From a virus: DNA of 64,000 bases. Both the position numbers and the translations under genes were made by a program. The DNA lies in IMG/VR virus record IMGVR_UViG_3300042691_019380, positions 1 to 64,000 of that record, one strand, 5' to 3'. Of this stretch, positions 1 to 64,000 are shown one piece after another. The first letter of the stretch is position 1. Each line of letters starts with the position of its first letter. The notes under the pieces were generated by a model that was not told where the DNA came from, made no database searches, and saw nothing but the letters and a program-made list of their open reading frames with translations.

Positions 1-232
1 AAAAGTTTCGCAGCCGCTCACGGAAGCACGCAGCCGGGGTCTTCGTCCGATTTTGGTTTTCAAACGCGACACTCCCCCGGAGTGGCCTTCTCCGAGCCTC
101 GCACAGATGGGGGTTCCAGTAAAGAAAAAATCTTCCAGGCCAAGAGAGGGCTCTCGCTTATGAGTTTGGGCTTTCCAATTTCGCGAATCTGGAAAAGCCC
201 CGCCTTGAAAAATCTGGGGAGCCCACCTTCGC

Positions 233-368
233 GACCTGTGACTTGAACTTTTTCGCTCAAGTCTTAGTAGAAGTAATTCCAAAACCCCTTGAAAAAAGCC
301 CTTCTCGCGATTTTGCGACTTGAAAACTTGTATTTTCAGAAATGAAGTGGATATTTTTTTTCCTATAG
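233..368. repeat. AT-rich origin-like element, copy A (homologous to 27509-27647)
   Basis: Shares colinear blocks GACCTGwGACyTGAA, CTCAAGTCT, AGTAGAA, AAACCC, GACTTG..ACTTGT, TGAAGT and ATTTTTTTTCCTATA with 27509-27647; non-coding and AT-rich in a GC-rich genome. Confidence 0.75.
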
Positions 369-487
369 GGGGGAAAAAGATTTTTTTGGGCCCACCTCCA
401 TATTTCGCTTCTAAGGGCTGATTTCTTTTTTGGTGTCAGGATAGCCTATCCAGACAAATAGGCCCTTAGAAAGCAAGCCAGGGGCCT

Positions 488-784
488 CTAATGCGATTTG
501 GCATCCTCATGCACCTTCTTGGCATTGCACTTGGCGCAGAGGCATTGCAGATTCTCCATTGTGTCCATTCCGCCCAATCTCTTTGGAATGACATGATCGC
601 AATGGGCCTCTCTGTGGTCAGTGCAGAGCCTCCCGCATGATCTGCATTGCCAGTTGTCTCTGAGAAGCACCTTGAGCCGGAGGGCCTCCCAGGCTTTGCC
701 TCCATATCCCCGCCTGGAGGCGCTGGGCTTTGTTGGCCTTTGGCGGCCTCGCTTGGGCTGGAAGAAAGAGAATCGCTCAGGCAT
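488..784 (-). CDS. HNH endonuclease (packaging-associated type)
   Basis: W..LR..VL.RD.WQC..CG, CDHVIP...GG, NLQCLC..CN..K; start taken at MPERF. Confidence 0.9.
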   Translation of the reverse strand: MPERFSFFQPKRGRQRPTKPSASRRGYGGKAWEALRLKVLLRDNWQCRSCGRLCTDHREAHCDHVIPKRLGGMDTMENLQCLCAKCNAKKVHEDAKSH

Positions 785-2612
785 CAGGGAACTTCGCTGC
801 TGGGACAATGACAACAACGCTGTTCGGGTCCCAGTAATTCACTGGCGTGTATCTGTTGTCGCGAGTGATCCTCACCTCATCCATCTTGCCTTCGATTTTG
901 CCATTCTCGTCGCCACCTATAGTCAGGTCTCCTAGCGAGTCGAGCCAGAAGCCGGTTTGGGCTCGCTGTGTGGCCGGTTGCCCCATCGTGGTCCCCACAA
1001 AGACATGGGTGCCGGTGAAGCACACGAATGTCCACTGGTTCCTAGATATTGTTCCCCATTCTTGCGAATCGTAGATATTGCCGTCTTCGTCTTTCGCGAG
1101 AAACTCAAGCAGGAAATTATCCGGCACGGACTGGTACGTGGCGTGTATTCCCCACATGCCTGTCCCGATTATCTTCGTCCTAGTTCCGCTTGCAGCCAGC
1201 CGAACCCAGAACTCAATGGCGTAAGTGTGACCGAGCGACCACGACGCGAGTTCTGTTTCTTGGTCTTCGGGGTCCATGACTGGCGGAACAACAAGCGGCG
1301 GAGTCGATGCCGAGTCTCCGTAGAAGCCTATCGAGTTGTATCCAGACGATTCGAATACTCCGCCCCACTCAAACCACCCCGGCCCTGTCACTGTCCTGTT
1401 TAGCGGTGAAGAGTCGGTCAGGTTTCCGAGTCCGCTAAAGTGCAGCAGCAAGACAACCTGATCGAACAGTGGGTCTATCGGAGTCCACGTAGACAGCGAG
1501 GCTCGCCTCCACTTGCCAGGAGGGTCGCTCTTGACGCACACGTAGAGGTTCTCGTCGTCTCTTGCGAGGTCGCCAACCGCCCCAATCGCCCAGTCAGGGC
1601 TTGGGGGCGGCGGCGAGTACCACTGCAAACCGACTTCAGAGCCAGAGATCGTGATCGTCGTCCCTGAAGCAGAAACGCCGACGCCACCCGATCCGACAAT
1701 CGAGAGCGATCCAGTGACTCCAGAGAGTGACTGCACGTACGGATGCGAATGCTCCTGCGTCGCCGCCGTTATGTCGCTTACTGACAGCACAACCTCGCCG
1801 GTTCTGCCTTGGACGCTTACGACGTTCGCAAACGAGGCGAGGTCCGTAATTTGCGAGGCCGAGTGCGTGTGAGAGCCAAAGTCGCTGATCTGGCTCGTCG
1901 AGTGCGTGTGAGAGAACTCAGCCGCAGTCACGTCCGCAGCCGTGATTGAGATATTTCCAGTTCTGCCCTGAACGGACAAGACCTTGGAGTTGTTTTGAAT
2001 TAAGGTGACGAGGCCAGAAACTTGCGACGTCGAGTGCGTGTGGAATGCCGGGGCGGCAGTTACGTCAATCGCAGACAGGAAGACAGCCCCAGTTCTGCCT
2101 TGCACGCTGGCAACAGGCGAGATTGCCTGGACCGCCTCAGCGAACCCAGATAACTCCGCAGCAGCGTGCGTGTGAGATGCACTTGCAGCCGTGATGTCCA
2201 CGACTCCCAAGACAACGCTGCCGGTTCTGCCGTTCACAGACAAAACCGGCGGGTCTCTGCCGATCACAGTGATCCCGCCGCCGGTGGTCGTGATCGTGAT
2301 GTTGTCGCCAGCAATGAATGGATTGATGCCAGCCGTGCCCACGATCGACGTGCTGGTCCCGTTCACGACGATCGAAGGGCCGATCCCTGGGGATAACTGC
2401 ACCTGAACTGCGTTGGTGCTTTGGGCTCCGCTGCTGACCGAGACTGGCGGGCTCCCAGGCGACGGGCCGCTGATTTGGACAGGCCCGCCATTGCTGCCTC
2501 CGCCAACGACCACGACAGAGCCGTTGGACTGGGAGACGGCGACCTCCACGGTCAGGCCATTCGAGGAAACTCCGGCCTGGACTGAGTCGCCATTGACGAT
2601 CGTGACGCTCAC
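777..2612 (-). CDS. Tail fibre-like protein with C-terminal LamG/ConA-like domain
   Basis: Repeated V.SV(N/Q)GRTG.V.L and HTH..SQI units; C-terminal VVLLLHF, IEFWVR, LTIGG, G.MDEVRITR..RY. Confidence 0.75.
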   Translation of the reverse strand: MSVTIVNGDSVQAGVSSNGLTVEVAVSQSNGSVVVVGGGSNGGPVQISGPSPGSPPVSVSSGAQSTNAVQVQLSPGIGPSIVVNGTSTSIVGTAGINPFIAGDNITITTTGGGITVIGRDPPVLSVNGRTGSVVLGVVDITAASASHTHAAAELSGFAEAVQAISPVASVQGRTGAVFLSAIDVTAAPAFHTHSTSQVSGLVTLIQNNSKVLSVQGRTGNISITAADVTAAEFSHTHSTSQISDFGSHTHSASQITDLASFANVVSVQGRTGEVVLSVSDITAATQEHSHPYVQSLSGVTGSLSIVGSGGVGVSASGTTITISGSEVGLQWYSPPPPSPDWAIGAVGDLARDDENLYVCVKSDPPGKWRRASLSTWTPIDPLFDQVVLLLHFSGLGNLTDSSPLNRTVTGPGWFEWGGVFESSGYNSIGFYGDSASTPPLVVPPVMDPEDQETELASWSLGHTYAIEFWVRLAASGTRTKIIGTGMWGIHATYQSVPDNFLLEFLAKDEDGNIYDSQEWGTISRNQWTFVCFTGTHVFVGTTMGQPATQRAQTGFWLDSLGDLTIGGDENGKIEGKMDEVRITRDNRYTPVNYWDPNSVVVIVPAAKFPDA

Positions 2613-2959
2613 GGACTTCTCGCGACAACAGCCCCAGAGAGGACCGTTCTGGTAATCACGCCCGGAGCAACCCAGCGAAAGTACCAGCGATACGGAACAC
2701 CCAGCGAAAGGGCGTTCGTCTGCGTCTCTGTCAGAGACAAGTTGATCTTCCCGGCTGCCAGATCAACCGGAGTCTGGTTGAAGTTCGTGGCGAGAGACCA
2801 CTGGGTCACGTCGCCACCAGACACGGCCACGACTTGGATAATCGGCGACGAAAACGTGTACCCGGTTAAGTCTTGGTCGAAGTCCAGCAGGACATTGAGT
2901 TCATCGCCCTGGACGAACTGGAAGTCCAGAGTATCCGGAAGTTGCGTGAATGTTGGCAC
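2609..2959 (-). CDS. Small virion structural/adaptor protein
   Basis: QGD..DLTGYTF..G.I.LSLT..QT.AL pattern; overlaps the fibre gene start. Confidence 0.55.
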   Translation of the reverse strand: MPTFTQLPDTLDFQFVQGDELNVLLDFDQDLTGYTFSSPIIQVVAVSGGDVTQWSLATNFNQTPVDLAAGKINLSLTETQTNALSLGVPYRWYFRWVAPGVITRTVLSGAVVARSP

Positions 2960-3012
2960 AGTGCTGTCCCTCCATGGACGGCACTGATTTTAAGTCTTGA
3001 CCTGGGCCTACC

Positions 3013-3372
3013 CTAAGTAAGCCAGCCGCCGTCGAGATTAGGCCTGTCCGCATCAAGAAGCATCTTCCTCTCTTCTCTCAGGGCCGCGATCTCTTGCCTC
3101 TGGAGACGAACCTCCCTGCGGAGAGACTCGTTGATGGCAAGAAGATGCTCGATTTTGGCGATCTCAGTCCCCACCGGCGGATGATTCTCGTCGTAGACGA
3201 CAAGTTTCGTGTGTCCGCCTATAGACGATCCGAAGTCATGTTCGTCGAGCCACTTGCAGAGCGAATCAGTCTCGCTCCGCAGGGTCCAGCCGCCCGAGCC
3301 AGCGTACCCCTTGGCGAGAACAATCTCCTCGCCTGTCTCGGTGTCACGAAGATAGAGTCGATTATTTGCCAT
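3013..3372 (-). CDS. Hypothetical protein with coiled-coil C-terminus
   Basis: SD-preceded ATG; part of a chain of overlapping ORFs. Confidence 0.55.
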   Translation of the reverse strand: MANNRLYLRDTETGEEIVLAKGYAGSGGWTLRSETDSLCKWLDEHDFGSSIGGHTKLVVYDENHPPVGTEIAKIEHLLAINESLRREVRLQRQEIAALREERKMLLDADRPNLDGGWLT

Positions 3373-3649
3373 ACTTCTCCTCCGCTTCCCGGCCGAATGC
3401 CTCCAGGGCTTCGCCGTGCCTGTAGGCGTGGCGAGACTTCTTGAGAAACCGGCACATCGTCTCCCATCGCTCTTTGCTGTCAGCCACCGTCTGCGGGTCG
3501 CTGCTTTTCAAGTTCCGCTCGTGGGCCGCCATCAGTTCCGCGAGTTTGTCGCGGTTGCCTTGTTGCAGAATCATCGTTGCCGGGAGCATCACTACGGCAG
3601 CAAGGACAACGCTGCCGACGATGCAAAACCACACGGGCAGTAGGTCCAT
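3362..3649 (-). CDS. Small membrane-anchored protein
   Basis: N-terminal hydrophobic helix; coupled overlap with neighbours. Confidence 0.5.
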   Translation of the reverse strand: MDLLPVWFCIVGSVVLAAVVMLPATMILQQGNRDKLAELMAAHERNLKSSDPQTVADSKERWETMCRFLKKSRHAYRHGEALEAFGREAEEKYGK

Positions 3650-4720
3650 CACTTCACCTCTGTCTGGCTGAGTTTGTTAATCGCCTGCTCCACCATCTCT
3701 CGGTGGTAGTCGATGCCAAGATGGCCCGGCGTGGTCACGCTCGCGGCAGTACCGTTTACCTCAATGCGAGTTTCCATCCAACAACCTGGCTGCCGCTCAC
3801 GGTACTGCTGGCTTATGACAACAACTTCGTACGCCATCACTTCACCTCCAGTGCCTTGCGAATCCGAGCCATGTCGCCCTGAATCTCTGACAGGTTGTAG
3901 AGCGCACCTAACGCGGCAGCGAACATGAGGAACCGCCAGAGATTGCCCCAACGGTCGCTGGGCTTCTCGTTCATCACTTCACCTCCTGGGGATCGTCCTT
4001 TTCGTAGACGCTGATCTTGTCGAGTGTTGCAAATGCGTCCTTCGACACCAGCACAAACCGGCGTGGGCTGGAGTTGCCGAACCGGACAACAAAGTCCGCA
4101 CTCCAGTCATCTCGGAACGTGAAATCCTTGTGCGTCCATCCGTCGAAAGCAAAGCCGTAAAATCGGTCTACCCATCCGACTATTTCATCGACATGCGGCT
4201 TTGTGGCAGCCCGCTGGGTTAACCTCGTCTCTGGCTGGCGGCTGCGCGGGGCGGGCGGGGCTGGCGGTGCGGGCGGTGCAGGTGGCGGCGGCCCCTTGGC
4301 TTTGGGATACCAGCATCCTCCATCGGCAAGGCGGATTGGCTCGATATCGTCCTCTCGCCGACGAGCGCCGCTGGCTAGTGCCAGCCACACGCCGATGGCT
4401 CCGCACGCCATGCAGGCTAGGTGGCTCCAGTCCATCAGATTGCCCCCCACCAGGAAACGATCCGATCCGTGATGTGCCGCAATGCGTCGAGAAAGACGTA
4501 GGAGGCCGTCACCCAAAGCAGCATCCGCTCGTGACCGTCCATTACTTCTCCTCCGGCGGCTCGTCAGCCACAGACTCTGCGGCATGAGGCTCCACAAATC
4601 CAGTGTCGTCCATCTTCACGCCGACGACCCACGGTGGCTGGCACGATGCTGCTACTGCCCACCCGGCTCGACCATCGACAATGCAACGAACTCGGTGCGG
4701 AGGATAGTACGGCAAGTCGT

Positions 4721-5068
4721 TCATCGCTTCGCCTCTGGCGGCTCGGGTAGCGGCATCCAGTGCGTCGGGTCGAGCATCGCCATCTCGTCGCCTACCCATC
4801 CGTCGGCGGCGTAATACGTCCCCATCTCTGGCTGGCGAAACGCCTTGTCGAACACCAAAACGCGGACGTTCTCTTCCGGCAGCCTCTCGCCCACCGGAAT
4901 CCATCGCTGGCAGTTGTTCTTCTCCTCCACGATGGCGTCGAGCAGTTCACGCGAGATGACCGTCCCGCGACACCCTTCGGGCCAGTGGATAACCACGCGG
5001 CCGGTCTTGTCCTCCGTGCAGGTCACGTTGTATTCGTAGCCGTATGGGAGGCGGGGGCTGTCGTTCAT
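4721..5068 (-). CDS. DUF551-family protein
   Basis: RWIPVGERLPE...THWMPLPEPP. Confidence 0.8.
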   Translation of the reverse strand: MNDSPRLPYGYEYNVTCTEDKTGRVVIHWPEGCRGTVISRELLDAIVEEKNNCQRWIPVGERLPEENVRVLVFDKAFRQPEMGTYYAADGWVGDEMAMLDPTHWMPLPEPPEAKR

Positions 5069-5376
5069 CACGTTGCCTCGTCGGGCGGAGAGGGCAGCGG
5101 TTGCCAGTGGGTAATGTTCCACAGTTTGCCTTCTTCGCTGAACCATTCGCCCGCCTTGACGTGTTCCGTGTCGCGGTCCCAGCGGTGGCAAACGAACACT
5201 CCAGGCCACCAATGGTCGCCTGCGTTTGAGGTTTGCCAGCCAAGCACTTCTTCGCCGTGTTCAGGCACACGCTCCTCGACCGAAATCCAGCGGGGCATCA
5301 ACTCGCTCACCGCCGCAATCGCGTCATCGCCACCCTGGCGGATGCGACGGTCAAAGTCTTTCATGTGGCTCATCAA
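5068..5376 (-). CDS. DUF551-family protein
   Basis: RWISVEERVPE...ITHWQPLPSPP. Confidence 0.8.
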   Translation of the reverse strand: MMSHMKDFDRRIRQGGDDAIAAVSELMPRWISVEERVPEHGEEVLGWQTSNAGDHWWPGVFVCHRWDRDTEHVKAGEWFSEEGKLWNITHWQPLPSPPDEAT

Positions 5377-5820
5377 CTACACCAAGGACAAGCCGTGTCG
5401 CAGTACGGGCATTGCCTGAACTCTTCGGCCCTGTCTTCGTTCATGTTGTAAGTGTCGGCGTACCCGCGAGCCTGAGACTCGCCGAGCGAGTCCAGCGACC
5501 ATAGAGAATTAACCGATCCGCTTGGGTCGACAAGCGCAAAACAGCCCTGCTGGCGACGCACTTCCCAGTCGCCGGTCATCCCTCCCACTCCGCCGAATGA
5601 TATCGACCGCCGTGGTAGGCATTGTCGGCGCGGCTCTGCGGCGACCCGCCGTACGATCCAGAGACGCCGACGCACGCGAGGCACCATGGCCCGTCGCCTC
5701 GCAGTTCCTCCAAAAGATGGAGCGAGTCCACCTTCATCTTGCACCGACAGCCCTTACACCACGACTCATAGAGACCGCCATCAATTGCCCGCCGTTTGGC
5801 AAGCGAAACAAGCCCCTCCA

Positions 5821-6126
5821 TCACTCCTCCTTCACGAACACCCCTTCTGGCGTGAGATATCCACGCCTGTCCTTGATTGTCTGGTACGCCGAGTCCAGGC
5901 TGTCTCGCACAGACAAGCCGGAGAGTTTCGCGTAGATGATCAGAGTCACGAGAACGTCGCCGAGGCCGTCGACTTTCTCGGCCAGATCGTTCTTAAGCGT
6001 GGCGTCGGCCAGTTCGCCGAGTTCGCTCATGGTCTTCATCAGTTGAGCCTGCGGCGTGCTGTTGGGAACGATCTTGCGAGCAGCAGCCCAGCCTTCGACG
6101 GCGAGGATCAGTTCATCGAGAGTCAT
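5821..6126 (-). CDS. MazG-like nucleotide pyrophosphohydrolase
   Basis: QLMKTMSELGELA...DGLGDVLVTLII...AY..IKDRRG...GVFVKE. Confidence 0.88.
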   Translation of the reverse strand: MTLDELILAVEGWAAARKIVPNSTPQAQLMKTMSELGELADATLKNDLAEKVDGLGDVLVTLIIYAKLSGLSVRDSLDSAYQTIKDRRGYLTPEGVFVKEE

Positions 6127-6389
6127 GTTCTGGGAACCTTTCGAGAAGAGTTTTCAGGGCCATCTGCAAGCGAGCCATGTCCTTGTGCGACGACGACGCC
6201 CACACGAGAGCCTCTCGCTCTCCGTCTGTCAGTGTGGCTGTGTCGCCGCTGCGAATCACGTTGTCTTGGAAGCGAACTAGAGACCGGAGCCTCTCGATCT
6301 CGTTCGCGGCGTCCTCCATGGTTACGCCGACCTCTGGCTCCCAGGCGACGTAGTGCCGGAGCCGTTCGACGATGTCTCGCGTATCCATA
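6113..6389 (-). CDS. Small modular phage protein (DIVERLR/EIERLR plus LTDxEREA module); start approximate
   Basis: MDTRDIVERLR..AANEIERLR..TLTDGEREAL..LLERF. Confidence 0.55.
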
Positions 6390-6393
6390 CAAC

Positions 6394-6819
6394 TCATTGC
6401 CCTTCTGTAGCCTGAATGAACCGAACTGGCAAGCCCTTTTTTGCCAGATGCTCTGGATAGCCATTGGCGATCATCCAGTCTTGGCAAGTTCCTTTTCGGT
6501 CCCAGAGTTTCGGGAAGCCGTATCTCCAGCCCGACGGCGGATCGACCCAGATTGGCCCATCATCGAGCCATGTTGGCTTTTCTTGAATGCGGGCATTTTC
6601 GACGGGCCAGCCCGCTGGTAAGTCGAAAACTTGCGAGCAATGCTCTGCTGCCTGGGCCATGTCTACGAGACTTGGGAAGTGCCTCAAGACTCGCCTCGCC
6701 TCTTCGCGGACTTCTCTTTTCACGCCCTTGATGCCGTTCTCGACATAAGGGCTCGACAGGCGAGTAAGAAACTCCCTGGCGTTCAGGACAGCGTTTGTTC
6801 TTTCAGATGGAATTGTCAT
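6394..6819 (-). CDS. BPSL0761-like protein
   Basis: MT.P.ERT.AV..AREFL..L...EARRVLRHFP. Confidence 0.65.
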   Translation of the reverse strand: MTIPSERTNAVLNAREFLTRLSSPYVENGIKGVKREVREEARRVLRHFPSLVDMAQAAEHCSQVFDLPAGWPVENARIQEKPTWLDDGPIWVDPPSGWRYGFPKLWDRKGTCQDWMIANGYPEHLAKKGLPVRFIQATEGQ

Positions 6820-7224
6820 CAGCACGACTCCGCGAAATCTTCTTTTTCAGAGAGCGATTGGCACTGCAACTCGTAGGCGTAGTTTGCGTACCACCGGGCT
6901 TGGTGCCGTGCCAACCACAACTCGTGCCGCAGCGTGTATTCAGGCAGCGGCACGCCGCAGACGAGTTGCCACTCCTCTGGCAGTCGCCATGTCAGACGGT
7001 CGTAGGCCCAGATGCTTAGGCTCACAAGCCAGCGGATGTTCGTTCGCGTGGCGGCGTCGTGGAACCGGTAGATAAGGGCGTTCCAGCGCCAGTTGAGGGC
7101 GTTTGCGATAGTTAGCATCTTTGATAATCCTCTTATGTTATCCAGCCGATAATCCGCGAAACCGCCTGGACGTTGTTGATTCCGCGACGGCGGCGGCGTG
7201 TTATGCGGAACCGTAGAAACACTG

Positions 7225-7526
7225 GTTCCACAACTACACGAACTCTCGCGGCGTCACAGCAATCATCTCATCCCAGAGAACGTCGCTTTTTACGCACGAA
7301 GCCACCGACTCAAGGACGACGAACTCCTGCCCAGTGCGCGACCGAGCAAGCCGCTCCGCCTCGCGCCGAGCCTCTTTCTCGGAGTCGTGACGGACAACCG
7401 GCTGCCCCATGGGACCAAGAACCATCCAAAACTTCTTTGTCATTGTGGAACCAGCGGATGCAGCGGACTCGCGATACCGTCTGCGGTGTAGTTTCGTCAG
7501 CGGTCGCGAGCCGCTGATCCTGCGTG
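7225..7526 (+). mobile_element. Integron-like gene cassette 1 (antisense ORF 7234-7443 plus attC-like site)
   Basis: Left boundary GTTCCACAA (7225-7233) is the exact reverse complement of TTGTGGAAC (7443-7451) at the start of the attC-like site. Confidence 0.65.
7234..7443 (-). CDS. Small hypothetical protein (cassette cargo)
   Basis: 69 aa, FW.V...P.VRH.S...A..EAERLA...F.VLE; fills the cassette exactly. Confidence 0.7.
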   Translation of the reverse strand: MTKKFWMVLGPMGQPVVRHDSEKEARREAERLARSRTGQEFVVLESVASCVKSDVLWDEMIAVTPREFV

Positions 7527-7532
7527 TTCTGC
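7445..7532 (+). mobile_element. attC-like recombination site 1
   Basis: GAAC-N-ATGCAGCGGACTCGCGA...TCGCGAGCCGCTGAT-N-GTTC; imperfect palindrome with two unpaired bases (G, A) on the left arm. Confidence 0.7.
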
Positions 7533-7781
7533 CTACCTTGAAGCCGCCGATGCGGCCTTGAGGAAATCCACGGTTGAGCGGTGCCGCTTCCGCTCTTGCT
7601 CAACCTGATCGGCAAGGTGTCCGACGACGGCCAGCAACTCGTCGCGACTAAGTTCCTGTATCGGCACCCCGAAAAACGTCATGCCTTGTGTCTTGCTAGA
7701 CCATTCCTGCGGAAACTTATGAACTGGCAGGCCCGAGCCAGAACCAGCCGATGCAACAGACCGCTCATTCGTATCGCTCAT
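7533..7781 (-). CDS. Small hypothetical protein (cassette 2 cargo; start lies inside attC-like site 2)
   Basis: SD GGAGG and ATG lie in the attC loop; N-terminus MSDTNERSVASAGS is encoded by the attC arm; stop abuts site 1. Confidence 0.65.
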   Translation of the reverse strand: MSDTNERSVASAGSGSGLPVHKFPQEWSSKTQGMTFFGVPIQELSRDELLAVVGHLADQVEQERKRHRSTVDFLKAASAASR

Positions 7782-7827
7782 GGTTGCCGCCTCCTTTGTT
7801 CGCGGCTGTTGATCCTGCGTGTTCTGT
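7738..7827 (+). mobile_element. attC-like recombination site 2
   Basis: CCAGAAC-CAGCCG-ATGCAACAGACCGC...GCGGCTGTTGAT-CCTGCGT-GTTCTGT; same architecture and same unpaired G and A as site 1. Confidence 0.7.
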
Positions 7828-7829
7828 GG

Positions 7830-8153
7830 TCATTTCGTCCGCTCCAGCAGGCCGCGAAGGGTGTCGGCGGCCTCCATATCCCATCTGGTGCATTCCACCG
7901 ACATATCCTGCACGCCCATCAGCGAGCAATATCCTCGCTCAATCGCCTCCCGCTCCGCGTCGGTTAACTTTGGAGTCGCATCCGCAGAAAACATCAGGTC
8001 GCATCGCGGGCAACTGACCGAAACGAGGCCGTTGCTGGCGGCAATCTCGCGCTTATCCCGCTCGTCCTGGCAAGCATCGCAGGATTGAAAAACCAACGGA
8101 GACGATTTGCCGTGCGGCTTCTCGCAGTAACAGCAGTTTGGGCTGCGTTTCAT
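7830..8153 (-). CDS. Cys-rich small protein with LTDAEREAI/TLRGLLER module
   Basis: CxxC pairs plus shared C-terminal module. Confidence 0.6.
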   Translation of the reverse strand: MKRSPNCCYCEKPHGKSSPLVFQSCDACQDERDKREIAASNGLVSVSCPRCDLMFSADATPKLTDAEREAIERGYCSLMGVQDMSVECTRWDMEAADTLRGLLERTK

Positions 8154-8340
8154 TTCTTTGCCCCATGTCGCTTTACGAGCCGTCGCAGGGCGTCATCAAC
8201 CGCCTTCGGCCCGCCGGTGCCGATGTAGTATTCGACCGCCTGCCTCTCGGCCTTTGTCATCCGCAGTCGCCTTGCTGACTTAAGTTTCTTACTCGCATCG
8301 CTGGCCGCACCAACGGCTCCCCAATACTGTTGATACCAAC

Positions 8341-8655
8341 TCATCTCCCACCTCCCAGCCGCTCCAGCAGGCCGCGCAGGGTGGCGGCGTTTACTGACTC
8401 ACGGCCATCGCCAGCGCCGCGAACAGCATATGCGTCGGCCGCAGTGCGAATCGCCTCCCGCTCCGCGTCGGTGAGTGCAGTTGTTGCGTTTTCTGCAACA
8501 GCCTCGTCCAGCCAGTCAGCGGCGTTGGCGATGATGGACAGCATGTCCATCTGGCCGATTGGCCCATCGCCAATCGTCAATTCCTGAAGCAGCATTTGCC
8601 GCAGCAGCGAACCAGCCGACCGCCTCGTCGGGATGACTGGATGCTCTTCGCTCAT
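8341..8655 (-). CDS. Small protein with LTDAEREAI/TLRGLLER module
   Basis: Start at MSEEH; shared C-terminal module. Confidence 0.55.
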   Translation of the reverse strand: MSEEHPVIPTRRSAGSLLRQMLLQELTIGDGPIGQMDMLSIIANAADWLDEAVAENATTALTDAEREAIRTAADAYAVRGAGDGRESVNAATLRGLLERLGGGR

Positions 8656-9437
8656 TCCCCGCCTCCCAGCCGCTCCAGCAGGCCGCGAAGGGTTTCCTGT
8701 ACCGATACGCCATCGACTGATAGTGCGTCTCCTATGATCCACTGAATCGCCGTCCGCTCAGAGTCAGTGAGCGTGGGCGAGCGGTAGAGCGGGACGACGA
8801 AATAGCCCGGCCGCAATCCAACCAGAGCCCGCCTGTCTGCCTCCCTCTGTGCGCTGGCCTTGTCGGAAAACATCGCCACCGCGTAGTCGCCGTAATCGCC
8901 AGCCACAGCCCACGCCACCGGCTCCTGTGTACCCTCGCGCGGCACACTACCCTCGCCGGGTGTAGCGTGCGAGGCGGGTGTATGTACCGGCGTCTCCCAT
9001 ACGCGCGAGTCTGGATCGGGGCCGTTGATAGGCTGTGGCCTATCAGAAACGCAGTCGTTGATAGGCTTTGGTGTATCGCCGGTGCCTTCGCCGGGTCGGA
9101 TGGCCGCTTTATCAGTGCGGTTCCTGTCGGCGTGCGTTGTCGGTTGCGGTGCGACCGACTCAACGCTGGCTCTCGCCGCCGGCGCGGCGTCTAGATTCGT
9201 TCGCTCCCGCTTGCGGAGCATGGCGTCGGCAATATGGCTGCCCCGCTCGGGACATTTCGCATCCGATTCGCCACCGTCGATGGCGTTCTGTCCCGCTCGG
9301 GAACGCTCGTGGAGCATAGCGTCAGCCAGTTCGTATGCCATCAACGCAATTTCACTCCTGCCTGACGCCGACTCTGGCTCAATGTTCGCCAGCCCCGTCA
9401 GCGCCGCAGCGGCGAAGTAGTCGCGGTCAGTCATCAT
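8652..9437 (-). CDS. Mosaic phage protein (RDYFAAAAL + EPVAW + TLRGLLER modules)
   Basis: Recognisable short phage modules joined by a low-complexity linker. Confidence 0.55.
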   Translation of the reverse strand: MMTDRDYFAAAALTGLANIEPESASGRSEIALMAYELADAMLHERSRAGQNAIDGGESDAKCPERGSHIADAMLRKRERTNLDAAPAARASVESVAPQPTTHADRNRTDKAAIRPGEGTGDTPKPINDCVSDRPQPINGPDPDSRVWETPVHTPASHATPGEGSVPREGTQEPVAWAVAGDYGDYAVAMFSDKASAQREADRRALVGLRPGYFVVPLYRSPTLTDSERTAIQWIIGDALSVDGVSVQETLRGLLERLGGGE

Positions 9438-9781
9438 CGAGAAACCCTCACGAGAGCCTGCGGATACTCCAGGCACGCATCGAGATATGCCTTACACCAT
9501 TTCACGAAGCCGTCGTAGTCGCCCCAGCCGTTGCTGGGATTGAAAGCCTTGTAGTGGTCCGGTCGGAGCCTCATGTCGTCGAGGCCCACAGATAGACGTC
9601 CGGCTACCTGGGCGGCTGTCGTGATCCCATGCTCGTCTGGCCGCCACAGGCACTCGTAGACGCCAGCCTCAGACGCCATCACGTTGAGGTTGTGTGTGAC
9701 GTTGGCCGTGAAAACGACATGCTCGTCTGGCTCGTCGTGGCCGACATCGACATCAAAGTACAGATACACGTCGAGGCTCAT
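9434..9781 (-). CDS. Conserved phage hypothetical protein
   Basis: MSLDVYL..N.THNL..MA.EAG...P.NGWG.Y. Confidence 0.7.
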   Translation of the reverse strand: MSLDVYLYFDVDVGHDEPDEHVVFTANVTHNLNVMASEAGVYECLWRPDEHGITTAAQVAGRLSVGLDDMRLRPDHYKAFNPSNGWGDYDGFVKWCKAYLDACLEYPQALVRVSR

Positions 9782-9789
9782 GCGGGCTG

Positions 9790-9827
9790 ATCTTATGGAT
9801 CGCCCGCAGAGACGCAACGAGTTTTTT
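9790..9827 (-). promoter_or_regulatory. Putative class-II promoter (A-tract, TTGCGT-N16-TAAGAT)
   Basis: AAAAAACTCG before -35, like 48519 and 50202; 8 nt from -10 to ATG. Confidence 0.5.
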
Positions 9828-9979
9828 CAGCGAGACTTGAGACTTGCAAGTCTCGCCGCTACCTCGACCCTCGCATCGTCGAGGCCGATACTACGGCCCC
9901 CGACGTCTTGCCGAAGGCTGGATGACCTCCAGCCTACGCCTGCCCGTGCAGTTCAGGGCTGCATGGGCATTGCTTCAGG

Positions 9980-12250
9980 CTAGTCGTAGGCCGGAAATGC
10001 CGAGAGATCGGCATAGGTGAGTTGATACCCTCCACCGAGAGAAGTCATCATGCCGTTTACCGTGCCGCAGTGTGCCGAGATGTTGGTTCCTCCGAACCCC
10101 TGCCCGCCGGATGTCAGCACAGAAATCAGCACCGGCTGGCCGTTGACAATCAGAAACACCGGATTTCCAGAGTCGCCAACAACGACAGACTCCGCGAACA
10201 GGAGCCTCTGCGCGTTTGTTGGGAATGCTCCCCCAACGCCGGAAGTCATAAACGCCAAATCCAACACCAGTCCCTTCTCTTCTTGGTCCAGCACAAGGGC
10301 TGGTATGCGGGCGGTGCTGCTTACGGTCGGCAGATACGAGGCAAAGTTCGCTGGCAACACCCTGGCGAAACTCACGCCAGCCGGAACGTCAGAGTCAAGG
10401 ATGCCGATTGCGATGTCGTTGGAGAACGGATAAACAAAGTTTGGATGAACCGCCTTCGCGGTCATGGTTCGGTTAACAACAGTCCCATTGGCCGCCACAA
10501 ACCGCACCGTTGCGTCCGTTGCGATCTGGTAATGTGCCGCGAACAAGATATGCCTTGGGCTGATAAGAGTTCCGGCCATCGTATTGAGGCCGCTGGAGTT
10601 CCACACAGAGCAGCAAGTCAGGTCTACATCGCTCGCCCAAAACGACGCATTGCGAGTGTACGATGGCGGTGCCGAAACGTGATTCTGTGCCGTGAACATT
10701 GCGAGCGAGGATGCGGCAGTTTTTCCGGCGAGCCGCGAGTCCACGCCAGAAACAATGTTGGCTGCGAGAGAGCCAGAGGTGAACGACTGGAACGTGTCTA
10801 CGATGCTGGTGATAGATCGGGCGACAGCGGGCGCGCGCGCCGTCCTGTCTCCAGCAACGCCAGCGAACACGACAGCGCCAGGGGATACAAAGGTGGATAC
10901 GCCGCCAGACTGCGGGCTTGGATTCGTCAGGATAGATGTGTCGCTGCTTGTGATGACAGGGCTTGAGGGCGAACCGGCCGCAGCGAGCATTGACACATTA
11001 AAGTCGGACACAAACGTGCCGCCACTGACTCTCTGATAGACAGCGTCCTTGATCGTCACGCTCTCTGTCGATCCAGATGCGGTTTGCCGCAGTGACTCTG
11101 TGACGAGGATTTCAGCATCACTTGTGAACGCGTCTCCGGTGATAGTCCATCCTGCGCCGCCTGCCGATGTCGGCGCGGTCAAATACAGCCGAGCCCCTAG
11201 CCCCGACCTGAACGGCCCATTCGGTTCGTACTGCGTGTCGCTATATCGTTTATTGGTCGCCGTCAGCGTCCTTGCCCCCCACCCTTGCGCCGCTGCTTGT
11301 GTTGCCCAACCGATGAGCGTTCTGCTGTAATTCTCTTCGCTCATGCTTGTGTTGTTAATGGCAGGCGTGTTGCTTGAACCGACCGCCAAAGCAGCAAGCG
11401 ACCAACCTCCAAGTGATTGGTCAAACTTGCTGCCGGAAGAAAACATAGCATTGACAACAGCGCCACCCAAACTAGTGGCGCTAGATGTATTCCAACTTTC
11501 GATAGGCTGATTAAAGTTAGGCACGCCCACAAACATGGAGTTGAACAACGTCACCCCAGAAGGAAGATTTAGTGGTACTTGAATCACGTTGGGGCAGTTT
11601 CGGAATGCGTTAGTTAAAGAAGTCACGCCTATGTTGCCGAAAGACAGGCAGCGGACTAGTTTTAATTTGTTATTGGTGTCGGCCGTATGTGCATTATAAT
11701 TAAACGTTGACATCGTACCGCTGATCTGAACAACGTAAACGCCGGGTGACGAGTATGTTTTGGTCTTGTATCCTCCTGTTGTGTGTGTTGCGCTAGTGCC
11801 ATCCCCCCAGTCGATGGTGCAATTCACAGGCGCGACAAGGTGAACGGAGACTGTGTTGTTCGCTGGCTCCTTGCTTGTGTCGAAAACCAGCGTCAGGTTC
11901 GCCGGGTTGTAGACAAACGGGGCAAGGGTGTGGCTCGCGACTGCAAACGGGCTGGTGCCAGCGGCGTTTGTGGCTGCAACGCGGAAGAGATACGCGGTCT
12001 GGTTCGTCAGGCCGGTTACAGTGGCCGATGTGGCTGACGACGCTGGGCGATTGAATGTCGTCCATGTGGCACCGTCGTTGCTGCTGTATTGAATTAGGTA
12101 GTTGGTGATTGGCGCACCAACGTGCCTGCTGGGGGCCTGCCACACCAACTCTATCTGCGAGTCGCCAGAGGTTCCTGTTATTGCTCGCGGGATAGATAGC
12201 GAGGACAGGCGGCCCGGCCTGGGCCGCATCAACCTGTTGTTCATCGGCAT
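9980..12250 (-). CDS. Virion adhesin-like protein: FN3 + BspA/DUF285-like + trypsin-like serine protease domain
   Basis: W.AP...ITNY.IQYS...TGLTN.T.Y.FRVAA.NAAG (FN3); FNQPIESWNTS (BspA-like); LISPRHILFAAH / DIAIG / GDSG (H-D-S triad). Confidence 0.75.
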   Translation of the reverse strand: MPMNNRLMRPRPGRLSSLSIPRAITGTSGDSQIELVWQAPSRHVGAPITNYLIQYSSNDGATWTTFNRPASSATSATVTGLTNQTAYLFRVAATNAAGTSPFAVASHTLAPFVYNPANLTLVFDTSKEPANNTVSVHLVAPVNCTIDWGDGTSATHTTGGYKTKTYSSPGVYVVQISGTMSTFNYNAHTADTNNKLKLVRCLSFGNIGVTSLTNAFRNCPNVIQVPLNLPSGVTLFNSMFVGVPNFNQPIESWNTSSATSLGGAVVNAMFSSGSKFDQSLGGWSLAALAVGSSNTPAINNTSMSEENYSRTLIGWATQAAAQGWGARTLTATNKRYSDTQYEPNGPFRSGLGARLYLTAPTSAGGAGWTITGDAFTSDAEILVTESLRQTASGSTESVTIKDAVYQRVSGGTFVSDFNVSMLAAAGSPSSPVITSSDTSILTNPSPQSGGVSTFVSPGAVVFAGVAGDRTARAPAVARSITSIVDTFQSFTSGSLAANIVSGVDSRLAGKTAASSLAMFTAQNHVSAPPSYTRNASFWASDVDLTCCSVWNSSGLNTMAGTLISPRHILFAAHYQIATDATVRFVAANGTVVNRTMTAKAVHPNFVYPFSNDIAIGILDSDVPAGVSFARVLPANFASYLPTVSSTARIPALVLDQEEKGLVLDLAFMTSGVGGAFPTNAQRLLFAESVVVGDSGNPVFLIVNGQPVLISVLTSGGQGFGGTNISAHCGTVNGMMTSLGGGYQLTYADLSAFPAYD

Positions 12251-12360
12251 GGCGTCAGTTCCTCGCGTCTGCGGCTTTGGGCTGGAGGGCGTACAGCAGC
12301 CGCGTCTGCTCACTCACGGCTTGGCTGATTTCGCGTTGCGTGGCGGCGATTTCCATGGCG

Positions 12361-12669
12361 TCAGTTCCTCGACCCGTCGATCAGTTCCTTGACCACTACC
12401 TTCAACTCACGCTGCCCATGCGACAGTTCTTGTAGAGTCACCGCCTGCTGCTGCTGCACTTGCCCGATCTCTCGCAGCGTCTCGCTCGTCGTGTCAAGGA
12501 ACTCGACGTGGCTCTTCACCACCGGCTGGAGGACGGTCGTGTGCAACGCGACCATCGCCTCACGGCCGAAATACAGCACGAATGCCAGGATCACGCACGG
12601 CACGCCGAACCGATCGGCAATTTTAAAGAAAGCGTCGAGTAGACCAGCCCGAATCTCTTCTGCTGTCAT
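12361..12669 (-). CDS. Holin-like membrane protein
   Basis: One TM segment (FGVPCVILAFVLYF) plus coiled coil; near the protease and lipoprotein genes. Confidence 0.45.
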   Translation of the reverse strand: MTAEEIRAGLLDAFFKIADRFGVPCVILAFVLYFGREAMVALHTTVLQPVVKSHVEFLDTTSETLREIGQVQQQQAVTLQELSHGQRELKVVVKELIDGSRN

Positions 12670-12674
12670 GTCGG

Positions 12675-13025
12675 TCACCCCTTGAGCATGACGACGACAG
12701 AAGCAGCGGTCCCTTGCGACTGATCGGCGACGAGTTTGACGGCTCCGACGCCGTAGCACTCGTCCGGAATTGGGTAGACGCGGGCCTCAGAAGTAGACGG
12801 AGACAGCGAAATCGAGATCGCTTGGCCGTCTTTGTATAGCCTGCCGTACGCAGACGTGCCGTCGTCGGATGCCCACACGCTCAAGGTCGTGAACGCCGCG
12901 TTCGACGCCCCGACTTCGATTGCGCCCCCGGCCACGTCGTCAAACCGAATCGCTGTCGCAGACGATACAGCCGTGGTCAGAGACAGGGGGAAAGCGCGGA
13001 ACTTCCGCTTGATTTTTGGTTCCAT
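12675..13025 (-). CDS. Small beta-rich structural protein
   Basis: SD GGAGG; small-residue-rich beta pattern. Confidence 0.45.
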   Translation of the reverse strand: MEPKIKRKFRAFPLSLTTAVSSATAIRFDDVAGGAIEVGASNAAFTTLSVWASDDGTSAYGRLYKDGQAISISLSPSTSEARVYPIPDECYGVGAVKLVADQSQGTAASVVVMLKG

Positions 13026-13090
13026 CCGTTCGCACCTCCGTGTGCAGTGTGGGGATCAAGTCCCTCGCGTGACATGTCTAGTCTAGAAAC

Positions 13091-13465
13091 TCACCGCGAA
13101 TGCCCTGAAGTCAGTTCTTTCTGCCATCCGGCCATCTTCACTCGATTGGCCCGCGACTCGAACCACCACTCCAAGAGCCTTTTCAGCAAGTACTGGATCA
13201 GGGGACTGATCAGAATCCAGAAAAGCGGACCAAACTGAGCCTCTTCGCCGTAGAGCAGCCTGTACCCGCGATTCACAGACTGCCCCCAGGCCGCAAGAAC
13301 GACGCCCTGCTCGTTCGAGCCTTGCGAAATGTGCTGGAAGAACTCCAGCGGGCATTGCTCGATGGCAATCGTGATGATGTCGTCGACCTTCTCGCGGCCG
13401 ACGAGGCTCCGCCTGAGAACAGGCAGTTCGCGCCAGAGTTGGCCCCGAAGTTCTTGCTGAGTCAT
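13091..13465 (-). CDS. Hypothetical membrane-associated protein
   Basis: Hydrophobic segment near the C-terminus; coupled overlap. Confidence 0.5.
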   Translation of the reverse strand: MTQQELRGQLWRELPVLRRSLVGREKVDDIITIAIEQCPLEFFQHISQGSNEQGVVLAAWGQSVNRGYRLLYGEEAQFGPLFWILISPLIQYLLKRLLEWWFESRANRVKMAGWQKELTSGHSR

Positions 13466-13761
13466 TTCGGCAAAGTCTTGGCCGGGATCAGAAACTGCCT
13501 ATTCGTCTTGCACGGACACGAGTCGTCGCATGGGCACGCGACCCACTCGATGCCGTCGCCAGATCGAACCAGACCGCCCTTGCACTTGCCGCAGCACTTC
13601 TTCGGCTCTGGCGGCTTGAGAGACACGGCAGACTCGGCCTTAGTGGCCTCGTACGCCGCGCAGGCGAAGCACTCTCCGAGCAGTTCGATCTGTTTGGGAG
13701 TCAGATTTGGCTCGCCCCGGCACCCGGCGAGAGCCACGAGCAGCACGAGCGCCTTCTTCAC
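13462..13761 (-). CDS. Lipoprotein with Cys-rich C-terminus
   Basis: KKALVLLVALAGC lipobox; CCGKC...CPC...CPC; GTG overlaps the upstream stop. Confidence 0.7.
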   Translation of the reverse strand: MKKALVLLVALAGCRGEPNLTPKQIELLGECFACAAYEATKAESAVSLKPPEPKKCCGKCKGGLVRSGDGIEWVACPCDDSCPCKTNRQFLIPAKTLPK

Positions 13762-14720
13762 AGAATCCCTCCAGTCCATGAGGGGAGTTTCCTGGGAGGG
13801 AAACCGTCGTAGGACGAGAGAGCAAACGAGTCTTTCCAAGACTTGAGCATCTTGTCCAAGACTTCGGCATCGACCCAGAACGTCGATCCCCTAAACTCGT
13901 CGGGCATGTCGTCAGGGCGGCTTGGAATCCCAGAATAGTGCGGCCCCGTGTGGGCTTTGCTTCCCCACGAGTTCCAGATCAGGGCTCCAGGCCTCTTGCC
14001 GCCTCTTTTGCCGATTCCGGCCATGCAATGCAGCCACTCGCCGCGAGGGGTCGCGAAGCCCGTGTTCTCGATCGTCGTCCCCTTCGAGCGGGACATCGTG
14101 AAGCCCTGCCCAGAACAGATCGCGACCGGAAATCCGCTGGAGATCGCCTTGCAGTACGAGTCAAAGTCCGTGATCAGGGTCGTAGTCTTGATCCGTCTCT
14201 GCTTGGCGAACTTCTCCAGTTCGTCGGGCATCCCCGTGTCGCCCCACTGCTTTTCTCGAATGCCTGAGTAGTCTTTGAAGACAGTCCCGCCGTAGTCCAC
14301 GCCGTAGTGCAGCACGCCCCATTTCATTACGGCGTCAGCAGCGGCGGCCCCAAAAGACCCGTCGGCAGTGCCAGCGCGAGTCTTGCCTCTCGCTTCGACC
14401 CTCGATACGCCGTAAATCGAGGCCTCCAAGATGCGGCCCTTCCAGTCTTCGGCCTCACCGTGGACGACGATCTCTGTCGCGGCGAGGGCATCTCCGCATC
14501 CAGCCCATCCGTGGCCGACGCAACTGCCAATGGCCTGGGCCACTCTCTTGTAGAGCGGGTCGACTTTCAGAATGGCCGGATACAGGACGACGTCTTGATT
14601 ATCGTTGCTCTTGAGTTGCGGCCCCGCTTGGGCCAGGGTCGGGTACTTGAGCGACGAGACAAACTTCTCGGTAGCCGCTGGGTTGGGTACGTACCCCTGC
14701 GGACGCCACGGAGCAGCCAT
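13758..14720 (-). CDS. Papain-like (C1) cysteine protease
   Basis: Q.IGSC, HCM.GIG and WNSWG catalytic motifs. Confidence 0.85.
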   Translation of the reverse strand: MAAPWRPQGYVPNPAATEKFVSSLKYPTLAQAGPQLKSNDNQDVVLYPAILKVDPLYKRVAQAIGSCVGHGWAGCGDALAATEIVVHGEAEDWKGRILEASIYGVSRVEARGKTRAGTADGSFGAAAADAVMKWGVLHYGVDYGGTVFKDYSGIREKQWGDTGMPDELEKFAKQRRIKTTTLITDFDSYCKAISSGFPVAICSGQGFTMSRSKGTTIENTGFATPRGEWLHCMAGIGKRGGKRPGALIWNSWGSKAHTGPHYSGIPSRPDDMPDEFRGSTFWVDAEVLDKMLKSWKDSFALSSYDGFPPRKLPSWTGGIL

Positions 14721-15196
14721 CACTGATCCTTTCCAAGCCCAGCCCATGCGATAGCGTCGAAGACTTCGACGGCCTTCGCCCGTAAATCAGGAGTCAGAGA
14801 CCTCTGGTCTTTGCCGATAACCTCGCCGAGGACCTTTTCGATGGCCTCGCTCAAGTCCTCGTACTCGCCGGGCGGGTTTTCGGCCATTCCACGCCAGATG
14901 AACTTCAGAATCGCCACATGGATCGCCCGCAGGCCCTCCGTTGTGACGATGACCTGGGGCTCGACGATTCCGTCGGCAGCCACGACCTTCGCGGCGTTGC
15001 TGTAGATCGTCTGGAGCCAGAGCCGATCAATCGGCGACATCTTGCTGACGGCCCGAACGACTGGCTTGACGGTGCTTTTCATGGCCTCGCGGGGCTCCTG
15101 AACGACAGCCGGGCCGGAGACGTTGAACTTGGGCAACGACGGAAGCCCAAACACTCCGTAAGCAGCCAGGACAACAGCCAGAATGATTCTTTTCAC
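14720..15196 (-). CDS. Secreted or membrane-anchored protein
   Basis: N-terminal signal-like segment MKRIILAVVLAA. Confidence 0.6.
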   Translation of the reverse strand: MKRIILAVVLAAYGVFGLPSLPKFNVSGPAVVQEPREAMKSTVKPVVRAVSKMSPIDRLWLQTIYSNAAKVVAADGIVEPQVIVTTEGLRAIHVAILKFIWRGMAENPPGEYEDLSEAIEKVLGEVIGKDQRSLTPDLRAKAVEVFDAIAWAGLGKDQ

Positions 15197-15198
15197 GT

Positions 15199-15447
15199 CT
15201 ACTTCTCCGGCTTAAGCAGCACGTCGATGAGCCCCTTGCAGAGCCGAACTCCCTCGACGTTCCCGGCGGCCTGGAGCCGTCTCGCGATGTCCAGCACCGT
15301 CTTGGCGTCGTCGGTCACTTCTTCTCGCGACGCCGACCACGACCACGACCACCGTGGACGCATTGCCACCAGGGCAGGAGACGCCACGAGAGCAATCGCC
15401 GCCACGACGGCAGAGGCGCGAAGAGCAAACTCAACATCGAACATCAC
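15199..15447 (-). CDS. Small membrane protein
   Basis: TM helix AVVAAIALVASPALVA. Confidence 0.5.
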   Translation of the reverse strand: MMFDVEFALRASAVVAAIALVASPALVAMRPRWSWSWSASREEVTDDAKTVLDIARRLQAAGNVEGVRLCKGLIDVLLKPEK

Positions 15448-15722
15448 TTTTCTCCATCTATCTTGTCGACGATCCACCGCAGGAACGACTCGCCCTGCGG
15501 AGACTTCAGGATCGCCGTGACATGGTCAACGAGTTCATCGTCAACCTTGGTGTTCTTGGACTTGGCCGCCAGCCACTCGCAGGCGTCGGCGACGATCAGA
15601 GACTTGGCATGCGGATCATGCTCGGCCAAAAAAGCCTGCACGTAGGTCACGACCGGCGACCACTCTTGCAGGATGCGAATCTTTTCCCAGATCGAGACAG
15701 AGCCGTAGTTCGGTTCGGGCAT
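15444..15722 (-). CDS. Hypothetical protein
   Basis: SD-preceded ATG, 92 aa. Confidence 0.6.
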   Translation of the reverse strand: MPEPNYGSVSIWEKIRILQEWSPVVTYVQAFLAEHDPHAKSLIVADACEWLAAKSKNTKVDDELVDHVTAILKSPQGESFLRWIVDKIDGEK

Positions 15723-15773
15723 GGCTGAAAACCTCCGTGTGTCAGTGCCGGAATCCAGGCTACACGGAGACGC

Positions 15774-16175
15774 CTACTCACCCGAAGTATCAATCAAATC
15801 TTCTGCCGTTGTTTCGAGTTGCTCGTCCGCAAAGCCGCGAATAACAGTTCTTGCCGAGACGACTTGAATCTCGACGAACTTCGGCTCGGGGCTGTGCCCG
15901 ACACGACGCCTCTCTCGCTCTTCGTCGCTCCAGCCAGCCTGAAACTCCAGGCATTTCTGCCGTATTTCATCCGGTGTTGGGAGGTAGGCTGTTCGCTTGC
16001 CGGTCTTGGACCCGTGCCAACTCCCCCTGCGTGGCAAGCCCAGTCGGCGACGAGTGGCGTCGCAACGGTCGGCCGAGATTTTCAGAGTCTCGGCAATCAC
16101 TCTGGTCGGCGTCCCTGCCAACCACATCTGCGAAAATGTAGCCGTGCAGACGGTTACATTTGGCCCTCTTGGCAT
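15774..16175 (-). CDS. GcrA-like HTH protein with PTPxEI..W.DEE.ERR motif
   Basis: MWLAG....IA..L..S.......RRLGLP.R. Confidence 0.55.
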   Translation of the reverse strand: MPRGPNVTVCTATFSQMWLAGTPTRVIAETLKISADRCDATRRRLGLPRRGSWHGSKTGKRTAYLPTPDEIRQKCLEFQAGWSDEERERRRVGHSPEPKFVEIQVVSARTVIRGFADEQLETTAEDLIDTSGE

Positions 16176-17038
16176 GTTTCTTCTTCCGGAACCCAAAACG
16201 ACACAACCCGCTGCGATGGGTTGAGGTAACAGTCCCCTCTCATAGACCTCCAGTGAGCGACATGTTCGCAATCTCCTCCGGTGTATTCGCCTGAGATGAA
16301 GTCCCCCATGCGATATACGGCCAACTGACCGAAGCACGAGTTCATGCGGACGGGCGGCGAGCCGACGGGCGGGTGCCAGAGGTGGAACCAGAGCATGTTC
16401 TGCCGCTCTTTCCACCATGTCCAACGGCACGCCCAGGCGTCGTACTGGCATTCCGTGGGCTGGGGCCATACGGGACGACCCCAGATTGCCCACGAGTACG
16501 AACCCATGCCGGAAGCGTTCGAGTACTCGTCGTCTTCGAGGTGCCCGACCGTGCTCGCGATGCCGTCGACGCTCCAGCCGCCCCATGGGTCGGTGTCGAA
16601 GACGATCGCGTAGTCAAAATCCCAGCAATTCTCGGCACACCAGAGCCTGCAAGTGTTCCGGTACTCGGCCAACGCGATCGTCCGGTCTTGAGACTTCGTG
16701 TAGTTCAGGTGCGGGCGACCATTGTCCGTGGTCACGACAGCGATTTTGTCGCAGGAGTGTGCTTTCAGGGCGCTCTTTGTGTCGTCGACGGAGTCGTTCT
16801 CGAAGATGAACGCCCGCCAGTCGGCGAACATCTCGCCAGTCTTTTCGACAAGCGAGAGCGTGCGAGGCAGAAACGGCATCGCGTTGCGACAGATCGCGAC
16901 CATGGCGACCCTTCGCTTCTTGGCCTGCTTGCGGCCGAGGCGAACTCGATTCCAGTACTCGTCAGCGAACTCTGGGTCCGGGGGCAGAATGAGATCGGGA
17001 TTGTGTCGCTCGATCTCGGCGAGAGTTAAGGTCGGCAC
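16154..17038 (-). CDS. Glycosyltransferase, GT69/CAP59-like
   Basis: FENDS.D.T, R...LA.YRN, FDTD (DxD), NSCFG.LAVY, DCEH. Confidence 0.75.
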   Translation of the reverse strand: MPTLTLAEIERHNPDLILPPDPEFADEYWNRVRLGRKQAKKRRVAMVAICRNAMPFLPRTLSLVEKTGEMFADWRAFIFENDSVDDTKSALKAHSCDKIAVVTTDNGRPHLNYTKSQDRTIALAEYRNTCRLWCAENCWDFDYAIVFDTDPWGGWSVDGIASTVGHLEDDEYSNASGMGSYSWAIWGRPVWPQPTECQYDAWACRWTWWKERQNMLWFHLWHPPVGSPPVRMNSCFGQLAVYRMGDFISGEYTGGDCEHVAHWRSMRGDCYLNPSQRVVSFWVPEEETCQEGQM

Positions 17039-17754
17039 TCCTGTTTCCTGACTACCCCCCACTCAATCGGCTTCCCGAACCGCTCCGACGTCCAGAGATG
17101 GGTCGCGAGCATGGTTTCATCAACACCGGCGATCGTCGTGGCCTGCGGGTATGCGTACATGCCCGTAATGACGGCTCCGCCGCTGGGCGGACGCGAGAAC
17201 GTGCCGTGCCTGTGCCAAGTCTTGACGCTCAGGCACGGATTGATGACTCGAAACGACCGTGATGCAGCCCACGAAACTATCGCCTGATCGCACGCCTGCA
17301 TCCCCAGCGGCAAGTCCGGCGCGTCTCGCATCGCCTCGGTGGCAAGAAACGCCCACGAGTCCTGCGAGCCCGAGAAGAAGCAGAAGTCGTCGAAGTGCTG
17401 CTTGCCTTGAGACTCAGTCGTTCGCGGTACGTGCAGCACGTGGCCGATCATGCGAGGCGAGACCGGACTGTCCCACCTCGTGAGAGCGACGAACGTCCTG
17501 TCGTCGACATGCGGCTCAATCAGGCTTATGGTGTCGTCAAAGATGATGTCCGTATTGGCGACGACGCAGAGTTCTCCGGGCCAGCGGTCGACACACTCGC
17601 CGAACAACTCTCTGTAGGTCTTGCTGCTACCTTGGGCGTCAACGTAGACGACGTCTGAGAACAGGCCGCTGGACTCGTTGGCTTCGCGGCACTCGCGAAT
17701 CTCGTCGAGACGTCGCTCGTCGCTTGGAGTCCACCACTGGGACAGGAGGTTCAT
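17026..17754 (-). CDS. Putative GT-A fold glycosyltransferase
   Basis: VANTDIIFD, ALTRWD, SQDSWAF, G..CD, INP...H.H. Confidence 0.6.
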   Translation of the reverse strand: MNLLSQWWTPSDERRLDEIRECREANESSGLFSDVVYVDAQGSSKTYRELFGECVDRWPGELCVVANTDIIFDDTISLIEPHVDDRTFVALTRWDSPVSPRMIGHVLHVPRTTESQGKQHFDDFCFFSGSQDSWAFLATEAMRDAPDLPLGMQACDQAIVSWAASRSFRVINPCLSVKTWHRHGTFSRPPSGGAVITGMYAYPQATTIAGVDETMLATHLWTSERFGKPIEWGVVRKQECRP

Positions 17755-18332
17755 GCCGCTGACCGTAGCCACTCCAGTTTTGCGCCGACTCCGCTAATTC
17801 CGCATGCGTGCAGGAACTGCTTATTTTGCGGCATCGAGCCTCGCCATGCGTTCCATTTCGGATCAAGCCTGTACGCACTGAACGCCCCGAGGCCGACCAG
17901 CCAGTTGATCGCCGCCTGTTCCCACCAGTGGTGACTGGCAAATTGATCGCACATGGCCGCGTCGACGATCGCCGATAGGCACTGCCTGCGGCACAGCATG
18001 ACGCCGCAGTTGAAGTGGCCGACTCCGCTTTCGTCCGTCAGGAAACACATCCCAACAGACTCTCCGCCAGGGAGTTCAGAGAACACATCGTCCGTGGCGA
18101 GCCGCACGTCAACGTCAGCGTCCAGCCAGAGTACTTCGTCGCAGACGGAAAGGCCCCAGGCAATGGAAGACAGTTTGCTCCATGAGGCTGGCCTGCATGG
18201 ATGCTTGCCGTGAAGGCCCGAGAAACTTGCGCCAACCGACTTCGCGTACTCCCTCATCGAGGGCCACGTAAAGTCAGCGAGCGAATCCCAGTCGCTGGAG
18301 TCGGTCGATGAAACGATGATCCGGCTGCTCAA
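17751..18332 (-). CDS. Glycosyltransferase, GT34-like
   Basis: W.KL, VLWLDAD, FN.GVML, WEQAA. Confidence 0.75.
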   Translation of the reverse strand: MSSRIIVSSTDSSDWDSLADFTWPSMREYAKSVGASFSGLHGKHPCRPASWSKLSSIAWGLSVCDEVLWLDADVDVRLATDDVFSELPGGESVGMCFLTDESGVGHFNCGVMLCRRQCLSAIVDAAMCDQFASHHWWEQAAINWLVGLGAFSAYRLDPKWNAWRGSMPQNKQFLHACGISGVGAKLEWLRSAA

Positions 18333-18937
18333 GGAGAAGTTCCAATCGCCCAGCAGTGACCAGGGTGAGCCGTCGCAGACGGGTGCCGAACCACCGTCAC
18401 AGTCTTGCCGAGAGACTCAAGTTCAGCCAGGACAGCCGGTAGCGTGTCGTGGCACTCGACCACGAACAGAGTCTCCGACCATCGGCCGTCGCGGCTGCAC
18501 GATGCAAGGATGTCGGCCTCTGCGCCCTCGACGTCGATCTTGACCATGTCGGCCCCGCCTGGGGCGATGCTGTCGAGGGTCTTGCACGCCACCACCCGCT
18601 GCTCGATGACTGGGGCTGGCTCGCACGCCCCCGCACCGATCGGGTGCGTCTCCAGAAGCGAGTTCTGGTCCGGGCTCGGCCTCACGTGGAGAGTCACGAA
18701 GCCGTCATTCTTCCAGGCCGCAGCCCACACAACAGTGACGTTGCCGAGCATCGCCACCCTGGCCGAAAGAGGGTTCCGCTCGTCGGGCTCTACGGCTATC
18801 ACGTCATCGAACGCGAACGCCATCTCTTCGGCCCAGTCACCTTTGTTGGCACCGATGTCCAGGGCCAGTTCTCTCTTCTTCAGCCTTGCGATGCCGTTGC
18901 CGACGACGTCAACGAGCCATGTTTCTTCGATTGGCAT
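18329..18937 (-). CDS. FkbM-family methyltransferase
   Basis: LDIGANKG, AVEP, TLD, KIDVEGAE. Confidence 0.9.
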   Translation of the reverse strand: MPIEETWLVDVVGNGIARLKKRELALDIGANKGDWAEEMAFAFDDVIAVEPDERNPLSARVAMLGNVTVVWAAAWKNDGFVTLHVRPSPDQNSLLETHPIGAGACEPAPVIEQRVVACKTLDSIAPGGADMVKIDVEGAEADILASCSRDGRWSETLFVVECHDTLPAVLAELESLGKTVTVVRHPSATAHPGHCWAIGTSP

Positions 18938-18941
18938 GCGG

Positions 18942-19283
18942 CTACACCCGAGAGTAAGAGACAGGCTCTGTCTCGCCGAACATATCGGCCGACGAGATTC
19001 GAGGAAACTCAAAACGGACGCGACGCTTTCCAATAAAACGACGCTCATGCTCTTCGTCTGTCCAGGCGTCGCGAATCTCCTTGGCTCGCTCGGCGATCTG
19101 CTCAGGAGTCGGGTCGTCTTTCCCTGGCTCGCTGTCGTCGTCGTCGTTCAAGATCATCTTGTATTCAAAGCCGAATCGCCTCGCTGCTGCGTATACGGCC
19201 TGAATGCCAACGGAGTGCTTGGCAGCGATCTCCTTGACGGTCATCGTCAGCCAGTCTTCGGCGAGTTGTTCTCTCGTGATCAT
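18942..19283 (-). CDS. HTH protein with PTPxQI..W.DEE.ERR motif
   Basis: TVKEIAAKHSVG...V...ARRFG; C-terminal motif shared with 15774-16175. Confidence 0.55.
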   Translation of the reverse strand: MITREQLAEDWLTMTVKEIAAKHSVGIQAVYAAARRFGFEYKMILNDDDDSEPGKDDPTPEQIAERAKEIRDAWTDEEHERRFIGKRRVRFEFPRISSADMFGETEPVSYSRV

Positions 19284-19372
19284 CTCTTTTTCTCCTTTGC
19301 GTCAGTCAAATGGCCCACCCCGCGAGGTCGGCCGATCCGAGGCTCGCGGGGCGGGACCACCGGAGGGGCTTG

Positions 19373-19783
19373 TTACGGAGCGAACTGCTGAACCCAGTAC
19401 GCTCGTCCGTCAGAACCGATGAACCCAGCCACGCCGATGCGGCGGTAGCCACGGTTCAGAATGTTGGCGCGATGCCCAGGCGAGGCGAGCCACACGACAA
19501 CGGCGTCCGTTGCCGTCGGCTGTCCGGTCGCCACGTTCTCGGCCACCTTGTCGTTGCTGTGATGGAGAGACCGTTCCCGAGCCATCCGCAGTGCGTGTCG
19601 CCTCGCTGACGACATGAGTCGGCAGTCGATGACAAGTTCCGGCGAGCCGTTCTTGACGCGAGCCTCGTTCGTCTTTGCGACGATCTGAGCCTCGCCAGCC
19701 GTCAGGGCTCCGCAGGATTCTTCGGCCAGAGCCGGAAACGAGACCAGGGCCAGGAGCAGGGCCGCTACGGTACGCATATCCAT
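19373..19783 (-). CDS. CAP/SCP-domain secreted protein
   Basis: Signal peptide; ENVA.G, W..SPGHRANIL, IGVA, YWVQQF. Confidence 0.9.
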   Translation of the reverse strand: MDMRTVAALLLALVSFPALAEESCGALTAGEAQIVAKTNEARVKNGSPELVIDCRLMSSARRHALRMARERSLHHSNDKVAENVATGQPTATDAVVVWLASPGHRANILNRGYRRIGVAGFIGSDGRAYWVQQFAP

Positions 19784-19797
19784 ACAAATACCTCGCG

Positions 19798-20205
19798 TTA
19801 CGAGTTCTCGATCCAGTCGTCGCCGCGACGCTCGTAGAGTCGAACGTCCCGACAGCCGACGCTGCGTGCGATCTCCACGCAGTACGGCGCGAACACGGCC
19901 AGCGGCAGATGCGGGTTGATCGAGCCGTCCGCAACGAGCATCGCTGCTGCGACGCGAGCCAGACCGCGACGACGATGCGAGTCGAGCGTGAACCCTTCCA
20001 GGGTCTGCTGCGATCGCCATTCGTGCGTTGCTGCCCAAGACACGATCCTCCATGACCCGTCCCGAACGATCGCGATCGGTGTCGCCGACCCGTGTCGGCT
20101 TTTCACTTCTCGCTGGAACTCGCTTCCGTGCTTCGTGAGACCCTCGACGATCGTCCGTGCGTCGAGGTCTGAGAGCCTTCCAACGGTGGTGGTTATCGCT
20201 TCCAT
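19798..20205 (-). CDS. GNAT-like acetyltransferase
   Basis: Acetyl-CoA motif A: FT..SHRRRGLA. Confidence 0.6.
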   Translation of the reverse strand: MEAITTTVGRLSDLDARTIVEGLTKHGSEFQREVKSRHGSATPIAIVRDGSWRIVSWAATHEWRSQQTLEGFTLDSHRRRGLARVAAAMLVADGSINPHLPLAVFAPYCVEIARSVGCRDVRLYERRGDDWIENS

Positions 20206-20228
20206 ACTTCTCCGTGTCAACAGGTTTT

Positions 20229-20498
20229 TCAGTGAGTGACAATGAAGATCGGCAAGTTCTCGCCCGGTGAGTCTGGCACGACATGCAGGCTGAGATAGTC
20301 CACCGCCTGGGAGTGCGTCATGGACTTCTCTCGCATGACGATGTCGATGCAAGTCTCGTAGTCATAAACAGCCACCGGGCGGCCATGCACAGAGTGGCCG
20401 ATGTATGCCTCGGACATTCCCTTCGCCACCATGGCCTTCGGGTTCATGGCGGCCAAGACTTCGTACACGCTACCTTCCGGCTTTCTGGCGGCGATCAT
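20229..20498 (-). CDS. Conserved phage hypothetical protein (paralogue of 23390-23653)
   Basis: G..EA.IG....VAVY....C...MTH..A.. Confidence 0.65.
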   Translation of the reverse strand: MIAARKPEGSVYEVLAAMNPKAMVAKGMSEAYIGHSVHGRPVAVYDYETCIDIVMREKSMTHSQAVDYLSLHVVPDSPGENLPIFIVTH

Positions 20499-20593
20499 CG
20501 TCTCTCCGTTTTGCTACGAGGACTTTCTTCCACTTTCCGTCCACGAGAACCAACTCGTAGACGTACCGAACCGCTGGCTTTTCGGGCCAGTTC

Positions 20594-20887
20594 TTACGGG
20601 AGGTTATGCACCCCATTTAGCACCTTCATGGCTTCCTCTCGACTCGTGACCACTTCGGCAACGGCGCCGCCCTGGTCGCGAATCTCTCTCATCACTTGCT
20701 GCTGGAGCGGCGTCGGCTTCTTTCCAGGCTGTTTGACTTCCAGAAAAGCAGCCCGACCGTTCTTGATGCACAGCAAGTCTGGAACTCCAGCCCGCTGAAA
20801 CGCGCCGCCAGCGATCTTGAACGTCCACCAGCCGTCTAATTTTGCAGACTTGACGATGGACTTGGTGATCGAAGTCTCAAGAGGCAT
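20594..20887 (-). CDS. VRR-NUC nuclease
   Basis: GVPDL...FLEVK.PG...TPLQ. Confidence 0.9.
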   Translation of the reverse strand: MPLETSITKSIVKSAKLDGWWTFKIAGGAFQRAGVPDLLCIKNGRAAFLEVKQPGKKPTPLQQQVMREIRDQGGAVAEVVTSREEAMKVLNGVHNLP

Positions 20888-21503
20888 TAATAACAGCCTC
20901 CGCTACTTTCTTGAGGCAGCGAGTGAACGTCGCCTCGTCTGAGTCACCTTTCGCGGCGTTCAGCATCCACAGGATGATGCGAGTGTTGTCGGGATCGTAT
21001 CCGCGACTTGAGTCGATTCGGTCTGGGGACGGCTTAAACAGGTGCCGCCTCTCGTTGCCGAGGTGAAACTCAAGCCCTGTGAGTTCGCACCGTCCGGCCT
21101 CGATCTTTTCCCTGATCCAGTCGAGGGTTAGCGAGAATGAAACTCCTCTCTCTGCCGCCCGACGCTTTGTTTGGTCGCACAATCGCGATGCGATGTATCC
21201 AGAAGTCCCGGCTCGCGAGGCGCGGTTCTCTACTATCCGTCTCTTGTGGCACCACTTGCAAACGTGGTAGACGAAAGTTCCTTCTGGCCGCTTGTTCCTG
21301 TAGAAGGCCGACGTCGGAAGGTGCAGTCCGCACTTTCGGCACAGCCTCGGAGACTCGACCTCAATCAAGCCCCTGTGTTCAGGAAGTATCAGTTGTGCGA
21401 TGTCTCGCACTCGTGGAGTCTCTCGCGGGTGTCCCCTCCGCGAATGGTCTGCGGCTACGTTCCGATTCTGTACTCCGGAGCCACTCTCTGATTGTCCGCC
21501 CAA
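20877..21503 (-). CDS. His-Me finger (HNH-like) free-standing endonuclease; start uncertain
   Basis: CxxC...F...CKxC; C.LTG; SPDRID...GY...N......N..K. Confidence 0.7.
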   Translation of the reverse strand: MGGQSESGSGVQNRNVAADHSRRGHPRETPRVRDIAQLILPEHRGLIEVESPRLCRKCGLHLPTSAFYRNKRPEGTFVYHVCKWCHKRRIVENRASRAGTSGYIASRLCDQTKRRAAERGVSFSLTLDWIREKIEAGRCELTGLEFHLGNERRHLFKPSPDRIDSSRGYDPDNTRIILWMLNAAKGDSDEATFTRCLKKVAEAVINAS

Positions 21504-21973
21504 GGCCTATTCAGGCTGTCGATCTCAACGTACTTCTCGCTCTGATATGTCCCGACAAGAGACGCGATCACGTCGTCGGCCGAGATGAATCCGAGAATCT
21601 CGACCGTCCGATACTCGTTGTCGGCCGTGCGAGCAGCCCAGACGATCTTGCCCTTGTCCTTCGCGCGGACCTTCACGGCGTTGCCAGTGCGAACACGGCG
21701 GACTTCAATGTCATCGCCGACGTCGGCGAGGTGCTTGTACTTGCCGTGATCGCTTCGATGCCACACGCCAGCGTGCCAGTACTTGCCCGTGTGCTTCGCC
21801 ACGGCGAGTTCGCAGATCGCAGCCGCGACCTGGGCATTGCGGTCTTCTTCCATGCGACTGCGGTCGTAGTACTCGGCGTCAGGGACGCCCCAGTTTGCCG
21901 TAAAGCGGCCAGCGCCGACGGCGAATGCCCGCTCGTATTCCCACGGCATGATGGTGATGATTGGGCTGCTCAT
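21455..21973 (-). CDS. Conserved phage hypothetical protein (possible PD-(D/E)XK fold)
   Basis: E.AVAK...W...DVG..IEVR. Confidence 0.5.
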   Translation of the reverse strand: MSSPIITIMPWEYERAFAVGAGRFTANWGVPDAEYYDRSRMEEDRNAQVAAAICELAVAKHTGKYWHAGVWHRSDHGKYKHLADVGDDIEVRRVRTGNAVKVRAKDKGKIVWAARTADNEYRTVEILGFISADDVIASLVGTYQSEKYVEIDSLNRPWADNQRVAPEYRIGT

Positions 21974-22464
21974 GGAATCCCCGGAAGCGAGTTCTTTATT
22001 TGCGAGACGCTTCTCATTGCTTTCAGCAAGCATCCCACGGCCTTTGACGGACAGCGACCGTCGAGCCGTTCGCGAATGTCGCCAAGGATTTCGAGAATCT
22101 CGTCGACCTGCTCAGCGCAGATCAGCGCGTCGCTGATTGGGAGCAAGTCCTCCTTTCTGATTCTTCCAGAAGGCATATTCAGAAGTTCGCAGCCTTGAGA
22201 GGCCCGCTCTCTGATCCAGTGCAACTCGCGCGCTCGTAGCAAGTCTCTTGGGATGCCAGTTTCGATCAATCGGACTTCGTGTTTCAGGCCAGCCTCTTGG
22301 AAGAGTTCTGTTTTCCAAAGTTCAAGTTCACGATTTTGATAGCCCCACGTCATGTGCTGCCGCTTTCGTCTCTCGAAGTTCAGCGTGCATCCGACATAGC
22401 GGCTCTGACCATTTCTTGGGTCTATGAGTTCATAAACATCACCAGTTCCGTCTTTTTTGCTCAC
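21970..22464 (-). CDS. GIY-YIG endonuclease
   Basis: VY.L.DPR....YVG.T.N...R..QH...E..WI. Confidence 0.8.
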   Translation of the reverse strand: MSKKDGTGDVYELIDPRNGQSRYVGCTLNFERRKRQHMTWGYQNRELELWKTELFQEAGLKHEVRLIETGIPRDLLRARELHWIRERASQGCELLNMPSGRIRKEDLLPISDALICAEQVDEILEILGDIRERLDGRCPSKAVGCLLKAMRSVSQIKNSLPGIP

Positions 22465-23393
22465 GATCGTCCCTCCACGATCCTCTTCTCGGCCAACTCG
22501 ACATACTCCGCATTCAATTCGATTCCCAGGCCCGTACGGCCGAGAGACTTAGCCACGACCAGCGTCGTGCCGCTGCCAGCAAACGGATCAAGCACGACGC
22601 ACGGATGCACGCTTGCATCGCACGAGCAGGGTGACTTCCAGCCGACAGTCTTGGTCTCGACGCCAGCCACCGTGTTGGCACACGAGTTTCCTGTGCCCTT
22701 CGAGCCCGTCCGCTTCACGTACTGATTGGGCCGCTTGCGGGTGATCTTCCGCTTCTCGATCTGCCGCTCGTACGGAGCGCCGCACGAAGCGCAGGCACCG
22801 TACTCGCTCGTGCCTGCCTTGATGCACAGTTCCGCAAGCGTCGTGGGCATGGTGGCAAAGTGGGCCCCGGCGTACGGCGTCGACGCGATCCTCCAGACGC
22901 TCCGTCGATTCTTGCCAGTCGGAGACGAGTCGGACTCTTCTTTGATCGCCTCAGCGTCGTAGAAGTAGTCGCGAGACTTGGTGAACATGAACACGTACTC
23001 GTGCGACCGCGTGCAGCGGTCGGAGACGCTCTCTGGCATCGGGCTTGGCTTGGCCCACACGATGTCTTGACGAAGCAGCCAACCGTCTTGCTGAAGACAG
23101 CGCGCGATCATCCACGGAAGACCGGCGAGTTCGCCTTCTAGATACACGTCGCCGAGATTCAACCACAGCGTTCCGTCGTCTCGAAGCACTCGCTTGACCT
23201 CGTGAAACACTGACACGAGGTCAGCGATGTACTCGCCGCCCTTGAGGCCGATCTCCTGCTGCTTGAGCGGATCAGAATCACTCAGGTACGAACGCTGGGC
23301 GTAGTACGGAGGGCTCGTCAGCACGCAGTGGACGCTTGACGCCTGGAGGCCTCGGAGGGCTGTCGCGGCGTCGCCGTGGATCAGGCTTGTCAC
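22461..23393 (-). CDS. DNA methyltransferase (beta class, N4-C/N6-A)
   Basis: TSPPY before VLDPFAGSGTT; HFAT.P; Zn-ribbon-like insert. Confidence 0.93.
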   Translation of the reverse strand: MTSLIHGDAATALRGLQASSVHCVLTSPPYYAQRSYLSDSDPLKQQEIGLKGGEYIADLVSVFHEVKRVLRDDGTLWLNLGDVYLEGELAGLPWMIARCLQQDGWLLRQDIVWAKPSPMPESVSDRCTRSHEYVFMFTKSRDYFYDAEAIKEESDSSPTGKNRRSVWRIASTPYAGAHFATMPTTLAELCIKAGTSEYGACASCGAPYERQIEKRKITRKRPNQYVKRTGSKGTGNSCANTVAGVETKTVGWKSPCSCDASVHPCVVLDPFAGSGTTLVVAKSLGRTGLGIELNAEYVELAEKRIVEGRS

Positions 23394-23653
23394 CGTGTCC
23401 TCACATACAGCGGCCCGTCTTTTCCCACGTACGCACAGTACGTGTTGTGTTCCAGAAACTCGTCGGCCTCGTCGTGAGTCATGCCGTCGCGACGCACCAG
23501 AACCTCGACGCACTTCTGAGCCGAGTAGACGGCGACATGCCGCGAGTGCGTGTTGATCGTGTAGCCGATCAGGGCCTCGTCGAGGCCGTCGGCGAGCAGG
23601 GCATCGGGGTTCGCTGCCCGCAGTTCGTCGATGATCGTGTCGATGTCGTCCAT
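23390..23653 (-). CDS. Conserved phage hypothetical protein
   Basis: DGLDEALIG...AVY...M...EA.EF...N...AYVG..GP. Confidence 0.7.
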   Translation of the reverse strand: MDDIDTIIDELRAANPDALLADGLDEALIGYTINTHSRHVAVYSAQKCVEVLVRRDGMTHDEADEFLEHNTYCAYVGKDGPLYVRTR

Positions 23654-23674
23654 GACAGTTACTCAGAGAAAGAA

Positions 23675-23707
23675 CCGCGAGGGGCGCTTCAGCGTCGCCC
23701 CTCGCGG
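23675..23707 (-). terminator. Intrinsic terminator or attenuator-like hairpin
   Basis: CCGCGAGGGGCG/CGCCCCTCGCGG 12-bp stem followed on the minus strand by TTCTTTCT. Confidence 0.65.
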
Positions 23708-23730
23708 CGAGCCATCCATGACGAGGCAGT

Positions 23731-23768
23731 AGCGTATCCGTACAACGAGATCAGTCAATCCCCTTTTT
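23731..23768 (-). promoter_or_regulatory. Putative class-II promoter TTGACT-N16-TACGCT overlapped by the operator-like motif
   Basis: -35 at 23753-23758, -10 at 23731-23736; A-tract upstream. Confidence 0.6.
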
Positions 23769-24236
23769 CGACAGCCATGCAGCCGCCGCCTCGGCAACGA
23801 CCGTTCGCTTCGCCATCTTCACAAGATCGCGAACGTACCACTCGTTGCCAGAGTTCCAGACTTCATCGAATGTCTTGCCAGCGAACCGACCCTCGCGAAG
23901 AACAAACTCCTTCGCGGACTTGTCAGCCTCGTCGAGCAGGCCCGGTATCGGATCAATGAGCCATGACGTCATGCACCACCAGCCGCACATGACTCGCCAC
24001 TTGGTCTCGCCCTTGGTCTTTACTATGTCCACGAGGTCAACGATCGGAAGTCCGCAAGTCTCGCACGAGACATGACCCTCGATGGACGCCAAGTACCCGA
24101 CCGGCTGCTCGGGCGGCGGCTCCCAGGCACGGGGCTGCGAAGACTCTGCGGCCTGCTTCTTACGGCTGGGTTTCTTCTTCTTGCCGTCCTCGTCCTGAAC
24201 GGGAGCGATCTCGAACAGGAGGTCATTTTTCGCCAT
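23751..24236 (-). CDS. Zn-ribbon protein with a GRFAGKTF.EV module
   Basis: CETC...CGWWC; FVLREGRFAGKTFDEV. Confidence 0.55.
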   Translation of the reverse strand: MAKNDLLFEIAPVQDEDGKKKKPSRKKQAAESSQPRAWEPPPEQPVGYLASIEGHVSCETCGLPIVDLVDIVKTKGETKWRVMCGWWCMTSWLIDPIPGLLDEADKSAKEFVLREGRFAGKTFDEVWNSGNEWYVRDLVKMAKRTVVAEAAAAWLSKKGID

Positions 24237-24975
24237 TGATTGCCCCTTCGATCCACTCTCGGTACTCGCTGATTCGCGTGTGAGCGGACTCTTCGCCTCG
24301 CCTCGCCATCGGGCTTCTTCCGGCAACCATCAGGAACGAGTTGATTCCTGCCAGTTCGTTCCCCAGGAACAAGCCGCCGCCTGAGTCTCCGGAGGCGATC
24401 AAGAACTCCAGTTCCGTTTTCCGATGCGAGTCCACCGAGCAGATAAGCAAACCTCGCTCTGCTCGGTCGACGACGTTGCTGCCTGCTCGCTTCTGACCGT
24501 CGTAGATCACTCCGCCCGTGTCAAACGTGCCTGTGAGGCCGTATCCAGAGATGCTGGCAACTTGCCCAGGCTCGTCTTTTAAGGCATGAAGCGGCGGGTA
24601 GAAATCCAGCGAGAACGGACGCTTCGCTTTGCAGACTGCCAAGTCCACTGACTTCTCGTTGGCGAAGTCAGGGTGAGTCGCAACAGACTCGATGTCGTGC
24701 CTCTCGCCGTTGTCGCACAGGACGAAATGCTCCTCGCAGCCGTCGACGACATGGGCGGCTGTCACGACACACCTCGGCGAGACAATTACGCAACTCGCCG
24801 ACTGCTCGACGCCTGTCTTGGCGTTGCGGCAGACGATTCTGGCGACGCACTTGAACTTGTCGCCGTACTCGCGGTGCTTGGCGTCGTCTTTGCGAGGGTC
24901 GATCGTGCCAGCAAGGGCCACGATGGCAATCGCGATAAACGGCACGGCAGCCAGCCCTCGGCGTGGATGACTCAT
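24223..24975 (-). CDS. Secreted trypsin-like serine protease
   Basis: Signal peptide; TAAH, DLAV, GDSGG. Confidence 0.9.
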   Translation of the reverse strand: MSHPRRGLAAVPFIAIAIVALAGTIDPRKDDAKHREYGDKFKCVARIVCRNAKTGVEQSASCVIVSPRCVVTAAHVVDGCEEHFVLCDNGERHDIESVATHPDFANEKSVDLAVCKAKRPFSLDFYPPLHALKDEPGQVASISGYGLTGTFDTGGVIYDGQKRAGSNVVDRAERGLLICSVDSHRKTELEFLIASGDSGGGLFLGNELAGINSFLMVAGRSPMARRGEESAHTRISEYREWIEGAINGEK

Positions 24976-27485
24976 AGCGGCAACTCCATTCGGTGGCGAT
25001 ACCCGTCGTCGACGAGCATGAAGTCCTGCTTGGCCCTCGTGACCGCCACGTAGGCGACCCGGCACTCTTCGTCGTGCAGTTCCGGCAGGGCATTTCTCGC
25101 CCTCTCGACGCTCGGACTCGTGATCGACGACAAGATCACCGTGTCGGCTTCGAGGCCCTTGGCTCCGTGGATCGTCGAAAGACGGATCGGCGGGTTCGTT
25201 GCGATCTCTTCGCCGTAGCGAGTTGCCGTATCCAGCCAAAGCCGGGCACGGTCTGCTGCCTTGGCCTCGATCGCCAGATGCCAGCGACCTTCGGCAATGA
25301 GACCAGCCAGGGCTGGGGTCACGCCGATGAGTTCGTAGTCCTCCGCCACGGGGCGAATGAGGTCAACGTGCGACATCTTTCCAGACTTCCATGCCGTCTT
25401 TGTTCCCCGAACGAGCAGTTCTCCGAAATCTCCGCTCTTCACGGCGATCGCCTGGACAGCGTTTGCCCAGTCGTCGCCGGAGATCGTGCGGCCGTTCTGA
25501 AGGCCCCACAGGGCTGCGTATCCAGACAACGTAGACGAGCCGGACGTCTTGTCGATCCAGAGGTACGGAAGATTTTTGGCCTTCAAGATCAACTCGTACT
25601 CTTCGAGAGCGAACGCGCATCGGCCCAGGATAAGAGCCGAAGTGTTGGCAGACAGACGAGAGAGTGCCTCTTCGGCACTCCCCACGCGAGACACGGTTCC
25701 GTCGTGGCCTGCGTGCTGGATTTTGCGATCCCGATATCCCTTCGTCATCTGACGCAGGCAAGCCTCGCCGAGATCAAGCACTCGTCGCGGGCAACGGTAA
25801 CTCCGCTGCATCGTCGACTCTTGTGCCTCCCAGGACATGAAGTGCGTGTAGTCCCCACCCGCGAAACTGTGGATCGAGTTTCCAGTCACCACGCCGCCTT
25901 GGGTGACGTACGTGTGGTTCTGATGGACGTTCATGCTCCAAACTCGCGTTGCCTTGCCTGGGGGCAGTCTCCTGCACGAGACGATATCGACCCACTCGCA
26001 CTTCTTTTTCTCGCCCATCTTGGGCACGCGATGGATGCCGGGAATCAAGTTCGCGGCGTGAATGAGCCTGCTCGCCATTGGCCCATTCTTGCATCGGTCG
26101 GCCTTTCGGCACATTGGATGCTCGGGCGACAGGCAGTGCCCACGAAGACACTCTAATCCGTTTTTCGTCAGGTCTCCGAGCGAGTTGAAAACTTGCTCGA
26201 TGTACCCCTCGTCGAGGTTTGTCCTGACTCCGCACGGCGGACGAAACGTGACCTGCGGAATCCCGTATCGGCACGAGACGATTTGCTCGTAGCAACGAGC
26301 GTCGCGGTCAGTGTCGAAAATCTTGAGAATCCACGCCGCGCCGGCCGCCTCTTGGTTCATCCGCATCTTGAGGCGGAACGATCCGTTCTTTTCGCTTGGT
26401 TTGCCAGCAAAGACCTGAACAGTCCCGACCCTCCACCGGCTGCCTTTCGCCATGAGGTACGTGGCGTAAGTGCCCTTTCGGCCTCGGGTGCGGGCCACCC
26501 ACTTGTGGTTGTCCGTGCAGACGTGCTTCGTCCCGTCCGCAAGCGTGATCTCAATGAGGCTTGATGAATCGACTTCCCTGCTGGCAATCTCAAACTCAGA
26601 GCCGCTGCCGGGAAAGCGACTCTCCCTTCTGTTAAACGTGACGAGCCTGTCCACTGCTGGGTCGAGGTCTTCGATGTTCTTGTACCCAGACAACGTCAGG
26701 ACAGGAGTACCGGCTGGCTGGCACTGGTACGGGTCACCACAAATCCAGATTCGCTCGATGGTCGGACTGGCAGCGAGTCTCTTGCAGACCATGTCGACGA
26801 GAGTCGACGAGTCTTGAGCCTCGTCGATCGCCAAGACTCGGAGACCCTCTGGGACTTCCCCCTCGGGCTCGACCCTGTACGGCCCGTCGACGGTGTATCG
26901 GACACCGGCGAACTTGGCGATCACGTCCGTGAAGTCCAGCCTTCCCTGGGCTCGCTTGGCTTTCTCGTACTTCTCGATCGTGCGGCGGGCTTCGGAGATG
27001 GACGGCGTCTGCTCGCCGCACAGTTCCCATCGACTCAGGATCGCTGCGACGCTCGTCATCTTGCTCCGGGCGAGTTCCCAGGCTTTGAGGGCCTGCGGGA
27101 TCGACTGGTCGCCTCCCTCGCCAGCGATGTACTGCCGCTCGCCTCGGCCGTCGATGCGGGTGCTGATCACGCCGCCGACGGAATCCGAGACGAACTTGTC
27201 GCCGTCCTTGCCCTGGATCAACTGGCCCTCCTCGACGCCTGCCTGCTTGTAGGCGATCGCGTGCGCCGTCTTGAACCAACCGTGTCCAGTCAGGGCGTCG
27301 ACGTCGACGCCCCACTCTCCAGCGGCCCGCCCAGCGATCTCGGCCCTTCCCGCCCGTGTAAACGTGCAGAAGCCGATCTCGTGGACGCCCAGGCCCAGTT
27401 CTCGCCGGGCCGCAGACAGCCTGTCGAGAATCAGCCTTGTCTTTCCTGTGCCAGCCCCGCCAATCGCCCGTTCTACGTATGCCAT
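24972..27485 (-). CDS. UvrD/SF1-like helicase containing an intein
   Basis: GGAGTGKT, TFTR, DEAQD, GDPYQ|SIHSF, SYRCP, TIHGAKGLE, YVAVTRA. Confidence 0.92.
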   Translation of the reverse strand: MAYVERAIGGAGTGKTRLILDRLSAARRELGLGVHEIGFCTFTRAGRAEIAGRAAGEWGVDVDALTGHGWFKTAHAIAYKQAGVEEGQLIQGKDGDKFVSDSVGGVISTRIDGRGERQYIAGEGGDQSIPQALKAWELARSKMTSVAAILSRWELCGEQTPSISEARRTIEKYEKAKRAQGRLDFTDVIAKFAGVRYTVDGPYRVEPEGEVPEGLRVLAIDEAQDSSTLVDMVCKRLAASPTIERIWICGDPYQCQPAGTPVLTLSGYKNIEDLDPAVDRLVTFNRRESRFPGSGSEFEIASREVDSSSLIEITLADGTKHVCTDNHKWVARTRGRKGTYATYLMAKGSRWRVGTVQVFAGKPSEKNGSFRLKMRMNQEAAGAAWILKIFDTDRDARCYEQIVSCRYGIPQVTFRPPCGVRTNLDEGYIEQVFNSLGDLTKNGLECLRGHCLSPEHPMCRKADRCKNGPMASRLIHAANLIPGIHRVPKMGEKKKCEWVDIVSCRRLPPGKATRVWSMNVHQNHTYVTQGGVVTGNSIHSFAGGDYTHFMSWEAQESTMQRSYRCPRRVLDLGEACLRQMTKGYRDRKIQHAGHDGTVSRVGSAEEALSRLSANTSALILGRCAFALEEYELILKAKNLPYLWIDKTSGSSTLSGYAALWGLQNGRTISGDDWANAVQAIAVKSGDFGELLVRGTKTAWKSGKMSHVDLIRPVAEDYELIGVTPALAGLIAEGRWHLAIEAKAADRARLWLDTATRYGEEIATNPPIRLSTIHGAKGLEADTVILSSITSPSVERARNALPELHDEECRVAYVAVTRAKQDFMLVDDGYRHRMELPL
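25878..26723 (-). mobile_element. Intein (282 aa) in helicase motif III
   Basis: Starts CQPAGTPV, block B CTDNHKW, ends HTYV..GVVTGN followed by Ser; splits GDPYQ/SIHSF. Confidence 0.92.
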
Positions 27486-27508
27486 CTGCCTTCCCCTCCT
27501 TGGTTTTA

Positions 27509-27647
27509 GACCTGAGACCTGAAAAATCTCTCTCAAGTCTCTCTATAAGTAGAAATCTAAACCCTTATCAAATAACGACTTACTCCCGTTTCTGACTTGT
27601 AGACTTGTGTTTTTTAATTTGAAGTACTTATTTTTTTTCCTATATAG
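27509..27647. repeat. AT-rich origin-like element, copy B
   Basis: Lies between Prim-Pol and helicase; homologous to 233-368; contains GACTTG/CAAGTC hexamers. Confidence 0.75.
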
Positions 27648-29256
27648 AGCCGGAAAGACGTTCGAGCGCGGTGATGTGCCGGTCGCGGAGAATGAACCAA
27701 CGGGACGACCCTCCGTCGAAACGCTTCGTCTGGCTCTCAAAATTGCGTTCTGAGACCGCTTCGAGGATCATGGCCTTCAGGATGGTGCAGACCTTCTTGC
27801 GGGGCTGTGGGAGGCCCCTCTTTCGCCACGCGGCGTACACCGTCTCATTCCATTTCAGCCAGAGCCCCCATGTACCGTCTTTGTCCTGAATCCACTTCGG
27901 CAGGCCGGAGTGGTTGGGGAGACGCTCGCTCTCGCTTTCGCTTCCCTCGGTCTTCGAGAAGCCAAACGTGAGGTACGAGTGCAGGATCGAGGCGTAGTTC
28001 ACGCTCTCGTTGGCCTCGATCGATGGAATCTCGTGATCCGCGTCGTCGAAGAGTTTGCACTTCAGGCCGCGAATCGACCGCCAGCCGCCTTCCTCGTTTC
28101 GGAAGTTCTCGCCGTCCCAGATTTTGGTCCAGCGGGCAGGGTTCGGATCGAGAACGTCGACGCTCTTGGTCGCTGACAGAATCGCCTCGGCGACGTCGCG
28201 AGACCTCGTGATCTCCCCGGCGTCGAGAAGTACCGTCACGCTCCGCTTTGGGTCTTTCGGAGACGGGACATGGAGTTTGTACTCTGCCGGATCGCTCTCG
28301 ACGATGGTCAGCCGCCACGATCCTGGCTCCCAGCACCCCTCATCAGCGTTCCAGGCGAGCCCGTACCGCTCGAACGGCTTCGCGGCCTTTCGCTCGACTT
28401 GCTTCTGCTGGTAGTGGAGAAACTGGTCTTTGGCGATCTTCACGACCTCGCTTTGAGACTTGGGGGGAGTGCAATAACGAATGTTCACTCCCTCCATGAT
28501 CTCGGCGACCATCTTGAGGTTGGCTGACGTGTAGTCGCCAACTCGCTGCGACAGCCAACTCGCTGCGCCGACGAGAAAAGCATGCCGACCTCCCTCTTTG
28601 ACAGACTCGCCGTTAATGATGGTCTCGCGAGCCTGCGCGACGGCCCCCGACCCTCGCCGTTTCGACGAGTCGAGGATCGCGGCCAGGAATGCGTCTGGCA
28701 GAATTGCCGGATCGCAGTCCTCGGGAGACTTGCCAGGAAGCCACTTGTACTGGACTCCAGACTTATGCCACGACGGCGGGATCACCGACTGACTGGCAGC
28801 GTCTCCGCCACCGATGCGGACTTCGAGCCCGCCGACTTTGACCACGCCAGCGTCGGGAAGTCCGGGCGAGTACTGGAAAATCCGGTGTTCGCCTCTCCCG
28901 CTCGTGTAGGTCGGCGTGTCGATCGCGTGCAGGCCGTACTCTTTGAGGACGATCTCGGCCTCTGGAGAGTCGAACTCGACGTCGATCACGCCCGACGATG
29001 CCCCGAGACGGACTCCGAAGTTCGATCGAGTGTGTTCCTCGACGTCTTCGAGCCATGTCCAGATTTGAGACTCGTCGTCTGTGGCTCGCTCCGGCCACCC
29101 AGCACCACCGTGCGGGTGCTTCCCAGGCGTCGGGCAGTCGTGCCTGCCGCACGTGCAGGCTAGGTTGTCCTTGACTCCCCAGAGCCTGACGATCTTCCAA
29201 CCCTTGGAAGCCAAGGCGGCGACTTCCTGAAACATACGATCGGCGTTGTAGTCCAC
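27640..29256 (-). CDS. Bifunctional primase-polymerase (Prim-Pol)
   Basis: CTCG..DC.TPGKHP, ATDD..I..W, NFGV..G, DVE.D, SGRG.H, V.PPS.H.SG..Y.W, EGGR. Confidence 0.88.
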   Translation of the reverse strand: MDYNADRMFQEVAALASKGWKIVRLWGVKDNLACTCGRHDCPTPGKHPHGGAGWPERATDDESQIWTWLEDVEEHTRSNFGVRLGASSGVIDVEFDSPEAEIVLKEYGLHAIDTPTYTSGRGEHRIFQYSPGLPDAGVVKVGGLEVRIGGGDAASQSVIPPSWHKSGVQYKWLPGKSPEDCDPAILPDAFLAAILDSSKRRGSGAVAQARETIINGESVKEGGRHAFLVGAASWLSQRVGDYTSANLKMVAEIMEGVNIRYCTPPKSQSEVVKIAKDQFLHYQQKQVERKAAKPFERYGLAWNADEGCWEPGSWRLTIVESDPAEYKLHVPSPKDPKRSVTVLLDAGEITRSRDVAEAILSATKSVDVLDPNPARWTKIWDGENFRNEEGGWRSIRGLKCKLFDDADHEIPSIEANESVNYASILHSYLTFGFSKTEGSESESERLPNHSGLPKWIQDKDGTWGLWLKWNETVYAAWRKRGLPQPRKKVCTILKAMILEAVSERNFESQTKRFDGGSSRWFILRDRHITALERLSGSI

Positions 29257-29308
29257 GATGCGATCCTCCGTGAATGAAGTGGGTGAGATGAAGAGACGAA
29301 AAAGCGGC

Positions 29309-29349
29309 GCCCCTCGCCGTGTCGCAGCAGACGAAGCACGGCGAGGGGC
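29309..29349 (-). terminator. Hairpin or terminator downstream of the SSB-like gene
   Basis: 13-bp stem GCCCCTCGCCGTG/CACGGCGAGGGGC with a T-run shortly after on the minus strand. Confidence 0.5.
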
Positions 29350-29385
29350 TTGCAGGGGAAAGGAGAAAAACCCTGCTGCCGCAGA

Positions 29386-30192
29386 TCAGAACGGCACGGA
29401 GTCAGCGTCGACCGTCGACTCGCTGCTCGACCGAGACCGAGACACGCGATCTTCGATCGGCGGGCACACGATGTTGGTCATCGTGTCCGTGAACCGAGAC
29501 TTCGCGAGCAGTCCGGTCTGCTCGTCGACCGACCCGACGGTCTTCGTGACGAGAACCGCGTAGTCGGCCCGCTGGCCCTTCCGCTTCTCAAGAGTCAGTT
29601 CCACGATCGAACGGAAGTGAAACAAACCCTCTGCCGTGATGCCTCGCAGGAGATCGTCGACGGCACGCAGGCTCGTCGACGGCACTCGCACGAACACCGG
29701 CTGGTTGTCCTCCTCGCGGAGAACACCAAGGACGCGGCTCGACTTCGCGCGAGGCGGCTTCGAGCCAGGACCGCTACCTTCCCACTGGAAGTAGCGAATC
29801 TTCCGGCAGTCATACGTGCCGTCGTCACGCTTCGCCGCCTCGATGTGGTTGGCATCGAGGTCGCCGTAGTCGCTGCCCACCTTGTAGGCAGTGACTCCGT
29901 CCGCCGAGAGCATCAGCGGCCTGCTTCCTGGGGTCGAGTCCTTGTGCGGCCACAGGATATGCTCCGGACGGGTCACGACCACGAGCAAGCCCGCGATCGC
30001 CTTCTCGCTGAACTCGGCACCAGCCTTGTTCGACCACGACCATCGAGTCGCGCCGCCGGTTGGGATTTTCACCCAGGTCAGGTCGCTGCTGCGAAGAGCC
30101 GCGCCGCCCAGGTTGGCTTCGAGAAGAGCCGCCGCAGAGTTGCCCTCTTCGAGGGCACGGAAAGAACCAACAACCGCCAAATCGTTGCTCAT
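29386..30192 (-). CDS. Putative ssDNA-binding protein
   Basis: VKIPTGG, P....VPSTSLR, acidic DSVPF tail; next to a RecE-like nuclease. Confidence 0.6.
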   Translation of the reverse strand: MSNDLAVVGSFRALEEGNSAAALLEANLGGAALRSSDLTWVKIPTGGATRWSWSNKAGAEFSEKAIAGLLVVVTRPEHILWPHKDSTPGSRPLMLSADGVTAYKVGSDYGDLDANHIEAAKRDDGTYDCRKIRYFQWEGSGPGSKPPRAKSSRVLGVLREEDNQPVFVRVPSTSLRAVDDLLRGITAEGLFHFRSIVELTLEKRKGQRADYAVLVTKTVGSVDEQTGLLAKSRFTDTMTNIVCPPIEDRVSRSRSSSESTVDADSVPF

Positions 30193-30228
30193 GTTTGAGC
30201 CTCCTTGTGGGAATCGTATCCAGACAAA

Positions 30229-31080
30229 CTAAAACACCAACTCTTGCACGGAGTGATAAGAAGCGGGCACGTACAGGCCCGTCTCTCGTCGAGTGCGAAC
30301 CGCGTCCAGGGTTCGCTTGATCTCGTCAGCGGCGCGTGCCAGGACGTCGCCTGGGAGAGTCACGACCCTGACGTTGAACGGCGCGAACGTCTGCACGACG
30401 ATGAACTTGAAGTCGAACGGCTCGAAGCCAGCCATGCGGCTAGCGTCGGCGTACCAGACTGCCTGCCAGTCGTAGCCAAACCGACGGAACGAGTACTTCA
30501 AGTCTCGCCACTCGCTGCTCGTAGTCTTGAGGTCGAACCACTCCCGCTTCGTGACTCCGTCAGCGCGGGCCTTGCGTGCGTGACCGTCTTCGTCGGTCCA
30601 GAACACGCTGTACTGCGAGTGCGTCGCCGCCTCGACGAGAGACCGAGCCGCGTCATGCTCGCGGATCGAGGCGATGATGTCCCTGACTTTCGCGAAGTCC
30701 ACTGCGTTGCATTCGCAGAACCCGTAGGGCAGGGTGGCTTTCCACTCTTGATACGCCTTGCCGCGACGGGAGCCGTCTGACGCCAGGACTCCTTCCGGCG
30801 GAACGGCGATCTGCGACCGCCAGTCCACGCCGCGAATCTCCGCACCGCACGCGACGTCGACGAGAGTGCCGAATCCCGTGGCTGCGTTGCCGCCGAAGAG
30901 AGTTCCGCCCTGCTCGGCGTATTGCTGGGCTCGACCACCCTCGTTCTCGTCGGCGTACCTGTGGGCCGTCGAACGACTGATGTGGTTCTTCTCGCCGTGG
31001 TAGACCTCGTTCGGCATGTCCATGTCGATGAACGGGCCGTTTTTCGTGTCGATAGAAAGCGTGTCCGTACTAATAGTCAT
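30229..31080 (-). CDS. RecE/ExoVIII-like PD-(D/E)XK nuclease (DUF3799-like)
   Basis: N..YH..ISRS, KARADG, DLKTT, GY..QA.WY, F.FIVV. Confidence 0.88.
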   Translation of the reverse strand: MTISTDTLSIDTKNGPFIDMDMPNEVYHGEKNHISRSTAHRYADENEGGRAQQYAEQGGTLFGGNAATGFGTLVDVACGAEIRGVDWRSQIAVPPEGVLASDGSRRGKAYQEWKATLPYGFCECNAVDFAKVRDIIASIREHDAARSLVEAATHSQYSVFWTDEDGHARKARADGVTKREWFDLKTTSSEWRDLKYSFRRFGYDWQAVWYADASRMAGFEPFDFKFIVVQTFAPFNVRVVTLPGDVLARAADEIKRTLDAVRTRRETGLYVPASYHSVQELVF

Positions 31081-32438
31081 GCAAGCACCCTCCTTGTGAG
31101 CCGAGAGTAAACCGCCTCGGCGACGTCCTTCTTCTCCTGCAATGCCCGGTAGATCGACTCGTCAACCGTACCTTCGGCGACGAGGTGATAAAACCGGCAT
31201 GGCCTCGTTTGTCCTGGCCGTCGAATCCTCGCCAGCGACTGCTCGAAGTCTCCGAGCGAGTGCGAGAGCGAGTAGTACAGGCAATAGCACGCCCTCGTCA
31301 TGTCGACGCCGACGCCGCCAGCCTGCTGCTGCACGACCAGTGCAGTTGTATCGCCACGCTGCCATTGGTCAAGCGATTTTTCTCGGCCCGAAAGTTCCGA
31401 CGATGTTCTGCCAAGTTCGCGGAGAACATCGCGGCACGTGTCGAGGTCCGAGATAAACTTGCAGAAGATCACGACGGGCTCGTTCGCGGGCAGGCACTCC
31501 AGCCACTCGCGCAGCGCGTCTCGCTTGGGGTTCTTTGCAGAGACTGGCACGAGCAGTCCTTCGCTTGTCATGGCGAAGCCCGACGTCGCCTGCTGGAGTT
31601 TGCCGACGACGACAAGTTTGTTTGCCGCCGTGACCGTCTCGCCCGTTTCGAGGGTGGCGACCATGTCGTCCTCGATAGACTCGTAGTATTTTTTCGCATC
31701 AGGGGGCAGCGTGACGGTGATGTCCGTGTGAATCGAGTCTGGCAAGGTCAAGACTTGATCGGCCGTAACTCTGTAGACATGCGGGTCAAGTCTCTTGCTC
31801 AGGGCCTGGATAGCCTCGGGCTTGAAGTCAATCACCCAGGCCGGGTGCCTGGGGTGCGTGTTCGCGATTCGCGAACGAAAAGCCGTGTACGAGCCGCCGA
31901 GAACCTCGGGGTCCAAGAATCGAAACTGAGCCCACCAGTCCAGGGGCGAGTTGGGGCACGGTGTTCCGGACATGCAGATTCGCTTGGCAGACTTGTGCTT
32001 GGCCGCAAGTTTCGCCAGCCACCGGGACCGCTTCCCAGACGGGCTCTTCACGAGGTGGGATTCGTCTAGAACGATGGCGTCCCACTGGACTTTCTCGATC
32101 TGCTTGCCGAGTTCGCCACGCCAGACTCCGTCGTAGTTGGCGATCACGACGAACCGATTGTCGCGGCTCGCCGTCTTTGCGACGGCCGCAGCCCGCGACT
32201 TCGACGAGCCGCTAACAACGAGGCACGTCTCGCGATTCGAGTCCCACAGGCCGACTTGCTTAATCCAGGCTGGCCCGACGGCGATCGGGCAGCACACCAG
32301 CACTCGCTGGCATGCACGCAGTGCCATTAGGCACGCGCCGGTCTTGCCGGTGCCCATATCGCCGTTGAGAAACGCCGCGCTCCGTCTTGCGATCCAGTCA
32401 GCCTCGTCGACCTGATGCGGCCATGCTTCAGGGGGCAT
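31077..32438 (-). CDS. SNF2-family helicase
   Basis: DMGTGKT, DESH, SGTP, GGVGVDM, QS..RI.R.GQ. Confidence 0.93.
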   Translation of the reverse strand: MPPEAWPHQVDEADWIARRSAAFLNGDMGTGKTGACLMALRACQRVLVCCPIAVGPAWIKQVGLWDSNRETCLVVSGSSKSRAAAVAKTASRDNRFVVIANYDGVWRGELGKQIEKVQWDAIVLDESHLVKSPSGKRSRWLAKLAAKHKSAKRICMSGTPCPNSPLDWWAQFRFLDPEVLGGSYTAFRSRIANTHPRHPAWVIDFKPEAIQALSKRLDPHVYRVTADQVLTLPDSIHTDITVTLPPDAKKYYESIEDDMVATLETGETVTAANKLVVVGKLQQATSGFAMTSEGLLVPVSAKNPKRDALREWLECLPANEPVVIFCKFISDLDTCRDVLRELGRTSSELSGREKSLDQWQRGDTTALVVQQQAGGVGVDMTRACYCLYYSLSHSLGDFEQSLARIRRPGQTRPCRFYHLVAEGTVDESIYRALQEKKDVAEAVYSRLTRRVLA

Positions 32439-32763
32439 CGTCTTCTTCCTCCCAGTAGGTTTCGATGCTCAGTTCCTCATGCTCGCATCGAATGAAGTCC
32501 TTGTCGGCCCCAATCGCGGCGTAGCACTCAGCCGCGTCTTGCCACGAGGCTACAGCCATCACGCCGAGACCGGCCCTGCGGTAGTGTTTGGCAGACCGCT
32601 CGTACTTCAGAGCCGCTCGTCGATACTGACGGCAGTGCTGTGGCGTGAGGGGCTCGCCGAGACCCTCGATCTCGTCGGCGGCAGCCGCGATGCAGCGGTC
32701 TGCCGTCTCGATCCACATTTGCCGATTCTTGGCGAACGGCCAGGAGAACTTGCCCTTTTCCAT
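32428..32763 (-). CDS. Hypothetical helical protein
   Basis: Overlap-coupled ORF. Confidence 0.55.
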   Translation of the reverse strand: MEKGKFSWPFAKNRQMWIETADRCIAAAADEIEGLGEPLTPQHCRQYRRAALKYERSAKHYRRAGLGVMAVASWQDAAECYAAIGADKDFIRCEHEELSIETYWEEEDDAP

Positions 32764-33353
32764 GCTAGTTCGCCTCCGGTTCTACGAGGTACAGATGCCG
32801 AGCAGCGGCTCGCCAGTCGATGCCGTCGAAAGCCTTCACGATTATTTCGTGAGCGAAGTTTGGAGCCCTGACCTTCATCATCGAGAGCAAGCACGACGCC
32901 TCGATAGACTTGGCGAGGAACTCCTCGCGGTCCTTCGCTGTCATGCCCTCTTCTTTGGCCCGTTCGAGGAACTTCTCCGCTTGCTTGGTGAACTCTTCTT
33001 GCTTGCGGAACTCGTCGACGATGATCTGAGTGTTCTGGTTGAGCATTCTGAGCGTCCTTTCTTCTTCCGTTTCTTTCCGAGAATCTTGTAGGGCCTCGGA
33101 ACCAACCCTGCGAGGCTCTTCCGTCGCCCCGCGATATGGAGAACTGCGTACTGACCGTCTCGATCCAGAGCGTTGATCCATTCGCACGCCCCCCGCTTCG
33201 TATGCGAGTGAAACGTGTACGGGCCCTTAGCCTTCATCGCGACTTTCTCGCCGTTTGGGCCTTTCCAGTACGGCCCGCCCGACGCCCGAAACGTATCGCC
33301 GCGAGCCAGTTCCACTCGCTCGCTGACGCGATACGTTTCGGAGACGACAACAT

Positions 33354-33707
33354 TCATGCGGCCTGCTCCTTGATCTGGATGTAGAGATATTCCGGCGCTT
33401 TCGCGAAGTACTTGAAGAGCGCCGGGCAGAGCCATCCATGGACTCCACCCAGGTCATCGCACGCATACCAGTTGCCGCCGTACTCCGGCCCGACGAGCCG
33501 GAACGACGTCTGATGTCCTGGGAACTTCTCGTCCGAGAACACCAGCGTGAACTTCTCCGAGCAGCCTGGAATCTGCGACGCCAGAGTGCCCAGCACCGAA
33601 TCAGCACCGGCGACGAACGGTTCCTTGACGAGCCCCACGGCGGGGTCGTCGAACACGAGCGAGCCGTTGTCCCAGTACGGGTGAATCACGCGAATCGAGT
33701 TCTTCAT
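33354..33707 (-). CDS. DUF6717-like protein
   Basis: I.PY....VFDD...GL.KEPFVAGAD...FS...FPG...GWLCPAL.KYF. Confidence 0.75.
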   Translation of the reverse strand: MKNSIRVIHPYWDNGSLVFDDPAVGLVKEPFVAGADSVLGTLASQIPGCSEKFTLVFSDEKFPGHQTSFRLVGPEYGGNWYACDDLGGVHGWLCPALFKYFAKAPEYLYIQIKEQAA

Positions 33708-34105
33708 TCGTCTTCTCCTTGTGCTTGAAGAGCCTCCTCGAACACTTGCTCCGCCTTGTCGGCGTACCACTCGGCCACCTTCTGCTCGATGTAGCAGTAA
33801 ATGGCCGTCATGCCATGGTTCTCGCGAGGATTCGTCCCGATGCCGACGTTCTCGTACGCCTCCTCCAAGTCTCGTCCATGCAGATACCACGTGGCGTCGA
33901 TCTCAGCCGTGTGTATTGGCACGGCCGAGTCGATGATCGCGTGGACGTCCCCTGAATAGTCGAGGTCGTTGTGCAAGCACGGCAGATCGTCGGGCGAGTT
34001 GCGACGAACGTAAGACTTGAGCAAGTCTTGAACTTCGCTGATCGCCGCGTCGACTCGTTCTTGCAGGCTGTCTTCGATTTCGATGGTGATCTTGGTCATG
34101 GTCAT
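33704..34105 (-). CDS. Ocr-like acidic DNA-mimic (anti-restriction) candidate
   Basis: Strongly acidic; VHAIIDSAVPIHTAEI resembles T7 Ocr IH..AD.AVP.Y..DI. Confidence 0.55.
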   Translation of the reverse strand: MTMTKITIEIEDSLQERVDAAISEVQDLLKSYVRRNSPDDLPCLHNDLDYSGDVHAIIDSAVPIHTAEIDATWYLHGRDLEEAYENVGIGTNPRENHGMTAIYCYIEQKVAEWYADKAEQVFEEALQAQGEDE

Positions 34106-34440
34106 GCCTCCTTTTCTTAGTTAGATGAAACTCTTTCGCGAATCGCTCTGTCTGCGATATCAACGCCCGCTGTTGCGAAAATCGCGAGCGACAGAGCGGC
34201 AAAGTCTTGCGGTGTTCCGCCGTTTGCTCTTGCGATTGTCAGCGTTTTAATGCACTCGGATTGGATTTCCTTCTTGGTTGACTCGAACAGGGCATGGACA
34301 GAATCCACGAAGCGGGCTGCACTCTCTCCTTGGTAGCCCCTCGCCTTGAGTCGATGCACCGCTGACGTCATCAGAAGGCGAAGCAACTGATCTCCGTCGA
34401 TGTTGTAGGCGTAGTAATCCATAGATTCCTTTCTTGGGAT

Positions 34441-34908
34441 TCAAGCAGGCCACACGTACGGAAGATCAGACGGCTCGGACCATCCGAACCGCGAGTAATG
34501 CTCCGGCAGTTTCCGGAGAAGGTTGCTGCGATGGCTGGCGTGGAAGTCGGGCCTGCCCAGCCAGTCAGGAAGACCAGAGACGCTGCTCGGTGCGATGTCG
34601 CTATACGTGAGCCGAATCCACTCGCTGGCGTCGATGAACTGCTGCGTTAGCGTGTCCGTAAAACCACGGGCGCACCACTCGTCGCACACAGCGATCGCGT
34701 AGTGAGCCAGGGCTCGCTCGAAGCCGTACCACGCCTTGACGGCGGGGTGGTTCTTCCAGCGGCTGGCCGGATTGCCCTCGTGCTGCCCGACGGGAACACC
34801 GAGAGCGATCAGAATCTGCTTGGCTTCGACTCGCTGCTTCCCCAGGCGACGATTGTCGAGGACGCGAGCCGATTCGCGGAACGATGGTAAAGGTAAAAAC
34901 GTCTGCAT
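34441..34908 (-). CDS. Pyrimidine-dimer DNA glycosylase-like (MSMEG_6728-type)
   Basis: MQTFLP..F..SA..LD.RRLGKQRVE..QIL; HPAV; SHRSNLLRK; LPYVWP. Confidence 0.88.
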   Translation of the reverse strand: MQTFLPLPSFRESARVLDNRRLGKQRVEAKQILIALGVPVGQHEGNPASRWKNHPAVKAWYGFERALAHYAIAVCDEWCARGFTDTLTQQFIDASEWIRLTYSDIAPSSVSGLPDWLGRPDFHASHRSNLLRKLPEHYSRFGWSEPSDLPYVWPA

Positions 34909-36105
34909 CTGCTTCTCCTTGCGTGCGTATCCAGACAACTCAATCGTGCGAACTATTGCAGTCGCCAGCAGTTCCGTCAATGGGATATTTGGCGTATGAC
35001 AGAATCTTCCAAGCCTCGCTGGCAAGTCTCTCGTTTCGTTCGTGCATCTTCTGCCGTGTGTACGCGAAGCCGCTGTACTTGCCGCACTCGTCGCATCGCT
35101 CGACGCTCGCCTTTGCGTTGGCCGCAAGTTTGCGAGTCTTGAGTACGTACTGCCCAAGAGCCGTGCCGATGATTTCTGCATGCTCTGGCGTGAGCGAGAG
35201 CGTGATGGTTTCTGGCGTGTTCATGTCTCTTGCTTTCTTCACAGGGTCGCGATCGTGCGAGTCTTGATGTCTCTGACTTGCTGCACGAGTTTCTCTGCGT
35301 GCAGACGAATCCGACTCTCGATCGCCGCCACTGCTTCTTCTTGCGTCCGGTGCGCCGACTCAGCCGAACACAGTTCGCGAGTTGGACCGTACGAGAACCG
35401 AACGACGTTCTCTTCTGGGAGTAGGACCGTTGCCCTGCTCAGGTACGGCTGCGAGCCGGAAAAGTCGAAATACACTCCAGCGACGATGACCTCGTCGCCT
35501 GCCTGAAATCCGTTCATGGGCTTCTCTCCTGCTGTGGTTGGGTGCGAGTGATAGCGTGTCCGTACAAAATCTGTCAAGGGCTCGGTGCCGCTACGTCCGC
35601 TCTCCCGCTTGGAGTAGTGCTGCACCCGTTCGCGGGCTGCGGCGAGCGTGAGCGTTTCAGCATGCAGACGTTCCGTGCCTTCAGTGGCACTCCTCCTCCA
35701 GATTTCGTAGGCCACGACTCCGTCGTGGCCGCGAGCCTCGCGGATGGTGAATGTCACGTTGCTCATTCTTGGTCTCCACCGTTGATGTTCCGCCCGTTGC
35801 GGTCGATGACGTACCACTCTTGGCCCTGGTAGTGCTTCTCGGCGTATGCGTTCGCCGCATCGTCGTCGTCGGCTGCGAAAAACTCCAGCACGTCCCACTC
35901 GCCGTTGCTGTCTGCCAGGGCAACTCGATACTGCCGCTCTCCCTCGCTGCCGCAGCACGAACACCGAACGGCCATCCCACGCTGAACATGCGGATCGCTT
36001 GCGTCAATCGCAGGCGTGTCGCACTCGACGCAGTCGGGGCAATACGCAGAGCCGTCAAGCCAGTAATAGTCGCTCACGGGTGGTCTCCTTTCTTTCAAGT
36101 CTAGG

Positions 36106-36756
36106 TCAAGTCTGTGACGTCAGATGCTCGATGTCGCGGGCTTGTCGACGCAGTCGAGACTGCGTCGACGCCGAGAGTGCGTGGCATGTCGTGTACTGCT
36201 TAGAAACCGCGTCCCACACTCGCACGGTTCCGTCGCTGGAGATGGCGATCCGGTTCCACCGAATGCCATCTGCGTAGAACGCCCGGCACCGTGCCAAGAT
36301 CACGCGATCGGCGTGCGACTCGCGAGCCTCTCCGCTCGCGAGCAGTCTATCGACGGTGCCGTACTCGCTGCGAGCCCAGTGCGTGTTTCGGGAGCCTCCG
36401 CACTTGTACGGCTCGCGAATCTCGCACCACAGTCCGCCGAGAGTGTCGCCAGTGCCGAAGTCGATCCACCGCACGACGGCAGTCTTCTCTAATTTGCCCG
36501 ACGGGGTATAGCACGGCAGGCTGTCGATGAACGCCAGTTCGTCGGCGAGAGACTTGGTAGTCTCCTCGAACTCGACGATCGTCTCTGACTCAACTCGACG
36601 AATCGGCTGCTGACTCTCCGTGAGCCGAATCTTCCAGAGCCAGCGTCCGCCGTCCTTGCGGCGAGACACAACTTCGGCATTCACGTAGCGATCTCGCCAG
36701 AAGTGCGGGAACGTCGTGCCGATCTCGATCTTGGGTCGCTTGGTCTTCACTGGCAT
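36106..36756 (-). CDS. Hypothetical early protein
   Basis: SD-preceded start; G.VRVWDAV...YTTCHALS C-terminus. Confidence 0.55.
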   Translation of the reverse strand: MPVKTKRPKIEIGTTFPHFWRDRYVNAEVVSRRKDGGRWLWKIRLTESQQPIRRVESETIVEFEETTKSLADELAFIDSLPCYTPSGKLEKTAVVRWIDFGTGDTLGGLWCEIREPYKCGGSRNTHWARSEYGTVDRLLASGEARESHADRVILARCRAFYADGIRWNRIAISSDGTVRVWDAVSKQYTTCHALSASTQSRLRRQARDIEHLTSQT

Positions 36757-37383
36757 GTCTCCTTGAGGGTGATGGTGTCCGAACAAGTCTTGCAAGTCTC
36801 AGCGGCACTGCGAGATTGCCCGAGCGGCTTGCCCGACCCAGCCGAGCCCGTGCGAACCAACTCGAACCAGCGACGTGTCGCCGTCCCTTCCGACCGTCTC
36901 GACGTACCCGAGTTCGTAGCACTTGTACCACGTTCTGGAGGCGATCCCTTCCGGCCGCTTGCAGCAGTTGGTGCCGAGCCGCCTGCACTCCGCGTCGATC
37001 TTGCCGATCGCCGACAACTGAGCGTTGCTTGGCCTGCGGGTCTTTCTGTGTCGCATCGTCGTGTCTCCGGTGAGGTGTGGGATCGTGTCCGAACAGTCAG
37101 CGTGCCAGGAACTTCTCTGCAATGGCCTTCGCGGCGGCGAGGCTGCTCGCGGTGTCGATTTGCTTTGCGACTCCAGCCTCGTTTGCGATGACGCGGTAGA
37201 ACCGCCCCTTGCTCCATCCACGGAGGTTGTCGCCGGTTGTTCCGTAATCGCCGCACACAGAGACGCGACCGGAGGCGTGCCGGTACGAAGGGGCGACGCC
37301 CCACCGCTGCACCCACTCTCCGATCTTGATCCAAGTTGTCATCGTCGTCCCTTTCGTTTCCAGTCGTTCACTCTTCTACGACA

Positions 37384-37437
37384 AGTATCGGGGATGCCAG
37401 AAGTAAAGTCAAGGGAAATCTTTTGGCTATGACACAA
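37384..37437 (-). promoter_or_regulatory. Early sigma70-type promoter P1 (TTGACT-N17-GATACT) plus TTGTGTCATA box
   Basis: -10 37384-37389, -35 37407-37412, box 37428-37437. Confidence 0.85.
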
Positions 37438-38668
37438 GCGGGGAATGCCTACGACGCATCGTATGCGTCGACGACGTCCTGCACGGTCAACTTGCCCTTG
37501 GCGAGCAGATGCTTGACCGCGTACTCACAGATACAGCCGACCGAGACTCCGCACTCCTCGGCGGCTTCGGCGAGGGTCTGGGGTCCGCAACTATCGCGAG
37601 GGTCGAGTCTTGCGAAGACTTTATTCAAGTCTGCCGGGACGAATACAGCACTGCATCCGCTGCGGTACTCCGTGGTTTTCCGCACCTCTTCGACTCCGTC
37701 GATCACGCACTTCTGCTCGTAGTCGACGGCGTGAATCACGACGCCAGCCGCGAACTTTTTGATGCCACGCAGCCCGTACTTGCACCGCTTGTCGTGGTGC
37801 GGATTGGGAACGTCCTCTGTCAGAGTGAAGAACCGGCTCACGACGGCTTCGCGGGGCCCGATGGTGATGCTCATGGGTTTGGTGTCCTTTGGTCTTGATG
37901 GTGTCCGAACAAGTCTTGCAAGTCTCAGTTCCGCCACGTTCCGAACTTCTTGGCTGCCTGCTTCGCGCCCGACACGGTCTGGAACGAGCCAGAGAACTGG
38001 CGGACGCCGTCGCTGCTGATGAACGTGAGCCCGTAGGGCTTGCCGATTGTGTTCACGAACTCGATCACGAAGGCGCCGTCGCCAGCCCATTCAAACGGGC
38101 CGCAAGACGAGTAGACCGTCTCGCCGACCTTTCGGTGGCCCTTGCTGACTTCGTGCCGAGTCCACTTGATCGTGTTGGTCTTCACGGGATGTCTCCTTGG
38201 GTCTTGAGGGTGATGGCGTCCGAACAAGTCTCTTCAAGTCTCGTCGACGATCTCGATCGCGGCAGCGTACGCCGCCGGTCTGGCGTCCGAGTTGTCGCAC
38301 CTGTGCCCCCAGCGGTCGCGGCGGCTCAGGCCGGTGTTGGGGTGCAGGAGACGGTAGGCTTCGCGGCGAGCCGCCTCGGCGTCGGCGCGGAGCCCGACGG
38401 CATGGAGAGCGTGATAGCCGTAGTCGGGCCTCTCGCCTCCCCAGCCGATCGCCTTGGCCCGTATCGGGTCATCGGCGGCGTAGGCCGCACGCTCGCAGAC
38501 CACGACGGCCTTGGCCCGCTCCGCTCGCTTGCCTCCCAGCAGCACGACGCCGTCGCGGCTGGCTCCCAGGCCGCGAACCTCGACGAACGTCTTCGAGCCC
38601 TTCTTGATCTTCCGGGCCGTGACCGCCGGACTGAACTCGCCGATCAGCGGCTTGCCGTGTCCAAGAAT

Positions 38669-38777
38669 CATGTCTCGCTCCTTTGGTCTCAGGTGTCATT
38701 CATTCGTCTACGACAAGTATCGGGGATGCCAGGAGTGGTGTCAAGCGAAATCTTCGGTTTATGACACAACTCAAAAA
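38669..38777 (-). promoter_or_regulatory. Early promoter P2 with leader and RBS (TTGACA-N17-GATACT), near-identical to P3
   Basis: About 108-bp direct repeat with 38987-39095. Confidence 0.9.
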
Positions 38778-38986
38778 ACCACGAACTACCGGCTCCGGCT
38801 TCTCCAGGCGGCCCGCTTGGCGCCCTCCAGCGTGGCGTAGATTCCGACAACCTCTACGTGCCAGTCTGCGGTGCGGCAGCCGACTGAAAACCTGCGGTCT
38901 CCGATCTTGACGATCGAGTAGACGTCACCGCGAGGCGTGGTCGCGTCCAGGCGGCGATCGCTGACTTCCGTCCACTTGATCTTGGT

Positions 38987-39095
38987 CATGTCTCGCTCCT
39001 TTGGTCTCAGGTGTCATTCACTCGTCTGCGACAAGTATAGGGGATGCCAGGAGTGGTGTCAAGCGAAATCTTCGGTTTATGACACAACTCAAAAA
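38987..39095 (-). promoter_or_regulatory. Early promoter P3 with leader and RBS (TTGACA-N17-TATACT)
   Basis: -10 39034-39039, -35 39057-39062, box 39078-39087. Confidence 0.9.
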
Positions 39096-39126
39096 CCCCT
39101 GTTTTTCGGCCAAAAACAGGGGTTTT
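39092..39126. terminator. Bidirectional hairpin AAAACCCCTGTTTTT-CGGCC-AAAAACAGGGGTTTT
   Basis: 15-bp perfect stem at the end of the HTH gene, upstream of P3. Confidence 0.7.
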
Positions 39127-39418
39127 AGGACCGGCTTTTCCCGGCCTTGTCGGGCTTGAACCCCTGCGGCAGTTGCCCCATGCCTCGACGGCCCTCCTTC
39201 GCCGCCTGGGCTCTCGCTACTGCCTGGGCCTTTTTGTAGGCCTTGACCTCCTCCAGATCGAACGCCGTCGACCGTGGTCCGAGTCGCCACGTAGTCAGCC
39301 GTCCCGTATTCGCAAGCCACCTCATGTTGCTCATCGAGCAGCCGAGGACCTTCGCCGCTTCGCGAGTCATTACGAGCGTCCGATTGCCCGGTGGCGTTGC
39401 CAGTACTTTTTCAGCCAT
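39125..39418 (-). CDS. Excisionase-like HTH DNA-binding protein
   Basis: MTREAAKVLG.S...R.LA..GRL...RLG. Confidence 0.8.
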   Translation of the reverse strand: MAEKVLATPPGNRTLVMTREAAKVLGCSMSNMRWLANTGRLTTWRLGPRSTAFDLEEVKAYKKAQAVARAQAAKEGRRGMGQLPQGFKPDKAGKSRS

Positions 39419-40651
39419 GGTGCTGTTCTCCTCGTAATGAAAGAGACCTCTCGATCGTCCCAATTGAGCGGTCGACCTCCAGATCGCCCGCGTGTTCTTT
39501 CAGCAGAGCCAGGACTTTCCTGGCGAATGCGATGTCTCGCATGTAGCAGACTTGCGAGTCGATGACGTCTGGCGGAGGGAGACTCTCTCGCAGGCCAGCC
39601 TTCTCCCACGCCCCGCGCAGCACAATGGTCTTGTAGAACCTTTCGTCGCTCACGTTGCTCTCTCCTTCTCGAACTGCTTCGCCATGTCTTCTGCCGTCGC
39701 TGGCTTGAGAAGCCTGACGAGATGATGCTGGCCGCAGCCGCAGTAAGCCTTGTCGTCCCCCTTGGTGGAGAACACGACGCGGCCTGTGGTCGGGCAGTAG
39801 CCGAACGCTTCGCACACAGCGCGGAAGTACTCGCTCAGTTCAAGGGCCATGGCCGAATGCTCCAGTAGAATCGGGCTCGCTCCTCGGTCTCGAAAGACTC
39901 TCTCGCGATCGAGCCGTTCACGCAGATGCCCCAGCCGTCGCCTACGTTGACGAAGACCGGCTCGTCTTTTTGTATGCCAATGAGTTTCTCGTACGCCGAC
40001 GCGAACACGACTTGCACTTCGGGCGGCAGAGTCTCGATGGGGACGGACTTGAGGTACTTGTGCGTCGCAGCGCAGAGCGCTGCCGCGTGCGATGCAGTGA
40101 GTTGCGGGTCGTCTAGGTCGAGCCTTGCTCTCGCGTCTTTGACTTGAGACTTGAAAGTCTGTGGGACAGCGCCGTGCTTCTCCAAGACGTCAACGATGCA
40201 CCGCAGGCTCACGGCCTCTTTCTCTGTGAAGGTCTTCATGTCAGTCACTCCGTGATGGGCTCGTGCGTGCCGCCGAAGAAACTCGACGGCGGTCGCGGCA
40301 GTTGCCGCAGGAACTCCCACAGTCCAGCCAGGGTCGTCGTGTAGATGTCCTCGATCTCGATTCGTCCGTCGTCGGGCTGCTCGACCATGGTCCGGATCAC
40401 CACAGACTTGGCAGTCACGTGGGCCTCGATCGTGCATCGCTCGTAGACAGGGTCTTGGACAACGATCGCGAAGTACGGCTCCTCGTCCGGGTCGTAGTCT
40501 CCGGAGTCGGGTTGCGGTCCAGCACGCTCCTCCATGATCGTGTCGTTGAACGGCAGGAGACTCGCGCGGGCCACCACAAGCCCTGGGGCGAACTCCCGCA
40601 CGTACCGTAGGCTCTCGTTGATCGAGTCGGCGACTGACTTTTTCTTCTTGG

Positions 40652-41011
40652 TCACGACGGTTGTCCTTTCACTGCGAGTTGCGATGCCAGCGAGACGCAC
40701 TCGTTGCGGACGTAGTCCTCGTCTCGGAAAACTCCAGACTGACCGATGCCAAGCCTTTCAAGCCCCGGAACGGCGTCACCGGCGTGAGCCGTGTCGAAGC
40801 CCAGCCACCAGCGGTCGCCGTCCTGCTCCTCCCACGGAAGCCTCCAGTCGGACCACGTCACGCCACCGTGGACGTCCAGTTCGTGGTCAACGAACTTGAC
40901 GCCCTCCGGTGCCTGCACGTAGCCGTTGTAATTTTTGAGCAGCGGCCCGCCCCAGGCGATCACGCACTTCAGACCGTGCGACTCAAACTCAGCGACGATG
41001 CGATCGTTCAC
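40652..41011 (-). CDS. Conserved phage hypothetical protein
   Basis: NGYV...VHGGVTW...WW.GFD.AH.GD. Confidence 0.75.
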   Translation of the reverse strand: MNDRIVAEFESHGLKCVIAWGGPLLKNYNGYVQAPEGVKFVDHELDVHGGVTWSDWRLPWEEQDGDRWWLGFDTAHAGDAVPGLERLGIGQSGVFRDEDYVRNECVSLASQLAVKGQPS

Positions 41012-41473
41012 GATTTGATCTCCTTTGCAAGTTGCAGCAAACGCGAATGGTCAGACAGGATCAGGACGACGTCGGCCAGATTCCCTTGGTGCCGTGGATG
41101 CAGGCACATCTCGGGAAACTTCCAGCCGAACTTCTCTCCCTTGAGAATCAGACGCAGCGAGAGGTCGAGCAGGCCAGCGACATGCTGGCACCCGACTTCG
41201 CACTCGTCGAGGTTCTCCTTCGTGACCGGCCTGTCGAAGTCGTGAAACACGACACCGAACAGGCGAGCCACGAACGGATCAATCGTGTCGAGGGCACGAA
41301 AGTGCGAGAGCGAGTCCTCGGGCGTGATCATCTTCCTCTCGGGATAGGCCGACTGGCCGAAAGTCCGATTGAAGACCAACGTCACGCGGCTGGTGCCGAT
41401 CTCGTGCTTCGTGTTGTCGAACGCTGCGGGTTCCGTGTCCATATAAGTAACCTACGCATGTCGTGAGTATTGG

Positions 41474-42166
41474 TCAACCGACTTCTATCCCATCCCGATT
41501 CGCAAACACGCGACTGACTTGCTCCGTATACCCAGGTTGCAGCCTCTCGATCATCGGCAAGTACTGCTCGTTGGGAACTCCGTGGCCGACCTCGAAGTCT
41601 GGCCGGTCTCCGAAAATCCACGCGATGATCGAGCGATACTTGCTGCCGCAGATTTTGTAGTTAATGCACGAGATAGACGGGTCCATGCAGGCCCAGGCCA
41701 AGTCTCGCTGCTTCGCCAAGTCTATGGTCGCATGACGAGTGATCGCCTCGGGCTGCACGGTGCCACGATGGGCGACGTTGCCGAGATGGTCGATGCTCGC
41801 TTGAGCCAAGTCTCCGTAGTACAGGATCGTGTCGCGGACCTTCGGGTGAACTTCGCTCAGGGGCCGCTTCTCGGTCTGCGAGATCGCCTGGGCGACGAAG
41901 TCCTCGTCGGGGAACAGTTTGGTCTCGTCGAGTAGGCTCGCGTCGACCTCGACGATCAGGGCCTTCTCGCCGTTCTTTGTGTCGGCTGCGTTCCAAGCGA
42001 AGTACGGCGCGTACGCCGTTGTCAGGTACGCGAAGTCCGGACGGCTCGGGTACGCCTCCCAGTTCCCTTTTCGTCGCGTGCCTCGCGGCTTGATGCCGTA
42101 GGACATGATGCGAGTCAGGTGCCTGCTCGTCGTGCCGTGATAGAGCCGATTTACGTTGATGGTCAC
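41474..42166 (-). CDS. ADP-ribosyltransferase-fold protein (Tpt1/KptA-like N-terminus)
   Basis: LYHGT....I...GI.PR, YLT, A..FA, LIVEVD. Confidence 0.6.
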   Translation of the reverse strand: MTINVNRLYHGTTSRHLTRIMSYGIKPRGTRRKGNWEAYPSRPDFAYLTTAYAPYFAWNAADTKNGEKALIVEVDASLLDETKLFPDEDFVAQAISQTEKRPLSEVHPKVRDTILYYGDLAQASIDHLGNVAHRGTVQPEAITRHATIDLAKQRDLAWACMDPSISCINYKICGSKYRSIIAWIFGDRPDFEVGHGVPNEQYLPMIERLQPGYTEQVSRVFANRDGIEVG

Positions 42167-42308
42167 TGTCTTACCCTCCCAGCGTGCTGACCAGCGTGTC
42201 GATCAAGTCTCGCACGAGTCTTGCAAGTCTTGAGTCCGTTCCGAGTTCCTGCCCTGCTCGCACGAGCAGGAGAGAGTACAGGAGTTTGTCCAGGGACTGC
42301 TTCATGGC

Positions 42309-42593
42309 TCAATACTCGCTCGGAAACAGGACCGTCGTGACGCTGCGATCCCACTCGGTGATGACCCACACCTTCTCGCCGTCGACTGTGTACGCCGACA
42401 AGAGGCGAGCCTCGCCGCTGGCAGCGGCATCGTCGTTGAGTTTCTTGTCCTCGTCGCAGACGTCTCCCCAGTCCCCAGCGGCATGCCGCTGGAGGCTCCG
42501 TGCGATTCCGACGATCCTCGTCTCGGGGTTGTCCTTGGCCCACGAGTCAATGCCAGCCGTGGCGACAACCTGACCCAGTTCGATGTTCTTCAT
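42309..42593 (-). CDS. Conserved plasmid/phage protein
   Basis: GQVVAT.G, RH..GDWG.V..ED...N, VWVITE.DRS.TT.LFP.EY. Confidence 0.8.
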   Translation of the reverse strand: MKNIELGQVVATAGIDSWAKDNPETRIVGIARSLQRHAAGDWGDVCDEDKKLNDDAAASGEARLLSAYTVDGEKVWVITEWDRSVTTVLFPSEY

Positions 42594-42921
42594 TTTGCCA
42601 CCCCTTCCGCCGCCCTACGGCGGCACTCTTCGATGCACGTCTCGTACTCGCCTCCCGGCCCGTCGAGGCTCGACGTGCTGAACAGGTGGGCGAGTTGATG
42701 GACGATCAGACGCAGGGCTGCGTCGCTGCGGATCGACGTATGACCTACGCCGTCGCGAAACAAAGCCTGGACATGATCGTGAAGTCTCTTCGTGACCGCC
42801 ACGGGGTTGCATGCCCCTTGCTGGATCGCGAGTGCGTCTGAATGTCTGCTCACTGGTTTGGTCTCCTTCTTCTGGAAGTACTCGATCGCTGCTCGCTGCT
42901 CGTCTTGGAGTCTCTTGTTTC

Positions 42922-43743
42922 TCATGGGGTCACCGTGTCCGTACAAGGGATCACGACTCCACACTGCTCACAGAGTTTGGCGACCTCGGCTGCAAGTTCT
43001 TCCGGAGTGTGCGAGCCGCAGCGTCGTGCTTCGCTCGTCGCGACGCAGCCCTCGTCGACTGCCAGGGCAGCCGGGAAGCAGTTGCCCGGAAGGAACCCAA
43101 ACCGCTCTTGATGCGACCAGAACAGCCGACGCAGGCTGGCGTTGTGGCAGAAAACGAACGCCAGACGGTCAACGTCGACCGGCTGGTTCGCAGCCTTGAC
43201 CAGCACCTCGACCTGATGCTGCACAGCCGCCCCCGACTGCCGCGACGTTCCCTTGCAGGCCCACAGTTCCACCCGCAGCCCCAGGCTCTCCAGAACGTCG
43301 ACCGCCGCGAGGACAACGGCACCACGAGCGAAGATCGCCTCGGCCTTCACGCCTGCACTCACGGCGAGATTCACGAACAGCCGCACGACACGCTGCGATC
43401 CGAACCTGCCGACTTCGTACTCGCTGTACGATCCGCAAGCCTCGGGCTCGCCCGACAAGACTCGGCCGACGTCAACGAAGTCTCCGGTGACGTCCCAGGC
43501 AAACTGCTGGCATGCTGCGGTCTTCGATGCCTCGACGCACCGATCGAGGCTCGCCCGAATCTCGGCGACGCGAGCGGCCCCCTCGGCCCAGCCGGTCTGA
43601 GCCAGATACACAGCCTCGCCGAACGTGCTGGTCCCAGAGAAGCCCACACGTCCGACCGTGCGGCTGCTCGTGCCCTTGCCCTGCGGCACCTTGCGGACGT
43701 CTTCGAGGAAGGATTCGTAATCGTGAAATGCGTGGCGAGCCAT
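42922..43743 (-). CDS. vWA-like AAA partner, paralogue 3 (DUF7192-like)
   Basis: GW.EG, WDVTGDF.DVGRVLSGEPE, D.LE..G.RVE, VK, DR.AF, LRRL. Confidence 0.75.
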   Translation of the reverse strand: MARHAFHDYESFLEDVRKVPQGKGTSSRTVGRVGFSGTSTFGEAVYLAQTGWAEGAARVAEIRASLDRCVEASKTAACQQFAWDVTGDFVDVGRVLSGEPEACGSYSEYEVGRFGSQRVVRLFVNLAVSAGVKAEAIFARGAVVLAAVDVLESLGLRVELWACKGTSRQSGAAVQHQVEVLVKAANQPVDVDRLAFVFCHNASLRRLFWSHQERFGFLPGNCFPAALAVDEGCVATSEARRCGSHTPEELAAEVAKLCEQCGVVIPCTDTVTP

Positions 43744-43776
43744 GTCTTGTTTCTCCTGTCGATCGGGCGATGCCCA

Positions 43777-43831
43777 AGTATTGCAGACGTCCGGAGTGGT
43801 GTCAAGCGGCCGGTCCAGGCCTATGACACAA
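43777..43831 (-). promoter_or_regulatory. Early promoter P4 (TTGACA-N17-AATACT) plus box
   Basis: Box 43822-43831 overlaps the last codons of the upstream paralogue. Confidence 0.8.
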
Positions 43832-44633
43832 TCGCTTCCCGTTCTTCTTTCGTGAACGACACGCCGCAAGACTCGCAGACTTGCAAGACTCGTGCGGCCC
43901 TGGCTGCTGCCGTCGCGTCCTCCTGCCTGACCTCGGGCGTCGCGATCGCGCCCTCCTCGACGAGCAGGGGGCACGTTCCCGTGCCGTTGGGCGAGAAGCC
44001 CAGGTCTTCCTCCACCGAGAAGAACAGCCTGCGCAGGCTGGCGTTGTGCGCCAGAAAGAACGCGACGCGATCGGGCTCGAACGGCTGGGCGGCGTCTTTG
44101 ACCTTGACCAGCACGGTGAGTTTCTCGCCGTCCTGGCGACGATGCGATCCGCTGCCGAGCCAGAGTTCGACTCGGTGGCCGAGAGTCTCCAGAACGTCCA
44201 CGGCAGCGAACACAGCGGCGCCTGCGGAGAAGATGCTCTTCTGCTTGACGCCACCAATCGCTGACACGTTCGCGACCAACTTGATCACGCGAGTCGAGGG
44301 CTGCGAGTCTTGGCCTTCGCGAAACGAGCCGCAGCACTCGGGCTCTCCCGACAAGACTCGGCCGACGTCGAGAAAGTCTCCCGTGACGTCCCACTCCAGT
44401 TTGCACGACTTGGCTGCGATCGCCTTGTCGACGACAGACTCCAACTCGGCGCGGAGTTTCGCGAGACTCTCGGCGCCCTCGGGCCAGCCCTTCACGGCGA
44501 GCGAGACAGCCTCCGGAAAAGTAGCCGTTCCGTGGAAGGACTCGTCGAGCCCAGTGTGGGAGACTTTTTCGCCGTTGGTGTCGGCAGCGGCGATGAACTC
44601 GCCGACGGTTTCGTAAGTCACGACTGTGTGCAT
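43821..44633 (-). CDS. vWA-like AAA partner, paralogue 2
   Basis: Same motifs as paralogues 1 and 3. Confidence 0.75.
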   Translation of the reverse strand: MHTVVTYETVGEFIAAADTNGEKVSHTGLDESFHGTATFPEAVSLAVKGWPEGAESLAKLRAELESVVDKAIAAKSCKLEWDVTGDFLDVGRVLSGEPECCGSFREGQDSQPSTRVIKLVANVSAIGGVKQKSIFSAGAAVFAAVDVLETLGHRVELWLGSGSHRRQDGEKLTVLVKVKDAAQPFEPDRVAFFLAHNASLRRLFFSVEEDLGFSPNGTGTCPLLVEEGAIATPEVRQEDATAAARAARVLQVCESCGVSFTKEEREAIVS

Positions 44634-44652
44634 GTGAGTGTCTTTCTGTGTT

Positions 44653-45486
44653 TCAGGACTTGACCAGTTCCGCGATCTGCTCGTCATCGAACGACAGTCC
44701 GCACTTCTCGGCGATCTTGATCACGTTGGACTTGAGGCTCTCGGCCGAGAGGTTGACCGCAGAGAGAATCTCATCGATCTCGACCGTGCCTTCGCGAGTG
44801 CCGTAATCGTCCACCGCCGCAGGGTGGCAGTTCGACGGCGAGTGGCCGTACAGTTCCATCCAGCGGAAGCCGAACCGGCGGAAGAACGACGGGTGCGCCA
44901 CGGTGAACGCGAGACGGTCGGGGTCGACGATCTCATTGGCTCGCTTGGCGGTGACGTTCGCCGTGAGGTGCAGGCCGTGGCCCTTGGTCGCGGTCGAGCA
45001 GATCACTTCGCAGCGGATGCCGCACGACTCCAGAAGATCGACCGCGACCAGCACGGCGACGCCACGGGCAGCGATCGCGTCGGCGCTCACGGCGCCGCTG
45101 ACGCACTGGTTCAGCCGGATCGACACAACCTTCCTGGCGACCGTGTCGCCGTTGTCGAACTCCTGGCCGCAGCACTCGGGCTCGCCCGACAAGACTCGAC
45201 CGACGTCGATGAAGTCGCCGACGACGTCCCAGCCGAACGTCTTAGACTTGCAAGTCTTGGCTGCGTCCAGAAACGCCGCGAGCCCCTCGCGGTGCTTGTT
45301 CACGCGAGCGACGCCGTCGGCCCAGCCGCTGGTGAACAACTTCCCAGCGTCGGCGTATGTGTCGGTCCAGAAGAAGTCCCGGCGGCCGGTGTCCTGGCTG
45401 TTCTGGCTCACGCCCTTTTCGGGACGGGCAAGGTCCGCGAGATACTCGCCGACGGTCTCGTAGTTCTTGGTGACGATCTTGGTCAT
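44653..45486 (-). CDS. vWA-like AAA partner, paralogue 1
   Basis: Same motifs; start MTKIVT after SD. Confidence 0.75.
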   Translation of the reverse strand: MTKIVTKNYETVGEYLADLARPEKGVSQNSQDTGRRDFFWTDTYADAGKLFTSGWADGVARVNKHREGLAAFLDAAKTCKSKTFGWDVVGDFIDVGRVLSGEPECCGQEFDNGDTVARKVVSIRLNQCVSGAVSADAIAARGVAVLVAVDLLESCGIRCEVICSTATKGHGLHLTANVTAKRANEIVDPDRLAFTVAHPSFFRRFGFRWMELYGHSPSNCHPAAVDDYGTREGTVEIDEILSAVNLSAESLKSNVIKIAEKCGLSFDDEQIAELVKS

Positions 45487-45521
45487 GGTGGTGTCTTGCT
45501 CCTGGGCCTGTTCCGTTTCCC

Positions 45522-45560
45522 CGCTCCCCGGCTGGCAAGCCCATAGCCAGCCGGGGAGCG
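45522..45560. other. 15-bp perfect stem-loop between the AAA gene and paralogue 1
   Basis: CGCTCCCCGGCTGGC/GCCAGCCGGGGAGCG; no U-tract. Confidence 0.7.
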
Positions 45561-45581
45561 TGTCCATACAACGCGGTGAGA

Positions 45582-46871
45582 CTAGAGGTTCGCCTCGACC
45601 TTGCTCCGGGTGTCCTTATCGAGTCCCTTCCAGACGCAGGCGTCGAGGACGGCATCGACCGGCCAGCCTGCCCGCAGGAGAGCGACGCCGTTGATGTTCG
45701 CACGGGGCGAGACGATCACACGGACTCCCTTGCCCAACTTGGCGACGGCGTTGCGGATGGCGACGACCTTCCGCACGTACTCCGCCGCACGATCCTCGGC
45801 GACGGCCTTCTCGCCGTCGGTCTTGACCGGGTGGAGTTTGATGCCCTTGGGGGCCGGAGCCTCCGCGAACAACTCGACCGACAGGCCGCACGCCGCCGCC
45901 TCGATCCGGGGATCGTACGGCCAGTCGAGCAGGACGAACCGATCGAGCGTGGCTGCGTCGATCTGCTGCCGCCCCACGTACTGCCGATCAGCACCCTGGC
46001 CGATCGTATTCGCTCCCGCGATCAGCACGAAATCGGCGTGCTTGGCGACCACTGCGTCGGGGAACGAAGCGTGCCCGTTCGCGAGCAGTTGATTGATCAC
46101 CACCAGCACGGCCGGATTGGCCGCGTCGACCTCGTCGAGCAAGAACACGCCGCCGTGTTCGTAGGCGTCTCGGAGTTGCGTCCGGACGACCTTGCCGTTG
46201 GCATCGTGGTAGCCGAGTAGGCTCGACTCCGACGTCTGCGGCCCCACGCTCTTGGCGTAGAACGGCAGGCCGAGCGAGTCCGCGACGGCATGGGCCGACG
46301 AGGTCTTGCCCGAACCGGCGGGGCCGACCAGCCAGAGGTTCCGGCGAGCCGCGACGGCGGCGAGCAGGGCCTCAAACTGGACATGCTGGACGCCGACGTC
46401 GTGGGTCACGCCCTCGACGGTCACGACCTCGATCCGCTGCGGCACCAGGGCCGCGATCCGCTCGTCGACGATCTTGGCGACCTCGTCGCGGTCGACCCCG
46501 GCGTCGGCCGAGCCGCCCTGGACGATGCCCGTGTCGCGGATCGCCTCGGCGATGATGGTCGCCAAGTCCCGTCCGCCGCCGGTGTAGTGGTCGCGAACGG
46601 CGTCGGCGATCTCCGAGTCGCTGTTGACGTGGGTCGCCGAATCGTTACCGTGCCCAGACTTCTCGGCACCGGAAGCCCACAGGCTCAGGCCGCGAGAAGT
46701 CTTGACGACCCGCTCGCCGTTGGGGCCGACGAGGTGGAAGAGGCGGGTCTGGCGACCCTTCTCGGTCTCGCGGGTCTCGACCGACTCGATCGTGAACTCG
46801 CGACCGTCGGCGACGGTGATCACGGCTCCGACCTTGTACGACTGCCACGAATTGTTGGTGACGTTGTTCAC
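45582..46871 (-). CDS. MoxR/CbbQ-type AAA+ ATPase
   Basis: GPAGSGKT, LLDEVD, AGANT.G.G...YVGR..ID.ATLDRF, SPR. Confidence 0.9.
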   Translation of the reverse strand: MNNVTNNSWQSYKVGAVITVADGREFTIESVETRETEKGRQTRLFHLVGPNGERVVKTSRGLSLWASGAEKSGHGNDSATHVNSDSEIADAVRDHYTGGGRDLATIIAEAIRDTGIVQGGSADAGVDRDEVAKIVDERIAALVPQRIEVVTVEGVTHDVGVQHVQFEALLAAVAARRNLWLVGPAGSGKTSSAHAVADSLGLPFYAKSVGPQTSESSLLGYHDANGKVVRTQLRDAYEHGGVFLLDEVDAANPAVLVVINQLLANGHASFPDAVVAKHADFVLIAGANTIGQGADRQYVGRQQIDAATLDRFVLLDWPYDPRIEAAACGLSVELFAEAPAPKGIKLHPVKTDGEKAVAEDRAAEYVRKVVAIRNAVAKLGKGVRVIVSPRANINGVALLRAGWPVDAVLDACVWKGLDKDTRSKVEANL

Positions 46872-46933
46872 TGGGCTTCTCCTTGAAAATCGACTGGGCT
46901 TTACGACGGGTGACGTCCACTCGTCATGCCAGG

Positions 46934-46987
46934 AGTATAGGGGACGCCAGGGGTAGTGTCAAACGGATTTTCCCGTTTATGACACAA
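46934..46987 (-). promoter_or_regulatory. Early promoter P5 (TTGACA-N17-TATACT) plus box
   Basis: -10 46934-46939, -35 46957-46962, box 46978-46987. Confidence 0.88.
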
Positions 46988-46992
46988 CTCAA

Positions 46993-47027
46993 AAAACCCC
47001 TGTTTTAGGCCGAAAAACAGGGGTTTT
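46993..47027. terminator. Bidirectional hairpin, inverted copy of 39092-39126
   Basis: Its reverse complement differs from 39092-39126 at one base; overlaps the Ro60 stop. Confidence 0.7.
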
Positions 47028-48327
47028 GGGCCTCGGACTCGACGATGTACCGGATCACGTTTTCGGAAAATCCGTCCACGTGGACCCATCCGTCCCGGTA
47101 GCCGACGCCGTTCTTGTACGGCGCGACGTTGACCATATATGCACGCTCGGCCTTCGGACGCACGACACGATCGTGCGACTGCTCGTCGGTGATCACGATC
47201 AGGCGATCGTGATCGAATCGCTCGACGTATCGAATCGCTTCGCCGAGACGAGTGCCGCCGTGGTGTTGCGATGTCTCGATCGCTTCAACGCCAGACAGTC
47301 CTCGACGAGGCGGCACTTCCACTACTTCGTCTGAGAACGTGAAGGCACGAAGGTCATCGCAGTTCACGATCGCAGCGAGAGACGCAGCAGCGTCGATTCT
47401 TGTCAAGTCTGATCGACCAGAGAGTGGCGTGTGCATCGAGCCAGAGACGTCGACCAGCACGATTGTCTTGCCAGCGAGAGTCGGCAACTCGTGAATCGAC
47501 GCGAGCATCGCGATGTTGAGCGTCGGCTCAAGAGACGGCGCGGCTTTGGCGGCAGCAACGTAACGAAACGGCAGCACGCGATCCGCGCCGAGCCTGCCCA
47601 GGATCGCGTTCTTGATCAGCGACGTCTCGACGCCAGCCTCGATCATGTTTCGCAGATTGCGAAGCAAGGCGAGATAGCCGATCCGTTGCTCGCGAATCAG
47701 TCTCTCGAACGTGGCCTTCTTGTCGGCTCCCGCAGAGAGAGCGACCTCCCACGTATCGGGAGACGCGAGCGTACCCTCGACGAGAGCCCGCCACGTTGCC
47801 GCTTGCTCGGGTGTGTCGGGCTTGGCGTGACACAGGAACAGGACGTCGCGAAGTTTCACGGCGTCAGGCTTGTTGTATTTGGCGAGTTGGTGCGCATTGA
47901 ACTTCTTGAATGCCTGGGCCAAGCCCTTCTTCATCGGGTTCGAGAGCGGCTTCTTTCCGTCGGCCCAGTAGATCGCGACAAGTTCCGCGAGTTCGTCGGC
48001 ACGCTGAATCGTGTCGGCGATCGCCTGCGAGACAAGTTTGCCCGTGCCGTGCTTGATAAGAGCCTTGAGCAGAAGCAGCGGCACGTGACGAAGATGGAAC
48101 TTCGATCGAGCCTCGACGGCGAGGGCAGCGATCTCGGACGGCTCGACCTTTTCGCACAGGGCGAGGATTCGATCCGCGACGTCGACGCCGTCTTCGTAGT
48201 GCGTCGACTCCCAGAGCAAGCATGTCAGGACGCTGCGTCGCAGTTCCTGGCTGGGGGTGATGCGAACAGCAGGGCCACCCTCGTGGGTGACCACGGCGGG
48301 CGAGACTTGGGCAGTGTTGATTCGCAC
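47005..48327 (-). CDS. rsr: Ro60/TROVE-domain RNA-binding protein with vWA C-terminus
   Basis: THEG, LRH.PL, QRADEL, LAKY, LRDVLFL.H.KP, TWEV.LS, ALLRNLRN, LPFR; DVSGSM MIDAS; ITDEQ; G.SE. Confidence 0.93.
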   Translation of the reverse strand: MRINTAQVSPAVVTHEGGPAVRITPSQELRRSVLTCLLWESTHYEDGVDVADRILALCEKVEPSEIAALAVEARSKFHLRHVPLLLLKALIKHGTGKLVSQAIADTIQRADELAELVAIYWADGKKPLSNPMKKGLAQAFKKFNAHQLAKYNKPDAVKLRDVLFLCHAKPDTPEQAATWRALVEGTLASPDTWEVALSAGADKKATFERLIREQRIGYLALLRNLRNMIEAGVETSLIKNAILGRLGADRVLPFRYVAAAKAAPSLEPTLNIAMLASIHELPTLAGKTIVLVDVSGSMHTPLSGRSDLTRIDAAASLAAIVNCDDLRAFTFSDEVVEVPPRRGLSGVEAIETSQHHGGTRLGEAIRYVERFDHDRLIVITDEQSHDRVVRPKAERAYMVNVAPYKNGVGYRDGWVHVDGFSENVIRYIVESEAQNPCFSA

Positions 48328-48357
48328 GACCGTGGCTCCTGACTGAAGAAAAAAGGA

Positions 48358-48431
48358 TGCTGGCGAGAACAGCGAGACCGGGGAATCAAACGCCTTAGTG
48401 TGAAGTATCCGGCCTCTGCACTACGCCAGCA
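48358..48431 (-). ncRNA. Candidate Y-RNA-like structured RNA 1
   Basis: TGCTGGCG-TAG-stem-TACTTC-loop-stem-TGTTCT-CGCCAGCA; about 30 nt upstream of Ro60. Confidence 0.7.
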
Positions 48432-48442
48432 GTACGAAAAGA

Positions 48443-48511
48443 GTCGCGAGAACAAACGGACACGGCACGGGTTCTTTTCAAGAGAAGTAGCCGTGGCCTT
48501 CGCTACGCGAC
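48443..48511 (-). ncRNA. Candidate Y-RNA-like structured RNA 2
   Basis: GTCGCG-TAG-stem-TACTTC-loop-stem-TGTTCT-CGCGAC; 5' end 7 nt from a predicted -10. Confidence 0.7.
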
Positions 48512-48518
48512 GAGAGTC

Positions 48519-48556
48519 AGTGTACGGATACACCAACGGCGAGCAAGGAGTTTTTT
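48519..48556 (-). promoter_or_regulatory. Class-II promoter TTGCTC-N16-TACACT for the RNA/Ro60 unit
   Basis: AAAAAACTCC-TTG and GTRTCCGTACACT shared with 50202-50240. Confidence 0.65.
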
Positions 48557-48942
48557 CAGGCCACTCCAGCCGGAAGCGGCTGCCAGTGCGTTGGCTGCGG
48601 CTTGAACGTCGCAAGCGAGTCTGGCTTGACGAACGTGCCGTCTTCGTCGCACGCGCCGACCGAGACAGCGTCTCCACGGCAGACCAGCACGGTCTCGTCG
48701 ACGTCTGGAAGCCGAGACTTGATCGACACCCACGGAGACTTGGGCTTGGGCTTGGGCTTGGGCTTGGGCTTACCCGTGCTGGCGAGTTTCACCCTGACGT
48801 CGAGAGTCGCGAGCCCGTCGATCTCCTGCGTCACCGACACGTCTGTCACGTACGCCCGGACGATGTCGGAGAACATTCCTCCGTAACCGTACTGGGACGA
48901 GACGTACTCGACGATCGCGTCGGCTAGGGCTTCGTGCGTCAT
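48556..48942 (-). CDS. DUF551-domain protein with (KP)n linker
   Basis: WVSIKSRLPD...THWQPLP; (CTTGGG)5.5 at 48739-48771. Confidence 0.75.
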   Translation of the reverse strand: MTHEALADAIVEYVSSQYGYGGMFSDIVRAYVTDVSVTQEIDGLATLDVRVKLASTGKPKPKPKPKPKSPWVSIKSRLPDVDETVLVCRGDAVSVGACDEDGTFVKPDSLATFKPQPTHWQPLPAGVA

Positions 48943-49922
48943 GCGATCTCAGCCTCGAACCTCGCCGCTGCGTTCATCACATCAGTGACCCTCTGCGACC
49001 GCAGGCTCGACTCTCGCCACGCTCGCCGAGCCGCCAGCGAGAGGGCCGCGCCGAGGGCCACCGTCCGGCGGAGTCGAGTCATCTCTGACAGGACAACCGC
49101 CAGGAAGTGTGGGTCCGCCGAGACGCAGTCCTCACGGCCGCACGGGTCGCAGTCCGCGACCGCAGCAGCCAGGGACCGCATCACATCGTCAGACGAGTGC
49201 GAGCCGAGAGCCTCCTGCCCAGCCATGCACTCACGCAGTCGCTCGATCTCCTGGGCCGCGTCCTCGGCGATGCTGTTGCAGAACAGGCAGATCGCATCTT
49301 TACGAAGACGGTCAACGATATCGACGCTCATTCGTTGTCCTCCAGCCACTTCGCGGCCTTCACGAGCCACGCTGCGTAACGACGCAGTTCACCGGCCGAA
49401 GTCCTGCCGTCGTAGAGATCGAAAGACGTGTCAACAATCTTCTCGCCGTCGACGATCGCGCATTCGGCACGGCTCGTCGCAGTTAAAGTCTTCCGTGGCT
49501 TCGCAGTCTTCATCTTCGCCATACTCCGAAGGAAGGTAGAACGACCAGTGGACGTTGTCAGCGTATGCAGACAAGTCGCACTCTTGATTCAGGATCGAGA
49601 ACGGGAGTCGACGCGAGCCTTCGTCGATACGCTCTGGCTCGTTATTGTCGTATTCACGCTCCGTCTCCATGTAGACGAAGACTTCGCCATCAAGTTTCTC
49701 AACGATCAGCCTCATCCTCGCACCTCCAGAGTGACCTTCGGCAGGACGATTCGCGACAGAATCCAAACGCAAACGAGAATGCAGAGCGACTCCATCGAGC
49801 CGAGCCGCGTCAGGCCGAAGACAGGCGAGACGCCGTAGTTCCACGACACAGTAAATAAGATCGACGCCGCCATGAGAACGATTGCCCAAAGCCAGATGGC
49901 GATGGCTGCGTGAGTGACAGTC

Positions 49923-50195
49923 TCAACGGCCGATTTGCTGTCCACGGCGAACTTCCTCCTTGAGTCTCTCTACGTAAACCGCCGCGTCGAGCAACTCCTC
50001 TTGAAGATGCTGAAGCCAACCGGCGAGGTCGATGTCTGTACGGTCTGTCGTGGTGCCGTACTTTCTGTATCCAGACTCAGAGCGAGCCAGAAGAGCCGCG
50101 CGAACCCGCATCACGTTCGTGTCGGGAAGATCGCACTCGTCGCGAGGCTGCGGAGCAGGCTCGGGCGGCGAGAAGAGTTTTTTCAGCAGCGACAT
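49923..50195 (-). CDS. Small all-alpha NTP-pyrophosphatase-like phage protein
   Basis: R...G..KYGTT.DR.D....WL.HLQEELLD.AVY. Confidence 0.6.
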   Translation of the reverse strand: MSLLKKLFSPPEPAPQPRDECDLPDTNVMRVRAALLARSESGYRKYGTTTDRTDIDLAGWLQHLQEELLDAAVYVERLKEEVRRGQQIGR

Positions 50196-50201
50196 GCCCG
50201 G

Positions 50202-50240
50202 AGTGTACGGACACGCAAACCGTGGTCAAGGAGTTTTTTT
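50202..50240 (-). promoter_or_regulatory. Class-II promoter TTGACC-N16-TACACT (likely leaderless mRNA)
   Basis: ATG 6 nt after -10; no SD. Confidence 0.65.
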
Positions 50241-50666
50241 GCGAGACCGTCCGCTTGGTCGCTTTGCAGGAGACCGTCGCTCGCCGACTCGGCGAGGTCT
50301 GCCGCCAGTCGGCGGATTGGCGAGATACTCGCGGATGTTTTGTTCGCAAGACTTGCGATCGACAGCCCACGCCTTGTCGTTTAGCCGGAATCCCCTGAGC
50401 CGACCGTCGAGAAGCATGCGGCCGACCATGGCGTCGGTCACGCAGACGATGTCGCAGGCTTCGGGGACACTGATCCATCGCCTGCACAACTTCTTGAACT
50501 CTTCAAGATTGCAATCCTGTCCCTCGACGGACTCGCGGCAGACCAGCAGCCCCTTGCCGCTGAGAGGGACCGCCAGAATCTGTCCCTTGGAGATTCGTTT
50601 CAGCACGCCGACCTGGGACATATTGAGGATTTTGGCCGCTTCAGCCACGGAAATTGGCTGTTTCAT
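50226..50666 (-). CDS. Tandem excisionase-type HTH regulator
   Basis: Two ISV.EA..I.......V......G.. repeats; divergent from the integrase. Confidence 0.8.
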   Translation of the reverse strand: MKQPISVAEAAKILNMSQVGVLKRISKGQILAVPLSGKGLLVCRESVEGQDCNLEEFKKLCRRWISVPEACDIVCVTDAMVGRMLLDGRLRGFRLNDKAWAVDRKSCEQNIREYLANPPTGGRPRRVGERRSPAKRPSGRSRKKTP

Positions 50667-50698
50667 GGTTGCCGTCTCCGTACATCAGGTCCATAAAA

Positions 50699-50718
50699 CT
50701 GACCCCCGAAGGGGTCAG
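50699..50718. promoter_or_regulatory. Hairpin CTGACCCC-CGAA-GGGGTCAG in the divergent control region, next to a + strand TTGACA
   Basis: Perfect 8-bp stem; TTGACA at 50721. Confidence 0.5.
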
Positions 50719-51056
50719 TCTTGACATTGCAATGGCGGGGGCGCCATTATTCGATCGAAGGCAGCGGCAACGGATTCGCTGCGATCGTCTCGCACGGAGG
50801 ATTGGAAATGATCGTCAAGATTTCGCACTACGACCAGCAGTACGCATTGCTCGAAGCACTCGAAGACTTCATCAAGAAGCACAAAAAGCGGTGGCGAGCG
50901 GTCAAGGCAGCGAAGAGCCTGCATGAACAAGTAGCACAGTCCGCAAAGGCCAAATAAAGAATCGGCACCGTTGGTCCCCCTAACTCAAGCCCCTCCCCAT
51001 GACGGGTAGGAATCCGCGAAAGGACTCGCTTCTCTTGGCACCAAGGAGACGCGACC

Positions 51057-51923
51057 ATGACTCTCAACAAGTTTTTTGAAGACTTCTACCAGCCTCTCAA
51101 GTTGCGGGGCCGCAGCGAAAATACGACGCGGCTGTACGCCAACACTCTCAAGCAGTACGCCAAGTATCTCGGCAGACCGGCGACGATCGAGGAAGACCTG
51201 AACGACCTCGCCGTCTCGCGATACCTCTCGCATCGAGCGAGAGAACGGAGCGTCTACACGGCCGAGAAAGAGCGGACGCAGTTGCTGGCTCTCTGGAGGT
51301 GCGCGGCTGACCGCAGGCTGACCGAGATGCGGCCCTGCGTTCCGCCGACTCCCATCCCGTTTCGAGTGCCGACGGCATGGAGCGTCGACCAACTGAAGGC
51401 CCTGCTCGCGGCGGCCAAAGTCGTGAAAGGGAAAGTCGGAGACGTTCCGGCTCACATCTTCTGGACCGCACTTATTCAAGTCCTCTGGCAGAGCGCCGAA
51501 CGCATCGGCGCGATCATGTCCGTGCTAAAAGAGGACTACACGAGGCCGATCATCCTCGTCCGCGCCGAGTACCGAAAGGGCGGGAAGCGAGACAAACTCT
51601 ACACGTTCACAGACCCAGTCTGCGATCTGCTTGACGTGCTGAAGCAGTCCAGCAACGGCCCGCAACTCTTCGCGTGGCCGAGAGGGTACGAGTACCTGTG
51701 GAACCGATTCGGCAAGATCGTGAAGGCGGCTGGTCTTGAAGGCGGACGCCGCAGCAAGTTTCACCAACTGAGAAGATCAGCCGCCACGCACTTCGCGGCG
51801 AGAGGCGGCGATCCGACGGCGTTGCTGGATCACAGTTCACCGCGAATCACGAAGGCTTACCTCGACCCGAGGTTCATCGACACTGGTCCCAAGCCTTGCG
51901 AAGTCTTGCCTGGGCTAGACTGA
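51057..51923 (+). CDS. int: Tyrosine recombinase/integrase
   Basis: R (AERIGA), K (KGGK), HQLRR, LDHS, catalytic Y (AYLD); SD GGAG. Confidence 0.92.
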   Translation: MTLNKFFEDFYQPLKLRGRSENTTRLYANTLKQYAKYLGRPATIEEDLNDLAVSRYLSHRARERSVYTAEKERTQLLALWRCAADRRLTEMRPCVPPTPIPFRVPTAWSVDQLKALLAAAKVVKGKVGDVPAHIFWTALIQVLWQSAERIGAIMSVLKEDYTRPIILVRAEYRKGGKRDKLYTFTDPVCDLLDVLKQSSNGPQLFAWPRGYEYLWNRFGKIVKAAGLEGGRRSKFHQLRRSAATHFAARGGDPTALLDHSSPRITKAYLDPRFIDTGPKPCEVLPGLD

Positions 51924-52624
51924 GATGGCCTCCAGTTCCACACAGCAGCGGCTCCGCTTACCTCTGGAAGGTATTTCCCGTCGATCTTATCTGGCCTGAC
52001 CCACTTCGCCAGGAAATCAACTGCCCCGTTTCGCTCAACTCGATAGACGACGCCTTCTGGTTCGTCGCATCTGCGATTGCGAACAGCGTGCAGTTGCATC
52101 GCACGGTCGACGGTCATCGGTGAGCCGACATGCAGCAGTGTCGGCTGGTCAAACTTGCCTTCAATGCGAACCGCAAACTGCTCGAACGGCAGGCGAGACT
52201 CTCCAATCATAATGTCAAACGCAGCGAATGGTTCGACTCCTTCGGCAAAGTCATATCGCGTTCCATGAGCCTGGGCCATCCATTCGCCGACGATGCGCTC
52301 TCCGTCTCGAAGCACGGACAAAAATCGCTCTCGGTTTTCGTGGACCCACTGATCGAACAGCCTGTGCTGCTCGTATCGCGAAGAAGCGGCCGCCCATCCC
52401 GCGCGGCTAAGGGAGTGAAGGACTCCATCCAGCATCGCAACGGCTACGCACGAGCCGTCCAGTTTCTCCTGAACGATCACGGTGTCGTGCCTGTCTCGCG
52501 ACCTCGTCGTGCAAATCCGAGCCTGCCCTGCCGTGATAGACCGATCCGACGGGCCAAGTCTGCTGTTCGGCAGGTGGCCAATCGACCCGTACGACTTCCG
52601 GCCGAGAGGCTTGAGGTGCGTCAT
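51857..52624 (-). CDS. ATP-dependent RNA ligase (Rnl2-like nucleotidyltransferase)
   Basis: QEKLDGS, GEW, FDI, EGVVYR, AKWV. Confidence 0.85.
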   Translation of the reverse strand: MTHLKPLGRKSYGSIGHLPNSRLGPSDRSITAGQARICTTRSRDRHDTVIVQEKLDGSCVAVAMLDGVLHSLSRAGWAAASSRYEQHRLFDQWVHENRERFLSVLRDGERIVGEWMAQAHGTRYDFAEGVEPFAAFDIMIGESRLPFEQFAVRIEGKFDQPTLLHVGSPMTVDRAMQLHAVRNRRCDEPEGVVYRVERNGAVDFLAKWVRPDKIDGKYLPEVSGAAAVWNWRPSQSSPGKTSQGLGPVSMNLGSR

Positions 52625-52815
52625 CGCGGCGGAGGCTCCGGCATCGGCTGCCAGTGCGTGACTCGCGGCACCATTCCAGGCGAGTCAAAGCCAAGTCTCA
52701 ATTGCTTGGCAACAGCCCTGGCGATGCCAACGTCGTAGCGGTCTCCAGCGCGGCACGCCACGAGAACCCACTCGTGGTCTTCTGGCATCGAGTCTTCGAC
52801 GGGAATCCAGTCCAT
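52621..52815 (-). CDS. DUF551-family protein
   Basis: MDWIPVEDSMP...THWQPMPEPP. Confidence 0.8.
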   Translation of the reverse strand: MDWIPVEDSMPEDHEWVLVACRAGDRYDVGIARAVAKQLRLGFDSPGMVPRVTHWQPMPEPPPR

Positions 52816-53060
52816 CAGTATGTCCTCTCGGCCTGCTTGCCTTGGCACGGGCAGTCTGGGTGATGGACGAAGTGAGATCGCCAACTCAGCACCCACAGGT
52901 GCCCGTCGTGTCGGACGGTATGCAGCAGCGAAGTTTCAGGCGGCTTGGACGAGTGGCTCTTGCTAGAGATCGCCGGAACAAGCAGTGCCGCAAGTGTGGC
53001 GATGATAGCCACAACGACAAGCAGTTCAATCAGCGTGTAGCCACGATACGGTCGCATCAC
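52815..53060 (-). CDS. Prepilin-type N-terminal cleavage/methylation protein (mini-pilin)
   Basis: RG|YTLIELLVVVAIIATLAALLVPA. Confidence 0.85.
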   Translation of the reverse strand: MMRPYRGYTLIELLVVVAIIATLAALLVPAISSKSHSSKPPETSLLHTVRHDGHLWVLSWRSHFVHHPDCPCQGKQAERTY

Positions 53061-53257
53061 TTCCTCTTCGTTGGAGGCTCCGGAAGCGGAAGCCAGTGAG
53101 TCGGAGAGATCAGTTCAATGACGTCGTCGTCTGACTCCCAGTACTGCTCGCCTTCGTGCAGCACGAGCCTTGCAACGGTGATGACGTTTCCGTTCCACAC
53201 CAAGACATCTTGTTCGTAGTTCGGCAGTCTTTGTTGGCATGAAATCCACTCAGGCAT
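53057..53257 (-). CDS. DUF551-family protein
   Basis: WISCQQRLP...PTHWLPLPEPP. Confidence 0.85.
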   Translation of the reverse strand: MPEWISCQQRLPNYEQDVLVWNGNVITVARLVLHEGEQYWESDDDVIELISPTHWLPLPEPPTKRK

Positions 53258-53265
53258 TGGCGACC

Positions 53266-53634
53266 CTACTGATTGGCTACAGGAGAAGCCAATGTCTTAC
53301 CGCAAACCTCACCAAAAGGCGATAAATAAACCACCGCCAGCCCCAGGTGCGTGGCGAGAGTCCATTCCACCCTGGCCCCGCCAGACTGCTCCCATCCGGG
53401 GAGCATGGCGATCGCGTCGGCATCGCACAGGGCCGACAAGTCTCGCCGCAGGGCGTCTCGGAGGAAATCTTTCGAGACGGTTGTCGACGTTGGGTCGAAT
53501 CCGACGTCTCTGTCGAGTTGCGCCGGGTTGATCACGTCGTAGCCGAGAGCCCGCAGTTTTGCCTCGGCCTCGTCGAAGGCAGGAAAGTTAAAGAGCGGCA
53601 GGCCAGTCATCGGCCCAGCGAGATATACCTTCAT
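53266..53634 (-). CDS. DUF4406 / nucleoside deoxyribosyltransferase-like protein
   Basis: MKVYLAGPMTG...NFPAF...INPA...D.I.ML.GW..S.GA..E. Confidence 0.88.
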   Translation of the reverse strand: MKVYLAGPMTGLPLFNFPAFDEAEAKLRALGYDVINPAQLDRDVGFDPTSTTVSKDFLRDALRRDLSALCDADAIAMLPGWEQSGGARVEWTLATHLGLAVVYLSPFGEVCGKTLASPVANQ

Positions 53635-54242
53635 TCGTTGTCTCCGATCGTGTAGTGCTTCGGAGACTTGCCAGCATGCAGGGCGCGGAGTCGCTCCACA
53701 TGTGGCGTGAGCCGCTTGACGATCTCGTCGTGGCCGCCGCTGACCTGACGGTCGTCCTTGAGTTTGCCAGCAGCCTCGGCATCGACGAGGATCGCAAGGC
53801 ACGCCAAGGCGGACGCCAAGTGAGGCACGCCTTCCTCGTCGCAGTCGCGGCCCTCGAACCACGCCGCGATATGCCGCTGACAAGCGTCGGCGTAGATTGA
53901 GGCACGAACGCCAACGCGACGCCAGTTAGCGCGTCCGTACTTCAAGGCTCCGTTGAGCAGGGCAACGCACCCCATGGCCGTCGCAGTCGCGGGCCAGAGG
54001 TGCAGGGGCAGTTTGTTCGTTCCGACGAGGTCTTTCGGATTTTCGACGTCGAACGCACCCGGCAGCGGCGTCGCGCCGTCCATCGTGGCCGCACTCTTGA
54101 CGTCGGCCTCCAGTTCGCCGTCATCGTCGCCAAGAGCCGCTCGCGATGCGTTGCGAGCCTCGACGATCTCGCGAATGATTCGATTCGAGTCCGCGATGTT
54201 CTCGATGTATCCGCCGTCCAGTGCCGTGACCGTCGCTGCCAT
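53631..54242 (-). CDS. dATP/dGTP diphosphohydrolase-domain protein (DUF5664-like)
   Basis: K.PL.L.P, GA.KYG..NWR, Y.DA..RH..AW..G.D.D.E..HLA.A.A...IL. Confidence 0.85.
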   Translation of the reverse strand: MAATVTALDGGYIENIADSNRIIREIVEARNASRAALGDDDGELEADVKSAATMDGATPLPGAFDVENPKDLVGTNKLPLHLWPATATAMGCVALLNGALKYGRANWRRVGVRASIYADACQRHIAAWFEGRDCDEEGVPHLASALACLAILVDAEAAGKLKDDRQVSGGHDEIVKRLTPHVERLRALHAGKSPKHYTIGDNE

Positions 54243-54269
54243 ACGTGACCTCCTGTCGTTGGGCACGTA

Positions 54270-54308
54270 AGCGTATCCAGACTAACGCCGTCGGCAAGAG
54301 GTTTTTTC
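54270..54308 (-). promoter_or_regulatory. Class-II promoter TTGCCG-N16-TACGCT overlapped by the operator-like motif
   Basis: -35 54292-54297, -10 54270-54275; A-tract upstream. Confidence 0.55.
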
Positions 54309-54566
54309 GAGCCTGTAGCCCAGCGAGTACAGGATCATGGCAAGGTCGCTCGCGGCCTGGGTGACGGCTGCCTCTGAGATCGCCGGGCCGAGACTTGCAT
54401 GAAGCCCCTCGTGGAGTTCGCACTCAAGTCTCGCGCGATTCTTGAGCCCCGAATGAATCAAGACTTTACGCTTGTCGTACTCGGTCCAGCCGTCGGCGTC
54501 GCCCTTTAGCGGCGAGTACCGCCAAAGCCAGCGGACGCCGTCAATTTGGAAACGATGGTCTTCCAT
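54282..54566 (-). CDS. Small zincin-like HExxH protein
   Basis: G......I.......LHEGLHA....E. Confidence 0.7.
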   Translation of the reverse strand: MEDHRFQIDGVRWLWRYSPLKGDADGWTEYDKRKVLIHSGLKNRARLECELHEGLHASLGPAISEAAVTQAASDLAMILYSLGYRLEKTSCRRR

Positions 54567-54796
54567 AACCTTCTCCGGACAAACCGGCACCGAGATCGCC
54601 AAGTCATTCTCGCGGGGCCGCCGCAGTACATGATTATCTTGTATTGGACTCGGTATCCCCAAGCGTCCAGGGACTCGCTTCTGGAGTCGCATCCGCAGTC
54701 TGGTGTGTTTAGAATCTTCGAGACCCTGCCGCTCGTGATTCCTAGACTTGACAGGAACTTGGAGACTAGACTGCCCACCGAGACTGGCCGAATCAT
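54506..54796 (-). CDS. Small CGC-motif protein downstream of the tail gene
   Basis: G..V...L..LGIT...DCGC..R...L..WG. Confidence 0.55.
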   Translation of the reverse strand: MIRPVSVGSLVSKFLSSLGITSGRVSKILNTPDCGCDSRSESLDAWGYRVQYKIIMYCGGPARMTWRSRCRFVRRRLWKTIVSKLTASAGFGGTRR

Positions 54797-57700
54797 GGCG
54801 TTTCGTCCCTGACGGCAAACGTGACCCCCCCGTAGCCGTCCAGTTCGTTCGACCACTTCGGACGAATGACGCTGATCGCGGCCGTCGTGTCGCAGTTGCC
54901 ACGGACCACGACGGTGGCATCGTCTGGCAGTTTCTTTAGGTTGGCTGGATGTCGATCCATGTCCGGCCAAGACTCATCGACGGTCGCAGACACTATACGC
55001 CCGTCCGCGTAAAAGCACGTCAAGTCTTCGGCCTCTTCGGTATCGCCTGAGTTGTAAACCCAAGTCGGGCTGGGCGTCATCTCGCTAATCTCTTCCCACG
55101 TGTCTCGATCGCCTCCGAGCAATTCGGAGTACTCGGGCGTCGCGTTCTCGACACCGACGAGCCTCGCCTTCCAGCCGCTTGGTTCGCTGTGGCCGTACAC
55201 CCCAGCCCAAGAGAAGTGCGGAAGAGCAAAGTCGGCGTAGTCTTTGTCTGTCTCGACAAAAGACACAGTCGGCGGCGACGTGTAGCCGCTACCGCCCGAC
55301 GTTACCGTGACTCCGACGACCCTTTTCCGGAATGAATAGAACGGGTCATCGCTGCTCATCACAGCCTCGGCCGTCGCGCCAGTGCCGCCGCCGCCGTGCA
55401 AGATCACGAGAGGCGGACTCGTGTAGCCTTCTCCAGACGAAGTGACCGAGACAGCCGTCACCGCTCCGTTGACGAGAGTGGCTGTAGCCGCCGCTGGCGT
55501 GATCTTCGGTCGACCGCCAGAGACGACGGTCCTGGCGAGCGAGCCGTATCCGGAGCCGCCAGAGCCGACGTTGACAGTCCCGGTCCCGCTGCCGTCGACG
55601 CTGACCGTCACGGACGCGCCGGTTCCGACGTCGCACTCGACTTGAACCGTCGGAGGAGATGCGAACTTGTATTGCATGCCGGAGTAGTACGGCTGCATGA
55701 TGATTGCAGTCCTGTCTCCGTCTGTGATGTACGTGCCATAGTCCGGAAGCGGGCTGCTCAAGACTCCGTCGAGATAGGCAGATACAACTGAACCGCCCGA
55801 CCAGAACTCGGCCACGGCGGGCCAGTTTCCGAAGAGCGGCCTGCGCAGACAGCCGAGAAGGCTTTGCGACTCATAGCCGGGAGACTCAAGCGTCTCGGCG
55901 TCGCTCATCGCCAAGACGCTCTCAAGATGCGACAGCGAGTGCGGCCACGTGTAAATAGACTTCGCCTGCGGTGCGGCGTCACTTCTCCGAGCAATGGCGC
56001 ATCGACGCAGTCTAGTCACCGCTCGCAACGCGCGAGTGTTCCAGAACGACACGAGCGGCTCTTGCGTCCAGTTGGTCGAAGTCAACACAGACGAAGGGGG
56101 CGATCCTTCTGGGTCGCTCATCGAAGAAATGGCCCCGCCCGGTCGCTCGGTGGTTGACGGCGTGGCTCGGCTGTGGGCTGTGGGGCTCGGATTCCACGAC
56201 GGATGTTCGGAGACAAAAATCCACTGCCCGGCCAGAGTGGTGCCCACAGATTCCGGCCTTGGCGTGCCTCCGGAGGAGTGGACCCAGAAAGCGGTCGACA
56301 TCATGTCGCCGTCTCGCCAGTACGGCAGGCCGCTGCGCCAGCCCCACCCTGTTGTGTATGATCCGTCTTGGCCGCCCAGCCACCGCGTCACAAAGGACGA
56401 AAGATTCAAATCTGTTGACACCTTGTATCCGTACTTCTCGCCGCCGTTTTCAACCGACAAAGTCACGCCGCCTTTGATTCTGGCCTGGGCGGACGCCTTG
56501 AACTGCGAGACAGAATCGTCGAACTCCGCTTGCGTGATCTCTGCGGCGGCGAGTTTCGCCTCAAGAGATGCGATGCGATCGTTGTCGCCGCCGGTGAACG
56601 TGACTTTTGGCGAAGAGCGATACCCCGAGCCTCCGTTGACTACCTTGCAGTAGATCACAGAGCCGTTGATCTTGGACGTCGCCGTCGCGCCGCCGCCAGG
56701 GGCCGCCGTTGTTGCCGTTGCTGCTGCGCCAGTTCCGCCGCTGCCTTGGAAGAAAACCTGCGGCGGCCTGTAGTAGCCAGAGCCGCGAGACGTCACAGTC
56801 ACATCTCGAACCGGGCCAGCAATCGCAGCCACGGCTGCCGCTCCTCCCGCGTTGCCGCCACCTCCAGTGAAGACAACAGTCGGCGGCGACTGATACCCGC
56901 TGCCTGGACTGAGGACAGTGACTCCCGAGACTTGCCCCGTCGTTTCGTCGATGCCAGCGATCGCAGACGCACCGGAGCCGCCGCCGCCGGAGAACGAGAC
57001 CGTCGGCGGAGACGTGTACCCGGAGCCGCCGCTGGCGATCGTTATGCCAGTGACCTTCCCGTCGATGCTGCACTTCGCAGAGCATCCCGATCCACTGCCG
57101 CCGACCACAAGCACGCGAGGCGGAGACGTGTACCCAGAGCCGCCAGCCGTAACAGCGATCGACTCGACGTCTGGGACTGGCTCGAAAGAGACAGTGGGCG
57201 AAGCGCGATACCGGCCGCCTTCTGAGACTCGCACAGACTGGACAGCGCCGTCTTTGATCGTAGACGTCGCCGTCGCCGAGATGCCCGGCTGCGAGAAGAC
57301 GACCTTCGGCGGCACGCGATACCCAGACCCGCCGTTTGTGACTTGCACAGACTCGACCGGACCGGCAATGACAGCCTCGATCTGGGCATCGCCTGGAACG
57401 CTTACGGTCGGCGGAGTTCTGTACCCGGAACCCTTCTGGACTACTCCGGCACTGATTATCGAGCCGTTAAGGGTGGCCGTTGCTGTAGCGACGCCTTGCG
57501 CTTGGCTGCTGAACGATAAGACGGCTGGCTCTGTGTAGCCTTCTCCAGGGTTGTCGATCTTGAGTTCGACGTCGCCCTTGACGACCGGCGGGCCGGACTC
57601 CAAGTCTCCAAGCAGCCACAGGGACTGATCAGACTCCTTGACTCCCGAGTGTCCGCCGATTCCGAGTTGCGGAGACTGAAATGCGGCAGGGTATGGGTTT

Positions 57701-60700
57701 GCGGTTAGGCCCTTGCCTTCAGCGACCCCAACGGTTTGAAACAAACTGTCGCTCTCTCCAGAGACGTCAAAGAACAACCTCCCGTCCGTTGTTTCGCCAA
57801 TGCGGTCTCTAGTGACCTTGCTCCACGCATCGTATTCGGAGACTTTTGCCGGGCCGAAACCGCCATGGAGGAGTTTCGGCGGCAACTTTTCGTAAGTCGC
57901 GTGAGACTTTCCAGAGAACTGCGGCCACGAGTCGACGAATCTATACCAAGAAAAGTACTCTCTCGCCTGGAGCGGGCCTTGCGCAATCGTCGCCGTAGCG
58001 GTCGCACCGCTTCCGCCTCCGCCGGAAATGGTGACGGTGGGCGCGCCGTCGAACCAGCCGCCCGCGTTCATCACCTGAATGCCAATAACTTGCCCGTTCT
58101 TGATTCGAGCGTAGGCAGTAGCCCCTCCAGGCGAGAACGAAACAGTCGGCGGAGAGGTGTACCCAGAGCCTCCGTTTGTGACTTGCACTCCAGTGACTTG
58201 CCCAGGGACTTGCACATGCGGAGGAATGACAGGCCAAGCAAGCGGGTCTACTGCGCCAGGGTAGCCGCCCACGGGGTAGATGAAGTAACGCGCGTCATAC
58301 GCCGGGGCTAATTGGTTGACCTCAGCAGGGGCAACGACAGACCCGGCCCAAACGTCAAGACCAGGACTGTAGGAAGAGTAATAATCATCAGTGACAGTGC
58401 CCTGCGAGTGTATCGTGTCCTGATTTGCGACGCGATTCTCGCCGTTGACCAACGTCGTTGTTTCTGTTCTTTTAACTATGTACCACTTATAAACAAACGG
58501 GGACCATTCACCCTTGGCGTCGTGTGGGTTCCCGCTCTTGCCGTCTTCAAGGCGATAGCGAATGGGCGACATATTATCACCATAAATATGTGGCGACCCG
58601 TTCCATCCATCATGCTCCGCCGCTTGCTGCACAGACTGAGCAGGCGGGTGCGTGCTGGACTCGTAAAGAAACAGCCTGTCTTTCGGCTGGAATCCGTCGC
58701 CGTGAAAAGCAGCCTGCGAGTTGAGTCTCCACAAAACACCAGACGTGTCGATTGCGAGAGCGATTGACCCTGCCGCCACAACTGACTGGCACGCATCAGG
58801 GCCGTCGAGGTGTGCGGTGAGCGTGTATCCGGCGCCGCCTGCGGGGAAGAGTTCTGGAACTTCGGTGTAGCCGTGCCCTGCCGACATGGTGATGTAAATA
58901 GGGCCTTCGTACTTGGCAGGGGTGGGAGGGAGTACCACACCTCCTGACGGGCCGCTTTCGTCAGAAGACGCCCAGCCGGACAGGTACGGAGTCTTCTCTT
59001 GCCTGAACGAGTTTCCGACAGACGCAGGAATGCCGCCCTCGTTCGACGGTGGCTCGACCCAGACACCAAACACAGGGCCAACCTCATCTGACGTCGCCTC
59101 TGCCGTGACATATGCTCTCTTGCCAACTCTCGTTGGTCTCTTGATGACTTCTTGATACTTATCGAAAGGCCACTGAAAAGACCTGGGCCATTCAAACAGC
59201 CCCGGTATCACGCCCCACCAGTACGGCAGATCACTGCTGTCGGTCGCGAGAGAGTAGTTCAATCCAGCAGACACAGTCTTCCAAGTGCGGCCAAGGCCAA
59301 CTTGAATCGGCCTGCGGAACACGTTTCTGTGGTCATAAGAACTACCAACGCCGTCGATCTCGACGATCGGCTCAGTTGCGTAGAAGTCTCCGCTGTTTGT
59401 CAGCGTCGCGGAGTCGATCCACCCAGACGCTGTCGAGACTGTTCCAGACGCGCCGCTTCCTGTTTCGGACAAGAACTCAAGGTTCCAGACTGGCGGCGGA
59501 GAAGGTGGGCCGTCAAACGGGGCTCGCCCCGCTATAAGCCCGCCGGGCATGTTGCCTCTTATGACAAACGGAGCCGACTCCCAGCCGAGCGAGTCTTGCG
59601 TCAGCGGGAGAGGCTCTTGCCTGTCGCCGAGAACGATGTAGGTGGGATTGTAGTCGATCATCCACTGGCCCATCGGCACGCGGCCAGTGCCCTGCGGGGC
59701 AAACGGCGCGGGCTCGGGCGGCGGCTTAGGTTTCCAGTCGTCGCTGACCACAAGCGACTGAACTGGCCCTGGAGAGATGCTGCAAATGAAACTTGCGTCT
59801 GGTCCCTGAAACTCATCTTCAGGATCGCGAGTGAATTGCACGAACGGGGCTCGCCTGAGAAAGCCAGCCTCGCTGCGGGTGTATCCGTCTCCGGGCACCG
59901 TAATCGTAACCGCCTCGACGACTCCTTCGGCCTTCGCGGTTGCTGCGGCTCCTGTTCCGCCTCCGCCTGAAAAAACGACCACAGGACGCTCTCGGTAGCC
60001 GTTTCCCTGCTGGTTCCAGGGAGCATTAGCGCCGATCGCCACGACCGATCCGTCTCCGTACTTTGCAACGGCAGTTGCGCCAGAGCCTGGGCCGGAAAAC
60101 GAAACAGGAAAGTCCACCCCAGAGCCACCCTGCACGTACGAGCCTGTTGGCTGGACTGATACTCTGAGAACATGATTGAGCCGCAGCACGGCCTGAGCCG
60201 TCGCACCAGAGCCGCCGCCGCCAGAGAAGCCAATTGCGACCGCTTCGGCGTCGACCTTCAAGTCCGGAGCAACGTCTACTCGCACGACAGCACCGTTTTG
60301 GACGACTGCCGACAGGCTGGCCGATGGCTGGCCGTCGATGGTCACCGTCGGCGGAGACGAGTATCCGCTGCCAGGGGCCGTGACGTTAATGCTCTCGACT
60401 ATGCAGCCCATCTTGGACACGGTCGCCGTGGCTGTTGGGCCTACAGAAGTCACGGACGGGCGGGACGTGTACCCAGAGCCGCCGTTGGTGACTCTAATCT
60501 CAACGACCCTGAATCTGGCGACGGGAGTCAGAGTGACTTTGCCAGCCCCAATCGACTCGACGGAAACCATCCTGGCGTCCGCGTAAGCACCAAGGCCGCC
60601 GCTGTTTGGCGCAAAGGACACCGCCGGAGGCTCCTTGTAGCCTGCCCCTCCAGAAGTGACTGTAATCTCCTGAATGCCGTCGCCTTCGATCGTGACTGTC

Positions 60701-61809
60701 GCCGATGCTCCGGTCCCGACTACAGAGTTAAACGTCACAGGATACCGACCAGGGAGCAGATCGCCGAGAAGAGATGAACTGAGCGCCGCCCCGGTAACGA
60801 CGCCGTTGGTTACGGTTGCAGTTCCGATAACTTTTGTTCTACCGGCAAGTGTGACGATCTCGATGGACGGCGGCACAACGTAATTTCCGCCGCCACTTGC
60901 GACCTGAATGGACTTGGCCTTGCACCACATCTTTGACACGGAAGCGGACGCCGGTGAGTCAGACTGCCCCGCGAACGAAACGACAGGTGGAGTTTTGTAT
61001 CCAGACCCTTGGCTCGCAATCTGCACTCGCGATACAGAAAGGTTCCTCTCGGATAGTGGCAGCGAACTGCCGTCCTGCTCCAGCGTGGCCGTCGGAACAG
61101 ACGTGTACCCACTTCCTCCGTTAGTTAACTCCACCGAAGTGACTGTGTAGTCCATCGCGGCCACTTCAGCCTGGGCCGGAGTGACCGAGGCACTGGAGTC
61201 CACAACCCAATCGCTGCCGATCGAGTCTTTTTTCATCTGCACGACTTGTGCGGTCGGCCTTTTGGAATACTTGCCGGACTGCTGGAGGGCTGCCGACGCG
61301 ATCGGCCTCGAAAGAACCGCCCGGACAACCTCGTCGGCGTGGCTCGGTGCCTGATTGCGAAGATACGAAAGATGAGTGCCGATCGCGTAGCCGTTCGGCC
61401 ACCACACAGTGCGATCCCCGTTCGACCCCCACGCCCAAAGTGTGCCGTCCTCGCGAACCGCCAGCGTGTGCGATCCAGATGCAGAAACGTCTATCCATTT
61501 GTGGCCGACGCCGATCTGGACTGGGTGGGAATAGTTCTCGGCGACGCCGTCGCCCGGAGGGGCATGCGTTCCCCACCCCCACAGAGTCCCGTCAGAGCGT
61601 ATCCCGTACCCACGCCCCCCTCCAGAGCAGACCTTGATCCAGTCCGACTGCTTGTCGATGGTCGGCGGCTCTGTGCCCGGCAGTGGCATGTCGGACTTGT
61701 AGCCCGAGGCCTCGCCAAGACCCAACTGGCCGGTGTGACCATAACCCCAGCCGTATATCTTCGGAATGCAGCAGATGAGTTTCCGAAAGCACTCGAAACC
61801 AAAGTTCAT
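54793..61809 (-). CDS. Giant tail/receptor-binding protein with RCC1-like blades and many GSGY..P.V repeats
   Basis: WG...GQLGLG, SDGTLWGWG, HTLAVREDGTLWAWG; many V.V..GGSGYTSPPTV.F.GGGG.GA.A.A repeats. Confidence 0.8.
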   Translation of the reverse strand: MNFGFECFRKLICCIPKIYGWGYGHTGQLGLGEASGYKSDMPLPGTEPPTIDKQSDWIKVCSGGGRGYGIRSDGTLWGWGTHAPPGDGVAENYSHPVQIGVGHKWIDVSASGSHTLAVREDGTLWAWGSNGDRTVWWPNGYAIGTHLSYLRNQAPSHADEVVRAVLSRPIASAALQQSGKYSKRPTAQVVQMKKDSIGSDWVVDSSASVTPAQAEVAAMDYTVTSVELTNGGSGYTSVPTATLEQDGSSLPLSERNLSVSRVQIASQGSGYKTPPVVSFAGQSDSPASASVSKMWCKAKSIQVASGGGNYVVPPSIEIVTLAGRTKVIGTATVTNGVVTGAALSSSLLGDLLPGRYPVTFNSVVGTGASATVTIEGDGIQEITVTSGGAGYKEPPAVSFAPNSGGLGAYADARMVSVESIGAGKVTLTPVARFRVVEIRVTNGGSGYTSRPSVTSVGPTATATVSKMGCIVESINVTAPGSGYSSPPTVTIDGQPSASLSAVVQNGAVVRVDVAPDLKVDAEAVAIGFSGGGGSGATAQAVLRLNHVLRVSVQPTGSYVQGGSGVDFPVSFSGPGSGATAVAKYGDGSVVAIGANAPWNQQGNGYRERPVVVFSGGGGTGAAATAKAEGVVEAVTITVPGDGYTRSEAGFLRRAPFVQFTRDPEDEFQGPDASFICSISPGPVQSLVVSDDWKPKPPPEPAPFAPQGTGRVPMGQWMIDYNPTYIVLGDRQEPLPLTQDSLGWESAPFVIRGNMPGGLIAGRAPFDGPPSPPPVWNLEFLSETGSGASGTVSTASGWIDSATLTNSGDFYATEPIVEIDGVGSSYDHRNVFRRPIQVGLGRTWKTVSAGLNYSLATDSSDLPYWWGVIPGLFEWPRSFQWPFDKYQEVIKRPTRVGKRAYVTAEATSDEVGPVFGVWVEPPSNEGGIPASVGNSFRQEKTPYLSGWASSDESGPSGGVVLPPTPAKYEGPIYITMSAGHGYTEVPELFPAGGAGYTLTAHLDGPDACQSVVAAGSIALAIDTSGVLWRLNSQAAFHGDGFQPKDRLFLYESSTHPPAQSVQQAAEHDGWNGSPHIYGDNMSPIRYRLEDGKSGNPHDAKGEWSPFVYKWYIVKRTETTTLVNGENRVANQDTIHSQGTVTDDYYSSYSPGLDVWAGSVVAPAEVNQLAPAYDARYFIYPVGGYPGAVDPLAWPVIPPHVQVPGQVTGVQVTNGGSGYTSPPTVSFSPGGATAYARIKNGQVIGIQVMNAGGWFDGAPTVTISGGGGSGATATATIAQGPLQAREYFSWYRFVDSWPQFSGKSHATYEKLPPKLLHGGFGPAKVSEYDAWSKVTRDRIGETTDGRLFFDVSGESDSLFQTVGVAEGKGLTANPYPAAFQSPQLGIGGHSGVKESDQSLWLLGDLESGPPVVKGDVELKIDNPGEGYTEPAVLSFSSQAQGVATATATLNGSIISAGVVQKGSGYRTPPTVSVPGDAQIEAVIAGPVESVQVTNGGSGYRVPPKVVFSQPGISATATSTIKDGAVQSVRVSEGGRYRASPTVSFEPVPDVESIAVTAGGSGYTSPPRVLVVGGSGSGCSAKCSIDGKVTGITIASGGSGYTSPPTVSFSGGGGSGASAIAGIDETTGQVSGVTVLSPGSGYQSPPTVVFTGGGGNAGGAAAVAAIAGPVRDVTVTSRGSGYYRPPQVFFQGSGGTGAAATATTAAPGGGATATSKINGSVIYCKVVNGGSGYRSSPKVTFTGGDNDRIASLEAKLAAAEITQAEFDDSVSQFKASAQARIKGGVTLSVENGGEKYGYKVSTDLNLSSFVTRWLGGQDGSYTTGWGWRSGLPYWRDGDMMSTAFWVHSSGGTPRPESVGTTLAGQWIFVSEHPSWNPSPTAHSRATPSTTERPGGAISSMSDPEGSPPSSVLTSTNWTQEPLVSFWNTRALRAVTRLRRCAIARRSDAAPQAKSIYTWPHSLSHLESVLAMSDAETLESPGYESQSLLGCLRRPLFGNWPAVAEFWSGGSVVSAYLDGVLSSPLPDYGTYITDGDRTAIIMQPYYSGMQYKFASPPTVQVECDVGTGASVTVSVDGSGTGTVNVGSGGSGYGSLARTVVSGGRPKITPAAATATLVNGAVTAVSVTSSGEGYTSPPLVILHGGGGTGATAEAVMSSDDPFYSFRKRVVGVTVTSGGSGYTSPPTVSFVETDKDYADFALPHFSWAGVYGHSEPSGWKARLVGVENATPEYSELLGGDRDTWEEISEMTPSPTWVYNSGDTEEAEDLTCFYADGRIVSATVDESWPDMDRHPANLKKLPDDATVVVRGNCDTTAAISVIRPKWSNELDGYGGVTFAVRDETP

Positions 61810-61811
61810 TA

Positions 61812-62189
61812 CTAGCACTCAGCGGCAATGAGAATCCAAGTCGTGCCCTCCATCGCAAGCCCACAGCGACGAGAGCCGCCCCCCGGCGGCGCGGCGATGT
61901 TCGAGAAGATGTTGCTGGCGACCGCCGTGGCGGCCGTGTCCGCGATGAACGTGACGGTCTTTAGGGTGTCTTTGCTCCAAGCGCCAGTGAAGCGAGCCGT
62001 CGCGAACGCGCCGCCGCCGCCGCCGCCGCCGACAGCCCGTGGCAAGACGCTCGGATTGCTTCCGCGACGTGCCGTCTCGTGAGCATGAACAGCGCTCGCG
62101 ATTCGCTGCGCGTCTTTGTGGCGAAACTGAACGACTTGCTCGGTCTTGTTCGCCGGGGGCTTTTTCTTGAACTGGCTAATATTGAGCAT
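61812..62189 (-). CDS. Tail-region hypothetical protein
   Basis: DA.RIA..V..HE; position between tail genes. Confidence 0.6.
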   Translation of the reverse strand: MLNISQFKKKPPANKTEQVVQFRHKDAQRIASAVHAHETARRGSNPSVLPRAVGGGGGGGAFATARFTGAWSKDTLKTVTFIADTAATAVASNIFSNIAAPPGGGSRRCGLAMEGTTWILIAAEC

Positions 62190-62190
62190 G

Positions 62191-63171
62191 TCAGGTCACT
62201 GCAATCGCCGGTGTGTTGTACGGCCAACCCGCGAAGAGGTCGCTTGGTATTTGGTGAAAAGTCCCCACAAACGGCAGCGTCCTGTAGATGCGAAACGTCA
62301 GCATGTCAGGGGGGAGGCCGGGAGTCTTCGCTGTGCCGTTAGAGTTGAGGGCGGCTGGCTCGCTGACTGGCTCACTGCCAGCGAGAATCTTCACTCGCTT
62401 ACCGCCCTTGATTTCGTTAAACCCGACATTCCAAGTCTGCAAGTCCCAACCCGTGTTCCTGTAGGCAATCGAGACAGAAGTCTCGTAGTACACGACTCTG
62501 ACTGGCGGGTCGGTGCTAGGGTTCACGCCAGGGATGGTCTCGATCTTGCGGTTCGCCGCGATGCTCTGACACTTCCAAGTCTTGGGCAGGCCTCCGCTCC
62601 ACGTGTCTGAATTAATAGCCCCGACGTACAATTGCGCTTTGGCATAACCAAACGGCGGCTTTTGATTATACGAGATCGTGACGTTGAACTCGCCCTCGTC
62701 GCGGTCAAGTCCAGACAGCGGGTCTTTGGCAGTGTTGACGATGATCTGCTTGGTCTCGTTGTCTCCTGCGTTGGGGTAGTGCCAGAAGCATGGAGCCGAA
62801 GCCAGCGAGCCAGAGAACGAGAACTGAGGCGGACGTTGCCACGGAATCTTCTCGGACTCGTCGAGATACCTGTACTGGTATGTGACCTTGTAATGAAACG
62901 CCGAGTCGCCTTCTTGCTGCGTGTTGGACTCGACGAGGTACGCATTGGCGTCGTCCGGGTAGACGTCCCGCCAGTTGATGCCAGGGGCAGATGCGACCTG
63001 CGCCAGGTCTGGATTAACCGTCTTGACGCGGACGAGAAAGATTCGCGTGTATGTCGGATTCCCATCGATGCTCGCCTGTCGAGACTTGCCGCGAAAGAGT
63101 TCGCGGCAGTCTGTCACGTCAGTGAGCAGCGGGTTTGACCACGGCGGGCCGAGTGAGTTTGGCTCTGGCAT
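62191..63171 (-). CDS. Distal tail/baseplate protein following the tape measure
   Basis: Position; N.A.DP, YVG.INSD.W, FR.Y. Confidence 0.6.
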   Translation of the reverse strand: MPEPNSLGPPWSNPLLTDVTDCRELFRGKSRQASIDGNPTYTRIFLVRVKTVNPDLAQVASAPGINWRDVYPDDANAYLVESNTQQEGDSAFHYKVTYQYRYLDESEKIPWQRPPQFSFSGSLASAPCFWHYPNAGDNETKQIIVNTAKDPLSGLDRDEGEFNVTISYNQKPPFGYAKAQLYVGAINSDTWSGGLPKTWKCQSIAANRKIETIPGVNPSTDPPVRVVYYETSVSIAYRNTGWDLQTWNVGFNEIKGGKRVKILAGSEPVSEPAALNSNGTAKTPGLPPDMLTFRIYRTLPFVGTFHQIPSDLFAGWPYNTPAIAVT

Positions 63172-63186
63172 GAAAGCGTATCCGTA

Positions 63187-64000
63187 CTACCGTGCTGAAA
63201 GTTGAGCAATGACTTCGGCGGCCTCCGGCTGGGCGGCGGCCTGAGCGAGGAACTTCGTGGCCTGGGCCGTTTCGAGTTGGGCCTTGAGGCCAGGATTGTC
63301 CTGGCCTCGCAAGATGCGGAAGAACGTGTCCACGCCAGCCTTGCTGCGAGTGTCGGCCGACTCAATCGCCCGGCGGTCGGGGGCGACGCGGTCGAGGGCG
63401 GGCTTGAGGTCTTCTTGGAGTTGGGCTTGGAGGCTGAACTTTCGGTCGGCGAACTCCTTGTCGTCGATGGCCCCCGACCCCCGCATGTATTCCAGTTCCT
63501 TTAAGCCCTCCTTGAAGGCCTGGACGGGGCTTTCCGGCTCGGCGCCGGGCCCTTGTTTGCGGAGATTCTTCATCGCCGAGTCGAACGCCTCTTGGTTCTT
63601 CTCGCCGGTTTTTCCGAACGCCTCCTCGATCTCCCGCCTTCTCTCAGCAAACCGCCCGGCCCGAGTGTTCGCCGTGTCGGCCCCAAGGGCCTCCTCTCTC
63701 TTGCGGGCAGCAGCGACTCGGGCTTGCGTGGCCTCTTCCGCAGTGATCCTCTTGCTCGGGTCGGTCGCGTTCTCTGCCTCATCGATCTTCTTGATCTGCT
63801 CCTCGTAGGCCTGCTGCGCCGTCTTCTCGATTCCGAGAGACTGAAGAAGATTGTCGCGAGACTGCTTGACGGCACGGTCGAAGAGTTCGAGGTCTTGCTT
63901 GTTCCCCTGAAGTGCTGCGCGAACCTCGTCGATCGACTTGCCGGACATGCCGAACTTGGCGGCAACGTTGTCGAGTTCGCCAGAGAACTGCTCGAAGGGA
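63187..64000 (-). CDS. Tape measure protein, C-terminal part (runs off the window)
   Basis: Frame is open to the window edge; Ala/Glu/Gln-rich helical sequence upstream of tail genes. Confidence 0.7.
   Translation of the reverse strand, partial: PFEQFSGELDNVAAKFGMSGKSIDEVRAALQGNKQDLELFDRAVKQSRDNLLQSLGIEKTAQQAYEEQIKKIDEAENATDPSKRITAEEATQARVAAARKREEALGADTANTRAGRFAERRREIEEAFGKTGEKNQEAFDSAMKNLRKQGPGAEPESPVQAFKEGLKELEYMRGSGAIDDKEFADRKFSLQAQLQEDLKPALDRVAPDRRAIESADTRSKAGVDTFFRILRGQDNPGLKAQLETAQATKFLAQAAAQPEAAEVIAQLSAR

Follow-up and report, generated by a model that had tools for sequence, protein, structure and literature searches.

The stretch of DNA analysed here, called the window, comprises the first 64 kb of the IMG/VR virus record of an uncultured phage; the record is 92,855 bp long and has direct terminal repeats. 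Between about 5 and 10 kb, the plausible genes of the window lie on the minus strand throughout. Two short open reading frames (ORFs) of this region are each associated with an imperfect palindrome, and an earlier note on this DNA had read the palindromes as attC recombination sites of an integron-like cassette array. The features that bear on this reading are as follows, site scores being those of R1, a covariance model built from phage sites only:

5068-5376, minus strand: DUF551 protein (Pfam), just downstream of the array
5821-6126, minus strand: MazG-type pyrophosphohydrolase (Pfam), just downstream of the array
7139-7204, minus strand: possible decayed attC before a 99-aa ORF, low confidence, below the model threshold
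7207-7233, minus strand: vestigial site of which only the R-box hairpin is left (GGAACC, 11 nt, GGTTCC), a reading of the sequence, below model detection
7226-7526, minus strand: cassette A, site 1 plus the 69-aa ORF (7234-7443, minus)
7448-7529, minus strand: attC-type site 1 (70.8 bits, E 1.8e-20)
7527-7821, minus strand: cassette B, site 2 plus the 82-aa ORF (7533-7781), bounded between G and TT on the plus strand and between A and C on the minus strand
7741-7824, minus strand: attC-type site 2 (82.8 bits, E 2e-24)
7830-8153, minus strand: upstream 107-aa gene, which ends with its stop codon directly against the site 2 R box (TGA-CCACAG-AAC)
51057-51923, plus strand: Xer-like tyrosine recombinase of 288 aa (PF00589, 37.4 bits), 43 kb from the array

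The two cassette proteins and their neighbours have no Pfam match apart from the nearby MazG and DUF551 genes, the 69-aa protein has no relatives in IMG/VR, and 5 kb compared by blastn with the GenBank phage collection gave no match. When metagenomes were scanned for the junction upstream of site 2, the matches came from other phages, and no near-identical relative was found. DUF551-like C-termini (...THWMPLP...) recur at the cassette ends of related phages. The three adjacent minus-strand genes at 7830-8153, 8341-8742, and 8652-9476, which are without attC sites, have a C-terminal module in common (L-T-D-x-E-R-x-A-I ... T-L-R-G-L-L-E-R) that gave no Pfam match. Its closing motif, L-[LV]-x-R, also terminates 24 of 121 cassette proteins in relatives, and one mosaic breakpoint (L031 vs L056) falls inside a module that closes in this way.

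Architecture of the Two Sites and Their Cassettes

The palindromes lie where the earlier note had placed them (7445-7532 and 7738-7827) and have both arms in common; the 14-mer GATCCTGCGTGTTC is present in exactly two copies in the window and two in the whole genome. On the minus strand, both sites consist of GAAC, a 6-nt spacer, GATCA-NNNG-C, a loop, G-[T]-C-NNN-TG-[C]-ATC, a 4-nt spacer, and GTTC, the bracketed bases being unpaired. Written out for site 2, the order is GAAC, spacer, GATCAACAGCC, loop, GGTCTGTTGCATC, spacer, and GTTC. The two unpaired left-arm bases per site described from the plus strand are seen in both folds and correspond to the bulged T and C of the minus strand. Site 1 is a long non-coding hairpin of a class also found at seven other loci (L017, L032, L038, L058, L064, L080, and L084). 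Folded as DNA, it reaches a dG of -27.9 kcal/mol with z = -5.1 on the plus strand, where none of 200 shuffles was as good, and the proposed folding of the bottom (minus) strand gave a hairpin with extrahelical bases at z = -5.7. In site 2, the same outer stem encloses a large open loop, and for this reason site 2 has a z of only -0.7. This loop contains AAGGAGG, an ATG, and nine codons of the 82-aa ORF, and the 3′ arm of the site translates as S-V-A-S-A-G-S. The 82-aa ORF is not confined to the space between the sites: its ribosome-binding site, ATG, and first 14 codons are all within site 2.

The flanks of cassette A, GTTCCACAA (7225-7233) and TTGTGGAAC (7445-7453, the start of site 1), are complementary at 9/9 positions, and the 69-aa ORF occupies the gap between them, both as first observed; the AAC that closes this cassette is provided by the vestigial site at 7207-7233. 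For cassette B, the match turned out to be better than claimed, with GTTCTGCCT and AGCCAGAAC complementary at 8/9 positions. These flanks (CTGGCT / AGGCAG-AAC) reach 9/9 in the homologous cassettes of L090 and L068. The possible decayed site upstream of the 99-aa ORF reads ATAAC-ACGCCG ... GATTATCGGCTGGATAAC on the minus strand and resembles the arms. Across the window, only sites 1 and 2 score highly with R1, the next match having 15 bits. Weak matches at 43156-43189 (plus, 15.1 bits) and 58051-58069 (minus, 13.8 bits) keep GAACGC ... GGCTGGTTC without the L box and may be relic sites or chance matches.

A Family of Sites in Phages

When the 82-aa protein was used as a query, loci were found that match at residues 1-14 only, which is the part encoded by the site, and the exact 3′ arm is present in 89 IMG/VR stretches. 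In an alignment of 47 diverse seed sites (A1), 95.8% of cells pair as in the proposed structure, and compensatory changes occur in 7 of the 14 inner pairs, for example from CAGCGG/CCGCTG to CAACAG/CTGTTG, CACCAG/CTGGTG, or GATG/CATC. The support observed was reached by none of 500 shuffles, and no slid register came close. R1 gave 265 matches at 80 IMG/VR phage loci, on a single strand per locus and at a spacing of 150-500 nt. The largest arrays have about 14 sites (L056), 10 (L028 and L055), and 9 (L008).

Across 136 distinct sites, AAC is invariant but for two departures at the second A, and GTT is nearly so, with 2 or 3 departures or gaps. The bulged T and the bulged C are each present in 133 of the 136, 7 nt apart in the 3′ arm of the minus (coding) strand and opposite AAC. 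The spacer is variable and unpaired, with 5 or 6 bases on the 5′ side and four on the 3′ side; the loop measures 0-80 nt and the whole site 43-85 nt. Wobble pairs favour the coding strand (16 G-T vs 5 A-C), and compact non-coding sites retain the stem and the bulges. Phage sites depart from the R-box consensus RYYYAAC / GTTRRRY, those of the window being GCAG-AAC and ACAG-AAC on the bottom strand and GTT-CCAC and GTT-CTGG on the other arm. Their sequence conservation is far above the norm for attC sites, which could reflect a second function in RNA or translation. A search of Rfam at a permissive threshold gave chance matches only, and no promoter-like site or T-run terminator was found in or beside the sites.

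The closest relative of the window phage is the 97,385-bp phage G001 (L056), whose recombinase is 92% identical to that of the window. Its array of about 14 sites lies directly before the same MazG gene that follows the two sites and relics of the window, so the two-cassette array is the short version of a hyperplastic region. The two genomes differ by about 4.5 kb, which is about the length of the L056 array. Many IMG/VR contigs start or stop within a site or array (L010, L030, L036, L058, L068, L074, and L086). Site repeats probably break metagenome assemblies, and array sizes are therefore likely to be underestimated. Two irregular arrangements were also seen: at L251 (about position 1412, minus), an internal deletion fuses the 5′ L box directly to ATCGGCTGGTTC, and in L247 the same upstream gene end and site are present twice, followed by different gene bodies.

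Cassette Flanks and Breakpoints

An integron cassette begins with bases complementary to the inverse core of its own attC, because the crossover lies between G and TT of the GTT triplet. For the phage arrays, the bases after GTT of one site were compared with those before AAC of the next in 105 distinct short cassettes. The mean complementary run was 4.75, against 1.78 after permutation, and a run of at least 5 was found in 67 of the 105 cassettes, where 9.6 were expected and the maximum in 5000 permutations was 21. The base that follows GTT (C or A) changes in step with the one that precedes AAC (G or T), and the rare flank types CTACGAC, CGCCGAC, and AGCCTGC match their partners. Complementarity between the two flanks of one and the same site was considered and rejected, the run of 1.88 being no better than random.

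Comparison of related phages located the cassette boundaries themselves. Fifteen homologous pairs of gene bodies sit in differing contexts, and in all five pairs inspected base by base, homology stops right after the AAC of the downstream site; one of these pairs is 100% identical over about 285 nt and breaks at AAC. Three metagenome contigs (L246, L247, and L253) have a common upstream gene and diverge after a shared AAC-spacer-L box. The upstream site is the better conserved partner in 11 of the 15 pairs. L028 and L069 have gene bodies that are 100% identical and upstream sites that differ, and related gene bodies also occur behind different classes of site. Thus, a single crossover between A and C cannot account for all of the mosaicism. 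The differing upstream sites may have arisen because both strands recombine, with a second, top-strand boundary between G and TT, or through gene conversion among the sites of an array.

Relation to Planctomycetota Integrons

An exact-pattern scan of GTDB genomes gave mostly chance matches, with true sites only in L156, L110, and L160. Among the GTDB hits, two Planctomycetota MAGs with weaker R1 matches (G023 and G024) both carry IntI, a frameshifted copy in G023 and one scoring 468 bits with TIGR02249 (cut-off 265) in G024. The G024 intI is preceded, at a distance of about 520 bp, by an attC (R1 41.3 bits, E 3e-11) that combines the canonical R box GTCTAAC ... GTTAGAC with exactly the L box and bulges of the phage sites. 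In a third Planctomycetota MAG (G037), there are two intI genes, and beside each of them lies an array of R1 matches (G037:C8:39931-61097 and G037:C22:66946-70044) whose attC sites are about 86 nt long; one of these arrays holds at least 17 matches over 18 kb. The intI-adjacent matches at L232:120-173, G037:C8, and G037:C22 each lie beside a TIGR02249 match above cut-off, and R1 E values at attC sites beside bona fide intI range from 1e-9 to 1e-11. In a sample of genomes, R1 matches were found in 22 of 151 from Planctomycetota and in 4 of 151 from a control phylum, one of the four being the seed.

Since R1 matches lie beside Planctomycetota intI genes, the phage sites are, as far as sequence and predicted structure can tell, members of the Planctomycetota attC family. 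By the same token, and on the strength of the site family only, Planctomycetota is the likely host phylum of these phages.

The likeness is close at the L box, where the phage sites (GATCAGCGGC / GTCCGCTGCATC) are identical to Planctomycetota attC sites such as the one beside the IntI at L232:695-1726, and it extends to the bulged T and C, the AAC/GTT ends, the unpaired spacer, the variable loop, and the complementary cassette flanks. The phage sites differ in that their R box is not RYYYAAC and their loop often encodes a ribosome-binding site, start codon, and leader. In addition, the phage is without intI, attI, and Pc, and its cassette genes lie on the bottom strand, whereas those of Planctomycetota integrons are on the top strand.

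Polarity, Translated Leader, and Cargo

In the three intI-adjacent arrays, the R1 matches are on the sense strand of intI and 5′ of it, which is the bottom strand, and the chromosomal cassette ORFs lie on the strand opposite to the matches. Phage cassette genes run with the orientation of the model and are thus on the attC bottom strand. Because the length of open frames is uninformative at this GC content, it was discarded as a guide to orientation and a start-to-stop frame test was used instead. Together, the intI-adjacent arrays and the phage start-to-stop frames bear out the early claim that the ORFs are opposite to normal cassette polarity.

An in-frame ATG lies within the loop at 125 of 184 distinct sites. 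A Shine-Dalgarno-like 4-mer was found in 63 of the 69 cassettes behind a loop-ATG site, and in 61 of the 69 the frame from the loop ATG is open through GGT-TCN and across the cassette, its stop lying -2 to +7 nt from the next AAC. The leader of about 15 residues closes with ...S-x-A-S-A-G-S, a stretch that the 3′ arm encodes. With the crossover placed after the stop codon of the upstream gene and before the attC, each cassette amounts to a self-contained unit of translation. The cargo in relatives includes C5, N6/N4, and MT-A70 DNA methyltransferases as well as HNH proteins, and the Pfam DNA-methylase domains start at residue 17-19, directly behind the leader. Orphan DNA methyltransferases are typically anti-restriction genes.

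Candidate Recombinases

No IntI-like gene adjoins the array, as previously noted, and TIGR02249 finds none in the whole 92.8-kb genome even at E 10. The phage therefore has no intI with adjacent attI and Pc, the arrangement by which a complete integron is recognized; with two sites spaced 211 bp apart and no intI, it fits the description of an integrase-less cassette array (CALIN), in which two or more attC sites lie close to one another. The gene at 51057-51923 encodes the only site-specific recombinase found in the phage genome. It is not an IntI; it scores far below the cut-offs of the XerA and XerD models, has no match to TIGR02249, and is about 23-25% identical to a real IntI. Homologues occur on 16 of the 22 contigs that bear arrays, in no case next to the array, and two contigs that are at least 90% complete have none. 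Neither a Y1 transposase nor a serine recombinase was found in the phage genome, so that an HUH (Y1) transposase or a serine recombinase was set aside as the catalyst. A host IntI is the somewhat favoured candidate, with odds a little better than even, and catalysis by the phage Xer-like recombinase is rather unlikely. The catalyst may also be something other than either of these enzymes.

Interpretation and Alternative Explanations

The explanation considered best, with a probability of roughly 0.75, is that both sites are attC recombination sites of the Planctomycetota chromosomal-integron family and stand in an integrase-less cassette array. It draws on the architecture, the flank rule, the AAC breakpoints, and the R1 matches beside Planctomycetota intI, all of which support the attC interpretation first proposed for this locus; that the window has only two intact sites counts against it. 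According to this explanation, the two sites and two relics would make up a small CALIN among the early, minus-strand genes of the phage, and a cassette would be one small gene preceded, in the sense of the gene, by its attC. The minus (coding) strand would present the geometry of an attC bottom strand, with 5′-AAC on one arm and the extrahelical T and C on the other, and exchange would take place between A and C of the AAC triplet. If so, the first bases of a cassette after GTT should complement its last bases before the next AAC. Phage genes are inverted relative to those of bacterial integrons, and the hairpin loop would have been taken over as a translation-initiation module with a Shine-Dalgarno sequence, an ATG, and a leader of about 15 residues. 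The reaction would be recombination of a single-strand hairpin, and we infer that it is still operating.

Another possibility is that the hairpins derive from attC sites and now serve mainly as standard modules of translation initiation or RNA structure, each presenting a Shine-Dalgarno sequence and an AUG from its loop and supplying a leader. The cassettes would then be reassorted with no integrase, through homologous recombination or by template switching where the arms are conserved. The frequency of in-frame loop ATGs and Shine-Dalgarno-like motifs, the wobble bias towards the coding strand, and the very high conservation of the arms all fit such a role. Loops and leaders have been exchanged between otherwise identical arms (L056 vs L066), sites differ next to identical gene bodies, and internal crossovers occur at a conserved coding motif (L031 vs L056), as this alternative would have it. 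However, homologous recombination does not explain exact AAC breakpoints where downstream identity is only 4-9 nt, nor the complementary flanks specific to each cassette, and stem and bulges are kept in compact sites that encode nothing. This alternative is regarded as unlikely.

A far smaller probability is given to phage-specific regulatory hairpins unrelated to integrons, be they substrates of RNase III-type processing, start-associated repeats as in Cluster K mycobacteriophages, or PeSL-type promoter/terminator cassettes. The sites do lie where genes adjoin, all oriented along the direction of transcription, start-associated inverted repeats whose function is unknown occur in phages (PMC3203893), and genes of T4-type phages are shuffled by PeSL motifs (PMC2839356). 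Yet the phage model recovers attC sites beside bona fide intI at E values down to 1e-11, the sites are without a promoter or terminator pattern, Rfam gives no match, and neither the flank rule nor AAC breakpoints would be expected of RNA elements, so that this explanation is largely refuted. Least probable are small transposon-like units with the site arms as terminal inverted repeats moved by a transposase. Gene bodies do lie between inverted copies of the arms with 4-8 complementary bases, but the similarity of shared cassettes ends at GTT and AAC, which leaves the arms outside the conserved unit, and for this reason the explanation was dropped; moreover, the ORFs are never inverted, and the absence of Y1 transposase and serine recombinase genes again applies.

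Beyond the attC reading itself, a broader proposal is that Planctomycetota phages run an inverted integron that combines translated-start attC sites, mutually silent cassette pools, and a hijacked recombinase. Any cassette plugged in would be expressed as an in-frame leader fusion from phage transcripts, and because of the opposite polarity, phage cassettes would stay silent in host arrays and host cassettes in phage arrays. During infection, the host IntI or the conserved phage Xer-like enzyme would be hijacked and would reshuffle anti-restriction and other early genes. As a joint claim, this proposal is tentative and falls somewhat short of an even chance.

Comparison With Known Systems

In PMC5027507, the 5′-AAC-3′ triplet is described as the only conserved stretch of attC, with bottom-strand cleavage between A and C. 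The central spacer that separates the R and L boxes is there unpaired, the terminal structure is variable, and 2-3 extrahelical bases lie on the arm opposite AAC; in attCaadA7 these bases are at positions 16 and 23. The phage bulges would fall at positions 16 and 23 as well if counted inward from the 7-nt R box, which is assumed to be the origin of the numbering in that source.

CALINs in phages with methyltransferase cargo, and their recombination by IntI1, are already known. Using IntegronFinder, Qi et al. (2023; PMC9892861) found 17 isolated CALINs in phages, and a host-type IntI1 recombined 5 of the 6 phage attC sites tested. The arrays described here resemble these in having attC sites without intI and orphan DNA methyltransferases among their cargo. 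They differ in comprising one conserved site family, which is spread over about 80 contigs of uncultured phages and has about 14 sites in its largest array, in their uniformly inverted polarity, and in the translation of their attC sites.

Two other kinds of phage repeat invite comparison. PeSL motifs of T4-type phages are promoter-terminator units said to mediate modular shuffling, and like the present sites they flank small accessory ORFs in hyperplastic regions (PMC2839356; PMC4122927). In contrast to PeSL, the sites described here have no early promoter or terminator stem-loop, and their breakpoints fall at one triplet. The SAS/ESAS elements of Cluster K mycobacteriophages, a 13-bp motif with 17-bp inverted repeats of unknown function, are likewise conserved and inverted repeats, which keep one orientation and accompany the sites where translation of non-structural genes begins; neither a cassette signature nor homology to integrons is described for these elements (PMC3203893).

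Implications for Phage Biology

What appears to be new is the size and coherence of the phage family, its uniform inversion, the translated attC with an embedded start, and the tie to the integrons of one host phylum. Integrons have been treated as bacterial devices, and attC clusters in phages have been known only as scattered cases. As far as could be found in the literature, this is the first case of a translated attC hairpin, one that provides the cassette protein with its start. The compact, sequence-defined hairpins could also be used to test strand choice by integron integrases. If the attC reading is correct, a single conserved attC family would organize the variable early-gene region of many uncultured phages and predict their host phylum, and it would provide a concrete site-specific mechanism for the mosaicism of phage accessory genes, including orphan DNA methyltransferase cargo.

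What the first reader, a model, noticed from the sequence alone, without database searches (positions are those of the whole stretch)
47005..48556. Phage Ro60 unit with its own promoter and two tandem structured RNAs with invariant boxes and variable loops
Seen on the minus strand: two 69-74-nt elements share GCG-TAG, TACTTC and TGTTCT-CGC. Their outer and inner stems differ in sequence yet still pair, which looks like covariation, and their ~17-nt loops differ (ACACTAAGGCGTTTGAT and TCTTGAAAAGAACCCGT). A TTGCTC-N16-TACACT promoter places +1 at about the first base of element 2, and Ro60 starts 30 nt after element 1. Established: Ro60/Rsr binds Y RNAs, which are often encoded beside it and tether effectors such as PNPase; bacterial YrlA RNAs carry a tRNA-like domain. 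These elements are shorter and lack a T-arm (no GTTCGA). Inference: they are minimal modular Y-like RNAs with a constant Ro-binding scaffold and a swappable loop acting as decoy, adaptor or guide.
Basis: partly seen in the sequence, partly recalled or inferred. Interest (0 to 1): 0.88.

Follow-up and report, generated by a model that had tools for sequence, protein, structure and literature searches.

The report
Two short phage Y RNAs beside Ro60
A phage gene for the ring-shaped RNA-binding protein Ro60 is preceded by two small hairpin RNA genes that belong to a large family of Ro60-partner ("Y") RNAs. This is a known kind of system, here in a stripped-down form with no tRNA-like part.

Summary
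On the minus strand, two hairpins (48511-48443 and 48430-48359) lie between a weak but conserved promoter and a TROVE+vWA (Ro60) gene (48327-47005), which ends in a terminator.

They are not a one-off. Covariance models built from such hairpins found 265 further copies in 131 phage and bacterial loci that encode homologues of this protein. All copies are on the gene's strand and 259 are upstream. Covariation is strong: 94% of cells paired against 69% in shuffles, and 16 of 16 pairs show double changes.

The shared handle is an outer stem with a bulged U, a GG(C/U)G(A/U)AG box, an inner stem, an almost invariant UUACUUC, and UGUUCC on the 3' side. In most relatives the same handle also carries a tRNA-like module, and those copies hit Rfam YrlA below threshold. 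The handle box is a relaxed form of the published Rsr motif GNCGAAN0-1G.

The complete 92.9-kb phage has no YrlA or tRNA match anywhere. It therefore uses only short, YrlB/Yrn2-like Y RNAs, which is a minority arrangement.

A phage Ro60 with two upstream Y-like RNAs is already published (Thermus phage phiLo, 2025; Chen et al. 2014). The guide or decoy idea has no support.

The scan's first readers noted the same arrangement in a close relative. Interest is moderate.

The parts
48519..48546 (-). Candidate promoter: TTGCTC, 16-nt spacer, TACACT. The -10 box ends 7 nt before element 2.
   Evidence: Read from the sequence. It matches the consensus at 7 of 12 positions and was not reported by the scanner. 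The -10 box and the spacing are kept in L004, L005 and L014 (TTGCGT, 16 nt, TACAAT). Consensus-like promoters are about 12-fold enriched just upstream of the first element across loci.
48443..48511 (-). Element 2, the distal short Y RNA. It has a 6-bp outer stem, a bulged U, an AG:CU step, a CGAAG box, an inner stem, UACUUC, and a loop of the common pyrimidine/GAAA type.
   Evidence: Fold z-score -3.7. R1 60.3 bits and R2 69.3 bits. A U-A to C-G compensatory change occurs in L005. The loop type recurs in L046, L049, L078 and L088.
48359..48430 (-). Element 1, the short Y RNA nearest the gene. It has a 7-bp outer stem, a bulged U, an AG:CU step, a UGCAG box, an 8-bp inner stem, UACUUC, and an unusual 20-nt loop.
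   Evidence: Fold z-score -5.2. R1 66.5 bits and R2 46.5 bits. It occupies the slot that the tRNA-like long form fills in relatives. The corresponding element in L014 matches the first ~45 nt of a long form in L012 and then closes directly.
48336..48340 (-). Ribosome-binding site AGGAG, 8 nt before the GTG start codon.
   Evidence: Read from the sequence.
47005..48327 (-). Ro60/Rsr homologue of 440 aa: a TROVE ring plus a vWA domain with an intact DxSxS metal site.
   Evidence: Pfam TROVE 8.8e-14 and VWA_2 1e-5. PDB 9KOP/9L5Y phiRo60, E 8.7e-31 over residues 11-429. D293, S295 and S297 are invariant in A3. There are 516 relatives in IMG/VR and more than 557 in species genomes.
46993..47027 (-). 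Terminator hairpin (14-bp stem) with the Ro60 stop codon in its loop, followed by a U-rich tail.
   Evidence: Fold -21.5 kcal/mol, z-score -3.0. The next gene has its own strong promoter at 46962-46934.

Best explanation
The two elements are genes for short, hairpin-type Y RNAs, the small RNA partners of the phage's own Ro60 protein.

Proposed mechanism. The unit is transcribed from the weak conserved promoter, or by read-through from the upstream gene, as one precursor: RNA 2, RNA 1, Ro60 mRNA. The precursor ends at the terminator that overlaps the Ro60 stop codon. Host RNases release the two hairpins. Each hairpin binds Ro60 through its conserved handle: the outer stem with a bulged U, the two G:C (here A:U and G:C) pairs, and the internal loop formed by GG(C/U)G(A/U)AG and (C)UUGUUCC. 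This is the counterpart of the bulged helix and GNCGAA motif of known Y RNAs. The apical part begins with the near-invariant pyrimidine tract UUACUUC. It stays exposed and tethers a host effector, most likely an exoribonuclease such as PNPase, giving a Ro60/Y RNA/nuclease particle during infection.

What is shown. The RNAs are a covarying structured family. They are strictly linked to this protein family in position and strand. The same handle carries tRNA-like modules in relatives. This phage has no tRNA-like version.

What is inferred. Expression and processing, binding to Ro60, the identity of the tethered effector, and the benefit to the phage.
For: Protein. Pfam TROVE and vWA. The closest solved structure is a phage Ro60 that was shown to bind two upstream Y-like RNAs (PMC12135203).

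RNA family in phages. Model R1, built from 12 short elements, found 168 hits in 505 kb. All were on the TROVE strand and nearly all within about 1 kb upstream.

RNA family in bacteria. Model R2, built from phage loci and the window's two elements, found 119 hits in 62 of 68 bacterial loci that took no part in building it.

Covariation. On that test set 93.8% of cells pair against 69% in shuffles. All 16 pairs show double changes. The score is 0.667 against 0.19 in shuffles and 0.07-0.13 for slid partners. One search gave similar figures.

Conserved positions. U28, C30 and C33 of UUACUUC are invariant in 150 sequences. The bulged position is U in 141 and C in 9.

Link to YrlA. Long members of the same arrays hit Rfam YrlA at 25-56 bits. 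They contain T- and D-arm sequence.

Trans action. Arrays lie downstream of the gene in L008, L010 and L083.

Close relatives. Stems and boxes are kept while changes fall in the loops.

Published precedent. Y RNAs upstream of rsr are processed from one precursor. [quoted passage not shown]
Against: There is no expression, processing or binding evidence for this phage or for any member of this clade. No public RNA run holds the region.

Neither element reaches any Rfam family, even at E<=10.

The published motif GNCGAAN0-1G is only approximated. Element 2 has AGCGAAG. Element 1 has AGUGCAG.

The promoter is weak (7 of 12). The PNPase link is by analogy only, and the host is unknown.
Confidence: 0.8

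Rival explanations
1. The hairpins act in cis as a structured 5' leader of the Ro60 mRNA. For example, they could be autoregulatory binding sites through which Ro60 controls its own translation or mRNA stability, rather than being released as separate RNAs.
For: They lie between the candidate promoter and the ribosome-binding site. Element 1 ends 31 nt before the start codon. In 259 of 265 cases the elements are upstream on the same strand.
Against: Some homologous loci carry the same elements downstream of the gene (L008, L010, L083). Arrays can lie more than 1 kb away: 28 hits do so. Arrays hold up to 5 CM-detected copies, and about 9 by eye in CcrColossus, many with tRNA-like modules. This is typical of released RNAs. 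In M. smegmatis, upstream Y RNAs are processed from a precursor and bound in trans (PMC4201824). The two roles are not mutually exclusive.
Confidence: 0.08
2. The hairpins are decaying remnants of a YrlA-type array that lost its tRNA-like modules and no longer functions. On this view the phage Ro60 uses host RNAs or none.
For: The element nearest the gene in L014 looks like a long form with its tRNA-like core deleted. Element 1 has an atypical loop and the lower model score, 46.5 bits. Arrays with only short forms are a minority.
Against: Both hairpins keep every handle feature and full pairing. Relatives with 96%, 86% and 66% identical Ro60 keep two short elements. Substitutions are concentrated in loops, and one stem change is compensatory. 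Short forms are the commonest class in the family, about 85 of 150. They usually accompany long forms, so they are a functional type in their own right.
Confidence: 0.05
3. The variable loops act by base pairing as guides, or as decoys of a specific tRNA anticodon arm that divert host nucleases.
For: The loops differ between the two elements. The loop of element 2 can be drawn as a 4-bp stem with the 7-nt loop CUUGAAA. In the family, pairing of the UUC of the box with a downstream GAA or GAG is commoner than in shuffled loops: 74 of 120 against 35-48 of 120.
Against: No complementary site for either loop exists in the 64-kb window within 3 mismatches. Apical loop lengths range from 4 to 12 nt, and only 15 of 120 are 7 nt. 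There is no constant anticodon-like triplet. The semi-conserved pyrimidine/GAAA pattern across distant phages suggests a protein-binding surface rather than diversified guides.
Confidence: 0.05
4. The hairpins are transcription terminators or attenuators, or generic intergenic repeats.
For: Both are G+C-rich hairpins, and element 1 is followed by a U-rich run.
Against: The U-run follows a 4-nt spacer and is not conserved in L005 or in other loci. The terminator scan did not report them. Conserved internal loops and an invariant loop box tied to a single gene family are not terminator features. The genome holds only these two copies.
Confidence: 0.02

Closest known systems
Thermus phage phiLo phiRo60 with Yrl1 and Yrl2 (PMC12135203; PDB 9KOP, 9L5Y)
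   Same: Both are phage-encoded Ro60 homologues with two Y RNA-like hairpins directly upstream on the same strand. It is the best solved relative of the window protein, E 8.7e-31. In that system the RNAs bind the protein and form a ternary complex with host PNPase. Its RNAs were recognised by a CGAA motif in a stem-bulge-stem fold, and element 2 here also has CGAA.
   Different: The proteins are only distantly related. Whether the phiLo RNAs share the UUACUUC and UGUUCC boxes was not tested, because I had no reference sequence. Nothing has been measured for the present clade.
Short hairpin Y RNAs of bacteria: Salmonella YrlB, M. smegmatis YrlB, D. radiodurans Yrn2 (Chen et al. 2014, PMC4201824)
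   Same: They are second Y RNAs encoded next to rsr. [quoted passage not shown] In M. smegmatis and D. radiodurans they are co-transcribed with other Y RNAs and processed.
   Different: Those RNAs were found by immunoprecipitation and had no detectable homologues outside close relatives. The present type is conserved across hundreds of phage and prophage loci and shares its handle with the long forms. In this phage no tRNA-like partner RNA accompanies them.
YrlA (Rfam RF02553), the tRNA-mimicking bacterial Y RNA
   Same: The layout is the same: terminal stem, internal loop with a GNCGAA-like box, second stem, then a module. The 3' strand (C)UUGU is similar. Long members of the same arrays hit RF02553 at 25-56 bits.
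   Different: The window elements lack the T-arm, D-arm and acceptor-like stem. They give no RF02553 hit even at E<=10. No member of this clade reached the Rfam gathering score in the 20 loci tested. The UUACUUC box is not part of the Rfam consensus.
Metazoan Y RNAs (Rfam RF00019)
   Same: The design is modular: 5' and 3' ends pair into a Ro-binding helix with a bulged pyrimidine, and a pyrimidine-rich loop carries other partners.
   Different: There is no sequence similarity and no Rfam hit. Transcription and biology differ.

Membership tests
Ro60/Rsr protein (TROVE + vWA) | TROVE (HEAT-repeat ring) domain | tested here: met
   PF05731, 51.9 bits against a cut-off of 23. Alignment to phiRo60 covers residues 11-429.
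Ro60/Rsr protein (TROVE + vWA) | C-terminal vWA domain with a DxSxS metal site | tested here: met
   VWA_2 E 1e-5, 26.5 bits, just under the curated cut-off of 27. D293, S295 and S297 are invariant in 10 homologues.
Bacterial Y RNA, general (Chen et al. 2014 criteria) | Encoded within 4 kb of the Ro60 gene and on the same strand | tested here: met
   The elements lie 31 and 115 nt upstream on the same strand. The same holds for 265 of 265 family members.
Bacterial Y RNA, general (Chen et al. 2014 criteria) | GNCGAAN0-1G motif near the 5' end | tested here: inconclusive
   Element 2 has AGCGAAG, where the first G is replaced by A paired with U. Element 1 has AGUGCAG. The family consensus GG(C/U)G(A/U)AG includes exact matches.
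Bacterial Y RNA, general (Chen et al. 2014 criteria) | 5' and 3' ends pair into a long stem with a bulge or internal loop | tested here: met
   Shown by the folds and by covariation of both helices.
Bacterial Y RNA, general (Chen et al. 2014 criteria) | Bound by Ro60 and dependent on it for accumulation | not testable with these tools
   No RNA data are available. This needs co-immunoprecipitation, a gel-shift assay or a knockout.
YrlA (Rfam RF02553) | tRNA-like domain (T-arm, D-arm, acceptor-like stem) | tested here: not met
   No T-loop sequence is present. ARAGORN finds nothing in the window. RF00005 and RF02553 find nothing in the whole genome.
YrlA (Rfam RF02553) | Score at or above the Rfam gathering threshold of 69 bits | tested here: not met
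   There is no hit at E<=10.
Short hairpin Y RNAs (YrlB/Yrn2 type) | [quoted passage not shown] | tested here: met
   Each is a 69-72-nt hairpin. The loops start with UACUUC, followed by UCUU in element 2 and ACAC in element 1.
Short hairpin Y RNAs (YrlB/Yrn2 type) | Sequence homology to Salmonella or Mycobacterium YrlB, or to Deinococcus Yrn2 | not tested
   No reference sequences were available through the tools. The literature says these RNAs have no detectable distant homologues (PMC4201824).
UUACUUC-type phage/prophage Y RNA family (defined here, models R1 and R2) | Outer stem, bulged U, two G:C-type pairs, 5' box, inner stem, UUACUUC, 3' UGUUCC | tested here: met
   R2 gives 69.3 and 46.5 bits. 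All boxes are present. The window's elements were among the training sequences, so their match is partly by construction. The family itself was validated on independent bacterial loci.

The most novel reading that the evidence does not exclude
The UUACUUC-handle RNAs would be a large branch of Y RNAs, found in hundreds of phage and prophage loci, that appears in no RNA catalogue. In this branch the short hairpin is the commonest form. Lineages such as this phage have dropped the tRNA-like domain altogether. tRNA mimicry would then be dispensable for phage Ro60 function, contrary to the 2014 generalisation that every Ro60 system keeps one tRNA-like Y RNA. The invariant pyrimidine box would be the true docking site for the tethered host nuclease.
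Probability: 0.35. Interest if true: 0.55.

Novelty: new variant of a known kind. Interest (0 to 1): 0.4.

Why it matters
Ro60/Y RNA particles are RNA-surveillance machines found from bacteria to humans, and Ro60 is a major lupus and Sjogren autoantigen. Short bacterial Y RNAs have so far been found only by immunoprecipitation and could not be traced by sequence.

This locus belongs to a family in which short and long forms share one recognisable handle. That allows a covariance model that finds them in hundreds of phages and prophages, and shows which nucleotides are constrained.

A complete phage genome that keeps Ro60 with only two minimal hairpins is a compact natural system. It could be used to ask what the handle and the pyrimidine box bind, and whether the tRNA-like domain is needed.

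The concept itself, a phage Ro60 with upstream Y-like RNAs that recruits host PNPase, is already published.

Tried and rejected
- Rfam, window region. A scan of 46000-50000 at E<=10 gave only chance-level hits to unrelated families and nothing over the elements.
- Rfam, whole genome. YrlA (RF02553) and tRNA (RF00005) gave no match. ARAGORN found no tRNA in the window.
- blastn. The 221-nt RNA region against 50,697 phage records gave only a chance 32-nt match. The family is visible only with structure-aware models.
- Public sequencing runs. No RNA holder is listed, so expression and RNA ends could not be examined.
- Guide idea. The reverse complements of both loops match only themselves in the window within 3 mismatches. 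The remaining 29 kb of the genome and the unknown host were not searched.
- Anticodon-arm mimic idea. A small apical stem is commoner than in shuffles, but loop lengths range from 4 to 12 nt and only 15 of 120 are 7 nt. Rejected as a family feature.
- Link to the downstream AAA+ (MoxR-like) gene. Homologues are adjacent only in the three closest relatives among 168 loci, so it is not part of the unit.
- Count of loci with only short forms. Model hits alone gave 32 of 70. A crude T-loop search showed that most of these have T-loop sequence nearby. Only 6 of the 28 checked have none, so short-only arrays are a minority.
- Structure prediction of the protein was not run, because sequence homology to a solved phage Ro60 was already clear.

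Full report
**What is there**

On the minus strand, the 228-nt gap between a DUF551 gene (stop codon at 48556) and a 440-aa ORF (48327-47005) holds several features in order:
- a candidate promoter, TTGCTC, 16 nt, TACACT (48546-48519);
- element 2 (48511-48443);
- a 12-nt linker;
- element 1 (48430-48359);
- an AGGAG ribosome-binding site;
- a GTG start codon.

The ORF carries Pfam TROVE and vWA domains. Its best relative among solved structures is the Ro60 of Thermus phage phiLo, E 8.7e-31 over residues 11-429. The DxSxS metal site is invariant in ten homologues. A 14-bp hairpin with the stop codon in its loop ends the unit. The next gene, an AAA+ ATPase, has its own near-consensus promoter. 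The window is part of a complete 92,855-bp phage genome with terminal repeats.

Both elements fold into long imperfect hairpins, with z-scores of -3.7 and -5.2. They share GCGUAG, UACUUC and UGUUCUCGC, while their stems differ but still pair.

Phages with 96% and 86% identical Ro60 (L004, L005) keep both elements. Changes cluster in the loops and the linker, and the outer stem of element 2 shows a U-A to C-G compensatory change.

**What it is**

Homologues of the protein occur in many phages: Xanthomonas, Brevundimonas, Caulobacter CcrColossus, Ralstonia, Microcystis, Rhizobium and crAss-like phages. Beside them lie arrays of elements with the same boxes. Some are short hairpins and some carry T-arm and D-arm sequence. 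The long ones hit Rfam YrlA at 25-56 bits, below the 69-bit threshold. GenBank sometimes annotates them as tRNA genes.

I built a covariance model from 12 short elements (R1) and searched the window plus 72 phage loci retrieved through the protein. It gave 168 hits, all on the strand of the Ro60 gene and nearly all within about 1 kb upstream.

A second model (R2) was built from 67 short elements, 65 from phage loci and the window's two. It was tested on 68 bacterial-genome loci that took no part in building it. It gave 119 hits in 62 of these loci, again all on the gene's strand.

Taken together, 259 of 265 elements are upstream, with a median gap of 250 nt. Loci carry 1-5 elements each. In the phage's own genome only the two elements match.

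**Structure**

On the independent set, 93.8% of cells form standard pairs against 69% in shuffles. All 16 pairs show double changes. The covariation score is 0.667, against 0.19 in shuffles and 0.07-0.13 when partners are slid. One search gave similar values on the phage set. A MAFFT alignment made without any model shows the same outer-stem covariation.

The consensus handle consists of:
- a variable 5-6-bp outer stem;
- a bulged U (141 of 150; C in the other 9);
- two G:C pairs, which are A:U and G:C in the window, a covarying alternative;
- the box (C/U)G-N-(A/U)AG;
- an inner stem with conserved ends;
- UUACUUC, in which three positions are invariant in 150 sequences;
- on the 3' side, (C)UUGUUCC.

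Read together with the GG before it, the box that follows is a relaxed form of GNCGAAN0-1G. Chen et al. 2014 proposed that motif as the Rsr-binding site (PMC4201824). Element 2 has AGCGAAG and element 1 has AGUGCAG.

**Short and long forms**

About 85 of 150 family members are 57-80 nt, and about 30 are 121-146 nt with tRNA-like sequence. The commonest array is a short element followed by a long one next to the gene.

In the window, both slots hold short forms. The complete genome has no YrlA and no tRNA match.

L012 has 66% identical Ro60 and still carries a long form next to the gene. In L014, also 66% identical, the element in that slot matches the first ~45 nt of the L012 long form and then closes its stem directly. 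This suggests that the proximal short form arose by loss of the tRNA-like core.

Arrays with only short forms are a minority. Of the 28 loci where the model found only short forms and that I checked, just 6 lack any T-loop sequence nearby.

**Loops**

The loops are not arbitrary. Many short loops follow UACUUC with pyrimidines and then (U)GAAA. The loop of element 2 has near-copies in phages with 55-60% identical Ro60. The loop of element 1 is seen only in its closest relatives.

I found no complementary target in the window. I also found no consistent anticodon-arm geometry.

**Promoter**

The promoter call is weak by consensus, at 7 of 12. However, its -10 box and spacing recur at the same place in L004, L005 and L014. 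Across loci, consensus-like promoters are about 12-fold enriched just upstream of the first element, 16% against 1.4%. In those cases the -10 box usually ends 4-8 nt before the element. Read-through from the upstream gene is not excluded.

**How it most likely works**

By homology of the protein and by the layout of the RNA, these are Y RNAs. They are probably cut out of a precursor and bound by Ro60 through the handle, and the pyrimidine-rich apical part probably holds a host effector.

The precedents are direct. In M. smegmatis, upstream Y RNAs are processed from one precursor. [quoted passage not shown] Phage phiLo Ro60 binds two upstream Y-like RNAs and assembles with host PNPase (PMC12135203).

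Binding, processing and the effector are inferred here, not shown. No RNA run holds the locus.

**Novelty**

The kind of system is known. Three things appear new:
- a recognisable and widely conserved short-form family that shares its handle with long forms;
- its absence from Rfam;
- a complete phage that has only short forms.

Other first-stage notes of this scan describe the same two-hairpin arrangement in a close relative. Follow-up reports describe other phage Ro60-like genes with 'handle' RNAs. I did not rely on these notes as evidence.

Noticed in passing
window 45582-46871 (-), promoter 46962-46934: An AAA+ (AAA_5/MoxR-like) ATPase gene lies directly downstream of the Ro60 terminator and has its own near-consensus promoter, TTGACA, 17 nt, TATACT. 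Homologues are adjacent to the Ro60 gene only in the three closest relatives (L004, L005, L014) among 168 loci, so the pairing is lineage-specific.
   Followed up: partly
L001 2331-2398; L002 2266-2340; L003 1628-1695: GenBank records of Xanthomonas phage 10KY502B, Brevundimonas phage Kikimora and Caulobacter phage CcrColossus annotate 'tRNA-Thr', 'tRNA-Ser' and 'tRNA-Gln' upstream of the TROVE gene. These overlap or abut sub-threshold Rfam YrlA matches and lie inside the Y RNA arrays (in L001 and L003 clearly within handle-bearing elements), so they are probably tRNA-like modules of Y RNAs and not real tRNA genes.
   Followed up: partly
L002 5841-6186: Brevundimonas phage Kikimora carries a permuted tmRNA (Rfam RF04321, 57.7 bits, above threshold) about 2 kb downstream of its Ro60 gene.
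   Followed up: no
L140 3941-6225: A contig of a Dehalococcoidia metagenome-assembled genome has more than 20 tandem tRNA genes directly downstream of its Ro60 homologue, which suggests a phage or prophage region.
   Followed up: no
window 48741-48769 (-): The DUF551 protein encoded upstream contains a run of (Lys-Pro) repeats, encoded by repeated AAGCCC.
   Followed up: no
Genome-contig loci L090-L169: The compact, roughly 430-aa Ro60 clade is very common in Caulobacterales, Hyphomicrobiales and Terriglobales genomes, with more than 557 species-level hits. It comes with the same RNA arrays there. Whether these are prophages or chromosomal genes was not examined.
   Followed up: no
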